Shown here: positions 1 through 64,000 of the stretch, one piece after another
Layout of the letters: every line of letters begins with the position of its first letter
How positions within the stretch are numbered: the first letter of the stretch is position 1
Origin: Nitrospirota bacterium
GTDB lineage: Bacteria > Nitrospirota > JACRHJ01
Assembly: GCA_963733375.1 (NCBI GenBank)
Contig: CAVTDB010000001.1
Coordinates: forward strand, 43,071-107,070
DNA: 64,000 bases
Reading direction: 5' to 3'
The notes under the pieces: model-generated
What the model was told of the DNA's origin: nothing
The model's input: the letters and a program-made list of their open reading frames with translations, nothing else
Databases searched by the model: none
Program-made: the position numbers and the translations under genes

Positions 1-95
1 TCAAGAGAATTTACCCGGTCCACCAGCGGCTGCATCCTCTTGAGCTCCCGCTGATTTTTCGTGCCTACAATTTTGCTGAATATCGTTGATAACAT
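1..95 (-). CDS. secA: Preprotein translocase SecA, 5' end (runs off window)
   Basis: Manual translation from ATG at 95 gives MLSTIFSKIVGTKNQRELKRMQPLVDRVNSL, a typical SecA N-terminus. Confidence 0.85.
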   Translation of the reverse strand, partial: MLSTIFSKIVGTKNQRELKRMQPLVDRVNSL

Positions 96-226
96 TTCTT
101 TGTTTTTCTCTGATTTTTTTAAGGATTAGCCCAAAGCGGGCAAGTTCAATCAAATGTGGGATTATACTATAAAAACCGGCAAATCTCCAAAGGTTTATTT
201 ACCAATCATCCCCCGCTCCAAATAAC

Positions 227-258
227 AAAACCCCGGCTGGTCGCCCGGCCGGGGTTTT
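227..258 (-). terminator. Intrinsic terminator downstream of cspA
   Basis: Hairpin AAAACCCCGGCTGG-TCGC-CCGGCCGGGGTTTT with T/A tracts on both sides. Confidence 0.8.
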
Positions 259-274
259 CTTCTTTAATTATTGA

Positions 275-475
275 TTATAGCTTTACTACGTTTTTTGCCT
301 GAAGGCCCTTGTCGCCCTGGGTTATCTCGAACTCGACGTCCTGCCCCTCGTTAAGCGACTTGAACCCGTCTTCCTGGATCTGGGAGAAATGCACGAAAAC
401 ATCCTCGCCGTTCTCCTGCTCAATGAAACCGTAGCCCTTGGAGGCGTTAAACCATTTTACTTTTCCCGTCGCCAT
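275..475 (-). CDS. cspA: Cold-shock protein
   Basis: [18 protein letters not shown]...DVFVHFS (RNP1/RNP2 motifs). Confidence 0.95.
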
Positions 476-542
476 GCTTAAGACCCCTTTCAATGATGCC
501 TTGTACAGATTTGGAGAGCCCATCGCTCTCCCTTACCTCACG

Positions 543-1542
543 TTATATATATTTCCTCGGGTTTACCGGGACGCCGTTCACCCATACCTCGTAATGGAGG
601 TGGGGACCCGTGGAATTCCCGGTATTGCCCAAGGCGCCGATTACATCGCCCTTCCTTACGCGCTGCCCGGCGTGCACGTCCGCCCTTGAAAGGTGGCAGT
701 ACATCGTAGCCATACCATAGCCGTGCTGTATTTTTATATATCTGCCGTAGCTTGACGAAAGGCCGGCCTCGGAGACCGTGCCGTCGGCGCTCGCATGGAC
801 CGGCGTGCCGACGTCGTTCGCTATGTCAAGCCCGGAGTGGAACTCGGTCGTTCCGTACATGGGAGAGTTGCGGTACCCGAAATCCGATGTTATGAAGCCC
901 TTGACCGGCCAGATGCTTGGGGGTGCAGGCGATGATGGAATTCCTTTGCTCGAAATATCCCATCAGCTTCTTTATCCTCGCCTCCTCGGAAGAGGCGTCG
1001 GATTTGAGGCCCTGAAGTTCCTGGGACATCTGAGCGGCAACCTCTTCGTGACTCTTCCTGCCGAACTCCTCAAGGCTCACCGCGCCTACCCCGGAGCTTC
1101 CGCCCGTCCCTTTGACCCCAAAACTCTTTCCGGCTGCATTGCCGGCGGCCGAACTTAATTTATCGGAAAGGCCTTTTATCCTTGCCATCTGGGTTTTCAT
1201 GTCCACTACGCTCGCCGCAATCTGCATGAGCTGGGCGCGCTGCGAGGAGGCCTCCCGGCGGAGCGAGTTAAGCTCCATCACCTTTCCGGCCATACTGACA
1301 TACTCCCCGAAAAGCCCGGTGGAGAGCAGGATAAGGACAGCCGCGGCAATCAGCGAGTTCCTGAGCAGGGACTTTGATATGCTGAACTTGCGGACCCTGG
1401 AGTTCGGCCCGGGCAGGATTACGATTGTGAAGTACTCTTTTTTCCTGGCGCTTGCGTTCTTCCTGAAAAGCTCGTACTTTTCCCTTAGTCTTTGGAGCAA
1501 AAAGATGCCCTCCTTTCGTAAAACTCGCAGATTTTCTACCAC
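543..1542 (-). CDS. M23 family metallopeptidase with TM and coiled coil (frameshift near 910)
   Basis: ORFs 826-1542 and 543-860; HSGLD and STGPHLHYEV motifs. Confidence 0.85.
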
Positions 1543-1558
1543 AGGGAAGAAGCGGATG

Positions 1559-2206
1559 TCAAGGAATTTCTGTGCGGGTCAAGATGCAGATTTCGCACTC
1601 TCCGGCTTTTTTTGCGCAGCGCTCTTTCGCGAGGCGGACGATGAGCGCGTGGTACTCGTTATACAGCTTCACATCCTTCGGCAGGCAATCCATAAACAGC
1701 TTCTGCACCTCGTGATAGTCCGAATCCGGCGAAAAAAAGCCATGCCGGGAAAAAATTCGTTTTGTGTATGCGTCCACGACGAATACTGGCATGTCCAGGG
1801 CGTAGAGCATGATTGAGTCCGCCGTTTCCTGGCCGATTCCAGGCACGGACAAAAGTTCCTCCCGGAGTTCCGCGGGCTCCCGCCGTTTCATTTTTTTAAT
1901 GCTTCCCCCGTAGCTCTCCATGAAGTACGATATGAAGGATTTTAACCTTTTTGCCTTTATGTTGAAGTAACCTGACGGTTTTATCAGCTCCGCGAGCCTG
2001 CCCTCCGGCATGGCGTATATCGTCTCCGGCGCCAGCGCCCCGGCCCGTTTCAAGTTGCCGATTGCCTTCTCGACATTCGTCCAGTTCGTGTTTTGCGTGA
2101 GTATCGCGCCGACCATTACCTCAAAAGGAGTCTCTCCCGGCCACCAGTGCTGGGGGCCGAAATGTTTCAGCAGAATATTAAAAATATCGATTAATTCCCC
2201 CTTTAC
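1559..2206 (-). CDS. Endonuclease III-like HhH-GPD DNA glycosylase
   Basis: GPQHWWP, GAILTQNTNW, GIGQETADSI, VVDAY, C-terminal Cys cluster; start codon unclear. Confidence 0.85.
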   Translation of the reverse strand, partial: VKGELIDIFNILLKHFGPQHWWPGETPFEVMVGAILTQNTNWTNVEKAIGNLKRAGALAPETIYAMPEGRLAELIKPSGYFNIKAKRLKSFISYFMESYGGSIKKMKRREPAELREELLSVPGIGQETADSIMLYALDMPVFVVDAYTKRIFSRHGFFSPDSDYHEVQKLFMDCLPKDVKLYNEYHALIVRLAKERCAKKAGECEICILTRTEIP

Positions 2207-2231
2207 CGCCTCTTCCCCGGCCTTCTGCCTT

Positions 2232-2264
2232 CCCTCCCCCGCAAGTGGGGAGGGTAACGGTGAA
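2232..2264. repeat. REP-like palindrome (CCCTCCCC...GGGGAGGG family)
   Basis: CCCTCCCCC-GCAAGT-GGGGAGGG followed by TAACGGTGA; encodes PLPSPLAGEG on the minus strand. Confidence 0.6.
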
Positions 2265-2301
2265 GAGGCCGCTTCGGGGCGAGGGCTGAAATCGAGGGCT
2301 T

Positions 2302-2991
2302 CCCTGCGAATTTTATTCACCAGTATATGCGCCCTGCGGGTCAGGCTCCGGGAGGCGGTATTTCGTGCAGCATTCAAGGGCAATCTTGCAGGGCTTTATC
2401 GAGGCTCACCATGTGCCCCACGGACACGAATACCGGCTTTATCCCGTCCTTCGTCCGGAGCGCGCGCCCGACCTCGGCATTTTTATAAACAAGCGAAGAC
2501 TGTGAGCCGCGCCTCTTTGCCGGTTCCTTATACTCCCCCACCAGGACGGTCTTCGCGCATCCGACGGTCGGGATGCCGAGCAGGACGCCCATGTGGGACG
2601 CCAGTCCAAAGCCGCGCGGATGGGCGACGCCGTGGCCGTCTATCAGCACCACGTCCGGCCTCAATTTAAGCTTTCTGAACGCCCGCAGGACTATCGGCCC
2701 CTCCCGAAACGCAAGCAGGCCGGGGATGTAAGGAAACGGGGCTCTTCCCGAGGCATGTACTTCCTCCACGGTCTCCATCTCCGGGAACTTCAGCACTACT
2801 ACCGCCGCGTGATAATACTCGCTTCCCTTGTCATAGGATACGTCCGCGCCGGCGACAAGACGGACATCGCCGATACGGTCTTCCATGACAAGCCGCGATT
2901 TAAGCCTTTCCTGAACGCGGACGGCGTCCTTGTAATTTTTAGGCCAGGGATGTTTTAAAACCGGTTCAACCAAGGCGGGTATTTTCTTCAA
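2302..2991 (-). CDS. nfi: Endonuclease V (frameshifts near 3' end)
   Basis: VAGADVSY, PFPYIPGLLAFRE, DGHGVAHPRGFGLASH; C-terminus KYRLPEP-TRRAH recovered across frames. Confidence 0.9.
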
Positions 2992-3290
2992 TCCAGTCGA
3001 GGTATGGCTCTTGAACCTTCGGATATCTTGACGGCAATAACCTCAGGCACCTCGTACGGATGGAGTTCGCGGACCCTCTTTTCAAGCAGCGTAAATTTAT
3101 CCGCGGCTGTCTTAATCAGCAGCATACACTCGGGCTCGTCGAATATTTCTTCCTTCCACCTGTATATGGAGCGGACGCCCCTGATGATATTGGCACAGGC
3201 CGCCAGCCGCTCCTCCACCAGCGCACGGCCAATCATCGCCGCGTTCTCCTCGTCCGGAGCGGTTATAAGCACCGTGAGCTTTTCAGTCAT
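2988..3290 (-). CDS. cutA: Divalent-cation tolerance protein CutA
   Basis: LVEERLAACAN, SIYRW, HPYEVPE. Confidence 0.92.
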   Translation of the reverse strand: MTEKLTVLITAPDEENAAMIGRALVEERLAACANIIRGVRSIYRWKEEIFDEPECMLLIKTAADKFTLLEKRVRELHPYEVPEVIAVKISEGSRAIPRLD

Positions 3291-3839
3291 CGCATTGCAG
3301 GCCGGTGAAGCTCAGGCCTTTATCGCCGGAGGTATTCTCTATAGTGTAAGTGGACAACCCGTCTTTCAAGTCCTGCTTGATATAAAGCGGGTTGTCGCCG
3401 TGCTGGCGGAATGAGACGGGCGGGTTCATCTTCTTGACGTTCATGTTGTCCGATTCTTCCTCGGCCAGGCAGACCACCCACCAGGCAAACTCCTGGGCGG
3501 TCTCGTAGAACGTATGCCTTTCTTCGTTGTTCAGTTCGAGCAGGAATTTTTCATAATATTTACCGGATATGCAGTTCAGCCTCTCCGCGCCCGCGATCCT
3601 GAACATATCCGGCATAAGCTCCGGGTGAAATCCCGAAGCCTTCCGAAAGCTGGGCCCGGTGTTCTTCTATATATTTCCGCAACGCGCCGCGGATCTCGGC
3701 CTCGTGGTTCAGCCTGTCGACAATATAAGTAGAATATTCCTTCATGAACTTCGGGTGCTCTATCTTCCCCTGGGCATGCGAAAGTACCGGTAAAAATAGA
3801 AAAGCAGGAGATGAAGACTATCGCCAGAATTTTTTTCAC
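3283..3839 (-). CDS. Exported hypothetical protein (frameshifted)
   Basis: Signal-peptide-like MKKILAIVFISCF start; ORF pieces 3576-3839, 3560-3745 and 3283-3615 in operon context. Confidence 0.5.
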
Positions 3840-3843
3840 GTGT

Positions 3844-6253
3844 TTATTGCTCCCTGATCTCCGCGCCGAGACGGTCTTTAAGCGCCTCGACGACTTTTTT
3901 ATGAACGAGGTTGACCTCTTCGTCCGTCAATGTCCTCTCCGGTGAACGATAGGTGATACTGTATGCCAGGCTTTTCATCCCGGCTGGTATCGGTTTCCCT
4001 TCGTAATAATCGAACAGCCTTACGCCCTCGACCAAGCCCAGCTTCAAAGACTCGATCGTCTTTAAAACGGCAAACGAAGTGATATCCGCCGGGATTATTA
4101 CGGCAATATCGCGCTCCACGGCCGGATACTTGGGAAGCGGCCTGTACGATACCTCCTCCGGGCCGACCTCAACCAGCGACTGGAGGTCCAGCTCGAATAC
4201 ATAGACCTCGGGCGGAAGGTCGTACCGGCTGATGACGTCGGGGTGGACCTGCCCTATATATCCCGCCACGCCTCCGCCGACCATCAGCCTTGCCGCCTTG
4301 CCCGGGTGCAGGAAAGGCATGTCCTCCGCGGCGGTAAATACTATGTTCGGCACTCTCAGAGCGTCCAGCAGCTGCTCCACCGCGCCCTTCATGTCATAGA
4401 AGTCTATATCCCTGTCTTTGCCCTCCCAAAGCTCCGCCGACTTTATTCCGCAGGCCAGCCCGCCGATATTAAGCGGCTCGGTCGGAAGTCCCGTCCCGGT
4501 ACGCAGGAATACGCGGGAGAGTTCAAAAATTTTAAGGTCCTTCACCCCGCGGCTCAGGTTCCAGGAGAGGTTATTCAGCAAGCTCGGCAGAAGCGAGGTG
4601 CGCATAACGGACTGCTCTACGGAGAGCGGGTTCTGAAGGTTTACGGTCTTCCTACGGAAGTCGTCTTCCGGCAGGCCCAGCTTGTCGAAGTCCCGCGGGT
4701 CCATGAAACTGTAATTGATGACTTCCGAAAAGCCGGAGTCGTACATTGCCCCCCTGGCCCGCTCAGACGCGGCACGCGCTTTGTCCTGCTCTTCCGCCGC
4801 CATCTTGTATTCCGGCATCGAGCTTTTGATCTTACCGTAGCCGTGGACCCTCGCGGCCTCCTCGACAAAATCTATCTCCCGCGTCAAGTCCGGCCTGAAA
4901 GTGGGCGCCTGGAGCAGGAGCGATTCCGGCCCTTCCTCGCGAATCTTTATCCGGAGCCGCTTCATTATATCGGCAATTTCATCCTTTTCGAGGTCCACCC
5001 CGAGAAGGGCGTTCACTCTGGAAGTCCTGAGAGCGACTGTCGGCATCTTTACAGGATTCGGATATTCGTCTATCGCTCCGGTCGCTATCTCCCCGCCCGC
5101 AAGGTCAGCAATAAGGACGGCTAACCTGTTTAAAGCGTTAATAACGCCTTCCGGGTCCGTTCCCCTCTCGAAACGGTGTGACGCCTCGGTATGGAGTCCG
5201 AGTTTTTTGGAGGTCTTCCGGACGCTCGACGGGTTGAAATACGCGGATTCCAGGAAAATATCGGTGGTCTCCTCCGTCACTTCGGAGTTTTGGCCTCCCA
5301 TTACTCCGGCGAGCGCGACCGGCCTTTTGCCGTCGCAGATAAGGAGCATGCCTTCGGACAGCTCCCTCTCCACGCCGTCCAGGGTCGTAAAAATCTCGCC
5401 CTTCTGTGCACTGCGGACGATTATCTCCTGGCCTGCTAAAAGCCGGTAATCGAAGGCATGGAGCGGCTGTCCCATCTCCATCATCACGAAATTCGTCGCG
5501 TCGACCACGTTGTTTATGCTGCGCACCCCAATCGCCTGGAGGCGCCTCTGCATCCATAGCGGAGAGGGCCCCACCTTGATCCCGGCAAGGAGCCTTCCGG
5601 CATAGCGCGGGCAAAGCTCCATCGTCTTCTACCGTGACCTTCATCCGCCCGCCAATCGGCGCGCCCGCCTCGGTTATTTTGAATTTCGGAACGTTAAGCG
5701 GCTGGCGGGTCAGGGCCGCCGCCTCTCTCGCAATGCCAAGGGTGCAGAGGCAGTCCGGGCGGTTCGGAGTGACGTTTATCTCCATCGCCCAGTCGTCCAG
5801 GCCTACCGCCTTGACTATATCCTCGCCCACCACCGCGTCTTCGGGGAGTATAAGCAGGCCGGAGGCTTCCTTGGCCAGCCCAAGCTCCTTCTCCGAACAC
5901 AACATCCCGAAAGAGGCAATACCCCTTAGCTTGGCTTTCTCTATCTTCATCCCGCCGGGGAGCGTAGCGCCGACCTGGGCCAGCGGGACCTTGTCCCCCG
6001 CCTTCATATTCTTCGCGCCGCAGACTATGGACAGTACCTCCGTACCGTTATCCACTTCGCAGAGCGTCAGTTTATCGGCGCCCGGGTGAGGGTTCATGGA
6101 CATTATCCGGCCAACGACAACACCCTGGATGCCTTCGCCCAGATATTCAAGGCCCTCCACCTCCAGCCCTGCCATCGTCAGCCTGTCGGAGATCTGCTGT
6201 ACCGTCAGCTCGATATCGACGAATTCTTTTAACCAGTTAAAGCTTATCCGCAA
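3844..6253 (-). CDS. pheT: Phenylalanine-tRNA ligase beta subunit (frameshift near 5625)
   Basis: [28 protein letters not shown]-terminal FDX-ACB domain. Confidence 0.96.
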
Positions 6254-6265
6254 TTTTAGTGTCCT

Positions 6266-6727
6266 CTAATACGGCTTTACAGACTTCTCCTTGAGGAAGT
6301 CTTCCAGGTCTTTTTTAATATTATTTGAAAAACCTACCATGTCCATAGGTATCACGCCCGTCTTCAGGGCCCCTTTCGGCGTGGAGTAGTCGATCAGGAA
6401 AAACTCCCGCGCGCGTCCCTTCTTGTCCCGCACGGCTTTAAAACCGGCCTTATGCGCCTTGTCCCATTCGCAATGTTCCCTTTTCCAGGGGTTTACGCCG
6501 TAAACCGTAAAATTTTTTTCATTCCAATCGAAAACCGGGAACTTCCAGAACCGGTAGATTGCAACTATTACGATGACATTCAGGACGTAGAGAAGCGCGA
6601 GAGGTGCGGCGGTATACGGCCCGTGGAACCTCTTCAGCAGGTAGCCCAGGATGATATCCGCCCCGACGCAGTAAAAGATGACCTCGTTCATCCTCTTCTG
6701 GGAGAGGAACATCCGGCCGTGGCGCAT
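6266..6727 (-). CDS. Hypothetical 2TM membrane protein between pheS and pheT
   Basis: 153 aa ORF whose ATG overlaps the pheS TAA (TAATG); two hydrophobic segments. Confidence 0.7.
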   Translation of the reverse strand: MRHGRMFLSQKRMNEVIFYCVGADIILGYLLKRFHGPYTAAPLALLYVLNVIVIVAIYRFWKFPVFDWNEKNFTVYGVNPWKREHCEWDKAHKAGFKAVRDKKGRAREFFLIDYSTPKGALKTGVIPMDMVGFSNNIKKDLEDFLKEKSVKPY

Positions 6728-7819
6728 TAAAATTGCCTTAAGAAACGCATGTCGTTTTCATAGAAGAGACGGATATCGTCGATGCCGTACTTCAGCATCG
6801 CTATCCGCTCCATTCCAAGGCCGAAGGCAAAGCCCGTGAATTCCTCCGGGTCGTAACCCACGGCGCGGAAAACCTCCGGGTCCACCATCCCCGAACCGAG
6901 TATCTCCAGCCACCCGGTGCTCTTGCAGACGCGGCATCCCTTCCCGCCGCAAATCACGCAGCGGATGTCAACTTCGGCTGAAGGCTCCGTAAACGGGAAG
7001 AAGCTCGGCCTGAAGCGAGTGGCCGTACCGGAGCCGAACATCCGGGAGATGAAGGTCTCCAGCACGCCCTTCAGGTGCGAAAAATTTATATGCCTGTCCA
7101 CCATCAGCCCTTCGACCTGGTGGAACATCGGCGTATGGGATACGTCCGCGTCGCAGCGGTAGACTTTTCCGGGCGCGATAACCTGCACCGGCGGGCGGCT
7201 CGACTTCATCACCCGTACCTGCACCGGGGAGGTATGGGTGCGCAGAACTACCTCGTCCGACACGTAGAACGTGTCCTGCATATCGCGGGCGGGGTGGTCC
7301 TTCGGCATGTTCAGGGTCTCGAAGTTGTAATAATCCAGCTCAACTTCGGGGCCTTCCGCGACCGAGAACCCCATGTCCCGGAAAATTTCCACAACCTCCA
7401 TAGTGACTGAAGTTATGGGATGCGGCCTGCCTACGCCCGGCCTCCTGCCGGGCAGAGTAATGTCTATTCTCTGCGCGGTAAGTTTTTCCGAACGCTCCTT
7501 CGCCGCCAGTTCCTCGCCCTTCGTCTTGAGCGCGGCCTCATAGCGGCCAGCCAGTCTCGTTTAAAAGACGCCCCGCCTCTTTGCGGTCTTCCGGGGCTTC
7601 CTGAGGGATTTTTTTGCGGAGGATGGAGACTATGCCCTTCTTGCCGAAAAGCTCAAGCTCGACGGCCTTCAGGTCGTCCGTGGAGGACGCATATTTGTTT
7701 ATGACCTCTTCCGCGCCAAGCCCGTCCGAGATGCGAGGTATCAGCTCCGTAAGCTTCCCCGCGCCCTCCAGAGTGCTTTTGAGGCCCCTTGCTTTTTCCA
7801 GAAACTGCTCCAGCGACAA
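6727..7819 (-). CDS. pheS: Phenylalanine-tRNA ligase alpha subunit (frameshifted)
   Basis: [39 protein letters not shown]. Confidence 0.96.
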
Positions 7820-7932
7820 TTACGCTCCTGATTTGATTTTCGGATTTAAATCGAATGATTATATAGCAAAAAAGCCTGATTTTCAATAGACAAATCAGGC
7901 TTGAAGTCACTGCGGGTATCTAGCGGCTCTGT

Positions 7933-8538
7933 TTATAGAAGTATCTCTTGAATTGTCTTCCTGGGCCTGGGCTCCGGCACTTCCGCCGGATAGCCGACAG
8001 GCATGAGCGTCACCGGGAATATCCATGACGGCAGGCTCAGCAGCAAGGAAATCTTTTCCTTGTCGAAGAGGTGTACCCAGCAGGTCCCCAAGCCCAGAGA
8101 CGCCGCGGCAAGCGCGATATGCTCCGTCGCGATAGCGGTATTGAATGCGGCGTTTTCTTTATATTTCATAAGCTCGTCCTCCTCGTCTTTCGTGAGGAGG
8201 TTGAGCCCCATCTTTTTTAAATCGTCCTGCGAAATCACACCGTTATCCAATAGCTCCCTGAACCTCTCCTTGAGGGTCTTGGAATAGGACAGCGTATCTC
8301 CGCAGACGATTATCACCGCGGGCGCCTGCTTGATGTGGTACTGGTTTTTGGAGGCCAGGAATACCTGCTCCTTGAGCTTTGGGTCCGTAACCACCTTGAA
8401 CTTCCAGGGCTGGGAGTTCACCCCCGACGGGGCAAGCCGCGCGGCTTCCAGCAGGAAGTCAATCTGCTCGGTCGAGACCGGGTCCGGCTTGAAATTCCTT
8501 ATCGCCCTCCGCCTGCGAATCGCCTCCATAAGGTCCAT
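7933..8538 (-). CDS. Nitroreductase family protein
   Basis: RRAIRNF, APSGVNSQPW, GLGTCW. Confidence 0.9.
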   Translation of the reverse strand: MDLMEAIRRRRAIRNFKPDPVSTEQIDFLLEAARLAPSGVNSQPWKFKVVTDPKLKEQVFLASKNQYHIKQAPAVIIVCGDTLSYSKTLKERFRELLDNGVISQDDLKKMGLNLLTKDEEDELMKYKENAAFNTAIATEHIALAAASLGLGTCWVHLFDKEKISLLLSLPSWIFPVTLMPVGYPAEVPEPRPRKTIQEILL

Positions 8539-8541
8539 GGA

Positions 8542-9108
8542 TTATTTCTCCGCCTTCCCCGGCACGGCAGCCGGCTTTTTTTCTTTTAAGTACCGTTCCT
8601 TTTCGCTGTATACGCAGCCGCAGTATTTCTGATGGTACATGCCGATCTCGTGAGATAATTCCTGCCCTTCCTTCCAGCCCTGCCTGAAGTCGCGGTACAA
8701 AAATTTAATGCCCAGCTCGCGGGCGATGACATCCGCGACATGAACGAGCAGGTCGTGCTTCTGGTACTTGCTGTAAAGGAGCGTAGTGGAAAAGGCGTCG
8801 TAGCCGGAGTCACGCGCCGCCTGGGCGACCTTCCTGAGACGCATTTCGTAGCAGGCCGCGCACCGCTCTCCCTCATGCCCGACTACTCTCCTGAAAAATT
8901 CCTCGATATCGTATCCTACCTCGCTCGCAAGCGCCATTTCCTGCGAACGGGCATAGTCTTCCAGGGTTTCCAGCCTTTTCTTGAACTCGGTGTACGGTTG
9001 GATATTCGGGTTGTAAAAAAATCCATCCACCTCCACCCCTTCCTCCCGCAACGACTTCAGCGGAAAGACCAGGCAGGGACCGCAACATATATGCATAAGG
9101 ATTCTCAT
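8542..9108 (-). CDS. queH: Epoxyqueuosine reductase QueH
   Basis: HICCGPC, FYNPNI, RCxxCY, YCGCVYS. Confidence 0.9.
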
Positions 9109-10118
9109 AGAAGCCTCCCCTGGACGCCTTTTTCCCTGCCGTAATGTTTATAGGCCGCCGGCGTCGCAAGCCTCCCCCTGGGCGTCCTCTCTATCAGTCC
9201 CTCCTGGATAAGGAAAGGTTCGTAAACGTCTTCTATCGTGTCCCGCTCCTCGGCTACGGCGGCGGAAAGAGTATCCACTCCGACAGGCCCGCCGCCGAAC
9301 TTGTCGATTATGGTAAGGAGGAGCTTCTTGTCCATGAAATCAAGTCCGCGCTCATCGACCTCCAGCCTCTTCAGGCCGCTCCTCGCCGCATCGGCGTCCA
9401 CGATTTTTTTCCCGTCCACCTGTGCGAAATCCCGCACCCGCCGCAGAAGCCTGTTAGCCACCCTTGGAGTCCCCCTGGAACGCCGGGCAATCTCCAGCGC
9501 GCCTTCCATGTCGATGCCTATTCCCAGAAGGTTCGCCGAACGTATGACTATTTTTTGCAGGTCTTCCGGCGGATAAAATTCCAGCCTCGCCGCCACTCCG
9601 AACCGCTCCCGAAGCGGAGAAGTCAAAAGCCCCGCCCTCGTCGTCGCCCCCACCAGGGTAAACGGCGGGAGGTCGAGCTTTATGGAGCGGGCGGACGGCC
9701 CCTGCCCTATAATTATATCAAGCTGGTAATCTTCCATCGCCGGGTAGAGCACTTCCTCGATTACCCGGTTAAGCCTGTGTATCTCGTCCACGAACAGGAC
9801 GTCGCCCTTTTCCAGGTTGGTAAGTATGGCCGCGAGGTCGCCCTGACGCTCGATAACCGGGCCGGAGGTGGTCTTTATATTAACCCCCATCTCCCGCGCG
9901 ATAATATGCGCAAGCGTGGTCTTTCCAAGTCCGGGGGGCCCGGAGAAAAGCACGTGGTCCAGCGCCTCGCCCCGCTCCCTGGCCGCCTGGATGAAGACCT
10001 TGAGGTTGTCCTTCACCCTGTCCTGCCCGACGTACTCGTCAAACGACAGCGGCCGAAGCGCCAGGTCGAGGTTTAAATCTTCCGTGTTCTTTTCCGGGCC
10101 GATTACTCGTTCGTCCAA
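9105..10118 (-). CDS. ruvB: Holliday junction helicase RuvB
   Basis: [32 protein letters not shown]. Confidence 0.98.
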
Positions 10119-10207
10119 AATTTATACCTGTAATGGTGCGGCTGCTGAAATATCTTCTCCAAGACCCTCAAATATTAGCAAAAAAAGATCCTTATTTCTA
10201 TAAGAAT

Positions 10208-10236
10208 AAAAAAAGCCCGCGTTTCCGCGGGCTTTT
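10208..10236 (-). terminator. Intrinsic terminator after ahpC
   Basis: AAAAAAGCCCGCG-TTTC-CGCGGGCTTTT hairpin. Confidence 0.8.
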
Positions 10237-10251
10237 ACGCGCCTGAATAAA

Positions 10252-10815
10252 TTATATCTTCCCCACAATGTCCAGCCCTGGCCGGAGAGTCGGCTTTCCA
10301 GGCTCCCAGGACGCCGGGCATACCTCTCCGCCCGCCTCGCGGACGAACTTCGCCGCCTGGAGCTTCCGGAAAAGCTCCTTTGCGCTCCTGCCGATGCTGT
10401 TGTCGTGCATCTCGTACGCCTTCAGGACCCCGTCCGGGTCGATAATGAAGCTCCCCCGGAGCGACAGCCCCTCGCCCTCGATATACGTCCCGAACTCCCG
10501 GCATACCTTCCCCGCGGGGTCGGCGGCCATCGGGTATTTTATCTTCTTTATGGACGGCGAGTTGTCGTGCCAGGCCTTGTGCACGAAGACCGTGTCCGTA
10601 CTGATGCTCATCAGTTCCGCGCCGAGCGACTTGAACTCGTCGTACATTTCCGCCGCCTCCTCTAGCTCCGTCGGGCAGATGAACGTAAAATCGGCGGGAT
10701 AAAAAATGAGGACGAGCCACTTGTCCCGGTAATTGGAAAACTTTACCTTCTTCGTCTCCTCGTCCTGGTAAACCTCCACCTCCAAATCCGGGATCACTTC
10801 GCCTATCTTTACCAT
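10252..10815 (-). CDS. ahpC: 2-Cys peroxiredoxin
   Basis: FYPADFTFICPTE, GEVCPASW. Confidence 0.93.
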   Translation of the reverse strand: MVKIGEVIPDLEVEVYQDEETKKVKFSNYRDKWLVLIFYPADFTFICPTELEEAAEMYDEFKSLGAELMSISTDTVFVHKAWHDNSPSIKKIKYPMAADPAGKVCREFGTYIEGEGLSLRGSFIIDPDGVLKAYEMHDNSIGRSAKELFRKLQAAKFVREAGGEVCPASWEPGKPTLRPGLDIVGKI

Positions 10816-10833
10816 GCGGACATCTCCTTTCTT

Positions 10834-11960
10834 TTATTTATGATACGTTATTCTGTAAATTGCGCTCGCGTAGTCGTCCGAAACTAAAAGCGCCCCGTCC
10901 GGCATTACCAGGACGTCCACAGGCCTTCCCCAATTGATTATCTCCCTGGAGCCATCCCTGGGCGAATATCTCGTACTTGACCGGATGCCTCGCTCTGCTC
11001 ATCTGGACGAAAGTTACCCGGTACCCGATCTTATTGCTCCTGTTCCAGGAGCCGTGCTCGGCGATGAATATGCCGTTTCTGTACTTCTCCGGGAACATCT
11101 TTCCGGTATAAAACGTCATCCCTAAACTTGCCACGTGCGCGGGCAGTTCCAGCTCCGGCAGGGTGAACTCGGACGCCTTATGCCCTTTGCCGTATTGAGG
11201 GTCGGGAATATTCTTGCCGTGCCAGTACGGGAAGCCGAAATTAAGCCCCTTCTTCGGCGCGTGATTCAGTTCGTCCGGCGGCACGTTGTCTCCCATCAGG
11301 TCCCGGCCATTGTCCGTAAACCAAAGCTCTTTAGTAACCGGGTCCCAGTCGAACCCCACGGTATTCCTTACTCCGCGCGCGAAAATCTCGAACCCGCCCC
11401 CGCTCGGCCTTATCCTGGTTATCGAGGCGAAGGGGTCGCCCGGCTCGCAGACGTTGCAGGGCGCGCCGACCGGGACGTAGAGGTATCCGTCCGGGCCGAA
11501 CCGGATGAACTTCCAGCCGTGGTGCGTCTTCGCGGGGTACTTATCATATATCACTACCGGCTTGGGCGGGTCCTTCAGGTGCGCTTCGATGTTGTCATAG
11601 CGCAGGATACGGCCTATCTCGGCGACGTAGAGCGAGCCGTCCTTGAAGGCGACTCCGTTAGGTTCGTTCAGGCCCTTGGCGATCGTATATATCCCCTCCG
11701 CCTGCCCGTCGTTGTCCGGGTCGGTAAGGGCATATACCGTGTGGTTCCTCGTCCCCACAAACAGCGTCCCCTTGTCTCCCATCGCCATCGAGCGGGCGCC
11801 CTTGGCATTGCAGCATTTTCCGGCAAAAAGGGTTATATGGAAACCGGGGGGAAGCTTGATATATTTGAAGCTTGTCCGAAACATCGTCGCTGAAAGCCCG
11901 CTGGACTATTATCAGCCCTATAGCGGAAAAAACCATGAGGAAGAGGGACTTCACACGCAT
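10834..11960 (-). CDS. PQQ-dependent sugar/sorbosone dehydrogenase family (frameshifted)
   Basis: Signal peptide; HHGWKFIRFGPDG, GAPCNVC, GVRNTVGFDW, HGSWNR. Confidence 0.85.
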
Positions 11961-12160
11961 GGTTCGCCTCCTTTTTTTGAGCGACTCTTATATATATATT
12001 ATAGCGTGAAAGCGGAAATGGGGGATATGACCTAATGATAGAACTTACCAAGTAGTTATCTAAGTCTCGGAATTAGCCTTATCTGGATGGGATTTGGCGG
12101 GAAATTTTACAAGATTTTTATAAAATACTATTTCGGCTACGATAATGCAGGGCTGCGGAG

Positions 12161-12763
12161 TTATCCTTTTGCCAATGCTTTCAACGCCTCTTTTATCAGA
12201 ATTTCCAGCGCCATATCTTCGCCGCCCACGGCGCAGATTTTTTTGACCGCGTCTTCGGCCATATTCTTTTTATAGCCGAGATTAACCAGCGCGGATACGG
12301 CCTCGTCCCTCTGCCGGCTGTACGCTCCCGCTGCGCACGGGCCGGATTCCGTCGCGCCAAGGGCGGCAACTTTATCCTTTAATTCCAGGATAACCCGCGC
12401 GGCGGTCTTCGGTCCCACGCCCGGTATGGTGGAGATTTTCTTCTGGTCTCCGCGCGCTATCGCGTCGGCAAGCTCTCCGGCGGGAAGGCCTGAGATGATG
12501 GCGAGCGCGACCTTCGGGCCGATGCCGGATACGGCAGTCAGCGCGAGGAAAAGCTCTTTCTCCCTCTGCGTGAGGAAGCCGTAGAGCAGTATCGCGTCCT
12601 CGCGGACATGGGTGTGGATATGGAGAGATACCTGGTTTCCGACATCGGGCAGGCCGTAGAAAGTGGACAGCGGAATCGAAGCCCGGTAGCCGACCCCGTG
12701 GACGTCGATTACGACACTGCCGGGGTCCTTCACGAGCAGGTTTCCGGTTAAGCGGGCGATCAT
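12161..12763 (-). CDS. ruvA: Holliday junction protein RuvA
   Basis: HVREDA, GIGPKVA, GVGPKTA, ALVNLGY. Confidence 0.96.
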   Translation of the reverse strand: MIARLTGNLLVKDPGSVVIDVHGVGYRASIPLSTFYGLPDVGNQVSLHIHTHVREDAILLYGFLTQREKELFLALTAVSGIGPKVALAIISGLPAGELADAIARGDQKKISTIPGVGPKTAARVILELKDKVAALGATESGPCAAGAYSRQRDEAVSALVNLGYKKNMAEDAVKKICAVGGEDMALEILIKEALKALAKG

Positions 12764-13284
12764 CTGCGGTTTTTTCCGCCGCTGCCGGACGGGCGGGCCA
12801 GCAATGTCTCTTTCATCCTCGCGCTGTGGATATGGCAGATCGCGCAGGCAAGGGCGTCCGAGGCGTCGAACGGCGCCGGGAGCTCAGTCAGTTTCAGGAG
12901 GGTCTTCACCATCTGCTGGACCTGCGCCTTATCCGCGCCGCCATATCCCACCACGGACTGCTTTATCTCAGTCGGCGTGTACTCGAAAATGGGAAGGTCG
13001 AGGTTCGCCGCCGCGAGAAGGGCAACGCCCCTGGCATGACCGAGCTTCAGCGCGGACTGGACATTCTTGGCGAAAAAGACATTCTCTACCGCCACCGCGT
13101 CCGGCTTATGCCTTGCAATGACCTCTCCCAGCCCTTCGTACATTTTCTTCAGGCGGTGGGGAAAAGACAGGCGGGAAGAGGCCGTGACGCGCCCGGCTTC
13201 CACAAAAAAAATCCGGTTCCCCTCTTCGTCCACGACTCCGAAACCGCTCGCGACGCTTCCAGGGTCGATACCAAGGATACGCAA
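12760..13284 (-). CDS. ruvC: Crossover junction endodeoxyribonuclease RuvC
   Basis: ILGIDPG, LGHARG, DASDALA. Confidence 0.96.
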   Translation of the reverse strand: MRILGIDPGSVASGFGVVDEEGNRIFFVEAGRVTASSRLSFPHRLKKMYEGLGEVIARHKPDAVAVENVFFAKNVQSALKLGHARGVALLAAANLDLPIFEYTPTEIKQSVVGYGGADKAQVQQMVKTLLKLTELPAPFDASDALACAICHIHSARMKETLLARPSGSGGKNRR

Positions 13285-13317
13285 ATGCTTACCCCCACCC
13301 GGCGACCAGAGACGGCA

Positions 13318-13338
13318 CCCTCCCCCAAGGAGAGAGGG
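13318..13338. repeat. REP-like palindrome
   Basis: CCCTCCCCCAAGGAGAGAGGG in the yebC-ruvC spacer. Confidence 0.5.
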
Positions 13339-13359
13339 CTATCGGAAATACTGCCCACT

Positions 13360-14113
13360 TTAGGCTATTTTCTCCATCACGTCATCGGGGATGTCAAAGT
13401 TCGCGTACACGTTCTGCACGTCGTCGTTGTCTTCGAGGGCGTCCATCAGGCGCACCATCTGCTCCGCCTCCTTGCCCTCGAGCTTCACGTACGTCTGGGG
13501 TATCATGGTAACTTCCGCGCTCTCGAACTTCACGCCCTTGTCCTGAAGTCCCTTCTTCACGGCCTCGAAATCCTGCGGCGCGGTTATGATCTCGTAATTG
13601 GATTCATCCGGCTCCGACTTCATATCCTCCGCGCCCGCGTCGAGGGCGACGGTCATCAGCGTGTCCTCGTCCGCGCCCTGTCTTGTCCACGAGGATATAG
13701 CCTTTCTGCGTGAACATCCAGGAGACGCATCCCGTTTCGCCCATGCTCCCGTTGTTCTTGCTTAATACGTGCCGGACCTCGGAGACGGAGCGGTTCTTGT
13801 TGTCCGTCAGGCACTCGATCAGCAAAGCGACGCCGCCGGGGCCGTAACCCTCGTACGTTATCTCGTCGTACGACACGCCCGGAAGCTCGCCAGTGCCCTT
13901 CTGGACCGCGCGCTTGATATTGTCCTGGGGCATATTCGCTTCCTTGGCCTTTTCAATCGCGGTGCGAAGGCGCGGATTGCCGCCCGGGTCGCCGCCGCCA
14001 AGCTTCGCCGCTACGGTAAGCTCTTTGGTTATCTTCGTGAATATTTTGCCCCTCTTGGCGTCCGCCGCACCTTTTTTATGCTTTGTGGTAGCCCACTTTG
14101 AATGTCCCGACAT
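13360..14113 (-). CDS. yebC: YebC/PmpR family protein (frameshift near 13680)
   Basis: [24 protein letters not shown]. Confidence 0.95.
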
Positions 14114-14131
14114 CTGTCCTCCGCCTTTTAT

Positions 14132-15478
14132 TTAATGCCCAAAAAATTTTTGGAACACGCTGGTTTTTTCTTTCTTGGTTTTCTGAAGCACCCTCGCCGA
14201 TGCCTTGTCCACCGGACTTTCCGGCGGCCTCTCAGGCAAACCCTCCGATACCGGCTCCGGAAGCTTCCTCCCCTCCTCCGGAGGCTTTGCCTGAGGCAGG
14301 CTCGGAGGCTCCTTTGGCCGGTCGACCGGCTTCGGCCCCGGCGGCAGTATCTCCACGGCCGTTATCGCTTCCGCGCCTTCGCCGGAAAGCTCCACGTCCA
14401 GGGATACCTTCAGCGTGACCTCTTTCATCCCGCCCTGGGTAGTAAGACGTACCGGGAGCGAAAAAGAAAGCTTCGACCCTCCCAGCGTCCTGCTCTTCGG
14501 CTCATCGTAAGTTAAAAGGTCATTGGCGGCCGGCACCGGGCCGCTTAGCGCATCCAGCTCCTGAATAAAATCATTTTCAGATAGCTCGGCAACCATTTCT
14601 TCGACCGACAAATCCTCGTACTCTTCGTCTTCCTCGATTTCCTTCAGTACCGGAGAATGGACCGGCTCTGGAGCTCTGGCATCCTGCGCCGCCTCAGGCC
14701 GGTTCCGGCTCCAGTTCCGGCGAGGCTCAGGTCTCTGCGCCGCCTCAGGCGGTTCCGGTTCCTCGTCCGGTATGGAGATAGCAGGCGCGGAGACGGATGA
14801 GCGGATTTTTATTACATCTTTCTCAACTTCCCCGGACGCTTTGTCGTTCGCCTTTTCCCCGCTTAATTCGTCTAAATTGATCTGGTGCCCTTCCGGGTCG
14901 TGCTTTAAACTATGGAGGATGAATTTCACCATTGCGGTAAGCGTGGGGAGCACGCCTTCGCCTTTTACGGCGGACGCCTCAAAGTATGGAAGTCCTTTGG
15001 GGTTTAAATAATCCTCCATCTCCTCGACAGTCGCGGCGCCCGGCAAGTCTCTTTTATTGTACTGGATAACTAAGGGAAAATCGGCGGCATCGATGCCCAT
15101 ATCCGTGAGGTTCTGTTTTAAGTTCTCGAAGGACTGGACGTTCTCATTCATCATCATCTTCTGCGAGTCCGCAACGAAGACGACGCCGTCCGTGCCTTTT
15201 AAAACCAGCTTCCTCGTGGAGTTATAGAATACCTGGCCCGGCACGGTATACAGGTGAAAGCGGGTCCTGAAGCCTTTGATTTTGCCCAGTTCCACGGGCA
15301 GGAAATCGAAGAACAGCGTCCGGTCACCCTGCGTCGAGAGAGAGATAAGCTTCCCTTTGTTTTCAGGCCTTATCTTCTCGTACACGCTCTGGATGTTCGT
15401 GGTCTTTCCGGAGAGACCGGGGCCGTAATAGACTATCTTGGCGTTTATCTCCCTTGTCGCGTAATTTACGAGTGCCAC
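14132..15478 (-). CDS. MglA-family small GTPase with long acidic/Pro-rich C-terminal extension
   Basis: KIVYYGPGLSGKTTN, RTLFFDF, YTVPGQ, QYNKRD; probable GTG start at 15478. Confidence 0.85.
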   Translation of the reverse strand: MALVNYATREINAKIVYYGPGLSGKTTNIQSVYEKIRPENKGKLISLSTQGDRTLFFDFLPVELGKIKGFRTRFHLYTVPGQVFYNSTRKLVLKGTDGVVFVADSQKMMMNENVQSFENLKQNLTDMGIDAADFPLVIQYNKRDLPGAATVEEMEDYLNPKGLPYFEASAVKGEGVLPTLTAMVKFILHSLKHDPEGHQINLDELSGEKANDKASGEVEKDVIKIRSSVSAPAISIPDEEPEPPEAAQRPEPRRNWSRNRPEAAQDARAPEPVHSPVLKEIEEDEEYEDLSVEEMVAELSENDFIQELDALSGPVPAANDLLTYDEPKSRTLGGSKLSFSLPVRLTTQGGMKEVTLKVSLDVELSGEGAEAITAVEILPPGPKPVDRPKEPPSLPQAKPPEEGRKLPEPVSEGLPERPPESPVDKASARVLQKTKKEKTSVFQKFFGH

Positions 15479-15566
15479 TAAATCCTCTAAATGCTTATTA
15501 AAAAAATAAAAATCGAGCCTATAGAAATAGCATGAACGACGGCGCTGTGTCAATATAAATTGGTGC

Positions 15567-16316
15567 TTACCTGGCCCTGACCACCCATGCCGGATATCCC
15601 TCGCGGGCCAGCTTATCAGCCAGTTCCATCGCCGGTTTCCTCTCCCGGAAACTACCCGCCTGCACCCGGTTATATATTACTCCCTTTATCTGTGCCTTCG
15701 ATATCCTGACGTCCTGATAACCGAGTTCCAGCCCCAGTCTCAAGTGTTCCGCGTTCTCCGGGTCCGAGAATGCCCCGACCTGCACCCTGTAAAATCCCTT
15801 TCCCGAGACGTCACCTATCTTTACTTCCTTGATATATGAGATGTCGCGTCCTATCTCCTGGACGATTACCGGCCCGGTGTCCAGCCGGCCTATAGCGCGC
15901 GACGCTCCGCGCGAGATGTCCAAATCCACGTCCAATACAAACGGCCCGCGGTCGTTTACCGTCACTACGCACTCTTTCCCGGTCTTCGGGTGCTTGATTT
16001 TCAGTTTGGTTCCAAAGGGATACGTCTTGTGCGCGCATGTCAGGCCGTCCTGGTCGAATACCTCTCCGGACGCCGTGCGATGCCCTTGAAAGCCCGGCCC
16101 GTACCAGGAGGCAATCGCCTGGTAAACCGTACCGGCGGGCGGGGGCGGTTTGCCCGGGCCGGTATCCGTCAGGGGCATCCCGTTCCTGTCCACCTTCGGG
16201 AGCGGGCGGTGCTTTATCATTGGCGATTGGGCTTCCCTTTCCGGGGCGTGCGCGCAGGCGGAGAGAATAAAAAAACAGAGCAGGGTTATCGACAGCTTTT
16301 TATGGAAGTCCGGCAT
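15567..16316 (-). CDS. rlpA: Septal ring lytic transglycosylase RlpA with SPOR domain (lipoprotein)
   Basis: LSAC lipobox, ASWYG, TASGE, VNDRGP, VQVGAF. Confidence 0.9.
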   Translation of the reverse strand: MPDFHKKLSITLLCFFILSACAHAPEREAQSPMIKHRPLPKVDRNGMPLTDTGPGKPPPPAGTVYQAIASWYGPGFQGHRTASGEVFDQDGLTCAHKTYPFGTKLKIKHPKTGKECVVTVNDRGPFVLDVDLDISRGASRAIGRLDTGPVIVQEIGRDISYIKEVKIGDVSGKGFYRVQVGAFSDPENAEHLRLGLELGYQDVRISKAQIKGVIYNRVQAGSFRERKPAMELADKLAREGYPAWVVRAR

Positions 16317-16383
16317 GACAGGATTTTATAGGTGTGAAGGGGCTATGTCAACGGGTTTGCTCCCTTGGCCTCCTTCCTTATAA

Positions 16384-16441
16384 CCCTCCCCACCTGCGGG
16401 GGGGGGGTCGACCGTTACTCGGAGAGGGCCGGGAGAGGGTG
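16384..16441. repeat. REP-like palindromic element at edge of AT-rich island
   Basis: CCCTCCCCAC-CT-GCGGGGGGGG...GGAGAGGGCCGGGAGAGGG. Confidence 0.55.
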
Positions 16442-16824
16442 ATTTTTAGCTTAATATAAATAAAATACGTATATACTTCATCAGGATATGAAAAATTGGT
16501 GAATGCTGGAAAAAATTATGCTTAACTTTCAAATACTTGCAAAACCAGAACCCGGATTTTCCGGCCCGCCGAAATTAACCGAAAATAGGCCGTAACTCTT
16601 TCTAATATATGATTAAAAATCCCTCCGGCGCCTGAAAAACACATGTCTCAAAAACCGCCCCCAGACCCCCAAAATCGGCCTGTAAGGCCGTAAAAATGGC
16701 GTAAATTCATACCCCGATAAAAAAACGACGAATAAGTCATTTATATGTGAATAGGGGTAAATTAACGATGAGTTGGAACGCTCGAGCAGGAAGGGTTATT
16801 AAGAGCAGATGGAAATCGGGGATT

Positions 16825-17256
16825 TTATTTACTGATGAGCTTCTTGTACAACTTTTTCATTTCTTCATATTGTTTTGGATTACTTTGTTGTTCCGGTGTT
16901 GCTGCAGTAATGAAAATACCTTCGTAATATCCAACAAAAGCGTCATTATAAAATTTCGCCAGTTTTTTTGAGAGAAGATTATTATTCACGAGAAACGCAA
17001 AATATTCCAGAGTATTGAAAAAAAGACTTAACCATTTTCTTGTTTCAGCGATATCTTTTTTGCTTTGATATTCTTTATAATATTTTTCTTCTAAATTTCT
17101 GATTTCTAAGAAGAAGGATTGAAAGGTAGCAATATTTCTAGAACGGGAATTTTCTCTTATGGCAAGATAATTAAAAAACAAGGCACTTACTGCTGCAAGG
17201 GCAGCTACTACTGCCCCAATCATACTCCAAAATTCGACGCTTAGTTTAGCAATCAT
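16825..17256 (-). CDS. Membrane-anchored protein, DUF4760-like
   Basis: N-terminal TM; FFNTLEYFAFLVNNNLL pattern; AT-rich. Confidence 0.5.
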   Translation of the reverse strand: MIAKLSVEFWSMIGAVVAALAAVSALFFNYLAIRENSRSRNIATFQSFFLEIRNLEEKYYKEYQSKKDIAETRKWLSLFFNTLEYFAFLVNNNLLSKKLAKFYNDAFVGYYEGIFITAATPEQQSNPKQYEEMKKLYKKLISK

Positions 17257-17526
17257 TTATTCATTAGGCGAACTATCAGTTGGGGCAGACGCGATAGGAG
17301 TAGCGGCAACGGGTGAAGAAGCAGGAGAAGACGTAGTTGCAGAATCGCCTGAGGATTGTACAAATTCACTGACTAAGTTGCTGTGATTAAAACTTCTTGT
17401 TATATCCGAACTATTATCTCTACCCATGGCTCCGCCTCCTATTTTAATTTGCTTGACCAATTCACTGTAATTATAAGAACCAACTACTCTTTCTAAATCG
17501 TCTTCTTTTTCTTCACTCATATCCAC
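17257..17526 (-). CDS. Small hypothetical protein (possibly two peptides)
   Basis: 89 aa ORF abutting the downstream gene; internal SD plus ATG; repeated S[YF]N[YH]SxLV. Confidence 0.45.
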   Translation of the reverse strand: MDMSEEKEDDLERVVGSYNYSELVKQIKIGGGAMGRDNSSDITRSFNHSNLVSEFVQSSGDSATTSSPASSPVAATPIASAPTDSSPNE

Positions 17527-17680
17527 CCTTTTGCTTTGGGTTTAAGATAAAGGGGCCCGAAACTAAGATTACAACAAGTCATAACTACCACATATTGACG
17601 TAGCTTGTCAATAGTTTTCTATATGCTGTATATTTAGAGTTAGCAGAAAATCAGATACACTTCCTAATTTTAGCATGGAA

Positions 17681-17761
17681 CTATGCGTGCAGGTCGGATT
17701 CCCAGATATGGCAGTTCTTGCAGAACCATTTGGGGACTTCGATGGCGATAACGCATCCGGC
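17681..17761 (-). pseudogene. Orphan 3' fragment of the small CxxC gene at 19060-19279
   Basis: Translates AGCVIAIEVPKWFCKNCHIWESDLHA*, homologous to 19060-19145. Confidence 0.8.
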
Positions 17762-17785
17762 AAGTTTATTGTGAAGGGTAAAATA

Positions 17786-17814
17786 AGGGACACAATCCCG
17801 TAAGATGTGTCCCT
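17786..17814 (-). terminator. Hairpin, probable terminator after DUF1579 gene
   Basis: AGGGACACA...TGTGTCCCT stem followed by TATTTT on the minus strand. Confidence 0.55.
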
Positions 17815-17837
17815 GAATTTCCGGAGTCAATTTGAGG

Positions 17838-18407
17838 TCAGGCTGCTTTGCTTGGCGCTGCTTTCGCCGCCTCCTTCCTGGTGACCGTCATCTCCATCTC
17901 CTTCGTTTCCTTACCGCCCTCAGGAGTGATGTACATTTCATACCCCAGGGTGTTGTCATCCAGGAATTTGGTTACGCTGCGCCAACGCAGATGCCCTCTG
18001 ACGGGGTCGTCAAGGGTGCTCTCCTGCGTAAGAGTCTTGCCGTCGGCGCTGGCGGTACCCTCAAAATAATTAATACCGGTGCTCATATTGTCGTACCAGA
18101 TCGATACGACCTTCCCGGTCTGGTTGTCGTACCCGATGAGGTTGATGCCGTTGAACGTCTCTCCCATCATATCGCCGGTATATTCCTGCTGCAGGTAACG
18201 TCCTCCGAGTATCATCTTCTGCACGCAGGTGCCTGTGGTTTCCATCGGGGGCTTATTGGGGTCCATCCGCGCTTTGGTCCTGGTAACCCAGCTCCCGGTC
18301 AGCTTCTCCAGCAGCTTGTGGACGGGGCCCGGAGTTGCCAGCTTCTTGTACGTTTCCATCATCGACTCCATGTCCATCTTGCCCTCTTTTTTCTTCTCTT
18401 TATCCAT
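17838..18407 (-). CDS. DUF1579 domain protein
   Basis: PGPVHKLL..LTGSW, ILGGRYL, GYDN...WYDNMSTG. Confidence 0.85.
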   Translation of the reverse strand: MDKEKKKEGKMDMESMMETYKKLATPGPVHKLLEKLTGSWVTRTKARMDPNKPPMETTGTCVQKMILGGRYLQQEYTGDMMGETFNGINLIGYDNQTGKVVSIWYDNMSTGINYFEGTASADGKTLTQESTLDDPVRGHLRWRSVTKFLDDNTLGYEMYITPEGGKETKEMEMTVTRKEAAKAAPSKAA

Positions 18408-18587
18408 CTCGAACCTCCCTGCATTTAGCGTTACTTAATAATATAATTATACCTGAAGATTGCCTGCGTCGCAGGCATCGGCATGTATGCATTGGCTTGG
18501 CAAAAGATTTGCAATCGTCAGGAAATGTTCTAAGTGAGATATTTGCGAGAAAATCCATGGCATGGTATGTTTTCAGTAGGAGACGCC

Positions 18588-19030
18588 ATGAAAAAAAATT
18601 TACTATCGTTTGTTGCAATAGTAGTTGTAATAGGCGCTTTATTGGCAATAAGCTACGCGGCCCCTGCCGCTGCTGACGATGTGCGTCCTACCGTAATAAA
18701 TTGTACCTGCAAGGTCTGGAATACCTATGTAGATGATTGTGCGAACTGGGTCGAGAGAGGCATGAGAAGGGACGGCGTTAATCCGACCCAATTTTATTAT
18801 GAAGCGTCTAAGGTTGTGGCCAAAAGGGAAAAGGAAGCATATATAAACGGATTAATTAACGCTTACCGCGCAGTTTACTCTGTAACAAAGAAGGAAATGT
18901 ATAATTTACCCTACTGCGTCGGTCAGTATGAATCTGCATTAGATGCATATGCCAACGACCCTAAAAATGCCGACGTCCCTATTTCGGCAGCCATCATAAT
19001 CGTTAATAACAATATAGGCGGAAGTAAGGT
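18588..19030 (+). CDS. Exported hypothetical protein (3' end uncertain)
   Basis: AGGAG SD and MKKNLLSFVAIVVV...AAA signal peptide; ORF runs on into the opposite-strand gene, probably via an indel. Confidence 0.55.
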
Positions 19031-19059
19031 TTCTATTGGGAGAATCCATTCTGGCCGGG

Positions 19060-19279
19060 CTAGCGTGCAGGTCGGATTCCCAGATATTAAGACGGCAGGC
19101 TTTGCAGAACCATTTCGGGACCTCGACGGAGAGGACGCATCCGGCCATTATGCATTCGCCCCGCTTCTCCGCATCGCGGTACTTCTCGTAATCCCCGGCT
19201 TGCACCGGTAGATAATCGGTATTATTTTTTCAGATGAGCCGCACTTGGGGCAGATAATTTTTTCGGTTGTCTTATTCAT
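19060..19279 (-). CDS. Small Zn-ribbon-like hypothetical protein (frameshifted)
   Basis: MNKTTEKIICPKCGS..IIPIIY...AGC....PKWFCKAC. Confidence 0.6.
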
Positions 19280-19307
19280 TTTCTCTCCGCATCAAATTCC
19301 ACAATTT

Positions 19308-20175
19308 TTACATCACGTCCGGAAGAACGCCAGGAAACTTCCGGTAAACCCGAGGAAAGTCCCGACGAATATTATGCCGAGCCATGCCGCGGGCGGCAGG
19401 AAATGTATCCCGCCATCCATGACAGGCATGGCTTTCGAGACGGATATCCAGCGCACGGCGCGCGTAAAGGAGCCCCACCGAAAGCCCGGAAGCCATTAGC
19501 CCCTGAAGCGCCCCTTCGGCAAGGAACGGCCCCATGATAAACGGCCTTGTCGAGCCAAGGAGCTTCATCACCTCTATCTCGCCCTGGTGCCGGAGCACCG
19601 CGAGACGCAGTGTGCTGTAGCTTATAAAAACCACCCCGACCAGGACGGCCAAGCCCAGGGCAAGCCCTGCGAATTTGAAAGAATCCAGCATCCTTTTCAG
19701 ACGCCCGGCCTCTTCCCGGAGGTACTGCACGTCCTCCACGCCCGCCATCGTCCGCAGGGCCTTTACCAGGTCGTCCGGCGAACCCGCCGCGCCTTCCCCC
19801 TTGAGACGTATATCGAAGGAGGCCGGGAGCGGGTTCATCCCGATGCTCTTGATAAGGGGCGTCTCATCAGCTTGCGGTATCCGAAAACTCCTTCAGGGCC
19901 TTATCCTTCGAGGTAAACACGACAGAGGCCACCAGCGGGTCAGCATTAAGGCGTTTATTGACGGCGTCCATCTGGGCCGTGGTAATCCCGTCGGACAGAT
20001 AGACGGTTAAAGGGAACTTCTCGTTGACAGAGGACAAGGCCCCTTGTAAATTCAGGAACAGGGCGAGGTATGCCCCCAGGAACCCCAGGGCGACCGCCAG
20101 CGTCACGGCGGTGAAGAAGCTGGTTATCTTGCTCTCCCAGAGGTTTTTTAGCGCGGTAGTCAGAAAATATTTCAT
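19308..20175 (-). CDS. ftsX: Cell division permease FtsX-like (frameshifted)
   Basis: SKDKAL, NPLPASF, EIEVMKLLG....IMGPFLAEG. Confidence 0.85.
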
Positions 20176-20220
20176 GGGCCGGATTATATCTGAAAAGTAA
20201 TAATTTTAAAAGAAGGAGTT

Positions 20221-20643
20221 TTAAAGGCTGTGAATTAAATACACCAGCAGGAACATCCCTATGGCAAGAAGCGCGAGCGCGGTCATTAACGTCAGAATAG
20301 GGGACGGCAGGAAGGTATCCTCGTCTATCTCTTTTTCAATCTTCCTGTACCGGATAAACGACAGGAAACCGATTGCCGCGCCCATCGCCACCAGTACTAT
20401 TCCAAAGACGGACGAATATCCCGGGCCGGGTATTTTTTTGGGCAGGGAGGACGGGACGCCGGGAACCGTCCTCATGAGGAAATATTCCGCCTCCTTCAGG
20501 AACAGCGCGAACTTCTCCACCACGAACCCGAACGCCATCAACGCGATGCTCGTCCTTATCCACGCAAGGAACGTCCTCTCGTTCGCCAGGTGCACCCTTC
20601 TGTTACGCGGCTTTTTTGTCTTCTTCTCTTCCTGAGCGTCCAT
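20221..20643 (-). CDS. DUF202/YidH family membrane protein
   Basis: HLANERTFLAWIRT. Confidence 0.9.
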   Translation of the reverse strand: MDAQEEKKTKKPRNRRVHLANERTFLAWIRTSIALMAFGFVVEKFALFLKEAEYFLMRTVPGVPSSLPKKIPGPGYSSVFGIVLVAMGAAIGFLSFIRYRKIEKEIDEDTFLPSPILTLMTALALLAIGMFLLVYLIHSL

Positions 20644-20710
20644 CTCCCTCCTCTTTCTATCTCTTTGTAATTATAACAGATAAAGGCTTTTGTCCATGAT
20701 ATAATATCTT

Positions 20711-21070
20711 ATGAAAATTTACGCGTATCTGGCAGATTCGGTTATATTTATCCATCTGCTCTGGATATTGTTCCTGATATTCGGCTCGCTCTGGGGCGTG
20801 CGGCATAAGGCTGTAAGGGTGGTGCATATCCTTGGCCTCGGATACGCCTTCATCATAAACCTTTTCGGATTTTACTGCCCCTTAACCCACCTTGAGACAT
20901 GGCTGCAATCCAGATATTCCCCTTCCGGGGCATACTCGGGCTCGTTCATTGCCCATTACATGGAAAAGATAATCTATATCGACCTGCCCGATTACGCGAT
21001 ATTCCTGCTCACCGCCGCCCTGTGCGCATTTAATGCATGGGTATATCTCAGAAAAAGAAGATGGCGTTAG
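20711..21070 (+). CDS. DUF2784 family membrane protein
   Basis: LAD...HLLW, CPLTHLE, FIAHY. Confidence 0.85.
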   Translation: MKIYAYLADSVIFIHLLWILFLIFGSLWGVRHKAVRVVHILGLGYAFIINLFGFYCPLTHLETWLQSRYSPSGAYSGSFIAHYMEKIIYIDLPDYAIFLLTAALCAFNAWVYLRKRRWR

Positions 21071-22401
21071 GCGCGATAGGGTTATTTATCTCCAGCCTCT
21101 CCCGCCGCACAAAGCTCTCCACCCACTTGTCCTCCGGGCGGTAGCGCTCATCTATCATCCGGTCGAAAACGGCGGGGTCTATGGGGAACTGGGACATGGT
21201 CTTGACGACTAAGCCCTGCGGGGTCTCTTCGAGAACGTCCTCGGAATAAAATTCCTTCCACGCCATAATGTATCCCTCGTACAGCTCGTCCGGCGTCATG
21301 AGCGCGGGCTTGAAAACAACGTTCGTGGTGGTGTAGCGGGAGAGGTCGCGGTCGATAATCCTTCCCTGGGCCTCCAGCTTATCATGACAGGCGCGTACTT
21401 GGATAAGGGGTAAGGATCAGGAACTCGCACTCCTCTATGCCGGTCTTTTTGGCGAAATCCACCGTCCTCTCGAATACTCCCTTGTCGTCGTAGTCATACC
21501 CGAACACGAACGAGGCGATGAGTTTTATACCCGCGTCATGGAACCTCTTTATATTGTCCAGATGCTTCTCGGCCGTGGTAAACCCGGCGCGTTTCTCGCC
21601 GAACGAGGCCGCCATCCACGGGCCGACGTCCACATACAGAAGCCAGCAGCCGGATTTCACCAGCCTGTCAACGTAATCCTTATCCTGCGCGGCGGCCAGT
21701 GGGGCAAGCCCCGTCCATTTCTTCCCCATCCCCGCCATGCCGTCGAACAGTTCATACGTCCGCCGCTTGGCAAGATGGAAGTTATCGTCCACGAAGAAGA
21801 TATATTCTTCCATCTTCTCCAGTTCCGCCAGCGCCTCTTTTATGGGCCTGCCCCGGTAGGACGTGCCGTAGATACCGGGCACGGAGCAGAACTCGCAGTT
21901 TACCGGGCAGCCGCGCGACACCTGCATGGACTGCATGGGGATGTATCCCTTCCCCGCCAGCAGGTCGCGCCGGGGCCAGGCGACATTTTCCATCTTGGGC
22001 CGCTCGACGCATTTATACAGCTTCTTCATCGAGCCGCTAATAAAATCTTTTACAAGTTCCTCCCACGTCCCCTCCGCCTCGCCCACCACTACCGCGTCCG
22101 CATGAAGGGCGGATTCTTCCGGCATGAGCGACGGGTGGATTCCCCCAGGACGACAGGTATATTTTTTTCGCGGTATTTATCCGCTATGTCATAGGCGCGT
22201 TTCGCCTGGCATGTCATCGCGGATATGGCCACCATGTCCGCCGGCTCGTCGAAATCAATCTGCTCGATCCGCTCGTCCGTGAAGGAAAGCTCGATCTCAG
22301 GCGGAGTCAGCCCCGCGACGGTTATCAGCCCGAGTGTGTGGATGTACCGGCGGTACTTTAAAGGGAAGTTGCCCCATTCGGGGTAGATAAGTTTAATTCA
22401 T
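21048..22401 (-). CDS. B12-binding-domain radical SAM protein (frameshifted)
   Basis: VVLGG-IHPS, GEAE, SRGCPVNCEFC, FVDDN, LTPYP. Confidence 0.85.
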
Positions 22402-22447
22402 ACTGCCCCTCTCTACGAGGGGTAGATAATCAAGTTTTAATTTTCTA

Positions 22448-22478
22448 TCTCCTCCATGGGAGGGATTGAGGGAGGGTG
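22448..22478. repeat. REP-like palindrome
   Basis: CTCCTCCATGGGAGGGATTGAGGGAGGG; a second small hairpin CCCCTC-TCTAC-GAGGGG near 22406-22422. Confidence 0.45.
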
Positions 22479-22484
22479 ATTGTT

Positions 22485-23414
22485 CTATTTCCAGAACCTC
22501 GTGAAGCAGTACCACTGGTCGTAGTACTTGCCGATATATTTCTCGAATACCGCCGCCACTTTCTTTAGATTTTCCTCGGTGTCTTTTTCGCGGTCGCCCG
22601 TCGTTTGTGCGTAAATCGGCTCCTCGACGATTATCCTGTACCGGGCGTCCTTCTCCATCAGGATGAAAGACGGCAGTATGGGCGCGCCGGAGAGCATCGC
22701 CAGGAGCACCGGCCCGCGCGGGAAATATGCCTCCGCGTCGAAAAACTTTATTTTCACGCCGCTGTCGTGGAAGAGTTTATCGCCCTGCATGGCGACAAGC
22801 TCCCCTTTTTGCAGTGCGCGCAGCATTTCCAGTGGTGAAATTTTTGACGGGTCCAGCCGGATTTCCTTCACGCCCCGCATCAGGCGCTTCCTGGTCCTCT
22901 CCCGCTCTATCGTCTCGTGGCCGTCCGGGAAATAAACTATGTTCACCGGATGCCCCAGCTTGGACAGTACTATGCCGCCCATCTCCCAGTTCCCCAGGTG
23001 GGCGGTAAGGAGTATCGCCCCCTTCCCGAGAGAGATGGCGTCTTTTATGTGGTCATACCCCTCGGCATGGGAGAGGATGGTATTAAGGACCTCCTCCCGC
23101 CTGTCGTTCATCCGGAAAAGGTCCACAAGATAGTACCCGTAGTTCACGCACATCCGGAAGCTGGTGGTGAAGAGCCGCCAGTTGGAGACCTCTTTTCCCA
23201 GGATGTGCTTGAGGTTATCCTGGTAGTTATGCCTTCTGGTGATGAAGAACGGGTAATATATGGAGGTGACAATCCAGGAGAACGCCCTCAACAGCCACAG
23301 CGGCCAGTTCCGTATGGCCCAGAAGAACACCGGCATGAGCGTTGTGGCTACGATATGGTAGGGCAGGGTTTCCTGGCGGCCCTTCTTTAACTTCTGGACA
23401 TCTTGAAAAGCCAT
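22485..23414 (-). CDS. LpxL-like lipid acyltransferase
   Basis: AHLGNWE, FFDAEAYFPRGP, QWYCF. Confidence 0.85.
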   Translation of the reverse strand: MAFQDVQKLKKGRQETLPYHIVATTLMPVFFWAIRNWPLWLLRAFSWIVTSIYYPFFITRRHNYQDNLKHILGKEVSNWRLFTTSFRMCVNYGYYLVDLFRMNDRREEVLNTILSHAEGYDHIKDAISLGKGAILLTAHLGNWEMGGIVLSKLGHPVNIVYFPDGHETIERERTRKRLMRGVKEIRLDPSKISPLEMLRALQKGELVAMQGDKLFHDSGVKIKFFDAEAYFPRGPVLLAMLSGAPILPSFILMEKDARYRIIVEEPIYAQTTGDREKDTEENLKKVAAVFEKYIGKYYDQWYCFTRFWK

Positions 23415-23496
23415 GAGGAATAATAACTAAATAATGGAAGAGATTCAAGGCTTTTTGTTGACAAGCGCGGCGCATTCATTTTAAATACTCATAACT

Positions 23497-23548
23497 CTCC
23501 CTTAATCCCCCTCCGGGGCACCCATTCTTATGGGTCGCATTAAGAGGG
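23497..23548. repeat. REP-like element with nested hairpin
   Basis: CTCCCTTAATCCCCCTCC [GGGGCACCCAT-TCTT-ATGGGTCGC] ATTAAGAGGG. Confidence 0.4.
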
Positions 23549-23588
23549 CCGCTTGGGCAGAGGGGGCGTTACTTCCATGGAGGCTCGA

Positions 23589-24237
23589 ATGCAATTCTTC
23601 AGATGCCAGATATGCGGCGACGTTTACATCGGGACTCATGGCCCCGTCCAACTGCCCGTACTGCGGCGCAAAGGCCAAATATCTGGTGCCGCCCGAGCAG
23701 TGGGTCGATGAAAACCTTACCATAACGAAGCTGTCGGACGTTTCCCGGCAAAACCTTGAGAGGGCGCTCCAGCTCGAAGTGGACAATACCCCTTTCTACC
23801 GCGACGCCTCCGCGAAAGCATCGAGCCTGAAGCTCCAGGGGGTGTTCAAGGGGCTGGCGAAGGTGGAGAACGAACATGCTACCGTGGTCCGGAAGATTTT
23901 GAAATGCGAGTTCCCGCCGCCGGACCCCGCGCACTCCACCGCGACGGGTGACGACGCCGAAAACCTCCGGGTTGCGCACGAAAGGGAGATAGAGGCATCG
24001 AAATTTTACGCCCAGTCTTCCGTGCAGGCAAACGAGCCGCGGGTAAAAAAGGTATTCCTCGCGCTCGCGGAGATAGAGGCGGACCATATAAAGCTGGAAC
24101 GGGAGTTGATGCAGCCCTCACCCCTGCCCCTCATGCGGGCATCCAGGTTAAAACCAAGCCCTGGGTCCCAAGTAGCATGGGGCGAGGGATTAAGAAAATT
24201 TGTCATTCTGAGCGGAACGAAGAATCTGCCCCTATGA
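23589..24237 (+). CDS. Rubredoxin-ferritin (reverse rubrerythrin-like) protein with repeat-derived C-terminal tail
   Basis: MQFFRCQICG...CPYCGA (frameshift near 23637); E..FY, ENEH and EADH diiron motifs. Confidence 0.8.
24115..24227. repeat. Cluster of REP-like elements inside the rubrerythrin 3' end
   Basis: CCCTCACCCCTGCCCCTC...CCCAAGTAGCATGGGGCGAGGG with nested CCAGG..CCTGG, then GTCATTCTGAGCGGAACGAAGAATCT. Confidence 0.6.
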
Positions 24238-25621
24238 AACTATCCTGTTTTAAGGCTTACGACGTCCGGGGCAAGGTGCCGGAAGAGCTTGACGAGCTGC
24301 TGGCATACCATATTGGCCGGGCGCTGGCACAGGTGTTGAATCCGGGGGCCGTGGTGGTCGGGCGGGACGTGCGGCTCTCAAGCCCGGAGCTGGCGGCAAT
24401 CTCTCTCCCGAGGGGCTTATGGATTCCGGCATGGACGTGCTGGATATCGGGCTATGCGGGACGGAGCAGGTCTATTTCTCCACCGCCCACCTTGGCGCGC
24501 GGCGGGCGTCCGGCGGAGTGATGGTCACCGGAAGCCACAACCCCAAAAGCGATAACGGGATGAAGTTCGTCAGCGAGCAGTCGAAGCCAATCAGCGGAGA
24601 CACCGGACTTAAAGAGATAGAGGCGCTCGCCGCGAATGGGACGTTCAGGGATGCGGCGCGGCGAGGCGAGATTAAATACCGTCGACACCTCCGAAGCATA
24701 TATAAGCCAGCTTTTATCATACATCGAGCCTTTCTCTCTCCCGCCTTTCAAGGTCCTGGTAAATCCCGGCAACGGCTGTGCGGGCCCGGTAATCGACATG
24801 CTGGAGAGGCGGCTGCGGATTCCCCATCTCCCCGTCCCTCCGCTAGGGCGAGGGATACAATTCGTAAAAATATTCAGCGAGCCGGACGGGAGTTTCCCGC
24901 ACGGCATCCCGAACCCGCTCCTGCCGGAGAACCGTGACGCGACCGCAAGAGCGGTAATCGAATCCGGCGCGGATATAGGCGTGGCGTGGGACGGGGACTT
25001 CGACCGCTGTTTTTTGTTCGACGAGAAAGGGAAATTCATCGAGGGATATTATATCGTGGGACTGTTAGCTAGGGCGATGCTGGCAAAACATCCCGGCGCA
25101 AAAATCATCCACGACCCGCGCCTGACATGGAACACCATGACATCGTAAAATCCGCAGGCGGGATTCCCGTCATGAGTAAGACGGGCCACGCGTTCATAAA
25201 GGAACGGATGCGCGCCGAGGATGCGGTTTACGGCGGCGAGATGTCCGCCCATCATTATTTCAAGGATTTCGCGTACTGCGACAGCGGGATGATACCGTGG
25301 TTACTGGTGCTTGAGCAGATGGCGAAAAAGGGTAAAACCCTTTCCGAGCTTGTCGTGGAGCGGGAGAAATTATATCCGGTTAGCGGAGAGATAAACCGCG
25401 AGATAGCCGACCCGGCGGCGGCTCTTGAAAAAGTGGAAGAGCATTACGCGCCCGGCGCGGTTTCCATAGACCATACCGACGGCGTCAGCATCGAGTTCCG
25501 GGAGTGGCGCTTCAACCTCCGCATGTCCAATACCGAGCCGCTGGTGAGGCTGAATGTGGAGGCGCGAGGGGACAGGAAATTAATGGAGCAGAAGACGGAA
25601 GAGCTGCTTGAATTTCTCTAA
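24234..25621 (+). CDS. manB: Phosphomannomutase/phosphoglucomutase (several frameshifts)
   Basis: [34 protein letters not shown]. Confidence 0.92.
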
Positions 25622-25634
25622 CGAGGTAAACTAA

Positions 25635-25983
25635 ATGAAGAAATTCATATTATCTTTTGCATCAGCAGGATTTATATTGCCACTTATATTGCTTTCTATT
25701 TCTGTTAGTATTCCAAATGCTCCTATCATTTTCGACAAAATTAAACTCGCCTTGTGGCCGAGTTCCTCGCAACTGACGGTTATATATACCTGGTCCTTCA
25801 GTGATCTAATAAATCTCTTTACATCAATAGGTTAATGTTTTAATTTATTCAATAATAGGATTATTCTTTTGGTTGGGCTTGCATAAAAACCGTTTGATTC
25901 TTTTAATCTTAATCCCATCGATTTTCTTGCTTGAATACAAATGGCTTCTTTTCATCTTCGGGCCACGATTGTTTATAAATTAA
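25635..25983 (+). CDS. Small AT-rich membrane protein (frameshift near 25830)
   Basis: GAGG SD; hydrophobic ORF continues NVLIYSIIGLFFWLG...FIN* in the shifted frame. Confidence 0.55.
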
Positions 25984-26090
25984 GGAAGAGCGTTACGCCC
26001 CCGGCGCGGTCTCCATCGACCATACCGACGGCGTCAGCATCGAGTTCCCCGACGGGCGCTTCAACCTCCGCATGGCCAATACCGAGCCGC
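25984..26090 (+). pseudogene. 107-bp diverged duplicate of the manB 3' region (25435-25541)
   Basis: Manual alignment: 9 mismatches in 107 bp, no gaps. Confidence 0.9.
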
Positions 26091-26098
26091 GATAAATC

Positions 26099-27034
26099 TC
26101 AAAAATAATTATTTGGTAATTTAATTTCTATTTCTTTTTTCCTTATTTGTTTTCCGTAATTTATTAATAAATCCATTCGTGCTTTAGCCAAAGCTATATC
26201 CTTTGCAAAAATTTCGAATAAATCATTCCAGTATTTATATGAACCTCGCGAAAAGAAATTAGCTTGGTCGCAATGAACAACAAGAGTGCCGAGCAGTTCA
26301 TTCTTATCAGATAATACTGGATATATAATCGACGATTTGATGCGTTCTTTTTGATTATTATATAATTCTTTATAATCGTTGTTCGTTGAAGTATTTTCTA
26401 TTATTTTCATACTTGGTTTTGATTCCTCATAAATTTTCGCCGTAATGGTATTATTATAAACATCGGGGTTATCTTTTCTTAATATCATACTGCGGGGTGC
26501 GCGTCCTTCTCTGTTTGCGCAAGCAGGAATTGTAATTTTTCCATCAATATACGATTTTGTCATAAACGTAACTTCAAAATCGATTCGATTTTGAAATCTG
26601 CTAGATTTTCCAAAAGCCGCTTCAAAAGTATTATAAGCAGCTTCAACAGTATTTTGAATATATTCTATTGAAGTACTGAATGCTTCAATAAATTTTTCTT
26701 TATTTATATTCTCAATTTTCAAAGAAGATAATCTGTGTGATAACAACCTGTCTAAATATGTGTAGGCATGTAAAACAACGGCTTGTAATTCTTCTTCTTC
26801 ATGATGCAATCTATCGCGGATGAAAATGATATATCTAGTAATAGCAACTAAAAAAGCAAATAATACAGTAAAGGTTATGGCATGCACCCATATAGGTTTT
26901 CCTACTTTAGCAATTTCGCCTATCCAAAAAGATAAATAAGCCGCAAAATAAAAGGGGACGGCAGTAATAAGACCGCCAATAAATATACGAAGGAAAACTG
27001 GTAGAGCATCATATTTTTTTATGAGTGATTCCAT
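26099..27034 (-). CDS. 2TM + GAF-like domain protein
   Basis: Two N-terminal TM helices; C-terminal IKSSIIYPV...LLGTLVVHCDQANFF...IFAKDIALA GAF-type signature. Confidence 0.7.
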   Translation of the reverse strand: MESLIKKYDALPVFLRIFIGGLITAVPFYFAAYLSFWIGEIAKVGKPIWVHAITFTVLFAFLVAITRYIIFIRDRLHHEEEELQAVVLHAYTYLDRLLSHRLSSLKIENINKEKFIEAFSTSIEYIQNTVEAAYNTFEAAFGKSSRFQNRIDFEVTFMTKSYIDGKITIPACANREGRAPRSMILRKDNPDVYNNTITAKIYEESKPSMKIIENTSTNNDYKELYNNQKERIKSSIIYPVLSDKNELLGTLVVHCDQANFFSRGSYKYWNDLFEIFAKDIALAKARMDLLINYGKQIRKKEIEIKLPNNYF

Positions 27035-28325
27035 CTTCCACCTTTGTTAAAGGGATATACTTTTCAATAAATTTTATAGTAGTCGGTATTAATATGTAAT
27101 TCGGAATTTCCTTTATTGTGCTACATTCAATTATCAGAATGTTTTTCATTTGATTATTTATTCCTTCAGCAATAAACGAATTTTTTATTTCTTTACACTT
27201 AATAATAATGCACGGCTTTTTTAATGAATATGCTAATCCAAATTCATAGTGAGAACCATGACTTTCTCCCAAAATTGATATAAATAAATCACAAGCAGCA
27301 ACGTGCGCGGTACATTTTTCGACAACCTCCTTCGAAGTTAGTTCTTTATTTCCCCATTTATTAACATCTCTGTGTGGCAAAATATTGTCTATCCCTACCT
27401 TATTTAATTTATTTCCAATTTCATTTAACATTGTTCTATATTCACCACGTAAAATTTTGCCATGTGCGGAAGATGCTTTAATTAATATTTCCTCTTTATC
27501 TGACTCCTTTTCTATTGCAACAGCTGTAAAGGGCGCAGCTATATACGCTAATGGATAAGTCTTAGCTTCTGTTTTTTTACTTTCTGATTTTATAATTTCA
27601 GGATATTTTCTTTCTCCTGCTGTTTTTTCTTTTGCTGCATAAATAGGACTTAAAATTTTTATTTTTTCTTCTTCAACCGAATTTTCAAATAAATTAATCT
27701 GTTCTGGAATGCTAACAGATCTGCGCAAAATAATTAATATTTCTTCCAGTATCGATTTTTGTATAGTTGAATTTCGAAAATCTACCACCTCACTATTTAT
27801 TCTATAAAACGGTCCCAATTTATACGAGTTAATCCATTTATTATATAATTCATTTATATCGTCTAAATGGTTAGGAGGATAAAGTTTTTGAAAATCTCTT
27901 CCTCTAGTTGCTATTCTTTTCTTAATTATGTCTAACGGGCAATCACAATATATGATTAAATCAGGATTCGGTAATTCTAATATAAAATGATCAGCTAAGA
28001 TTTTATAATTTTCATATGATCTATCATTTATATATCCATTCCGATAGAAATATTCCGCAAATATATAAATGTCTTCATAAAAAGACCTATCTAATATAAA
28101 ATCATACCTATTTGTCATTTCTTTGATTTCTATAGCTTTTTGACATAAAAATGATATTTGGGTTTCGAAAGCCCATCGTTTAGGATTATCAAAAAGATCA
28201 TTAAGATATTTCAGGCCTAATGGGCTTTCAGGTAAATAATTCCAACCCATATTACTTGACAAAGCACGGGCTAAAGTAGTTTTACCGCTACCCATATTCC
28301 CAGCTATAGCAATAAACCAAGTCAT
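27009..28325 (-). CDS. Deoxynucleoside kinase fused to NDT/Rcl-like N-glycosidase domain
   Basis: GNMGSGKTT, LDRSFYED, RIATRGR; C-terminal YIAAPF...CD...GSHYEFGLAYSLKKP. Confidence 0.8.
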   Translation of the reverse strand: MTWFIAIAGNMGSGKTTLARALSSNMGWNYLPESPLGLKYLNDLFDNPKRWAFETQISFLCQKAIEIKEMTNRYDFILDRSFYEDIYIFAEYFYRNGYINDRSYENYKILADHFILELPNPDLIIYCDCPLDIIKKRIATRGRDFQKLYPPNHLDDINELYNKWINSYKLGPFYRINSEVVDFRNSTIQKSILEEILIILRRSVSIPEQINLFENSVEEEKIKILSPIYAAKEKTAGERKYPEIIKSESKKTEAKTYPLAYIAAPFTAVAIEKESDKEEILIKASSAHGKILRGEYRTMLNEIGNKLNKVGIDNILPHRDVNKWGNKELTSKEVVEKCTAHVAACDLFISILGESHGSHYEFGLAYSLKKPCIIIKCKEIKNSFIAEGINNQMKNILIIECSTIKEIPNYILIPTTIKFIEKYIPLTKVEDGITHKKI

Positions 28326-28338
28326 AAAAAAATCCTTT

Positions 28339-29772
28339 CTATAAAACCGCGCTCATCAGCCGCGCCATATTCTCAAGGAACCTCTCAAGGCGCGCGCGCT
28401 TCTTGTAGCGCGTCAGGTTCAGTTCCATCGAGTTTTCCAGGTCTTCGAAGAAATGTTCGTTGAGGTGCTCCGCGACGGCCTTGGAGTAGCAGACCGCGCA
28501 GACCTCGAAGTTCAGCCGGAAGCTCCGCACGTCCATGTTCGCCGTCCCGACGATTCCGAGCTCGCCGTCCGCGCTCATGGTCTTTGAGTGTATAAATCCT
28601 TTTTGATACTGGTATATCTTGCAGCCGACCTCCAGAAGCTCCTTGAAATACGACATGCTGGCGTACTTGATAATCTTCCGGTCGAAGTTCATGGGGACGA
28701 GGAGCCGCACGTCCACACCCCGGAGCGCCGCCGCGACAAGCGCGGTCTGCACGGACTCGTCCGGGACGAAGTACGGCGTCGTGATATACAGTTTTTCCTG
28801 CGCGGATGTAATGGCGGTGAAATAGAGCTTCGCAACCTGGTCTATCTGCCTGTCCGGGCCGGACGGCACGACCTGGACTATCTCGCCCTGCGCGTCATCC
28901 GGCCAGTCCTTTACCAGGTACTCAGCCGCGAGCATCTCGTTCGTGACGTAGAACCAGTCCTCCGCGAATATGAGCTGGAGATGGCTTGCCGCCGGGCCGG
29001 TAAGTTTTATGTTCGAGTCCCGCCAGTACCCCAGCTGCGGGTCGCGGCCCAGGTACTCGTCCCCGATATTTATCCCGCCGGTGTACGCGGTCTTTCCGTC
29101 CACCACCAATATTTTTCTGTGGTTACGGAAGTTCGCGTACGCGCCGCGCAGACGCGAGAAATGCACCGGCCTGTACTCCCGCACCTGGCCTCCCGCCTCT
29201 ACTAGAGGCTCGAAAAATTTAAGCTTCGTGGACCAGGAGCCTATGTCGTCGTACATGAGCCGGACCTCCACGCCCGCCAATGCCCGCTCGATCAACATAT
29301 CCCGGAACTTTATCCCCGTCTCGTCCGGGCGGAATATGTAGTACATGGCGTGGATGTATTTTTCGGCCTTCGCCATCGCCTCGAACATATCGGGATAAGA
29401 TTCCTTCGCGTCGTTCTGCACCTCGACTATGTTCCCGGTGGTCGGGGGCGGGCCGGGAAAGCTGTAGGCGAGGCGCATCAGGCCCCGGTGCCGCCTGATT
29501 ATCGCGGTGAGAGATTTGCTGAAAGTCTTGTCGAACTTCAGCTTTTGCCTGACGTCGCCGAAAGCCTCGCTTATCGCCTTGAGGAGACGGATGCGCATAT
29601 TCACCTTGCGTCTTCCGAAGACGAAATATGCGCCCAGCCCTATGAACGGGAGGAGCACCATCGCGAGCAGCCATGCCATGGTGGCGGCTGGACTCTGGTG
29701 CTCATAGATGATGAAAACGCAGGAAAGGATAATACCCGCGGCCAGGACGGACAGGATGAGGAGTGTCAACAT
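28339..29772 (-). CDS. cls: Cardiolipin synthase
   Basis: PLDc_N TM region; two HKD motifs (NHRKILVVD, IHSKTMSAD). Confidence 0.95.
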   Translation of the reverse strand: MLTLLILSVLAAGIILSCVFIIYEHQSPAATMAWLLAMVLLPFIGLGAYFVFGRRKVNMRIRLLKAISEAFGDVRQKLKFDKTFSKSLTAIIRRHRGLMRLAYSFPGPPPTTGNIVEVQNDAKESYPDMFEAMAKAEKYIHAMYYIFRPDETGIKFRDMLIERALAGVEVRLMYDDIGSWSTKLKFFEPLVEAGGQVREYRPVHFSRLRGAYANFRNHRKILVVDGKTAYTGGINIGDEYLGRDPQLGYWRDSNIKLTGPAASHLQLIFAEDWFYVTNEMLAAEYLVKDWPDDAQGEIVQVVPSGPDRQIDQVAKLYFTAITSAQEKLYITTPYFVPDESVQTALVAAALRGVDVRLLVPMNFDRKIIKYASMSYFKELLEVGCKIYQYQKGFIHSKTMSADGELGIVGTANMDVRSFRLNFEVCAVCYSKAVAEHLNEHFFEDLENSMELNLTRYKKRARLERFLENMARLMSAVL

Positions 29773-30201
29773 TCCTTTTTGTAACCAAAAACCGGGCGAA
29801 TGTCAATCTATTATAAACCGCTATGGGCCGAGGCATAGGCCATTAAGGTCAGAAAGAGCGATGCGGAAAGGAGAAGGACAATTTTTTTTAACATCCGGGC
29901 CTCCTTTTTTTTGACCCCTCTTAAAAAAAATACATACTATTATGAATCTATCAGCGGAAACCCCTTTCGTCAAACCGCGAGGCAGCGGGGGGGGCCTACG
30001 AAAGCACTCAGGCAAACCATACGGACGGCCACGCCCCGGGCCGCGCCGGCATCGTAGACTGATAATCGGCAGGCGGTCGGGAAATTTCAGAAAGCGGCCG
30101 GGATCAAATGCGGGGCTGGACGCATTGTCTGGACGCTATCAAAGGCCTCTCCCCCTTATACTATTGACGCAGCTGGTTTATTCAGTGTAAGATTCAAGGC
30201 T

Positions 30202-32136
30202 ATGCATAAAATAACATTCCAACCAAACGGCAAGACCGTGGAGGCTAAAGAGGGCCAGTCCATCCTCCGGGCCGCAGGTACCCACGGCATCCATATAAAT
30301 GCCACATGCGGCGGCAAAGGCAACTGCGGCAAGTGCCGGGTGATCCTGAAGGAAGGCAGAGTCCACTCCGAAGAGAGCGGGTTCCTGACCGAAAAAGAGC
30401 ACTCCCAGGGCGTTCGGCTGGCCTGCCAGAGTTTTCCGGAGACGGACCTTGTAGTAGAAATCCCCCTTTCCTCCCAGATGCGGCGCGGGAGCAAGATAGC
30501 CGCCGGCTCGAAGATCGAAGAGATCCAGAAGTCGGTTCAGAGGACTTGTGAAGGCGAGTTCAAGGCCATAACGAAAAAAATATTTTTGAGGCTCCCGCCG
30601 CCGAACCTGGACGACAACATCTCCGATACCGAGCGGATAAAGCGCGAACTCCTGAAACGGGGGCACGCGGCGGCGGAGATAAGGTTCAACCTCCACATCT
30701 TAAGGAAGATGGGGGCCGCCCTGCGCGCGAAGGACTGGGCTGTGACGCTGACGCTTCTTTCGATGGGTAACGTCATCGAGGTGATGGACGTGCAGCCGGG
30801 AGACGCGGTAAAACCGCGTTACGGCGCCGCCGTGGACATTGGCACCACGTCCCTCGTAGTCTATTTAGTGAATATCCGTACCGGCAAGATCGAAGATATC
30901 GCGTCATCTTATAACCCGCAGGTCCGCTGCGGAGAGGACGTAATCTCCCGGATGATATACGCCTCGGAAAAGAACGGCCTTGACGAGCTGCGAGAGCTCG
31001 CCGTTGGCGCGGTGAACGATCTACTGATTTCCATGGCGAAAAAAAGGGGAATCGAACCTGATTGCATAGATACGATAATCGTCTCCGGCAATACGTCCAT
31101 GACGCACCTGTTCTATGGCATTGATCCTTCCCATATCAGGGAAGAACCCTATATCCCCACGGCGACATTTTTTCCGATGATGCGCACGCACGCGCTGGGG
31201 CTTGGGATAAACGACTTCGGCGTCATATACGCCATGCCGTGCGTAGCCTCATATGTCGGGGGCGACATCACCTCCGGGATACTCGCATCCAAATTATACA
31301 AAAAGCCGGAGCTGACCCTGTTCATAGACATCGGCACGAACGGCGAGATAGTCCTTGGGAACTCGGACTGGATGGTTACCGCCGCGTGCTCCGCCGGGCC
31401 GGCGTTCGAGGGCGGCGGGGTGAAGTTCGGGATGCGGGCGATGAACGGCGCTATCGAGAAAGTATCGATAGACCCGGTCACGTTCGAGGTAAAAGTCGCC
31501 GTAATCGGGACCTGCCCGCCGTTAGGGAGCTGCGCCCCTATCGGCATCTGCGGCTCCGGGATGATAGACGCCGTGGCGGAGATGTTCCTGACCGGCGTAA
31601 TCGACCAGCGCGGGAAGATAAACATGGACGCGGGGAGCGACAGGGTGCGGGTCGGCGAGGACGGCCCCGAGTTCGTGCTCGTCCGGGCCGGGGAATCCGG
31701 CTCCGAGAGGGACATCTCGCTCACCGAGCCGGACATAGACAATATCGTCCGGACCAAGGGAGCAATCTACGCCGGCTTCTCCACCCTGCTGAAAGAAGTC
31801 GGCTACACCTTCGCTGACGTGGAAAAAGTATATATCGCCGGCGGGTTCGGAAATTATCTGGATGTCGAGCGCGCCATAACTATCGGGCTTTTGCCGGACA
31901 TGCCGCTCGGCAGGTTCGAGTTCCTGGGCAATACGTCCATAATGGGAGCGTACATGGCGCTTCTGTCGAAGACACTCCGGAAGGACGTGGAAGATATAGC
32001 CAGAAAGATGACGTATCTTGAACTCTCGGTCTCCCGGTCGTTCATGGACGAATACGTATCGTCGCTTTTCCTCCCCCACACTCACGCGGACCAGTTCCCG
32101 ACGGTACGCAAGCTGATGGAATCCGTAAAAAAATAA
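30202..32136 (+). CDS. ASKHA-family corrinoid reductive activator (RACo/RamA-like, DUF4445) with 2Fe-2S domain
   Basis: CGGKGNCGKC...RLAC, DIGTT, DIGTNGE, SAGPAFEG, GICGSG. Confidence 0.92.
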   Translation: MHKITFQPNGKTVEAKEGQSILRAAGTHGIHINATCGGKGNCGKCRVILKEGRVHSEESGFLTEKEHSQGVRLACQSFPETDLVVEIPLSSQMRRGSKIAAGSKIEEIQKSVQRTCEGEFKAITKKIFLRLPPPNLDDNISDTERIKRELLKRGHAAAEIRFNLHILRKMGAALRAKDWAVTLTLLSMGNVIEVMDVQPGDAVKPRYGAAVDIGTTSLVVYLVNIRTGKIEDIASSYNPQVRCGEDVISRMIYASEKNGLDELRELAVGAVNDLLISMAKKRGIEPDCIDTIIVSGNTSMTHLFYGIDPSHIREEPYIPTATFFPMMRTHALGLGINDFGVIYAMPCVASYVGGDITSGILASKLYKKPELTLFIDIGTNGEIVLGNSDWMVTAACSAGPAFEGGGVKFGMRAMNGAIEKVSIDPVTFEVKVAVIGTCPPLGSCAPIGICGSGMIDAVAEMFLTGVIDQRGKINMDAGSDRVRVGEDGPEFVLVRAGESGSERDISLTEPDIDNIVRTKGAIYAGFSTLLKEVGYTFADVEKVYIAGGFGNYLDVERAITIGLLPDMPLGRFEFLGNTSIMGAYMALLSKTLRKDVEDIARKMTYLELSVSRSFMDEYVSSLFLPHTHADQFPTVRKLMESVKK

Positions 32137-32289
32137 TAAAAGAGGCGGGGTTCCCTCTTCCGTCCGGTTGCTTCGGGGGGAGCATTCTCTGGCGAAAAAT
32201 TATTATTCACAATTACGCGTCAACCGCATATTTCTATTTTACGTTCAACGATAATTTTTCTCCGAGAACACTCCCCCCTCTAAAAAATA

Positions 32290-32331
32290 TTGCCCCAGCC
32301 TTTCGTTTTTGATATAATTCGTATACGAACT
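32290..32331 (+). promoter_or_regulatory. Sigma70 promoter with overlapping palindromic operator, probably MarR autoregulation
   Basis: TTGCCC-17bp-TATAAT; perfect palindrome TTCGTATACGAA at 32318-32329. Confidence 0.65.
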
Positions 32332-32379
32332 ATTCGTATTCAACTGAAGGACCGGAAAAATGTCCGCGAACACCGATTA

Positions 32380-32796
32380 CCCCAAATACGATATAGAGCA
32401 AAATATCGGTTTTCTCCTGGCGAAGGCATACCAGCGCGGGTTTGCCATGTTCCGCGACAGGCTCCGGGCTACGGCATTACCCCGCCGCAGTTTTCGCTCC
32501 TGGCGTTCTTGTGGAAACAGGACGGCCTGTCCCAGACGGAGCTGTCGGAAAAGAGCCAGATAGACCGGGCGACCATGGTGGGGCTGGTGGACCGAATGGA
32601 GGACGAGGGGCTGGTAAAACGCGAGAAACACGCCTCGGACCGGCGCGCCTGGCGCATCTGCCTCACTGAAAAGGGCAGGGCGTTCGAAGACGAGCTATGT
32701 TCCATCGCTGCCGAGGTAACCGGGCGTCTCACCTCAAAACTCGGTGAGAGCGAAGTCCGGGAACTTAAAAAAATACTTTCAAAGATCAGGCGTTGA
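32380..32796 (+). CDS. MarR family regulator (frameshift near 32470)
   Basis: GITPPQF...GLSQTEL...LVDRME.EGLVKR...DRR. Confidence 0.9.
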   Translation, partial: PQIRYRAKYRFSPGEGIPARVCHVPRQAPGYGITPPQFSLLAFLWKQDGLSQTELSEKSQIDRATMVGLVDRMEDEGLVKREKHASDRRAWRICLTEKGRAFEDELCSIAAEVTGRLTSKLGESEVRELKKILSKIRR

Positions 32797-32805
32797 CGGA
32801 GGGTA

Positions 32806-33894
32806 ATGATGCCGGAAGAGAAAAGCGAAGTCCCGGCGAAAAAAACCGGGCAACGGGAACAAGAAAAAGCGTGGTGCGGCCGTGATACTGCTGGCGCTGA
32901 TCGTCATAGGCGGCTTCATCGGCATCAGGGTATATGCACTTTCCAAAATCCATGTGAACACCGACGACGCCTTCATCGACGCGCATGTTTACCAGGTCTC
33001 GGCACGGGTATCGGGATATGTGAAGCAGGTAAACGTGGACGACAACCAGATGGTGAAAAAGGGGGACCTGCTTGTATTGCTGGACCGGTCCGATTATATT
33101 ACCGCGGTCAACGATGCAGCCGCGTCCTTGGACCTTGCGAAAAACGAAACTCACGGGGACGTGGCAAGCGTCGGCTCCGCCGAGGCCGCGGTAAACCTGG
33201 CGAAGTCCCGGTTAGACCTGGCCCGGAAGAATGATGCGCGCGGGAGAAATCCTGTTTAAAAAAGGGATAATCGCGAAGACAGGACCTGGACACGCTGGCA
33301 ACGGATAAAAAGGTCGCCGCGGCATCGCTGAAAGACGCCGAGGACGCCCTGAAGAAAGCCGCCGCTACCGCCGGTTTTCTTGTCCCGGGCGGCGACAAGG
33401 CGAAGATAGCGCAGAAGGAGGCCCAGCTTGCGCAGGCGAAACTGAACCTGGACTACACCTCCATTGTCTCTCCCGCGGACGGCTATGTTACAAAAAAATC
33501 GGTCGAACCGGGCAATAACGTGCAGCCGGGGCAGGCGCTTCTGGCCGTCGTGGAACTCAATAATACCTGGGTGACCGCAAACTACAAGGAGAGCCAGCTC
33601 ACCTACGTCCGTCCGGGCCAGCCTGTGGATTTTACCGTAGATACCTATCCGAATATGAAGTTCAGGGGCAAAGTCGACAGCATAATGGCCGGCACCGGGG
33701 CGGCTTTTTCACTCCTGCCGCCGGAGAACGCGACGGGCAATTACGTAAAGATCGTCCAGAGAATACCGGTAAAAATCCTTATAGACCAGGCGAGCGACCC
33801 GAACCATCTTCTCCGGGTCGGGATGAGCGTCGTACCTACGATAAACACCGGCAAATCCATTATGCAGGTCCTGCGGGACGCGGTTGGCATTTAG
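32806..33894 (+). CDS. emrA: EmrA/HlyD family membrane fusion protein (frameshifted)
   Basis: TDDAF, ANYKESQL, FSLLPPENATGNYVKIVQRIPV. Confidence 0.9.
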
Positions 33895-33909
33895 CCGGGA
33901 CTTAAATTA

Positions 33910-35457
33910 ATGGCTGAGCCCAAAAAAGTAAATAAGTGGCTTGTCACCCTCGCGGTGATGCTCCCCACGCTGATGGAGATCATCGACACCTCCGTCGCAA
34001 ACGTCGCCCTGCCGCATATGCAGGGAAGTTTCAGCGCCGGGGCGGACGAGATAACGTGGGTCCTGACCAGCTACCTTGTCAGCAACGCGGTGGTGCTCCC
34101 GATGACCGGCTGGCTGGGCAGCGTCTTCGGAAGGAAAAGGTTCCTCATCTCCTGCATCACGCTTTTCACCATCGCGTCTTTTCTTTGCGGCGCGGCCCCG
34201 AACCTCGGCATGCTGATATTCTTCCGCGTGCTCCAGGGCGCGGCGGGCGGGGCGCTTCAGCCGATGAGCCAGGCGATAATGCTGGAGACGTTCCCGACAT
34301 CGGAGCGGGGATTAGCCATGGCCATATTCGGCGTAGGCGCCATGTTCGGCCCCATTATCGGCCCGGCGCTCGGAGGCTGGATAACGGACAACATAAGCTG
34401 GCGCTGGATATTCTACATCAATATCCCGACAGGCTTCGTAGCCGTGATCATGGCGAAGTACTTCGTGTTCGACCCGTCGTACATAAAGAAGAAAGTCATG
34501 AGCATCGACTACATCGGCCTCGGTCTTTTAGTGGTGGGCATGGGTGCGCTCCAGGTAGTGCTGGACAAGGGCGAGCGGGAGGACTGGTTCAGCTCGCCTT
34601 TCATCGTTATTTTTGCGGCCGCGGCTATTATCGCGATTATCAGCCTCATATATTACGAGCTTCACCACGAGCACCCGATAGTCCATCTGAGGCTTTTCAA
34701 GGACAGGTCCTTCGCGGCCGGAAACTTCCTGATGTTCATGTTCGGTTTCTGCCTGTACAGCACCATCACGCTCATCGCGCTCCTGCTGCAGACGCTGATG
34801 GGTTATGACGCGACGCTGGCCGGGATGGTGCTGGCTCCCGGAGGTATCGCGACTCTTCTCACGATGCCCATAGTGGGCGTGGCGCTGAAGAAATACGACG
34901 GGAGGAAGATAGTTTTTGCCGGCCTTATTATCGGTTCGACCGCGCTTTTCCAGATGAGCCGGTTTACCCTTGACGCGTCCTACTGGACCTTCGTATGGCC
35001 GCGCGTCGTGCTCGGCATGGGGCTCGCCATGATATTCGTGCCGCTTACCACCCTCACCTTCGCGTCCATCCCGAAAGAGGAGATGGGGAACGCGACGGGG
35101 TTTTTTAACCTGCTCCGGAACATGGGCGGCGGCATCGGCATTGGCATTTCGGCGACGATCCTGCAGAGGTATTCGCAGTTCTACCAGAACGTGCTGGTAA
35201 CTCACGTGAACCCGTACAACCCTGTATTCCAGCGGAATTTCAACCAGATGAAGGCGGGACTTATAGCGAAGGGCGTAGCGCCGACGGCCGCGGGACCCAA
35301 GACGCTGGCCCTGCTTTACGCGCAGATCCAGAGGCAGGCGGGGATGCTGGCATATAACCGCGTATTTTTTATATTATGCATCGCGTTCGTTTCAGTAATC
35401 CCGTTCCTGCTTCTGCTGAAACGCGCGAAGGGAGAGGGCCCGGCGGGAATGCATTAA
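33910..35457 (+). CDS. emrB: DHA2 family MFS efflux permease
   Basis: DTSVANVALP, WVLTSYL, GPALGGWIT, WRWIFYIN. Confidence 0.93.
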   Translation: MAEPKKVNKWLVTLAVMLPTLMEIIDTSVANVALPHMQGSFSAGADEITWVLTSYLVSNAVVLPMTGWLGSVFGRKRFLISCITLFTIASFLCGAAPNLGMLIFFRVLQGAAGGALQPMSQAIMLETFPTSERGLAMAIFGVGAMFGPIIGPALGGWITDNISWRWIFYINIPTGFVAVIMAKYFVFDPSYIKKKVMSIDYIGLGLLVVGMGALQVVLDKGEREDWFSSPFIVIFAAAAIIAIISLIYYELHHEHPIVHLRLFKDRSFAAGNFLMFMFGFCLYSTITLIALLLQTLMGYDATLAGMVLAPGGIATLLTMPIVGVALKKYDGRKIVFAGLIIGSTALFQMSRFTLDASYWTFVWPRVVLGMGLAMIFVPLTTLTFASIPKEEMGNATGFFNLLRNMGGGIGIGISATILQRYSQFYQNVLVTHVNPYNPVFQRNFNQMKAGLIAKGVAPTAAGPKTLALLYAQIQRQAGMLAYNRVFFILCIAFVSVIPFLLLLKRAKGEGPAGMH

Positions 35458-35789
35458 GCTATTCCAACTTTCTTGATCGTCTTGACCTGAAGCACCGTAT
35501 ATTTCCCGCGCTCGACGCCGGTCTTCTCTTTCAGCGTCCCGGTTACAACGGCCCGCTGTCCTTTATACTGCCGCATATTCGTGTCGCCGGGGTCCAGCTC
35601 TATCTGCTTGAATATCCTTCCGCCCACCGCCGTCTCGAAATCCAGGACCAGCGCCCAGCCCGTCGTCTCTCCGCCGATGGCCATCACCTGCCGCACCGTG
35701 CCGGAAAGTTGCAGCTCTTCGGGCGCCTTGTCCGCGAAAGCGGCAGTGGCAAAAAGGGCAATACACATAAACGTAATTAAATATTTCAT
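35454..35789 (-). CDS. Small exported hypothetical protein
   Basis: Signal peptide; AIGGETTGW; ATGA overlap with radA stop. Confidence 0.7.
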   Translation of the reverse strand: MKYLITFMCIALFATAAFADKAPEELQLSGTVRQVMAIGGETTGWALVLDFETAVGGRIFKQIELDPGDTNMRQYKGQRAVVTGTLKEKTGVERGKYTVLQVKTIKKVGIA

Positions 35790-37153
35790 TGCAGCACCGC
35801 CTCCAGGGCCTCGTCGGCCTGCTCGACGCCAATAAGCTCAATCCCCTTCACCTTGTGCATTTTCGAGAGGTTCGCCGCGGGCAGGACGCACCGCTCAAAC
35901 CCAAGCTTCGCCGCCTCGTACGCGCGCATCTCCGCCTGGCCTATCGCCCGCACTTCTCCGCCCAGGCCCACCTCGCCCATCACCACGGTCCGCGCGGATA
36001 CCGGCACGTCCTTGAACGCCGAAGCCACAGCCGCCATCAGCCCCAGGTCCACGGACGGCTCGTCCACCTTCAGGCCGCCGACCACGTTCACGTACACGTC
36101 CTGCCCCATCAGGTGCAGGCCGACACGCTTTTCCAGCACCGCAAGCAGAAGCGTAAAGCGCCCGAAGTCCACGCCGATTGCCGTGCGGCGGGGGTTGCCG
36201 AACGTCGTGGGCGTAACCAGCGCCTGAAGCTCCGCCATGATGGGCCGCGTCCCCTCCACCGTGGACACCACGACAGAGCCGGTCACGTCGCTCCTTCGCT
36301 CCGCCAGGAAAATCTCCGAGGGGTTCTTCACCTCTTTCAGGCCCGCGCCCTTCATCTCGAACACGCCTATTTCATTGGTCGAGCCGAAGCGGTTTTTAAC
36401 CGCCCTGAGTATCCTGAACGCATGGCCACGGTCGCCTTCGAAGTACAGCACCGTGTCCACCATATGCTCCAGCACGCGCGGCCCGGCGATGGAGCCGTCC
36501 TTTGTCACGTGCCCCACGATGAAGACCGGCGTCCCCGTCTTCTTTGCGAACGCGACCAGTTGCCCCGCGCCCTCGCGCACCTGGGATATGCTGCCCGGCG
36601 CGGACGAGATGCTTGCCGTGTAAAGCGTCTGGACGGAGTCCACCACGAATGCGTCCGGCTTCACGTCCGCCGCGTGGCGCAAAATGTCCTCAAGGTTGTT
36701 CTCCGCAAGGACGTATAGCCCGTCCGAGCTGCAACCGAGCCTTTCGCCCCGGAGCTTTATCTGGCGCGGGGACTCCTCGCCGGAGCAGTACAGCACGCGC
36801 TTCCCGCGCCTCGCCAGCTCGTCCATCGCCTGTAGCATCAGCGTAGATTTCCCGATGCCGGGGTCGCCTCCGACCAGCACGACGGAGCCTTTCACGATGC
36901 CGCCGCCAAGCACGCGGTCAAGCTCTCCGATGCCGACGGAATCCCGGTGCTCGCCCTCGCTATGTATCTCTCCGATTGGCGTGGGGCGGCCCTTCGCGGT
37001 GTCGATATACTGCGCCGCTATCCCGCGCTGTGGCGGGGCTTCGCGCTCCTCGACCATCGTGTTCCATCCGCCGCACTCCGGGCACTTCCCCATCCATTTC
37101 GGGGACATCGAGCCGCAGGCCTGACACGCGAAAAATGTTTTTTCTTTAGGCAT
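35786..37153 (-). CDS. radA: DNA repair protein RadA/Sms
   Basis: C4 zinc finger, GDPGIGKSTL, KNRFG. Confidence 0.97.
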   Translation of the reverse strand: MPKEKTFFACQACGSMSPKWMGKCPECGGWNTMVEEREAPPQRGIAAQYIDTAKGRPTPIGEIHSEGEHRDSVGIGELDRVLGGGIVKGSVVLVGGDPGIGKSTLMLQAMDELARRGKRVLYCSGEESPRQIKLRGERLGCSSDGLYVLAENNLEDILRHAADVKPDAFVVDSVQTLYTASISSAPGSISQVREGAGQLVAFAKKTGTPVFIVGHVTKDGSIAGPRVLEHMVDTVLYFEGDRGHAFRILRAVKNRFGSTNEIGVFEMKGAGLKEVKNPSEIFLAERRSDVTGSVVVSTVEGTRPIMAELQALVTPTTFGNPRRTAIGVDFGRFTLLLAVLEKRVGLHLMGQDVYVNVVGGLKVDEPSVDLGLMAAVASAFKDVPVSARTVVMGEVGLGGEVRAIGQAEMRAYEAAKLGFERCVLPAANLSKMHKVKGIELIGVEQADEALEAVLQ

Positions 37154-38283
37154 TATGTTTTCCTATAGCTTGTCGCCATTTCTTTAATCATTTCTTGAAA
37201 TACTTCAAATTCTGTATCGAAATCTATTATATATTTAAAATCATGTCTTTATTGGCAAACAACATTAAGCTTCATTATCTCATTCTGGTAAATTTTTATG
37301 CATTCGCAATTTCCGCTACATTTTATAACAATACTAATGGAAACCATCCTCAGTAATTAGATCTATATTCATGAACTGCCAAAGCTACGATGAAATGAAA
37401 ACTGTGAATCTAATAAATGTAATTACTTATAGATTTTTTAACTACAGTCTATCAAGTGTTCTAATGGGTTTTTCATGAAATGACCATTCGGATATCTTTA
37501 TCATAAAATGAAAGCCTAGATCAGTTAAATGCATACATAACTGGTCAACTTCACAAATGTCGGAAACATAAATTTATTTATTATAGCAGATGATCGACAT
37601 AATCTTCTTCGTACATATAGATTCTACAAATAGGAGATTTACAAGTTCGATTAATATGTTAACTACTCGATTAATTAATAAACGAATCTTATTAATTTAC
37701 TCAATGGAAAGTTTTTAAAAAATCATCGATATTAATTAAGGAATTCAGTGGACAAAAGATTTTTAAAAACAAGGAATTTGTGATATGATACTATTTCTTA
37801 AATTAATCTGATTTCATTGATGAGCTTTAATTCTTTTATCAGATTTTTCAAATATATTTTGAAAATCGCATTCTAATTTTCACAATGTAAATTTCGCATT
37901 TTCATTACATTGCCAATATTATCATTATTATCTTTCATGCTTCGTCTCGTATTATATAACATTTTAAGTAATGGAGCAAAATATATTTAAATACTTAAAA
38001 TTAATTAAGTAAGATACTTTTTCTAGATGCATTTACTGCTTATATGACTAGAATCGAAAATGATCATAAATATAACTGGCTAAGTGCTGTTTTTATCATG
38101 AATTTACCAAATAGTCGAATAGTATGATTTCAATTATATAACTTATAAATCAAATGTAACCTATTGGGCATAAATCTTCAATTAGTTCTAATTGCTAACA
38201 CTATCATCTAAATTGATACTTATTGATTTGACTTTACTGCTCGATTTTTTCTCTTCACTTAAAATTGATAATCTATTAGACAT
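37153..38283 (-). pseudogene. AT-rich broken ORF between alr and radA
   Basis: ATG at 38283 just after the alr stop; terminal ...FQEMIKEMATSYRKT* overlaps radA ATG (TAATG); many stops in between. Confidence 0.45.
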
Positions 38284-38300
38284 TATTTTCCTTAATTTCT

Positions 38301-39412
38301 TTAATACTCCCTCCCTACCCGCTTGCTCACACTGCAAAGCACCTCATACGAAATCGTATCGAGTAAGCCCGGCGACTTCTTCGGCGGTGATTTGTTCATT
38401 GCCCTGCTGGCCGATGATTACCGCCTCGTCATAGACCTTCGCATTGGGGACTTCGCTTACGTCCACCATTATCATGTCCATGCAGACGGTGCCGACGATG
38501 GGACAGCGTTTCCCGCCGATGAGCACGCTCCCGCGGTTGCTTAATTTGCGGTTAAGCCCGTCCGCGTACCCGATGGGGAGAGTGGCGATTAAGCTTTCCT
38601 TTTTCGTGTAGAACGTCCGGCCGTAGCTTATCGGCGTATCCGGCCCGACTTTTTTTATGTGCATGATTTTCGTCTTCAGGCTCATCACGGGCTTGAAGGT
38701 TCACTTTGCCGCGCATCTCTTCGGACGGATAACAGCCGTAGAGCATTATGCCGGGGCGCACCATGTTGAAATGCGCGGCGGCGAAATCTATCACGGCGGC
38801 GCTCCCGGACGCGTGCGCGAGAGGTATCTCTACCCCCTCTGCCCGGAGGCGCTCCACAACCATCTTGAACCGCTCCACCTGCATCTCGGCGAAAGATTTA
38901 TCCGGCTCACTCACGTCCGAGAGGTGCGTCATAAGACCCTCTACCCTCAGCCCCGGCATCTTCGATATGAGCAGGACGAAATCCACCGAGTCCTCCGGCA
39001 TGACCCCGACGCGGCTCATTCCCGTATCGATTTTCACGTGCACGGGCAGGGTTTTGCCCGCGCGGGTGGCCGCCTCGGAGAACGCTTCCGCCAGTACCGC
39101 GGTATAAATCACGGGGGTAAGGTTATATTCCAGAAGGTCATCCACCTGGTGCTCGAACACTCCGCCCAGGACGAGTATTTCCGAATTTATCCCGGCGGCT
39201 CGAAGCTCGACACCCTCCTCTACAAGGGCCACGCCAAGCATGTCCACGCCCTCGGAAACGAGCCGCCTCGCGCACTCGACCGCGCCGTGCCCGTATGCGT
39301 CCGCCTTCACCACGCCCAGAACTTTGCCCCCACCGGCGCACCGGCGCACTTCGCCCAGGTTATGCGCCAGGGCGGACAGGTCTATATGTGCGGTTGTGGG
39401 ACGGCCAGTCAT
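38301..39412 (-). CDS. alr: Alanine racemase (frameshifted)
   Basis: VVKADAYGHG, KIDTGMSR, VRPGIMLYG, IGYADG, VCMD. Confidence 0.95.
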
Positions 39413-39436
39413 TTTAATACCTCTCCAAAAAAATCA

Positions 39437-39496
39437 GGGAGGACACGCGGGTCCTCCCCTACAGTTCTGTAGGGGCCGACCCATTCGTGTCGGCCC
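39437..39496. repeat. Inverted pair of GTAG-family REP sequences
   Basis: Minus strand GTAGGGGAGGACCCGCGTGTCCTCCC; plus strand GTAGGGGCCGACCCATTCGTGTCGGCCC; 6-bp spacer. Confidence 0.75.
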
Positions 39497-39611
39497 TTTA
39501 ATTTAATGATGTCTCAACTTTATACTCCTTCCCTCCCCCATTCGCAACATAATTTTGATTATCCCCTCAATTTTATTGACTTTAAACGCGGTTTCACGTA
39601 TGCTTCCAGGG

Positions 39612-40605
39612 ATGGAAAGAGCAGGTTTCACCACTACCGTCCCCGTGGAAGTAATCCTCGCCGCAGGGCTTATACCGGTCGATTTAAATAACGTCTTCAT
39701 AACCTCCGACGACCCCGGCGATACCGTTGACCGCGCGGAGGCTATCGGCTTCCCGAGGACGACCTGCGGCTGGATAAAGGGGCTGTACCTCTCGGCGAAG
39801 GAGATGGGCATAGAGCAAATCGTCGCCGTCACGCAGGGCGACTGCTCGAATACCCATGCCCTGATGGAACTCTGGCAGGCGGACGGACTACAGATTATCC
39901 CGTTCGCCTATCCGTACGACCGGGACGCGGACCTTTTGCGCCTCCAGATACATAAGCTCATGGACGCTTTGGGCGCAAGCGAGGAGCGGACGCTGAAAAT
40001 TTTTCGTGAGCTGATTCCGTTAAGGCGGAAACTCCGCGCGGCTGGACGAGATGACTTGGAGGGACGGTAAAGTCACTGGCGCGGAGAACCACGTCTGGTT
40101 AGTGTCGGCAAGCGATTTCGACGGCGACCCCGGCAAGTTCGAGGCGCGGCTGGATACATTTTTAGACGAGGCCGGACGCCGCGAGCCTCTGCCTGAAAAT
40201 GTCGTGCGGCTTGGTTACATCGGCGTGCCGCCGATTTTTTCCGACCTCCACGAAGTTGCGGAAAAGGCGGGTGCGCGGGTAGTTTTAAACGAGGTGCAAA
40301 GACAGTTCTCCATGCCGTATGAAACAGGCGATATATATGAGCAGTACGCTCGGTACACATACCCGTACGACGTCTTCGGGCGCATCCGGGACATTAAGGA
40401 GCAGATGACGCTTCGCCGCATGGACGGCATCATACATTACTGCCAGAGCTTCTGCTTCCGGGCAATCGAAGACCTGATACTGAGGCGGGAAGTCAAAATC
40501 CCGGTGCTGACAATCGAAGGGGACCGCCCGGGCCCGGTGGACGCGAGGACGCGCATCAGGCTGGAAGGATTTATCGAAATGTTAAGGGACAGGCTTCTAA
40601 AATGA
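39612..40605 (+). CDS. 2-hydroxyacyl-CoA dehydratase (HgdB-like) family protein (frameshift near 40040)
   Basis: GFTTTVPVE, CGWIKG, GDCSNT, QSFCFR, TRIRLEGFIEM. Confidence 0.8.
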
Positions 40606-41359
40606 AACGCTGCGGGATGGATTTAGGGTCGAGGCAGGTGAAGCTCGTCTTGATCGAGGACGGCGTCGCCGTACTCAAAAAAAGCTTCGACACCGCCGCG
40701 TTTTACCGCGAATACGGGAGGACTAAGGACGGCGAACTTTCCGTCGGGCTATCTCAAGCTCGGCCTGCCTGAGGATGTCCCGCTTACGGTAACAGGCTAT
40801 GGCAGAAACGCCGTAAAGGTAAAGGGCGCGCAGGTCATCTCCGAGGTGAAGGCGCACGCTCTGGGCGCGGTATTCCAGACCGGGCTTATGGGCTTTGTCC
40901 TTTTGGATATCGGCGGCCAGGACACCAAGGTGGTCAAGGTATCCGGCGGCAGGATGGAAGACTTCACGATGAACGACAAATGCGCGGCCTCGTCCGGGCG
41001 CTACATAGAGAACATGGCGAACGTCCTGGCCATGCCCCTGGACGAAATTTCACGTTACTCAGCGAAGTCCCGTCCACCTCTCGGCCACCTGCGCCATATT
41101 CGGGGAGAGCGAGATAATCCAGAAGATGACCGAAGGGAAGCTTCCGGAGCATATCGCCGCGGGAATAAACCTGACCGTCGTGAAGCGCGTCCTGCCGATG
41201 CTGGCCCGGTACCCGGAGGGGCCGGTAGTCTTTGCCGGAGGGGTGGCCAGGAATGCGGCGGTAGCTTATTTCATCAAGGCAAAGACGGGCCGCGACCTGG
41301 TGACCGTCCCCGACCCGTTATTCAACGGGGCTATCGGCTGCGCGATATTCGATAAGTAA
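40602..41359 (+). CDS. Acyl-CoA dehydratase activase (HgdC/BadFG ATPase; frameshifted)
   Basis: GMDLGSR, TGYGR, DIGGQDTK, MNDKCAASSG, GGVARN. Confidence 0.88.
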
Positions 41360-41426
41360 TTTCTTGCAAACCGGGCTTCACCTGTATATAATCCTGAATA
41401 ATCCTTTCTAATACGGGCGGTTTCGA

Positions 41427-42867
41427 ATGTTATCCAGAATACTTATAATCAGCACCAACCGGGAGATGTCACCCCAGCCGGTGGCCCCGGCGGGCGCGGC
41501 ATGGATCGCGGAGGCGCTGTCAGGGGCCGGTTTCGATACGCGGCTTTTGGACCTGTCCTTCGAAAAGGACCCTGTTCGCCGCGTAATAAAGGCGCTGAAC
41601 GACTGGAAGCCCGAAGGTATCGGGATCTCCGTGCGCAACGCCGATAACGGCGACTTCCTCTCTCCCAGGAGCTTTCTGCCGGACGTAAAGGAAATCACGG
41701 AAGCCATAAAGCAGAACAGCTCCGCGCGCATCATCATCGGCGGGCCGGGAGTCAGTATAATGCCCCGCGAGATGCTGGACTACCTCGGGCTGGACTGGGC
41801 GTGCATGGGAGAGGGCGAGGAGGCGGTGGTCGCGTTTTTCAATGCTCAAAAACCCGAAGACGTCGCGGATTTTCCGGGCATCGTCTCTAATAAATGCCTG
41901 CTGGCGTGGAATGAGCGCAAGGAGTGGATAAGCCCGGACACGGTCCGGCCTAAGCTCCACGGCTGGGTGGACGTAAAGAGGTATCTTAATTTCGAGCCCG
42001 TGCTGCCGGTGCAGGGGAAAAGGGGCTGCGCGAACAACTGCCTGTACTGCACGTATAACCGCATCGAGGGACGGTCCTGGAGGTTAAGGGAGCCGTCGGC
42101 GGTGGCGGAGGAGATTTCGGAACTGATACTGCGCACGGGCGCCCGGACGTTCGAGTTCGTGGACAGCATATTCAACCAGCCCGAAGGTTACATGGAGGAG
42201 CTCCTGGAGGAGCTTATCAGGTGGGACCTGAAGGCGAAATTCCACGTTTCGTCCATGACTCCGAAGGGACTTGACGAAAAAGCAGGTCGCCCTGATGGAA
42301 CGCGCCGGCATAACCGCGGTGGGCATAACGCCGGAATCCGCCGCCGACGAAACGCTCACCTCCCTCCGGAAGGGGTTTACGGAAGCCGAGGTGCAAAATG
42401 CGGCGGAGCTGCTTAAAAACTCGTCCATCAAGGCGCTCTGGTGCTTCCTCATGGGCGGCCCCAAAGAAGACGAACTGACCGTAAAAAAGACGCTCGATTT
42501 TATAAACGGAAGGATCCCGGCGAAGGACAAGGCTTTTTTGACGACCGGCATCCGGATTTATCCGCACACCGGGATGCACGAACGGGCCCTGAAGGAGGGA
42601 GTGGTCTCACCCTCGGATTCGTTGCTTATGCCGACTTTCTATTTTACTGAAAAACTCTCGCCCGAAGAGATGAGGGGCATTATAAAGAGCCGCCTCACGG
42701 ACAGCCGCAAAGTTATTTTCCTTAGCGATACGAACTTCCCGTCACTTGGCGCGCTTCGCTGGATGGGCACGAAACTCCGTCTCCCCTCGCCTTTCTGGAG
42801 CTATGCGAACTACATGAACTTGATGCTGTCCGGCAGAAGGGTGATAAACAGGGAGTGGGAGAGGTAG
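41427..42867 (+). CDS. B12-binding-domain radical SAM protein (frameshift near 42272)
   Basis: SVRNADN, GEGE, KRGCANNCLYC, FVDSIFN, GIRIYPHT. Confidence 0.85.
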
Positions 42868-42962
42868 CCCGCCGGGCTTGACTTTTGACGTGTTGCTAAG
42901 CCGCGCAATGGACGCGGCATGCCCGAAAACGTCTTTAAAAACATCCCAACACTCCAAATCTA

Positions 42963-42992
42963 TTGACATCACTACGATTTTCATGATATAAA
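42963..42992 (+). promoter_or_regulatory. Sigma70 promoter of ndk
   Basis: TTGACA, then TG-n-TATAAA extended -10. Confidence 0.55.
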
Positions 42993-43032
42993 ACTCTTTT
43001 ACCAAAACATTTACAGGAGGCTTTGGACAGGC

Positions 43033-43456
43033 ATGTCAATTGAACGGACACTTTCGATAGTAAAACCGGACGGAGTCAAACAGGGCAACATCGGCGGCGT
43101 CGTCTCGACATTTGAGAAGAACGGCCTCAAGATTGCGGCCATGAAGATGATATATATGGATAAGAAAGCGGCGGAAGGTTTCTATGCCGTGCATCAGGGA
43201 GAGGCCGTTTTTCGGCTCGCTCACCGATTTCATGTCCTCCGGGCCATGCGTCGTGATGGTGCTTGAAGGCGAGAGCGCCATAGCGAAAAACCGCGAGCTG
43301 ATGGGCGCCACGAACCCGGCCAACGCAGCCGATGGGACGCTCCGGAAGCAGTTCGCGACCTCCGTGGAGCAGAACGTCGTGCACGGCTCGGACGCGCCGG
43401 AGACGGCGAAGTTCGAGATATCTTATTTTTTCAATGCGCTGGAGATAGTGGGATAA
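43033..43456 (+). CDS. ndk: Nucleoside diphosphate kinase (frameshift near 43197)
   Basis: [23 protein letters not shown]. Confidence 0.96.
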
Positions 43457-43537
43457 TTTTCAATCACTTTAATCCTTCCCGGGCACCCGTCAAAGACGGG
43501 TCGGACGGGGGACTGAAGTGGGGGCTGGAGGCTGATA

Positions 43538-45349
43538 TTGTATTACGAAGAGCAGGGTGAAAGCAGGAACAGGCTCCTTAAGGAGCACATGAAGTTCGAG
43601 CTCCAGGACGTATCGGAGCCTAACCTGTTCCGGGAATACTTCCCGTATTCGGAGGTGCCGAAACTCCCCTTTTCCGACCGGGTCGTGCCGAAAGAGCTCC
43701 CGAAGGATATTTTCATAACCGACACCACGTTCCGGGACGGCCAGCAGTCGCGCCCGCCTTATACCCCGCAGGAGATGGTCACGATCTTCGATTTCCTGCA
43801 CCGTATGAGCGGCCCGAACGGCGTAATCCGGCAGACGGAGTTCTTCCTGTACTCGGACAAGGACAAGGAGGCGGTCAGGCTGTGCATGGAGCGCGGCTAC
43901 CGTTTCCCGGAGATAACCGGCTGGATACGGGCGGTCAAGAGCGATTTTCAGCTCGTGAAAGAAATGGGCCTCAAGGAGACCGGCATCCTGGTATCCTGCT
44001 CGGACTATCACATATTCCTGAAGCTGAACATGACCAGAAGCAAGGCGATGGAGCAGTATATCTCCGTCATAAAGGCCGCGCTCGATTCCGGCATCGTTCC
44101 CCGCTGCCATTTCGAGGATATCACCCGCGCGGACTTCTTCGGTTTCGTGATACCGTTCGCCCAGGAGCTGATGAGGCTCTCGGAGGAAGCGCGCATACCC
44201 ATCAAAATCAGGGCGTGCGATACCATGGGCTACGGCGTCCCGTATTCCGGCGCGGCGCTGCCGAGGGGCGTGCCGGAGATAATGTACTGCCTCAGGCATT
44301 ATGCGGGCGTCCCTTCCGAACTCCTGGAATGGCACGGGCATAACGACTTCCATAAGGGCCTTATCAATGCCACGACCGCATGGCTCTACGGCTGCTCGTC
44401 GGCAAACGGCGCGCTCCTCGGTTTCGGCGAGCGCACCGGCAATACTCCCGTGGAGGCCCTCCTCGTGGAATACACGAGCCTGCTGGGCGCGACCAACGGC
44501 GCCGACCTTTCCGCCATAACCGACATGGCGTCATACTTCCAGCGCGAGCTGAGGTTCCATATCCCGACCAACTATCCGTTTGTAGGCGCGGACTTCAATA
44601 ACACCGCCGCGGGCATACACGCGGACGGCGCGATGAAGAACGAGGAGATCTATAACATCTTCGACACCACGAAGCTTCTGAACAGGCCGATGGGCGTCAT
44701 CATCACGGACAAGTCCGGCATAGCCGGAATCGCGCTGTGGGTCAACGGACATCTTGCCCTGTCGGGAGAGAAAGCGGTGGACAAGCGCCATCCCGGCATA
44801 GCGAAGATACACAAGTGGGTCATGGAGCAGTACGCCCAGGGACGCACGACCAACATCTCCCGCGACGAAATGGCGGAGAAGGTAAAAAAATACCTGTCCG
44901 AGTTCATGGTGTCGGACTTAGACGTCATAAAGCAGAAGGCGAAGGATATAGCCGTACACTTAATCGAGGCCGTGGTGGCGGAAGAGGCCTTCAAGAGGAT
45001 AGACAAAAAGGAGATGGAGAAGTCTCTCCAGAAGCTCCTGGACGAGAACCCGTTCATCCAGTTCGCATACGTAGTGAATACGGACGGCAAGAAGGTCACA
45101 AAGAACCTTACCCAGATAATCGACCGGGCCACCTATGAGCATTACGGCCTGGACGAGGACTTCTCCGACAGGAGCTGGTTCATAAACCCGATGAAAGACG
45201 GAAAGACTTTCGTGACGAACTTCTACACCTCGAAGATAACAGGCGCGCTCGCCATAACCGTCTCCACGCCCATCAGGGACCATGAGGACGACATAATAGG
45301 CGTGCTGGGCATAGACATGAAGTTCGAGGATCTGGTGAAGGCAGAGTAA
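43538..45349 (+). CDS. Re-citrate synthase-like LeuA/HMGL-family enzyme with C-terminal Cache-like domain
   Basis: ITDTTFRDGQQ, WHGHND, GERTGN, AGIHADG; tail DFSDRSWF...FYTSKITG...ITVS. Confidence 0.8.
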   Translation: MYYEEQGESRNRLLKEHMKFELQDVSEPNLFREYFPYSEVPKLPFSDRVVPKELPKDIFITDTTFRDGQQSRPPYTPQEMVTIFDFLHRMSGPNGVIRQTEFFLYSDKDKEAVRLCMERGYRFPEITGWIRAVKSDFQLVKEMGLKETGILVSCSDYHIFLKLNMTRSKAMEQYISVIKAALDSGIVPRCHFEDITRADFFGFVIPFAQELMRLSEEARIPIKIRACDTMGYGVPYSGAALPRGVPEIMYCLRHYAGVPSELLEWHGHNDFHKGLINATTAWLYGCSSANGALLGFGERTGNTPVEALLVEYTSLLGATNGADLSAITDMASYFQRELRFHIPTNYPFVGADFNNTAAGIHADGAMKNEEIYNIFDTTKLLNRPMGVIITDKSGIAGIALWVNGHLALSGEKAVDKRHPGIAKIHKWVMEQYAQGRTTNISRDEMAEKVKKYLSEFMVSDLDVIKQKAKDIAVHLIEAVVAEEAFKRIDKKEMEKSLQKLLDENPFIQFAYVVNTDGKKVTKNLTQIIDRATYEHYGLDEDFSDRSWFINPMKDGKTFVTNFYTSKITGALAITVSTPIRDHEDDIIGVLGIDMKFEDLVKAE

Positions 45350-45368
45350 GAAGCCAGGGAAATAAGGC

Positions 45369-45438
45369 AAAAGCCGCGTCCGTGTTCCGTTTATCGTGTT
45401 AAAAAAGCATGAAAAGCGGGCGCGGGCGCGGCTTTTTT
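45369..45438 (+). terminator. Probable terminator
   Basis: AAAAGCCGCGTCCGTG...CGCGGGCGCGGCTTTTTT inverted repeat. Confidence 0.55.
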
Positions 45439-45509
45439 GTTATACTTGATATTTAATTTCAGTAAAAGCCTTACACGAACACCAACCACGAACACGAGAT
45501 ACGGCTTTT

Positions 45510-46106
45510 ATGGCCATTTCCGACAACCTCTTCTGGCGCAGGCTACATTCATTTACGGGCATTCTCCCGCTCGGCGGGTTCCTTTTGTTCCACCTATACG
45601 AGAACTCCTACTCGTACGGCGGGCCTGCATTCTACAACGAACACGTGCGCCCTTTAAGGCAAATCCCCTACCTCCTATTGATAGAGGCTATTGTCATCTA
45701 TATCCCCCTCGCCTACCACGCGTTTTACGGGGTATATATCTGGTCCACGAACAAGAACAACATCCTTCAATACCGCTACTGCCGCAACTGGCTCTATACG
45801 CTCCAGCGGTGGACGGGCATTATCACACTGCTATTCGTGGTTTTCCACGTGATCGACCAGCGCCTCCGGCCTTCGCCGTCGTTTGAGAACGTGGCGGGCT
45901 CTCTGCACAATCCGATGTTCCTTCTGTTTTATATAATCGGCGTCAGCGCGGCGGCGTTTCACTTGGGGAACGGCTTCTGGAACGCGCTCATCAAGTGGGG
46001 CTTCACCTCCGGCCAGAGGAGCCAGAAAATAACCGCTATTGCCTTTACGGCGTTCTGGGTAGTGCTCGGCGCGGTGGGGATTCGGGCGCTGGTAAATTTT
46101 TTATAA
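45510..46106 (+). CDS. sdhC: Succinate dehydrogenase cytochrome b558 subunit (Bacillus-type)
   Basis: RRLHSFTGILP, H..YG, LQRWTG, FHLGNG. Confidence 0.92.
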   Translation: MAISDNLFWRRLHSFTGILPLGGFLLFHLYENSYSYGGPAFYNEHVRPLRQIPYLLLIEAIVIYIPLAYHAFYGVYIWSTNKNNILQYRYCRNWLYTLQRWTGIITLLFVVFHVIDQRLRPSPSFENVAGSLHNPMFLLFYIIGVSAAAFHLGNGFWNALIKWGFTSGQRSQKITAIAFTAFWVVLGAVGIRALVNFL

Positions 46107-46173
46107 TTTTGTGGAGAGGGATAAAGGGAGAACCAGGAAGTAATCACTTCCAAAGTTCTCTTCAAAAAATAAT

Positions 46174-46594
46174 TTGATGACAAATTATTTAAAAATATTT
46201 TTGAGCGGCTTTATATTATCTTTTTCACTTGGGAACGTATCTCAAACAACTATAAAAGTTGATAGTTTCACAATCTATTATGTACCTCTTGAAATACAGT
46301 TTTATGTCCCGCCAACCCCGGAGTATATTGAAAAGCATGGGACTAAAATTCAAATAAAGTCAAACATGTTGACTGATTTATATAATAAAATAAAACGAAA
46401 ATTCTAAATTTATTGTTTCAAATGAAGATATGAAAAGTTTGAGGGTGAAGATTCAAAGAGATAAAGATGGGAAGATTATCTATATAACCAGTGACAAACA
46501 TATTCTGTCGAATGGGAAAAGACTTACTGTAGACAAATTGATAGTTGATTCAGTTTTGAAAGAAATAAAAGAAAACATCAAACAAAAAAAATGA
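46174..46594 (+). CDS. AT-rich exported hypothetical protein inside the sdh operon (frameshift near 46400)
   Basis: Signal-peptide-like start; shifted frame ends ...KEIKENIKQKK* with TGA overlapping sdhA ATG. Confidence 0.55.
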
Positions 46595-48339
46595 CACAAC
46601 AATTAAACATAGCGATTATCGGCGGCGGGCTCGCGGGCTTGATGTCCGCGATAAAGGTCGCGGAGTCGGGGAATAAGGTGAAGCTTTTCGCCATCCAGCC
46701 GACCCGCCGCTCGCACTCCGTCTGCGCCCAGGGCGGGATAAACGCCGCAAAGAACTTGAAGGGCGAAGACGACTCCGTCTGGAAGCATTTCGACGACACC
46801 GTATATAGCGGGGATTTCCTGGCCAACCAGCCGCCGGTTTTGAAGATGTGCGAGGCCGCGCCGTTTATTATCGACTTGACCGACCGGATGGGCGTGATGT
46901 ACAACCGCACGCCGGAGGGCCTGCTCGACTTCCGCCGTTTCGGGGGCACGAAATATCACCGCACGGCGTTCGCGGGCACCACTACCGGCCAGCAACTGGT
47001 CTATGCGCTGGACGAGCAGGTGCGGCGGTTCGAGGCGGCTGGCCTGGTGGAGAAATACGAGAACTGGGAGTTCCTCTCCCCCGTACTGGACGACTCAGGT
47101 ACCTGCCGAGGGATTGTCGCGCTCAATTTATATACGATGGAACTAAAGGCGTTTCCAGCCGACGCGGTAATCGCGGCCACGGGGGGCATCGGCGCGATAT
47201 TCGGCAAGAGCACCAACTCCATCGTCAACACCGGGAGCGCCGCGTCCATCCTCTATCAGGCAGGCGTCGTATATGCTAACCCGGAGATGGTGCAGGTGCA
47301 TCCCACGGCCATGCCCGGCGAGGATAAGCTCCGGCTGATATCGGAGTCCGCGCGTGGCGAAGGCGGACGGATATGGGTGCCGAAGGACGGGAAGCCCTGG
47401 TACTTCCTGGAGGAGTGGTATCCCGACTACGGAAACCTTGTCCCCAGGGACGTGGCTTCGCGGGCGATATTCAAGGTAGTGTACGAGATGGGACTCGGCG
47501 TGGACGGACAGCCTTTGGTCTATCTAGACATCTCGAACCTCCCGAAAGAGCAGCTGGAAACACGGCTCTTCGGGATAATGGAAATTTATCAGACATATAC
47601 CGGGGCGGACCCGCGCAAGGTCCCGATGCAGGTATTCCCCGGAGTGCATTACAACATGGGCGGGCTCTGGGTGGACTATGACATGGGGACCAATATACCG
47701 GGCCTCTTTGCCGCCGGTGAAGCTGAGTATCAGCACCACGGGGCAAACCGCCTGGGCGCGAACTCGCTCGTCTCATGCATCTACGACGGCATCGTGGCCG
47801 GGCCTTCGGCGGTCGCGTACGCATCCGGACTCAAAACCCGCTCCGAGGAACTGCCCGCATCGCTTTTCGAGGCGGAGGTTAAAAGGCAATCCGAAATAAA
47901 TTCCCGGCTGCTCAAAAAAGACGGGAAGGAGAAGCCTCTACTCCCTGTACCACGAGATGGGCGAGGTGATGCGGGAGAACGTGACGGTCGTACGGCATAA
48001 TGACAAGCTCCGGGTTACCGATACGAAGCTAAATGAGCTAATGGAACGGTATAATGATATAAACGTGCTGGACGACTCCAGTCGAAGTAAACCAGTGCCT
48101 GGTGTTCGCGCGGGAGCTCTGGAACATGCTCACCCTCGCGCGTGCGATAACGCTCGCGGCGCTGTCGACGTAACGAATCACGCGGCGCGCATTACAAGCC
48201 GGAGTTTCCAAAACGGGACGACGAAAACTGGCTGAAGACGACGAAGGCTTTTTATACGCCTGAAGGGCCGCGTTTCGAGTACGAGCCGGTGGACATATCG
48301 CTTTTAGAGCCGCGCGAGCGGCATTACGAACTCGAATAA
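46591..48339 (+). CDS. sdhA: Succinate dehydrogenase flavoprotein (3' frameshifts)
   Basis: GGGLAG, RSHSVCAQGG, VQVHPT, HGANRLGANS. Confidence 0.96.
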
Positions 48340-48346
48340 AACGGAA

Positions 48347-49105
48347 GTGAAAATGAACCCGGGCGAGAAGTTCATAGCGAGGATAAAACGGCAGGAAGAC
48401 TCCGGCTCCAGGCCCTGGTGGGAGGAGTTCGAGCTTGTCTTTCGCCCCGGCATGAACGTCATCATCGCGCTAATGGACATACAGAAAAAACCCGTCACCC
48501 GTGAAGGCAAAAAGACGAAGCCCGTCTCATGGGAATGCTCGTGCCTTGAGGAAGTATGCGGGGCCTGCGCGATGATAATAAACGGCGTGCCCCGGCAGGC
48601 GTGCAGCACGTTGATAGAAGGACTTAAGACGCCGCTTATGATAGAGCCGCTGACCAAGTTCCCGCTGGTGAAGGACCTGGTCGTGGACCGTCACTCGCTA
48701 TTCGAGAACTTCAAAAAAATCCATGCCTGGATCCCGGTGGACCTGACATACGGCGCGGGTCCGGGGCCGAGGGTAAGCCAGGAGACCCAGAGGAAGGTAT
48801 ATCCCCTTTCGCGCTGCATCACCTGCGGGAACTGCCTGGAGGCCTGCCCGCAGGTAAATAACCGCTCGCCTTTCATGGGCGCGGCGGTCATGAACCAGGC
48901 GACGCTTATGGACTCGCACCCGACGGGCTACATGAACAGGACCGAAAGGCTTGCGGCAGTGCGCGCTAAAGGGGGCGTCGGCGACTGCGGGAACGCCCAG
49001 AACTGCGCGAGAGTCTGCCCGAAGGAGATACCGCTTGTGGATTCGATAGCGTGGCTTAACCGGGAGGCGATAATCGACGGCCTCCGCAGATGGCTGGAGA
49101 AATAA
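48347..49105 (+). CDS. sdhB: Succinate dehydrogenase iron-sulfur subunit
   Basis: CLEEVCGAC, CITCGNCLEACP, CGNAQNC. Confidence 0.96.
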   Translation: MKMNPGEKFIARIKRQEDSGSRPWWEEFELVFRPGMNVIIALMDIQKKPVTREGKKTKPVSWECSCLEEVCGACAMIINGVPRQACSTLIEGLKTPLMIEPLTKFPLVKDLVVDRHSLFENFKKIHAWIPVDLTYGAGPGPRVSQETQRKVYPLSRCITCGNCLEACPQVNNRSPFMGAAVMNQATLMDSHPTGYMNRTERLAAVRAKGGVGDCGNAQNCARVCPKEIPLVDSIAWLNREAIIDGLRRWLEK

Positions 49106-50273
49106 TGCGCCTGCACGAATACCAGGCAAAGGAAATACTGCAGAAGACCGGTATCCCGGTGCCGAGAGGCTTTCTCGCCTCCACTCCGGGCGAGGCCAAG
49201 TCGGCTTATGAAAACCTGGGGTCGCACCTGGTCGTCCTGAAGGCGCAGGTATTGGCCGGCGGCCGCGGGAAGGCCGGAGGGATAAAGACGGCGCACTCCG
49301 CGGAAGAGGCCCAGCACACCGCCTCGCAGATGCTGGGGCGCAGGCTGGTCACCTCCCAGAGCGGGCCGGAAGGCACGCCGGTGCGAAAACTCTTAATCGA
49401 GGAAGGCGTGCCGGCGGAGAGCGAGTATTACGTTGCGGTAACCATCGACCGCGAACGAAGACAGCCCGTGATAATAGCCAGCGCGTCCGGCGGCATGGAC
49501 ATAGAGGAAGCGGCGAAAAAAACGCCGGAGAAGGTGGTCAAGGAATATATCGAGCCGGTATTCGGCCTCCAGCCGTACCAGGCCAGAAAAATAGCCTACG
49601 GGCTAGGCATCCATGGAAACCTGGCGCAGGCCTTCGTGGACGTCCTTTTGAAGCTCCATATAATTTTCCTCGTCTCGGACCTGGAACTCGCGGAAATAAA
49701 CCCGCTCGTGAAGACGGAGGAAGAGCGTTTCGTGGCGCTGGACTCGAAGATGGTTGTGGACGACAGCGCCCTTTTCCGGCATGACGACTTTAAAAAACTG
49801 GCCGACCCCCTGGACATGGACCCGCAGGAATACGAGGCCGCGAGGCCGGGGTAAATTACATAAAACTGAAAGGCAACATCGGCTGCATGGTAAACGGCGC
49901 GGGACTGGCGATGGCCACGATGGACCTGATAAAATCGGCTGGCGGAGAGCCCGCGAATTTTCTGGATGTCGGAGGCGGCGCGGATGCGGAACATATAAAA
50001 AGGGCGCTGGGGGTACTGGTCGCCGACCCGCATGTGGAGTCTGTCCTGGTGAATATATTCGGCGGGATACTCAGGTGCGACGTCCTGGCGGAAGGGATCG
50101 TCCAGGCGGCCCGTGAGCTGAAGTTTACCGTCCCGATGGTGGTGCGGCTGGAAGGGACGAACAAGTCGGAGGGCGAGAAGATACTGAAGAGTTCCGGGCT
50201 TCCGATTCATTTTGCGGCGACGATGCGCGAGGCCGGCGAGATGGCGGTGCATTCGATAAGAAGCAACGCATAG
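49105..50273 (+). CDS. sucC: Succinyl-CoA synthetase beta subunit (frameshift near 49845)
   Basis: [26 protein letters not shown]. Confidence 0.96.
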
Positions 50274-50285
50274 GAGCGACAGTTA

Positions 50286-51168
50286 ATGGCCGTCCTCGTA
50301 AATAAAAATAACCGGGTGATCGTACAGGGACTGACCGGGCGCGAAGGCTCCTTCCACGCGAAGCAGATGCTGGACTACGGCACGCGCGTGGTAGGTGGAG
50401 TTACGCCGGGCAAGGGCGGGAAGGACGTATCGGGCCTCCCGGTATTCGACTCGGTGCACGAGGCGGTGCGGGAGACGGGAGCGGACGCTTCGGTGATATT
50501 CGTCCCGGCGCCGTATGCCTCCGACGCAATACTTGAGGCCGCGGATGCGGGTATCGGGCTTGTCGTGTGCATAACGGAGGGGATACCGGTGCACGACATG
50601 CTGGTAGTCGTCCGGGCGCTGGAAAATTCTCCTTGCCGGTTAATCGGCCCCAACTGCCCCGGCATTATCACGCCGGGTGAGTGCAAAATCGGCATCATGC
50701 CCGGCTATATCCACAAGAAAGGGAATATCGGCGTCATATCGCGAAGCGGCACCCTCACCTATGAGGCGGTCTTTCAACTGACGGCTTTGGGTATTGGCCA
50801 GTCCACCTGCATAGGCATCGGGGGGGATCCCCTTATCGGCACGGATTTCGTGGACTGCCTTCGGCTTTTCGAAGACGACCAGGAGACGGAGGCCGTACTG
50901 ATGATAGGCGAGATAGGCGGCGCTGGCGGAGGAGCGGGCGGCGGATTATATAAAAAACGGCTCATTCACAAAACCGGTCTTCGCCTATATCGCCGGACTG
51001 ACCGCACCCGAAGGCCGGAGGATGGGCCATGCCGGGGCCATCATCTCGGGAGGCTCGGGCACGGCTGAGAAAAAAGTGGACGCCCTGGCTGACGCCGGTG
51101 TTAAAATAATAAAAGACCCTTCCGCCATAGGAGAATCGGTAAAGTCATTTAAAAAAAACGGAGGTTAG
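50286..51168 (+). CDS. sucD: Succinyl-CoA synthetase alpha subunit (frameshift near 50925)
   Basis: [27 protein letters not shown]. Confidence 0.96.
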
Positions 51169-51172
51169 TTCC

Positions 51173-51376
51173 ATGAAGATGCTTCTGCCCGTGATAGACC
51201 CGGACCTGTGCACCGCCTGCGGGCTGTGCTGCGCGGCATGTCCTTACGAGGTGCTGGCGATGAAGGACGGACTTGCCGTCGTCGTGAGGCCGAAAGCCTG
51301 CAAGGACCTCGAGGCCTGCGTCAGCGCCTGCCCCACCGGCGCGATAACCATGGAAGAACAGGAAGTGCCAGACTGA
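51173..51376 (+). CDS. 4Fe-4S dicluster ferredoxin
   Basis: CTACGLCCAACP and CKDLEACVSACP. Confidence 0.88.
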   Translation: MKMLLPVIDPDLCTACGLCCAACPYEVLAMKDGLAVVVRPKACKDLEACVSACPTGAITMEEQEVPD

Positions 51377-51390
51377 AAAAGGAGGCTTTC

Positions 51391-51903
51391 TTGGCCGAAG
51401 ATTTTTCTGATTCCAAAAGGAAGTTTTTGGGCTATGCGATTGCCGGGATGGCGGGTGCGGTGGCCATCGGCTACGCGATACCGCTCGCGCAGTATATCGT
51501 AAAACCGGCGATGAAACAGACCGAGGAGCAGTGGTCTTTGCTGTGCTGTCTGCAGGATATGCAGGTGGACGAGCCGAAATCGATTACCTTTTACTCCAAC
51601 CTGAAAATCGCATGGCAGACCGAGCGCGTCCAGCAGGATGTCTGGGTAGTTAAAAAACCCGATGGAAGCTACACCGTGTTCTCGCCCGTCTGCCCTCACC
51701 TTGGCTGCGGGTATGCATGGAATGAGCAGGCGAAGCATTTCATCTGCCCATGCCACGGCAGCGTCTATGACATAAACGGAAAAGTGCTTGCCGGACCTGC
51801 ACCCAGGCCGCTGGATACCCTGCCCACAAAAATCGCCGACGGAAAACTTTACGTGAAATACGAGAAGTTCCGCCTCGGAATACCTGAAAAGGTGTCTGCA
51901 TAA
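51391..51903 (+). CDS. Rieske iron-sulfur subunit of a Rieske/cytochrome b complex
   Basis: Tat-like KRKFL, CPHLGC, CPCHGS, GPAPRPL. Confidence 0.93.
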   Translation: MAEDFSDSKRKFLGYAIAGMAGAVAIGYAIPLAQYIVKPAMKQTEEQWSLLCCLQDMQVDEPKSITFYSNLKIAWQTERVQQDVWVVKKPDGSYTVFSPVCPHLGCGYAWNEQAKHFICPCHGSVYDINGKVLAGPAPRPLDTLPTKIADGKLYVKYEKFRLGIPEKVSA

Positions 51904-53224
51904 TGGGCTACATCCCGGCTGTTCAGTCATGGTTTGATAAGCGTATCGGCCTGTCCCGCCTTGTGGCCCCTTTGCTGTACAAGCCTCTCTCGGGCGGCGC
52001 ACGCTTTCAGTTCAGCCTCGGCTCGGTCAACCTCTTCCTGTTCGTGAACCAGGTCCTGACCGGCATCTTCCTGATGATGTACTACGTCAACTCGCCCGAC
52101 CACGCCTGGGATGCCGTTAAATGGATCCAGCACGAGGCCAGCTTCGGTTATTTCGTGCGCGGCATGCACTACTGGGGCGCAAGCGCCATGGTCGTCTCGG
52201 TCCTGCTCCATATTGTCCGGGTCTTTGTTTATGGAGCCTATAAGAAACCGCGCGAGATAATGTGGGTTAGCGGCACGTTCCTGGTCCTGCTCGTATTGGG
52301 GTTCGCCTTCACGGGATATCTCCTTCCCTGGGACCAGAAATCGTACTGGGCGACTGTCGTCGGGACCAGCATTCCCGGAACGATGCCCGGCGGGGACTTT
52401 ATCGTCCGCCTGGCCCGCGGCGGGACCGACGTCAGCAACCTGACCCTTACGCGCTTCTTTGCGGTACACGTGGAGATACTGCCCTGGCTTTTGGTCATCA
52501 TCGCCGGAATACATCTTACCGTACTCCAGATAGTTGACCACACCCCGCCCTGGAACCCGGCGAAGGCAAAGGTAACCGCACCCTTTTATCCGGACCAGGT
52601 ATTCAAGGACATGGTGCTGATCCTGCTGGTGTTCGTGGCGCTGGTTGCGCTCGCGAACCTCTCTCCCGCGCCCCTTGAGGCAATCGCGGACCCGTCGGAT
52701 AAGTCTTACATCCCGCGCCCGGAATGGTATTTCTTCTTCCTTTACCAGCTCCTGAAATACTTCCAGGGCCGCTACGAGATGGTCGGGACGATAATCCTGC
52801 CGAACCTGTTCATTATAGCGATGCTGCTTTTGCCGTTCTATGACCGTAACCCGGAACTGTCCCCGAAGAAACGTCCCGTGGCAATGGCCGCCATCGTGGC
52901 ATGCGTAATCGGTTACATCGCCCTCACCACTTTAGGCGCCATGAGCGGCGTCCCTGGCGGAGGCAAAGCGACCGTGCTGCCGTTACAAAGGGAAGACAGC
53001 TCTATCAGAAGCTTGGCTGCACATCGTGCCACAGCATCAACGGCGTCGGCGGAAAAGTCGGCCCGCCTTTGGACAAGGAGTCTGCAAAGCGGGACAGGCA
53101 GTGGCTGATAGAGCATTTCAAGGACCCGCAGAAGATGTCGCCGGGCAGCATAATGCCGAAGTTCGATTACCTGACCCCGGAGCAGTTAGCTGAGCTTACG
53201 GATTATATGCAGAGCCTGAAATAA
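51903..53224 (+). CDS. Cytochrome b (b6 + subunit IV fused), probably fused to a monoheme cytochrome c (frameshift near 52970)
   Basis: MHYWGAS, FTGYLLPWDQ, PEWYF; downstream frame CTSCH...SIMPKF. Confidence 0.88.
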
Positions 53225-53266
53225 AGGCGGAGTCGAAAAATGCGCGTAATTATGCGCATTTAATGT

Positions 53267-53295
53267 TTGACTTCAATCGGCCAGTATAATATAAT
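53267..53295 (+). promoter_or_regulatory. Sigma70 promoter of tRNA-fMet
   Basis: TTGACT-17bp-TATAAT; preceded by near-palindrome AAATGCGCGTAATTATGCGCATTT (53238-53261). Confidence 0.7.
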
Positions 53296-53309
53296 CTTTA
53301 AGTTGTCGG

Positions 53310-53386
<77 letters not shown>

Positions 53387-53400
53387 ATAAAATTAAGGGG

Positions 53401-53510
53401 TTACGGCACACGCTGTAACCTCTTTTTTTCCGATTGTGCTAAATTTGTGCTAATTTTATCCAGCATCTCGACTCCATCCCTCAAACTCTCCGGGTAGTGG
53501 TACGAACATC
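53401..53510 (-). pseudogene. Tyrosine integrase C-terminal relic
   Basis: ..SYHYPESLRDGVEMLDKISTNLAQS resembles the RYxHHYPESLR..VE.LD tail of tRNA-targeting integrases. Confidence 0.55.
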
Positions 53511-53667
53511 GGCGTTCTCTCGGTATACTTCCTGTACTTTTCTCCGAATGTTTCCCAGAGATGTCCGCTTGGGTGTTATAAATTGACAGGGGGGGTGAGA
53601 TTCGGAAGTCTTTGAAATCTCGACAACTCGCTCTCAAAAAACTATCCCAAAACTATCCCGAAACTAT

Positions 53668-54047
53668 ACTGGAATTTAATTGGCATTATTTTGAAATCAT
53701 TGGGAATTTCACCAGGCGCAATAAGATTTCATTAGATAAAATGAGTTGCCTTTCTTGGGAATAAACGAATTCACTGGCCTCTTGCGTGGATTTTTAAAGC
53801 GCGAGATTGATATAACTTGACATAGGGGGGGAGATTGCGGGAAATAGCGGGATTTAAAGGGATTAGGTGGGATAAAACGCCACAGAAACCCCACTGGAAC
53901 CCGACTGGAATTATACTGGCATTATTTTGAAATCATTTGGGAATTTCAACAGGCGCAATAAGATTTCATCAGATAAAATGAGTAGCCTTTCTTGGGAATA
54001 AACGAATTCACTGGCCTCTTGCGTGGATTTTTAAAGCGCGAGATTGA
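53668..54047. repeat. Two direct copies of a ~143-bp non-coding repeat (53668-53810, 53904-54047)
   Basis: Near-identical TGGCATTATTTTGAAATCAT...TTTTTAAAGCGCGAGATTGA. Confidence 0.9.
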
Positions 54048-54369
54048 CCAGCCAACTCGGGTCAATTCCTGCCATTCGGTTTGAGATTTTGTCTGTCCTC
54101 ATAACTCGCCGACCTATTTATTTTTTTTGCCTTTTGCCGATTAGCTTTTAAAAACCTGCGTCGCAATATTCAGCCATGTTGCGACATTATCGCGACATCT
54201 GTCGCGACACAAAAGGTCGCTTAGCTAAGTCCCTTGAAATCAATACCTTTTTGTTAATTAAGCAATCTCCGCTTGTCGCAAAATCCACTTGCAATGTCCC
54301 CGACACAGAGGTAGTGTGTGTCCGACTTAACGGCAGTATTGGCAAAGGGTTAGGAGATTTCAATGCCGC

Positions 54370-55510
54370 ATGGAATCAAGACTTGAGATTACCGAGGCAG
54401 CGGACCTCCTTGGCATAACGGTCAGGTCGGTCCAGAGGCTCATCAGCCTGCAAAAAATGCCAGCGGAGAAGGTCCCTCGTGGCACATCGGGCTGGAAGTA
54501 CCTGATCCCTCTCTCCGCCCTCCATCCCGAAGTTCAAGACAACTACCTTAAGTGTAAAACGGACCAGCCCCATCCTTCCAATATATGTGCAGCCGATAAA
54601 AGGCACTTACCCGCCCGGACCGAGAAATCGGCACTTGCTCGTGCCGACCTGCTTGCTGCCTGGCACAAGGACAAGGAAATCGCTATCGCATCAGGTAGCG
54701 TCGCAGACGCCTTGGGCTGTTTCCTGCTTTCATACAATACCGGGCATCTGTTGCCGGAGATATTCAAGAGTTTGGGCACCATCTCGCGCGGTACGCTTTA
54801 CCGGTGGGAGAAGGCATACAAGGACGGAGACAGCGATTACCGTGCTTTGGCTCCGAGAACCTGCAAAACAAGGCGAGAGGTCGAAGGTCACTGAAGACGA
54901 GGCCAACCTGCTCCTTACGCAGCTGTTGCACCAGAACCAGGTCAAGGTCGAGACTGCAATAAAGCTGACAAAGTATATCTTAGAACGTCGTGGCATCCCC
55001 TCTCCTTCATCAGGCATGACCCTTCGCCGGTTTGTCGATAACTTCAAGAAGCGCCATTATGACCTGTGGATCGCGCTTCGAGAGGGCGAGAAGGCGCTAA
55101 ACGACAAGGTACTCCCGTTCCTGAAGCGTGACTCGTCCCTTCTTGATGTCGGCGACGTCCTGGTCGCCGACGGCCACAGACTCAATTTTCAGGTGATAAA
55201 CCCATATACGGGAAAACCTTGCCGTGCGGTACTCGTAGGCTTCTACGACTGGGCAAGCCGTGACTTGTTAGGTTATGAGATTATGGTGGAGGAGAATATA
55301 CAGGCCGTTGCCGGTGCCCTCCGTAATGCGGTCCTGGAGCTTGGCAAATTCCCGAAGGCAGCCCTGCTCGATAACGGCAAGGCGTTTAAGGCGAAGGTAT
55401 TCACGAGCGAGTTGAGTCTTGAGGAGTGCGGTTTTTACGGGATGTTTGCAAGGCTCGGCATTATTACGTCCTTCGCCTGGCCGTATAACGCGCAGAGCAA
55501 GCCCATCTGA
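54370..55510 (+). pseudogene. Mu-like DDE transposase, C-terminally truncated
   Basis: N-terminal HTH, SRGTLYRW, VADGH, LLDNGKAF; ends WPYNAQSKPI*; frameshift near 54870. Confidence 0.8.
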
Positions 55511-55595
55511 CCGTCATGTTTCCTTTCTTATCGTCGAAGTGATGTTCACATACTGCTTGGTCATCGCAAGACTCTGCATTCCATCTTCCTGGTTT

Positions 55596-56006
55596 CTACT
55601 GGCCGGAGAACCGGCGACGAATTTCTTCCATTCTCCGCCGATTCACGCCGAAATCGCTTTTGCCCACCCGGGAGGCTGAGCGGATGTCGATTCGTTTCGC
55701 ATTGTCGTCAAACAGGAACTCCACGTCGTCGACGAACCCCCACAGCGCGCTCGTGAACTCCGCCCGCCAGTAATTGGCCTCGCGCGTCACAATTAGTGCG
55801 CGCTTCATGCCGGCAATGACTCGCTCAAGCCGCTCGCGCGCCTGCGCCGGATCGCCGCTGTAAGTGAGCGCATCGATGTGATGCTGCTTGTCGCTCTCTG
55901 CCGCCTGGCTCGAAACGCAGTTGGGCTTGTCCGGGCACGGCGCGAGCAGCGCGTCTGTCGTCATGTTGCCAAAGGCCAGCAATAGCACTAATCCGATGTT
56001 CATCAA
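55596..56006 (-). CDS. DUF1499 domain protein
   Basis: LAPCPDKPNCVSSQ, GFVDDVEF, RSASRVGKSDFGVNRRR. Confidence 0.9.
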   Translation of the reverse strand: MMNIGLVLLLAFGNMTTDALLAPCPDKPNCVSSQAAESDKQHHIDALTYSGDPAQARERLERVIAGMKRALIVTREANYWRAEFTSALWGFVDDVEFLFDDNAKRIDIRSASRVGKSDFGVNRRRMEEIRRRFSGQ

Positions 56007-56160
56007 TCACTGCAGCCATGTCGGATGGACGTTGATGCTCCTGCGAAGGAAGTCCCTCATCGGGGAGGCTATGTTGTCGCCATCTTCCACGAGAGCGAAG
56101 TGCCCGGTGTCGAGCAGGTGCGTTTCCAGATTTTTGAGGTCTTTCTTATACTGCTCAACG
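56007..56160 (-). pseudogene. Alpha/beta hydrolase C-terminal fragment
   Basis: Manual translation [35 protein letters not shown]. Confidence 0.6.
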
Positions 56161-56234
56161 TGCATGAACACGGGCAGCCTATCACTTCAAAAAACCCAGT
56201 TTGTTGTCTAAACAAACCCGGGCACCTCTAGTAT

Positions 56235-56700
56235 CTACGCTGCACGCTTGCGCGTCTGATATGTCCCGGGAACAGTGCGGAGCGAGATACTCATGCGGTT
56301 CCAGGAATTTATTAATGCGATGGCGAGCGTGAGGTTCTACTAGTTCTTTCTCACTGAACTGTTTCCGGGCCTGCTCATAGACTTCGTCGGGCACGTGTCC
56401 GCTGGTTATGAGGGTCACGGCCTCGGTCCATGCGAGGGCCGCCATCTCACGCTCAGTGTAAAAAGGTGTTTCTCGCCACGCATCAAGCTCATATAGACGC
56501 TGTTCGCTTTCACCCCTTGCCCTTGCATCTTTGGTATGCATATCTATGCAATAGGCGCAACCATTAATCTGCGACGACCTGAGCCTTATCAGGTCAAGAA
56601 GGGACTCTTCCAGCCCGCAGCTGTCCACATATTTTTGCAGGTCAAGCATGGCCCTAACAGCGCCGGGTGCTGCTTTTTCGATTTTAATCCGTGCTTCCAT
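56235..56700 (-). CDS. Carboxymuconolactone decarboxylase/AhpD-like protein (frameshift near 56335)
   Basis: LRSSQINGCAYCIDMH, WRETPFY..RE.AALAWTEAVT. Confidence 0.88.
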
Positions 56701-56877
56701 GTCGTACTCCATAATCTGAAATCTAAAAATACCATTCATATTGAAATTGTAGTTTTTGGGGTTGGGACTGTCAAATTGTGTACAGCGCACCTATTGGTCT
56801 CGCCCAAAATTTGCCAGAAAATCTCGAACTGCTTATCAATCAATACTCACACCTCTTGGCAATAAATCTCAAAGCGG

Positions 56878-57423
56878 ATGTTAATCAACAACGGTGCAAT
56901 CAACGATAAAGATTTATTGCAAATGATAGAGGCTAGAGAAGCCGGAGGCAACAAGCTCGCGGACATGGTGGAAGAATTCCTCTACATGGCCAGGCTTGAA
57001 GCGGGCAGAATGGAGTTACATCCCGCCTCGTTCAACCTGGCAACTGTCCTGAACGGTATTAAAACAGATTTTCTCCCTTCGGCCGCAAAGAAAAACATTT
57101 CCATGGAGGCTGAAATTACCGGCCTGAACATGGTTTCCCTCGATAAGAAATACATCGAAAGGGCAGTTACAAACCTTTTACAGAACGCCCTCAACCATAC
57201 CCCGGCTGGGGGTAAAATTATTTTGAAGGCGGAGGCAGGGCAGAGGGAAACAGGGGGCCGGAGAAACCGGGACAGCTTTATAGCCATATCCGTGCAGGAT
57301 ACCGGGTCTGGCATAGCGGGGAAGGATGAAGATAAAATCTTCGACAAGTACTATAGCACTTCAAAGAAGACCGGCATAAAGGGAACGGGGTTGGGCCTTG
57401 CAATAGTAAAGGCGGTTGCCGAA
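56878..57423 (+). pseudogene. Histidine kinase HATPase_c fragment
   Basis: NLLQNA, VQDTGSGI, GTGLGLAIVK; lacks H-box and final G3 strand. Confidence 0.75.
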
Positions 57424-57807
57424 AAGAAAGTGCTCAAGCTTCGACTCTTCGTGGTGGCCGAGCACGATCAGGTCCACATTCTTATCTTTTGCCACCTCGA
57501 TTATGGCATCTATCGGGTGTTTGTCTTTTATCTCGATCTCTTCAATGTCCAGCGACAGTCTCAGCTTCTTCACCTCCCTCTTAACAAACTGGTCTAATTT
57601 TTCGATTTTTTCTACCCTTTCCTGCTCCATCGACTTCGAGAACAAGTTTCCGCCTACGCTGTAAAAAAGTTGCGGCAAGGTCTTGTATACGTTAAGTATA
57701 TAGAGTTTCGCCTTGGAAGAAGCGGCAATATCCGCCGCCATTTTCATCGCCTTATCGTTCGAGGGTGCAAAGCTTACCGGTACCATAATCTTTCTTATGT
57801 TTGTCAT
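57416..57807 (-). pseudogene. Universal stress protein, C-terminally truncated
   Basis: IRKIMVPVSF...DLIVLGHH..SKLEHFLFG, then runs into the kinase antisense strand. Confidence 0.75.
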
Positions 57808-57977
57808 TTCCCGGCCTCCTTTCACTATAGTTTACCACATCTTAACGCTGTTAAAGCAGCGGCTCAGGCGCTCAAACAAGGCCATTTTCCAATTCTGGTA
57901 TAATATACAATGCGTTACGGCTTGAAGGGTGGTCAAGTTTGAGCCTGTTTCGCCGCGGCACTGGAGGAGAGAAAACC

Positions 57978-59651
57978 ATGAATGTAAGTCCTCTTGCTGG
58001 AAAGCCAGCGGAGCCGCGGATGCTGGTTAACGTCCCAAGGCTCATCACCGCGTATTATACCGAGCTGCCAGACCCTTCGGTCCCGGCAGAGCGGGTTGCC
58101 TTCGGCACCTCGGGGCATCGTGGTTCCGCATTCGAAAAGGCCTTCAATGAATGGCATATCCTTGCCATCAGTCAGGCCATTTGCCTGTACCGGGAGCAGA
58201 AGAATATCGATGGCCCGCTGTTTTTAGGCATGGACACGCATGCGCTTTCCGTGCCGGCCTATGCTAGCGCGCTTGAGGTGCTGGCGGCAAACGGGGTGGA
58301 AGTCATGATCGCAGAGAAGGATGAATACACCCCGACGCCGGTCATTTCCCACGCGATTCTCACATACAACCGCGGGCGCAAGACAGGACTCGCCGACGGC
58401 ATCGTCATCACGCCGTCACACAATCCGCCGCATGACGGAGGCTTCAAATACAATCCCCCAAACGGCGGGCCGGCGGAATCCGTTGTCACCGCCTGGATCG
58501 AGGCGAAGGCAAACGAGTTTATCGATAAAGGCCTTCTGGGTTTGAAAAGGATCCCTTTCGAGAAAGCTCTTCGCGCCCCCACGACGCACCGGCACGACTA
58601 CCTCAATGCATACATTACCGACCTCGCCAACGTGCTCGATATGAACGCCATTCGCGGCGCGAATATCAACCTGGGGGTTGATCCGCTCGGCGGCGCAGGG
58701 GTCCACTACTGGGCGCCGATTGCCGAGCGCTACGGGTTGAACCTCACGGTCGTGAACGAGGCCGTCGATCCTACCTTCCGTTTCATGACTGTGGATTGGG
58801 ACGGCCAGATACGCATGGACCCGTCCTCGCCTTATGCGATGGAGGGCTTAATAGGCCTGAAGGATCGCTTCGATATCGCCTTCGCCTGCGACACCGACCA
58901 TGACCGGCACGGTATTGTCACCAGAAGCGAAGGATTGCTGCCCCCCAACCACTACCTCTGCGCAGCGATCTTCTATCTTTTCCAGAACAGGCCGAAGTGG
59001 CCCAATGGGGCGGCTGTCGGCAAGACTGTGGTGAGCAGCCAGATGATCGACCGTGTCACGGCGAAGCTTGGCCGCAAACTCTACGAGGTCCCGGTCGGAT
59101 TCAAGTGGTTCGTCGATGGCCTGTTCGACGGTTCGCTTGGCTTCGGCGGCGAAGAGAGCGCGGGTGCGTCTTTCGTCCGTCTGGATGGCAGCGTCTGGAC
59201 GACCGACAAAGACGGAATCGTCCCGGCTTTGCTGGCGGCGGAGATGACAGCCCGGATGGGCCGCGATCCCGGCGAAATCTACCGCGAACTCACGCGCGAG
59301 TTCGGCGATCCCGCCTATGACCGCGTTGAGGCGCCAGCCACTCCGGATCAAAAGGAACTGTTGGCGAAACTCTCGCCGCGGCAGGTTAAGCTCACCTATC
59401 TGGCGGGCGAAAAAATCCAGACCGTCCTCACCCACGCGCCGGGCAACGGCGCGTCCATCGGCGGGTTGAAAGTGGCGGCCGAGAGCGGATGGTTCGCGGC
59501 GCGTCCGTCAGGGACCGAGGATATCTACAAGATTTATGCGGAGAGTTTCCGGGGAGCGGACCATCTGCGCCGCATCCTGGAGGAAGCACAGACGATCGTC
59601 AGCGATGTTCTGGCGTCCCCGCGTCAACCGGAGCGTCCGTGCAAAAACTGA
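57978..59651 (+). CDS. pgm: Phosphoglucomutase (alpha-D-glucose-phosphate specific)
   Basis: FGTSGHRG, TPSHNPP, DTDHDRHG, GGEESAG, RPSGTE. Confidence 0.96.
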   Translation: MNVSPLAGKPAEPRMLVNVPRLITAYYTELPDPSVPAERVAFGTSGHRGSAFEKAFNEWHILAISQAICLYREQKNIDGPLFLGMDTHALSVPAYASALEVLAANGVEVMIAEKDEYTPTPVISHAILTYNRGRKTGLADGIVITPSHNPPHDGGFKYNPPNGGPAESVVTAWIEAKANEFIDKGLLGLKRIPFEKALRAPTTHRHDYLNAYITDLANVLDMNAIRGANINLGVDPLGGAGVHYWAPIAERYGLNLTVVNEAVDPTFRFMTVDWDGQIRMDPSSPYAMEGLIGLKDRFDIAFACDTDHDRHGIVTRSEGLLPPNHYLCAAIFYLFQNRPKWPNGAAVGKTVVSSQMIDRVTAKLGRKLYEVPVGFKWFVDGLFDGSLGFGGEESAGASFVRLDGSVWTTDKDGIVPALLAAEMTARMGRDPGEIYRELTREFGDPAYDRVEAPATPDQKELLAKLSPRQVKLTYLAGEKIQTVLTHAPGNGASIGGLKVAAESGWFAARPSGTEDIYKIYAESFRGADHLRRILEEAQTIVSDVLASPRQPERPCKN

Positions 59652-59660
59652 AGGAAAAAC

Positions 59661-59780
59661 TTGAGTAAACAAACCCGCGTCAGCCACCCGATATACAATT
59701 TTCTACCCACGGAAATCGAGGGGTTCGATTCCCTTGCCGAACTGGCTTCCCGTATAACGACCCGGGACAGTTGCCCATAA
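59661..59780 (+). pseudogene. Alpha-glucan phosphorylase N-terminal relic
   Basis: TTG start with SD; MSKQTRVSHPIYNFLPTEIEGFDSLAELA, then unrelated sequence. Confidence 0.6.
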
Positions 59781-59799
59781 CGCCTTTGACGGAGACCAA

Positions 59800-60447
59800 A
59801 TGAAAAGAGCGAGCCCGATTACGACGCTGTTTCTGGATATCGGCGGCGTCCTGCTCACCGACGGATGGGACCATAATGCCCGCAAACGGGCGGCGACGAA
59901 CTTCAAGCTGGAGTTGGCCGAGATGGAGGACCGGCATCATCTGACCTTCGACACCTACGAGGAGGGAAAGCTCACGCTTGAAGAATATTTAGGCCGGGTG
60001 GTCTTCTACCAAAAGCGACCGTTCACCCGGGCGCAGTTTCGGCGCTTCATGTTCGCGCAATCGAAGCCTTACCCCGAGATGATCGAGCTGGTCCGCCGGA
60101 TTAAAGCACGGCATGGATTGAAGATCGCCGTGGTCAGCAACGAAGCGCGGGAACTGAATTCGCATCGAATTCGAAAGTTCAAGCTCGGCGGATTTGTGGA
60201 TTTTTTCATTTCATCTTGCTTCGTCCACTTCCGCAAGCCCGACGCGGACATCTTTCGGCTTGCGCTGGACATCGCCCAGGTTCCGGTCCAGCAGGTAGTC
60301 TATATCGAAAACACTCCGATGTTCGTCCAGGTCGCGGAAGGTCTGGGGATTCGAAGCATTCTTCACACGGATTACAGGTCCACGTGCGCAAAGTTGGCTT
60401 CGTTCGGATTGCAGGATGACGAAGGAGTGCCCATGAAACCAGCTAAC
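59800..60447 (+). CDS. HAD family phosphatase
   Basis: FLDIGGVL, VSNE, KPD; reads in frame into ackA in this assembly. Confidence 0.85.
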
Positions 60448-61641
60448 CCACGCATCCTGACGATCAATGGCGGCTCGTCGAGCATCAAGTTCGCGCTGTT
60501 CGAGGCCGGTGACTCGCTCCGACGGATTCTGGAGGGCGGGATTGAGCGGATTGGACTGCCGGAGGCCACCTTGCGGGTGAAAGGCGTGAACCAGGCGGAC
60601 AACTTTTCGCGGTTGGTGACGGCGCCGGATCACACGGTGGCGGTGGGCGCTCTGATGGATTGGATCGAGGAGCGCAGCGGGCGTGATGCATTGACCGCGG
60701 TGGGGCATCGCGTGGTGCATGGCGGGCCGAAGTATAGCAAGCCGCAGCGAATCACCGCGGAAATGGTTGAGGAGCTGCGCCGGCTCAGTCCATTCGATCC
60801 TGAGCATCTGCCGGAGGAGATCCTGTTGACCGAGGCGTTTCATCGCCGATTTCCCGACCTGCCCCAAGTGGCGTGTTTCGACACGGCTTTTCACCATGAC
60901 CTGCCGCGCGTGGCCCGGTTGTTGCCGATCCCGCGCCGCTACGAAGCGCAGGGGGTGCGGCGGTACGGGTTTCACGGGTTGTCGTATGCGTTTCTGATGG
61001 GAGAACTGGCCCGCCTGGCCGGACCGGAAGCGGCACAAGGCCGGGTCATCCTCGCCCACCTCGGCAATGGCGCGAGCCTGGCGGCGGTGCGTGACGGCAA
61101 ACCCGTGGACACAAGCATGAGTTTCACCCCGACAGCCGGGGTGCCGATGAGCACCCGCTCAGGCGATCTCGATCCCGGACTGGTTTGGTATCTGGCGCGC
61201 ACTGAAAAAATGACCGCGAAGCAATTCAACGAGATGGTCAATTTCCAGTCCGGGCTGCTCGGCGTGTCGGAGACCAGTTCCGACATGCGCGACTTGCTCG
61301 ACCGTGAAACGCAGGACGTGCGGGCGGCTGAAGCGGTCGCGCTGTTTTGCTACCAGGTCAAGAAATGGATCGGCGCATTCGCGGCGGCGTTGGGCGGACT
61401 GGACACGCTGGTGTTCGCCGGCGGCATCGGAGAGAACGCGCCCACGGTCCGCGCCCGGATTTGCGACGGGCTGGGATTCCTTGGAATCGAACTCGAAGAA
61501 AAGCGAAACGCGGCCAATGAGGGCGTGATTTCCGCGGATGCCAGCCGGGTTGCGGTCCGCGTCATTCGCACGGACGAAGAATGCATGATCGCCAAGACGG
61601 TTTGCCGCGTTCTCGGCCTTGACGGAAAAAAGGAGAATTGA
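60433..61641 (+). CDS. ackA: Acetate/propionate kinase
   Basis: INGGSSSIK, VGHRVVHGG, FDTAFH, YGFHGLS, HLGNGAS, GGIGEN. Confidence 0.95.
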   Translation: MKPANPRILTINGGSSSIKFALFEAGDSLRRILEGGIERIGLPEATLRVKGVNQADNFSRLVTAPDHTVAVGALMDWIEERSGRDALTAVGHRVVHGGPKYSKPQRITAEMVEELRRLSPFDPEHLPEEILLTEAFHRRFPDLPQVACFDTAFHHDLPRVARLLPIPRRYEAQGVRRYGFHGLSYAFLMGELARLAGPEAAQGRVILAHLGNGASLAAVRDGKPVDTSMSFTPTAGVPMSTRSGDLDPGLVWYLARTEKMTAKQFNEMVNFQSGLLGVSETSSDMRDLLDRETQDVRAAEAVALFCYQVKKWIGAFAAALGGLDTLVFAGGIGENAPTVRARICDGLGFLGIELEEKRNAANEGVISADASRVAVRVIRTDEECMIAKTVCRVLGLDGKKEN

Positions 61642-61644
61642 ACC

Positions 61645-64000
61645 ATGAAGACAAAAACTCTTTCCCCGGAACTGCTCCACAAGATGGATGCCTACTGGCG
61701 CGCCGCCAACTATCTGTCGGTCGGCCAGATTTATCTTTACGACAATCCGCTGCTGAAGCGGCCGCTGACGCTCGCGGATGTGAAGCACATGCTGCTGGGA
61801 CACTGGGGCACGACCCCCGGGCAGAACTTCATTTACGTGCACTTGAACCGGGTCATCAAAAAATACGACCTCGACATGATTTACGTCTCCGGCCCCGGGC
61901 ACGGCGGCCCGGCCGTCGTGGGCAACACTTACCTCGAAGGCACTTACAGCGAGATCTATCCCAACATCAGCCAGGATGAGGCCGGGCTGCGGAAGCTCTT
62001 TATTCAGTTTTCGTTTCCCGGAGGAATTCCCAGCCACGCATCGCCGGAGTGCCCGGGCTCGATCCACGAGGGCGGCGAGCTGGGCTATTCGCTCAGCCAT
62101 TCGTTCGGGGCGGTGTTCGACAATCCCAATCTCGTCGTCGCCTGCGTCGTCGGCGATGGCGAGGCGGAAACCGGACCGCTGGCCACGGCGTGGCATTCGA
62201 ACAAGTTTCTCAATCCGGCCACCGACGGCGCGGTGCTGCCGATCCTGCATCTCAACGGCTACAAGATTTCCAACCCGACCATCCTCGCCCGCATCACCCG
62301 CGAGGAATTGGAACAGTTGCTCCGCGGCTACGGGTGGACGCCCTACTTCGTCGAGGGTCACGAGCCCGAGCTGATGCATGAGGCCATGGCCGCGACGCTC
62401 GACACGGCGGTGGAGCAGATCAAGAAAATCCAGCAGGACGCCCGCATCCACGGCAACCTTGACGCGTCCGCGCTGGCCGATGATCGTCCTCAATTCACCC
62501 AAGGGCTGGACGGGGCCGAAGATGGTCGATGGCCTGCAGGTTGAAGGCACCTTCCGTTCGCACCAGGTGCCGCTCTCCGACCCGGCCACCCATCCCGAAC
62601 ACCTCAAGCTGTTGGAAGACTGGCTGAGGAGCTACCGGCCGGAGGAACTCTTCGATGAGCAGGGCCGCCTGAAACCGGAACTGGCCGAACTTGCGCCCAA
62701 GGGCGAACGACGCATGGGCGCGAATCCCCACGCCAACGGCGGCATTCTGCTCCGCGACCTGCGGATGCCGGATTTCCGCGACTACGCGGTCGACGTGCCC
62801 TCGCCGGGGGTGCGCGGCATCGGCGACACGCATGTGCTCGGGCGTTTCCTGCGCGATGTGGCGAAGCTGAACAGTGAGCAGCGGAATTTCCGGGTCTTTG
62901 GCCCTGACGAGACGCTCTCCAACGGCCTGGAGGCCCTCTTTGAAGTGACCAAACGCCAATGGGACGCCGCGACCGTGCCGAACGACGAATTTCTCGCGCC
63001 CACTGGGCGCGTGATGGAAATGCTCAGCGAGCACCAATGCGAGGGCTGGCTCGAGGGCTACCTGCTCACCGGGCGGCACGGGCTCTTCAACTGCTACGAG
63101 GCGTTCATCCACATCGTCGATTCGATGTTCAACCAGCACGCCAAGTGGCTGAAGGTCACGTCGCACCTGCCGTGGCGGCGGAAGATCGCCTCGTTAAACT
63201 ACCTGCTGGCCTCGCATGTCTGGCGCCAGGATCACAACGGCTTCACGCACCAGGATCCCGGTTTCATCGACCACGTCGTGAACAAGAAGGCCGAGGTCGT
63301 GCGTGTTTACCTTCCGCCGGATGCAAACTGCCTGCTGTCGGTGATGGACCACTGCCTGCGCAGCCGCCATTACGTCAACGTCGTGATCGCGGGCAAACAC
63401 CCGGCGCCGCAGTGGCTGACGATGGACGCCGCCGTCAAGCACTGCACCGAGGGCATCGGCATCTGGCAGTGGGCCAGCAACGACCAGGGCGTTGCGCCCG
63501 ACGTGGTCATGGCCTGCTGCGGCGACGTGCCCACGCTGGAGACGCTCGCCGCCGTCTCCATTATGCGCGAGCATCTGCCCGACCTGAAAATCCGGGTGGT
63601 CAACGTCGTCGACCTCATGAAGCTGCAGCCGCAAACCGAGCACCCGCACGGGTTGAGCGACATGGATTTCGACGAGCTCTTCACCAAGGACAAGCCGGTC
63701 ATCTTCGCCTTCCATGCCTACCCGTGGTTGATCCACCGGCTGACCTACCGCCGCACCAACCACGACAACATCCACGTCCGCGGCTACAAGGAAGAGGGCA
63801 CCATCACCACGCCCTTCGACATGACGGTGCTGAACGATCTGGACCGCTTCCATCTCGTGATGGACACCATCGACCGCCTGCCGCAGACCGGCGACAAGGG
63901 CATCTACCTGAAGCAGCAGCTCAAGGACAAGCTGATCGAGCACAAGCAATACATCGACAAGTACGGCCAGGACATGCCGGAAATCCGGAACTGGAAGTGG
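61645..64000 (+). CDS. xfp: Xylulose-5P/fructose-6P phosphoketolase (frameshift near 62460; runs off window)
   Basis: [42 protein letters not shown]. Confidence 0.96.

Follow-up and report, generated by a model that had tools for sequence, protein, structure and literature searches.

Two overlapping genes in a Nitrospirota genome, gene 1 and gene 2, encode a fusion of a deoxynucleoside kinase with a MilB/BlsM-like nucleotide N-glycosidase and a membrane-anchored GAF protein, respectively, and comparison with related loci indicates that they are one horizontally mobile functional module. We place at roughly 45% the probability that the pair is a conflict system of the anti-phage, abortive-infection type, made up of a nucleotide-processing enzyme and a ligand-gated membrane effector. 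A first-pass annotation had proposed a defense system in which gene 1 produces a signal that acts on a membrane effector, and this interpretation is partly supported by our analysis. The domains and their intact catalytic motifs, the obligate pairing of the genes, their mobility, and the swapping of effectors were observed directly.

Insertion of the gene pair into the host genome

Both genes lie on the reverse strand of the window, by which we mean the whole 64,000-nucleotide stretch of DNA that was analyzed. Gene 1 (27009..28325) is an open reading frame of 438 aa and gene 2 (26099..27034) is one of 311 aa, with 26 bp shared between the two. Between the stop codon of cls and the ATG of gene 1 is a spacer of 13 bp (28326..28338, reverse strand), in which AAAGGA, resembling a ribosome-binding site, is followed by seven T residues. 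The GC content of the pair is 0.302, compared with 0.551 for the remainder of the window, and values of 0.29-0.38 over 26000-28499 stand against ~0.5-0.6 in the flanks. The neighbors of the pair in the window are housekeeping genes, cls and the gene for phosphomannomutase (PMM). The initial description of two intact, AT-rich genes that overlap by 26 bp and begin 13 bp past cls is borne out by the open reading frames and the GC content.

The inserted segment (25984..28340, ~2.35 kb) comprises the two genes and a 107-bp repeat and is missing from relatives. In a sister genome (G002), window position 25983 is joined to 28324, and in contigs from metagenome runs X2-X4, position 25983 is followed directly by 28341, with 2357 bp absent; both represent empty sites. 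The gene 2 end of the insertion is occupied by a 107-bp duplicate of the 3' portion of the PMM gene (25984..26090, direct repeat D1), which is 92% identical to the resident copy within the PMM gene (25435..25541) and 96% identical to the PMM end of a same-genus genome (G001). Across the host phylum, gene 2 is present in 1 of 401 sampled genomes.

The host genome comes from binning (completeness 81%, contamination 5.2%), and an assembly chimera was considered as the origin of the AT-rich block. We think this unlikely, because both junctions fall within a single 107-kb contig, at precisely the intergenic position where relatives have no insert. Among the runs examined, no independent public contig spans the junctions of the insertion; run X1, which may be the source sample, yielded short contigs that are 99-100% identical to parts of both genes, none of them spanning a junction. 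We read the pair as horizontally acquired and rare.

Pairing and distribution in other genomes

Further loci were collected by an alignment-based contig scan; a scan with a single gene 2 protein gave no match. Of 19 genome loci, 18 have gene 1 next to gene 2, the remaining one being at the end of a 1.6-kb contig, and the same holds for 48 of 49 testable metagenome loci, so that the two are nearly always adjacent, as the idea of a single system had implied. Pairing is kept in three arrangements (upstream on the same strand, convergent, and downstream), and the pairwise identities of the two proteins are correlated (Mantel r 0.83 over 32 loci, with 0 of 2000 permutations as high). Judging from record titles, the loci span ~12 phyla, and the GC content of the pair is below that of its flanks in 18 of 18 loci. 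A minority of the copies elsewhere carry stops or frameshifts. In the 5 of 19 host genomes searched for gene 1 paralogs with other partners there were none, each holding just the known single copy. Nor do the homologs appear to sit in salvage operons, with no nucleoside-salvage family among the top 25 Pfam families listed for 144 neighboring open reading frames.

The cassette is small, and its two genes overlap and have a foreign GC content; with no mobility genes of its own and a scattered distribution, it also invites comparison with an addiction (toxin-antitoxin-like) element, in which a membrane toxin would be silenced by a metabolite of the enzyme and the cassette would serve its own retention only. 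We regard this as very improbable: the proteins are large enzymes, three- and four-gene variants occur, and a scan of IMG/VR with two peptide patterns only returned 0 relatives, so that nothing points to a copy carried by a phage.

Kinase and N-glycosidase domains of gene 1

The N-terminal part of gene 1 (residues ~1-205; 27711..28325, reverse strand) is a deoxynucleoside kinase (dNK) domain. It matches Pfam dNK (PF01712) over residues 5-195 with an E value of 1.3e-38 (133.3 bits against a gathering threshold of 27; profile positions 1-197 of 203), and in the structural model of gene 1 (pLDDT 86.8) its best Foldseek and VIA matches are all dNKs, including Giardia dAK (8puu, Z 22.6), 2ocp (21.3), and the M. 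mycoides enzyme (2jas, Z 20.2). Across 36 homologs, G9, G12, G14, K15, and T17 of the P-loop, together with D79-R80, R137, and R141, are invariant or conserved to 90% or more, and Q56 is likewise invariant or close to it. A profile alignment places E33 on the Glu of the EP(V) motif of 8puu and 2jas; Glu33 is missing in some family members, as judged by eye from the alignment. We take the P-loop, the Glu after strand 2, D/E-R-S, and the arginine-rich lid to be the dNK functional motifs in gene 1, and the proposal of a complete kinase with P-loop, DRS, and lid is upheld by Pfam, fold, and conserved motifs alike. Gene 1 resembles the known kinases (dAK, dGK, dCK, and Dm-dNK) in its full domain and in its P-loop, Glu33, Gln56, Asp-Arg-Ser, and lid arginines but is unlike them in that the fused glycosidase would destroy the product of the kinase. 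In all, 177 homologs of gene 1 were found, and 31 of the 120 listed carry an HTH.

The C-terminal domain (residues ~256-425; 27051..27560, reverse strand) is assigned by profile and fold matches to the MilB/BlsM-like nucleoside-5'-monophosphate N-glycosidases. Pfam Nuc_deoxyrib_tr (PF05014) scores 27.0 bits for gene 1 of the window, under the cut-off of 28.8, and some homologs carry PF05014. A profile of 17 C-terminal domains searched against the PDB matched MilB (2.4e-14), BlsM (9e-13), and the CMP N-glycosidase 4jen (1e-11), and residues 256-424 of the model superimpose on MilB (4ohr) with a Z score of 18.0 and an rmsd of 2.7 over 150 of 158 residues, compared with scores of 13.4 for NDT, 12.8 for Rcl, and ~11 for TIR. 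The motifs YIAAPF and GSHYEFG are invariant among the 36 homologs. F266 and the residues of S355-x-G357-x-H-x-E361, of which S355, G357, and E361 are invariant, are counterparts of Phe22, Ser97, Gly99, and the catalytic Glu103 of MilB. The original assignment of an NDT/Rcl-type glycosidase thus stands as regards the superfamily, the motifs, and the catalytic Glu, but it missed the specifically MilB/BlsM-like character of the domain. MilB, BlsM, and BcmB, which are CMP and hydroxymethyl-CMP N-glycosidases, belong to nucleoside-antibiotic pathways, whereas gene 1 is fused to a kinase and lies in no antibiotic gene cluster. With their motifs invariant, both the kinase and the glycosidase look active.

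In MilB, E103 is catalytic, S97 and G99 contact the phosphate, and Arg23, Glu62, and Asp78 contact the hydroxymethyl group, the 4-amino group, and the ribose, respectively (PMC4081090). The last three correspond in gene 1 to T267, N322, and the invariant C338, with T267 mapped from the aligned ranges of the structure match, and by these criteria the glycosidase is no hmCMP hydrolase. Hydroxymethyl-pyrimidine nucleotides, which MilB and DNPH1 suggest as the substrate of gene 1, are a weakened candidate, as a Thr stands in place of the Arg/Lys by which the hydroxymethyl group is read.

The fold raises the alternative that the domain is a TIR-like NAD+ glycohydrolase or cyclase making an ADP-ribose-derived signal as in Thoeris, with gene 2 as the receptor and the kinase half as an infection sensor. 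According to a preprint, BcTir/Tpr, in which a MilB-like N-glycosidase domain is fused to TPR, consumes NAD+ and makes a cADPR isomer as part of an anti-phage operon (10.1101/2023.05.26.542521). TIR domains are among the fold matches given above, and weak Pfam hints lead to SLOG and to DUF4062, which has been described as a TIR-like NADase. We consider this account improbable, however, since MilB is far above TIR (Z 18.0 versus ~11, with sequence similarity at the 1e-14 level), no TIR family is among the Pfam matches, gene 1 retains the monophosphate-binding S-x-G and catalytic Glu of MilB, and the attached nucleoside kinase points to an NMP produced in situ as the substrate. Together with the NDT-like effector of retron Ec86, BcTir/Tpr does show NDT/MilB-fold glycosidases, the fold of gene 1, at work in anti-phage systems; as described, these act on NAD+ or as retron effectors and are without the kinase fusion or GAF partner of gene 1.

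A predicted membrane hairpin carrying a GAF domain

Gene 2 is predicted to consist of a two-helix membrane hairpin, a stalk helix, and a GAF domain. Its AlphaFold model (pLDDT 93) has helices at residues 13-44 and 48-107, and the model and family hydropathy place a predicted transmembrane hairpin at residues ~13-72 (26819..26998, reverse strand), with an outer loop of 3-8 residues. The hydropathy peak of TM1, which bears a conserved PFYFAA.LS motif, is moderate (~17-37), and that of TM2 is strong (48-70). The GAF domain (residues ~150-297; 26144..26587, reverse strand) is weak in Pfam (E 0.01-0.02; GAF_2, 16.5 bits against a threshold of 28.6; GAF, 15.9 against 22.4). Every Foldseek match listed is a GAF, and the VIA search is topped by GAF domains (3trc, Z 15.0 with 167 of 168 residues aligned; 3mmh, 14.8; 1vhm, 14.4). 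These searches agree with the earlier view of gene 2 as two TM helices and a GAF-like domain lacking any output domain.

In an alignment of 35 gene 2 sequences, the invariant columns number 23 and are concentrated in the GAF domain. The family numbers 284 homologs, with 215 cluster representatives among 1.84 billion, and in these 215 the length is uniform at ~310 aa and no output domain is attached. Members are labeled "hypothetical" or "GAF domain-containing" in the source databases. A complex prediction for gene 1 and residues 72-311 of gene 2, run without controls, gave ipSAE values of 0.00 and 0.00, which count neither for nor against an interaction. A GAF protein with two TM helices could just as well serve as a regulator anchored in the membrane instead of an effector.

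Additional genes, variants, and exchange of effectors

Upstream of the pair, about half of the loci have a gene for a TtcA-like PP-loop protein, whose family is the sole neighbor to recur across loci (9 loci; the next cluster, 3 loci). The protein has SGGKDS and three invariant Cys residues and is closest to TtcA (2.6e-25, under the cut-off); the Cys residues presumably mark an iron-sulfur thiolase. The window has no PP-loop gene, and the best match elsewhere in the same genome (67.5 bits, profile positions 13-165 of 320) was set aside as a housekeeping PP-loop enzyme. Neither this third gene nor the NUDIX variant described below had been noticed in the first-pass annotation.

The nearness of this partner to TtcA, a pyrimidine thiolase type, bears on a different account of the pair, as a mobile small-molecule module without immune function that would detoxify nucleoside analogues or make a modified (e.g., thiolated) pyrimidine base, gene 2 being an accessory protein bound to the membrane. 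The solved structures nearest to the glycosidase, MilB and BlsM, belong to enzymes that serve nucleoside-antibiotic biosynthesis (PMC4081090), and many neighborhoods of the pair are housekeeping in character. The QueC family offers a parallel: in its cluster 4, a PP-loop ATPase stands beside a PfkB-NDT fusion, often with an HTH, and this arrangement has been read as salvage (PMC13329287, section 8). Cluster 4 is like the pair in its PP-loop protein, its kinase-NDT-type fusion, and the HTH found in part of the homologs; it differs in that the kinase is PfkB and not dNK, the PP-loop protein is QueC-like and not TtcA-like, and that section reports no GAF membrane partner. We think a small-molecule role unlikely, as no biosynthetic, transporter, or resistance genes other than the PP-loop gene recur, the distribution is extremely patchy, and the TIR and EAD1-protease partners of related enzymes are conflict-system parts.

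The TIR partner occurs at locus L051, where an operon of a PP-loop gene, a gene 1 paralog, and a gene for a 534-aa protein lies beside a gene 1-gene 2 pair. The 534-aa protein has a CAP12/Pycsar TIR domain (PF10137, 2.7e-33; PADLOC PDC-S35, 4e-47), and its N-terminal 356 aa recur, at 49% identity, fused to EAD1 and trypsin. In hhalign, the gene 2 family had no similarity to the TIR protein, so that the N-terminal domain of the latter is no recognizable GAF. The paralog has E33 and R80 (the Arg of D-R-S) changed and the glycosidase site intact; its TIR partner would fit a logic of one enzyme with a swappable effector. In another variant (L032/L033, L079, and L085), the glycosidase is replaced by NUDIX with a separate kinase, and MazG is nearby.

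In a rival account, the depletion or sanitation of nucleotides would in itself be what acts against the virus: dNMPs or phage-type modified nucleotides would be destroyed by gene 1, or by NUDIX/MazG in the variant, and the membrane GAF protein would be the sensor or brake that switches the enzyme, not a killer. All of the variable enzymes degrade nucleotides (MilB-like glycosidase, NUDIX, and MazG-like), and the replacement of the glycosidase by NUDIX/MazG is easier to read as an exchange of nucleotide-degrading effectors than as one specific signal. The altered E33 and R80 of the L051 paralog, beside an intact glycosidase, hint that the kinase half can act as a nucleotide-binding regulator. 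In DcdV, a phage defense protein of Vibrio cholerae, a dCMP deaminase is coupled with a P-loop kinase-like domain. Gene 1 is like DcdV and other nucleotide-depleting defenses in joining a kinase-type domain to a pyrimidine-nucleotide-destroying enzyme, but it has a glycosidase and not a deaminase, a membrane-anchored partner, and no dCTP-deaminase match in PADLOC. MilB (PMC4081090) and DNPH1 act on hydroxymethyl-pyrimidine nucleotides, yet the Arg23 with which MilB reads the hydroxymethyl group is Thr in the gene 1 family. The replacement of the GAF protein by a TIR or protease protein beside a paralogous enzyme fits an effector slot, and the proteins are better conserved for gene 2 (mean pairwise identity, 0.42) than for gene 1 (0.38); with these points against it, we hold depletion as the antiviral act to be rather unlikely.

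Defense neighbors and comparison with known systems

Defense genes lie beside the pair in some loci only. They include GmrSD with a DUF1156 methylase (L047), Mrr (L072), HerA (L082), AbiEii (L004), and the TIR protein of L051, and the top 25 families listed for the 144 neighboring open reading frames contain type I methylases, TIR, and AbiEii. Among 10 large neighbors from 8 loci, hand-picked by size, PADLOC gave 1 clear match (AbiEii), 1 marginal match, and none for the other 8. Against the defense reading stand the many neighborhoods without defense genes, the housekeeping flanks in the window, the absence of a PP-loop gene from the window, and the broken copies.

The pair had not been recognized as a described system when it was first annotated, and it is likewise absent from PADLOC, the NCBIfam models, and the results of our literature search. 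No described system in PADLOC-DB v2.0.0 (2023) matches both genes: gene 1 matches just VakA (7.6e-10, kinase part), a name on which the literature search found nothing relevant, gene 2 matches just KwaA (0.017, TM part), and the PP-loop gene has no match. NCBIfam 2026 holds no model for the gene pair as a system. The literature found, the DefensePredictor preprint included, describes no dNK or NDT-type enzyme whose partner is a membrane-anchored GAF protein; the supplementary neighborhood tables of PMC13329287 and PMC7159879 could affect how new the pair is, and earlier work on nucleotide-centric conflict systems could hold a prediction. As for membership in Thoeris I/II, neither protein has a TIR, SIR2, or Macro match in Pfam or PADLOC, and as for Pycsar and CBASS, neither has a cyclase, CD-NTase, CNBD, or SAVED match there.

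Pycsar combines a cyclase with a TM-cNMP-binding protein, CBASS can employ 2TM-SAVED, and type II Thoeris joins TIR to 2TM-Macro. Like the pair, these systems are two-gene operons in which a nucleotide enzyme is followed by a short membrane anchor with a ligand-binding domain and no further output. The pair differs in that its enzyme is a kinase-glycosidase and its sensor a GAF, with no cyclase, CD-NTase, TIR, SAVED, CNBD, or Macro. The exchange of its effector slot for a CAP12/Pycsar-type TIR at L051 is a further likeness to Pycsar-type systems.

Proposed mechanism and implications

If the pair is a conflict system, the dNK domain would phosphorylate a pyrimidine-type (deoxy)nucleoside to the 5'-monophosphate, and the MilB-like domain would then cut the N-glycosidic bond, releasing the base and leaving (deoxy)ribose-5-phosphate. 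Where a TtcA-like PP-loop enzyme is present, as in about half of the relatives, it would probably thiolate the pyrimidine beforehand. The cytoplasmic GAF pocket of gene 2 may sense a product of the pathway or the loss of its substrate, and the long stalk helix would relay the change to the membrane hairpin, which would oligomerize or open and so halt the infected cell. Both the defense role and the signal-to-effector mechanism are plausible; what the substrate and the ligand are, which way control runs, how the membrane is affected, and that the pair serves in defense are points that we infer. Tentatively, the pair may belong to a new branch of bacterial immune signaling whose messenger is neither a cyclic nucleotide nor an oligonucleotide but a free, often 2-thiolated pyrimidine base or (deoxy)ribose-5-phosphate, made by the dNK-glycosidase with or without a TtcA-like thiolase and read by a GAF on a pore-forming hairpin, sister systems using a helical sensor with TIR or protease; we rate this specific scheme as possible but doubtful. 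To our knowledge, the synthases of known immune messengers are cyclases, nucleotidyltransferases, or TIR enzymes, which counts against a kinase-glycosidase signal.

The family is easy to test because it is small, sharply delimited, and two genes long. Should it prove to be a nucleotide-sanitation or detoxification module, a function would be defined for a conserved unnamed family of 215 cluster representatives. Should the pair defend against phages, the kinase and N-glycosidase, with the optional thiolase, would represent a new messenger chemistry, and the GAF domain on a membrane hairpin a new type of receptor, relative to the described systems compared here. Enzymes of the nucleoside-antibiotic type (MilB/BlsM) would then be linked to immunity. 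A published prediction holds that conflict systems obtain second messengers from enzymes that release bases (PMC7159879), and the pair, if defensive, would provide a direct test of it.

An inserted gene pair between housekeeping genes

The first-pass annotation described two overlapping, AT-rich genes directly behind cls, a cardiolipin-synthase-type gene (PLDc_2 in Pfam, 7e-47), and both the ORF calls and the GC profile agree with it. Gene 1 (27009-28325, minus strand, 438 aa) encodes a deoxynucleoside kinase-glycosidase fusion, and gene 2 (26099-27034, minus strand, 311 aa) encodes a membrane hairpin-stalk-GAF protein. The genes overlap by 26 bp, and the stop codon of cls is separated from the gene 1 ATG by 13 bp, consisting of AAAGGA and seven T. 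GC content along the pair is 0.29-0.38, versus about 0.5-0.6 in the surroundings (mean, 0.302 for the pair versus 0.551 for the remainder of the window), and the immediate flanks are housekeeping genes.

Comparison with relatives identifies the pair as an insertion. In the same-genus genome G002, cls abuts the phosphomannomutase gene (PMM), with homology to the window stopping at 25983 and restarting at 28324, and the two genes are likewise neighbors without the pair in a second same-genus genome, G001, and in five genomes of the same family. A relative's contigs from three peat-metagenome runs, each from a different study, join 25983 to 28341 and skip 2357 bp. When 401 genomes of the phylum were sampled, gene 2 was found in the window's genome alone, and neither an integrase nor a transposase lies inside the insertion. 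At its gene 2 end is a 107-bp copy of the 3' part of PMM, 92% identical to the resident sequence 549 bp away. As this copy is closer to the PMM of G001 (96%) than to the window's own, it suggests that the pair entered through recombination, the donor being a relative in which it already lay next to PMM.

PMM itself (24177-25621) is split over alternating frames in the window, with ORFs at 24177, 24419, 24636, and 25127, where the G002 gene stays open over 518 codons. Relative to G002, there are extra single bases at 24397, 24411, and 24680, five more between 24835 and 24851, and a 9-nt insertion at 24500-24508; the gene is either a pseudogene or contains indel errors of the assembly. Some 360 bp of AT-rich DNA (25622-25983; GC, ~0.39) separate PMM from the insertion and include a 66-aa hydrophobic ORF on the plus strand (25635-25835) that has no Pfam match. 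The stretch is common to G002 and the relatives in three metagenome runs (X2-X4), while the PMM-cls gap of G001, about 430 bp, has no match to it, which marks the gap as a variable spot in this genus.

A kinase fused to a MilB/BlsM-like domain

The N-terminal half of gene 1 is a full deoxynucleoside kinase, as proposed from the sequence. It scores 133 bits against PF01712, and the AlphaFold model (pLDDT, 86.8) matches Giardia dAK (Z, 22.6), human dGK (21.3), and Mycoplasma mycoides dAK (20.2). Across 36 family members, there is little or no variation at the P-loop, Q56, D79-R80, R137, and R141; E33, whose aligned counterpart in solved kinases is the EP Glu, is missing from some of the 36 on inspection of the alignment by eye.

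Beyond a linker modeled at low confidence (about residues 206-255) lies an NDT-superfamily domain, for which the NDT-type Pfam model narrowly missed its cut-off (27.0 versus 28.8 bits). When 17 of these C-terminal domains were combined into a profile, it found MilB (2.4e-14), BlsM (9e-13), and the CMP N-glycosidase 4jen (1e-11), with Rcl/DNPH1 at only 0.004 and true transferases also far behind these three. The fold comparison gave MilB a Z score of 18.0 over 150 of 158 residues, with NDT at 13.4, Rcl at 12.8, and TIR domains at about 11. In the MilB study (PMC4081090), Glu103 is catalytic, Ser97 and Gly99 contact the phosphate, Phe22 stacks, and Arg23, Glu62, and Asp78 recognize the hydroxymethyl group, the 4-amino group, and the ribose, respectively. 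Of these, Glu103, Ser97, and Gly99 are retained as E361, S355, and G357 in the profile alignment, and Phe22 corresponds to F266 by the aligned ranges of the fold comparison, whereas Arg23, Glu62, and Asp78 are replaced by Thr267, Asn322, and an invariant Cys338. Because the catalytic and phosphate residues are kept, the domain looks like an active nucleoside-5'-monophosphate N-glycosidase, with a base and sugar preference predicted to be unlike that of MilB, given the changes at the other three positions. The original assignment to an NDT/Rcl type with a catalytic-type Glu is upheld by fold, profile, and E361 and can be narrowed to MilB/BlsM-like. The fusion would convert a nucleoside to its monophosphate and then to free base and sugar phosphate. 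That the MilB-like domain instead carries out TIR-like NAD+ chemistry is highly improbable in our estimate; in its favor, a preprint reports a comparable activity for BcTpr (10.1101/2023.05.26.542521).

A GAF domain on a membrane hairpin

Model, hydropathy, and fold searches all confirm the reading of gene 2 as two transmembrane helices and a GAF-like domain without an output. The model (pLDDT, 93) has helices at residues 13-44, 48-107, and 112-141 and an alpha/beta core at 153-297. Family-averaged hydropathy is moderate for the first membrane segment and strong for the second, and since only a very short loop joins them, the N terminus and the GAF domain should both be cytoplasmic in the inferred topology. 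Among the Foldseek matches listed there are only GAF domains, and an independent fold search placed the PtsP GAF first (Z, 15.0; 167 of 168 residues), followed by the free Met-R-sulfoxide reductase GAF (14.8) and then others. The protein lacks an output domain of any kind, be it a kinase, a cyclase, or a DNA-binding domain. Of 1.84 billion cluster representatives scanned, 215 belong to the family at an E value of ≤1e-3 and 144 at 1e-30, nearly all of these family members being about 290-335 aa and aligned end to end; 35 sequences share 23 invariant columns, and the first membrane segment holds a conserved PFYFAA.LS motif.

Co-occurrence and joint transfer of the two genes

For gene 1, protein searches yielded 177 relatives, and for gene 2, they yielded 284; among the 120 listed for each, about 41 exact agreements in the size of the largest contig, counted by eye, tie the two together. 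When each GTDB species was represented by one genome, an alignment-based scan found 19 loci in about 12 phyla, going by record titles. A gene 1 homolog adjoins gene 2 in 18 of them (gene 1 precedes gene 2 in 16, and the two are convergent in 2), and the 19th is a 1.6-kb contig ending at gene 2. The metagenome survey, which was not dereplicated, added 62 loci, 61 with a gene 2 match. Gene 1 is adjacent in 48 (upstream in 35, convergent in 9, downstream in 4), 12 end at a contig edge before the gene 1 position, and the sole judgeable locus without an adjacent gene 1 is an 86-residue fragment match (L084). The co-occurrence by which the first-pass annotation meant its proposal to be checked is thus found in both surveys.

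In each of the 18 genome loci, the GC content of the pair lies 0.03 to 0.20 below that of its flanks. For 32 loci, the pairwise identities of the gene 1 proteins are correlated with those of the gene 2 proteins (Mantel r, 0.83; none of 2000 permutations reached this value), with 14 repeated or duplicate loci and those without near-full-length matches to both genes left out. Although inflated by kinship, this correlation, viewed with the scattered distribution of the pair, supports joint transfer of the two genes.

Several individual loci deserve mention. L002 and L003 are one element with identical neighbors in bins labeled Candidatus Cloacimonas and Smithella, reflecting either very recent transfer or binning ambiguity. 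A minority of loci (L008, L016, L038, L057, L078, and L080) have an in-frame stop or frameshift in gene 1 or gene 2, from either decay or sequencing errors. In the convergent loci L015, L065, and L070, the called gene 2 ORF is longer (366-390 aa), suggesting an N-terminal extension.

Additional genes and exchanged effectors

A PP-loop ATPase gene (PF01171; about 315 aa) immediately precedes the pair in the same orientation in 9 of the 18 genome loci and has tblastn matches in 20 of the 62 metagenome loci; it is absent from the window and its genome. Its nearest NCBIfam models are TtcA (2.6e-25, below cut-off), TilS, and TtuA. Invariant in the family are SGGKDS, P-C-x-x-C, and a third Cys, a three-Cys pattern that we take to be the iron-sulfur thiolase signature of TtcA/TtuA. 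An N-terminal XRE-type helix-turn-helix is present in 31 of 120 gene 1 homologs listed, and those of L001, L019, and L048 are still paired with gene 2.

In one variant (the identical L032 and L033, L079, and L085), the gene order runs from the PP-loop gene through gene 2 and a NUDIX hydrolase gene (4e-22) to a deoxynucleoside kinase that stands alone (1e-32). L032 (1421-8728) comprises an IS200-type transposase and the PP-loop, TM-GAF, NUDIX, and kinase genes, along with a convergent MazG-like gene, a methyltransferase, and a second, soluble GAF protein. Such NUDIX/MazG loci speak for the main rival to the reading that we prefer, namely, that nucleotide destruction is itself the effector act and the GAF protein its regulator, which we regard as unlikely.

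Another arrangement is a tight operon in L051 (322-4302), made up of a PP-loop gene, a gene 1 paralog, and a gene for a 534-aa protein, after which comes an ordinary gene 1-gene 2 pair. The paralog (32% identity) has intact glycosidase residues and changes at kinase E33 and R80. The C terminus of the 534-aa protein is the TIR domain of CAP12/Pycsar effectors (PF10137, 2.7e-33; PADLOC PDC-S35, 4e-47), CBASS TIR effector and PycTIR models also match it, and its N-terminal domain is helical and TPR-like. The operon probably represents a sister system that uses another effector. A further protein, P0243 (697 aa), shares the N-terminal 356 aa of the TIR protein at 49% identity but continues into EAD1 and a trypsin-like peptidase in place of the TIR. 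The largest contigs of P0243 and of the gene 2 homolog P0123 are equal in size (7984 bp), which is suggestive only.

Mechanism and possible role in defense

The reading that we prefer, at a probability of roughly 0.45, is that of an enzyme and a ligand-gated membrane effector, as first proposed. The gene 1 enzyme would act on nucleotides, and the gene 2 hairpin would be gated by a ligand at its sensor domain. This reading is favored by the shape of gene 2, a sensor on a membrane hairpin with no output, by the strong conservation of its pocket and first membrane segment, and by the finding that a TIR or protease protein can fill its slot beside a paralogous enzyme. GAF is counted among the nucleotide sensors of conflict systems in a published study (PMC7159879).

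A role in defense, or in conflict more broadly, is somewhat favored on our assessment, as the pair is mobile, rare, and compositionally foreign, its effectors are exchanged for parts of a conflict-system type (TIR, EAD1-protease), and several loci have defense genes next to the pair. In L047, gene 2 is directly followed by GmrSD and a DUF1156 methylase; in L072, it is preceded by an Mrr-type nuclease; and the upstream side holds HerA in L082 and, at 1.6 kb, AbiEii in L004. Among 144 neighboring ORFs of 17 genome loci, the PADLOC families listed include at least three type I methylases, two TIR proteins, AbiEii, WYL, and two PDC candidates. Arguing against such a role, housekeeping families dominate the PADLOC and Pfam neighbor tallies, housekeeping genes flank the pair in the window, and 8 of 10 hand-picked large neighbors have no PADLOC match. 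We consider a non-immune small-molecule or detoxification module quite unlikely and an addiction cassette extremely so.

The pair was not recognized as a described system when first noted, and database searches concur. Neither gene 2 nor the PP-loop gene is covered by a PADLOC v2.0.0 model, and gene 1 is matched solely by VakA, in the kinase part only; none of the three genes has a family in NCBIfam (June 2026); and a full-text literature search, covering main texts and few subscription journals, found no description of the system. Homologs are named "deoxynucleoside kinase," "hypothetical protein," or "GAF domain-containing protein" in the databases. The logic of the system is familiar, and all of its parts are new.
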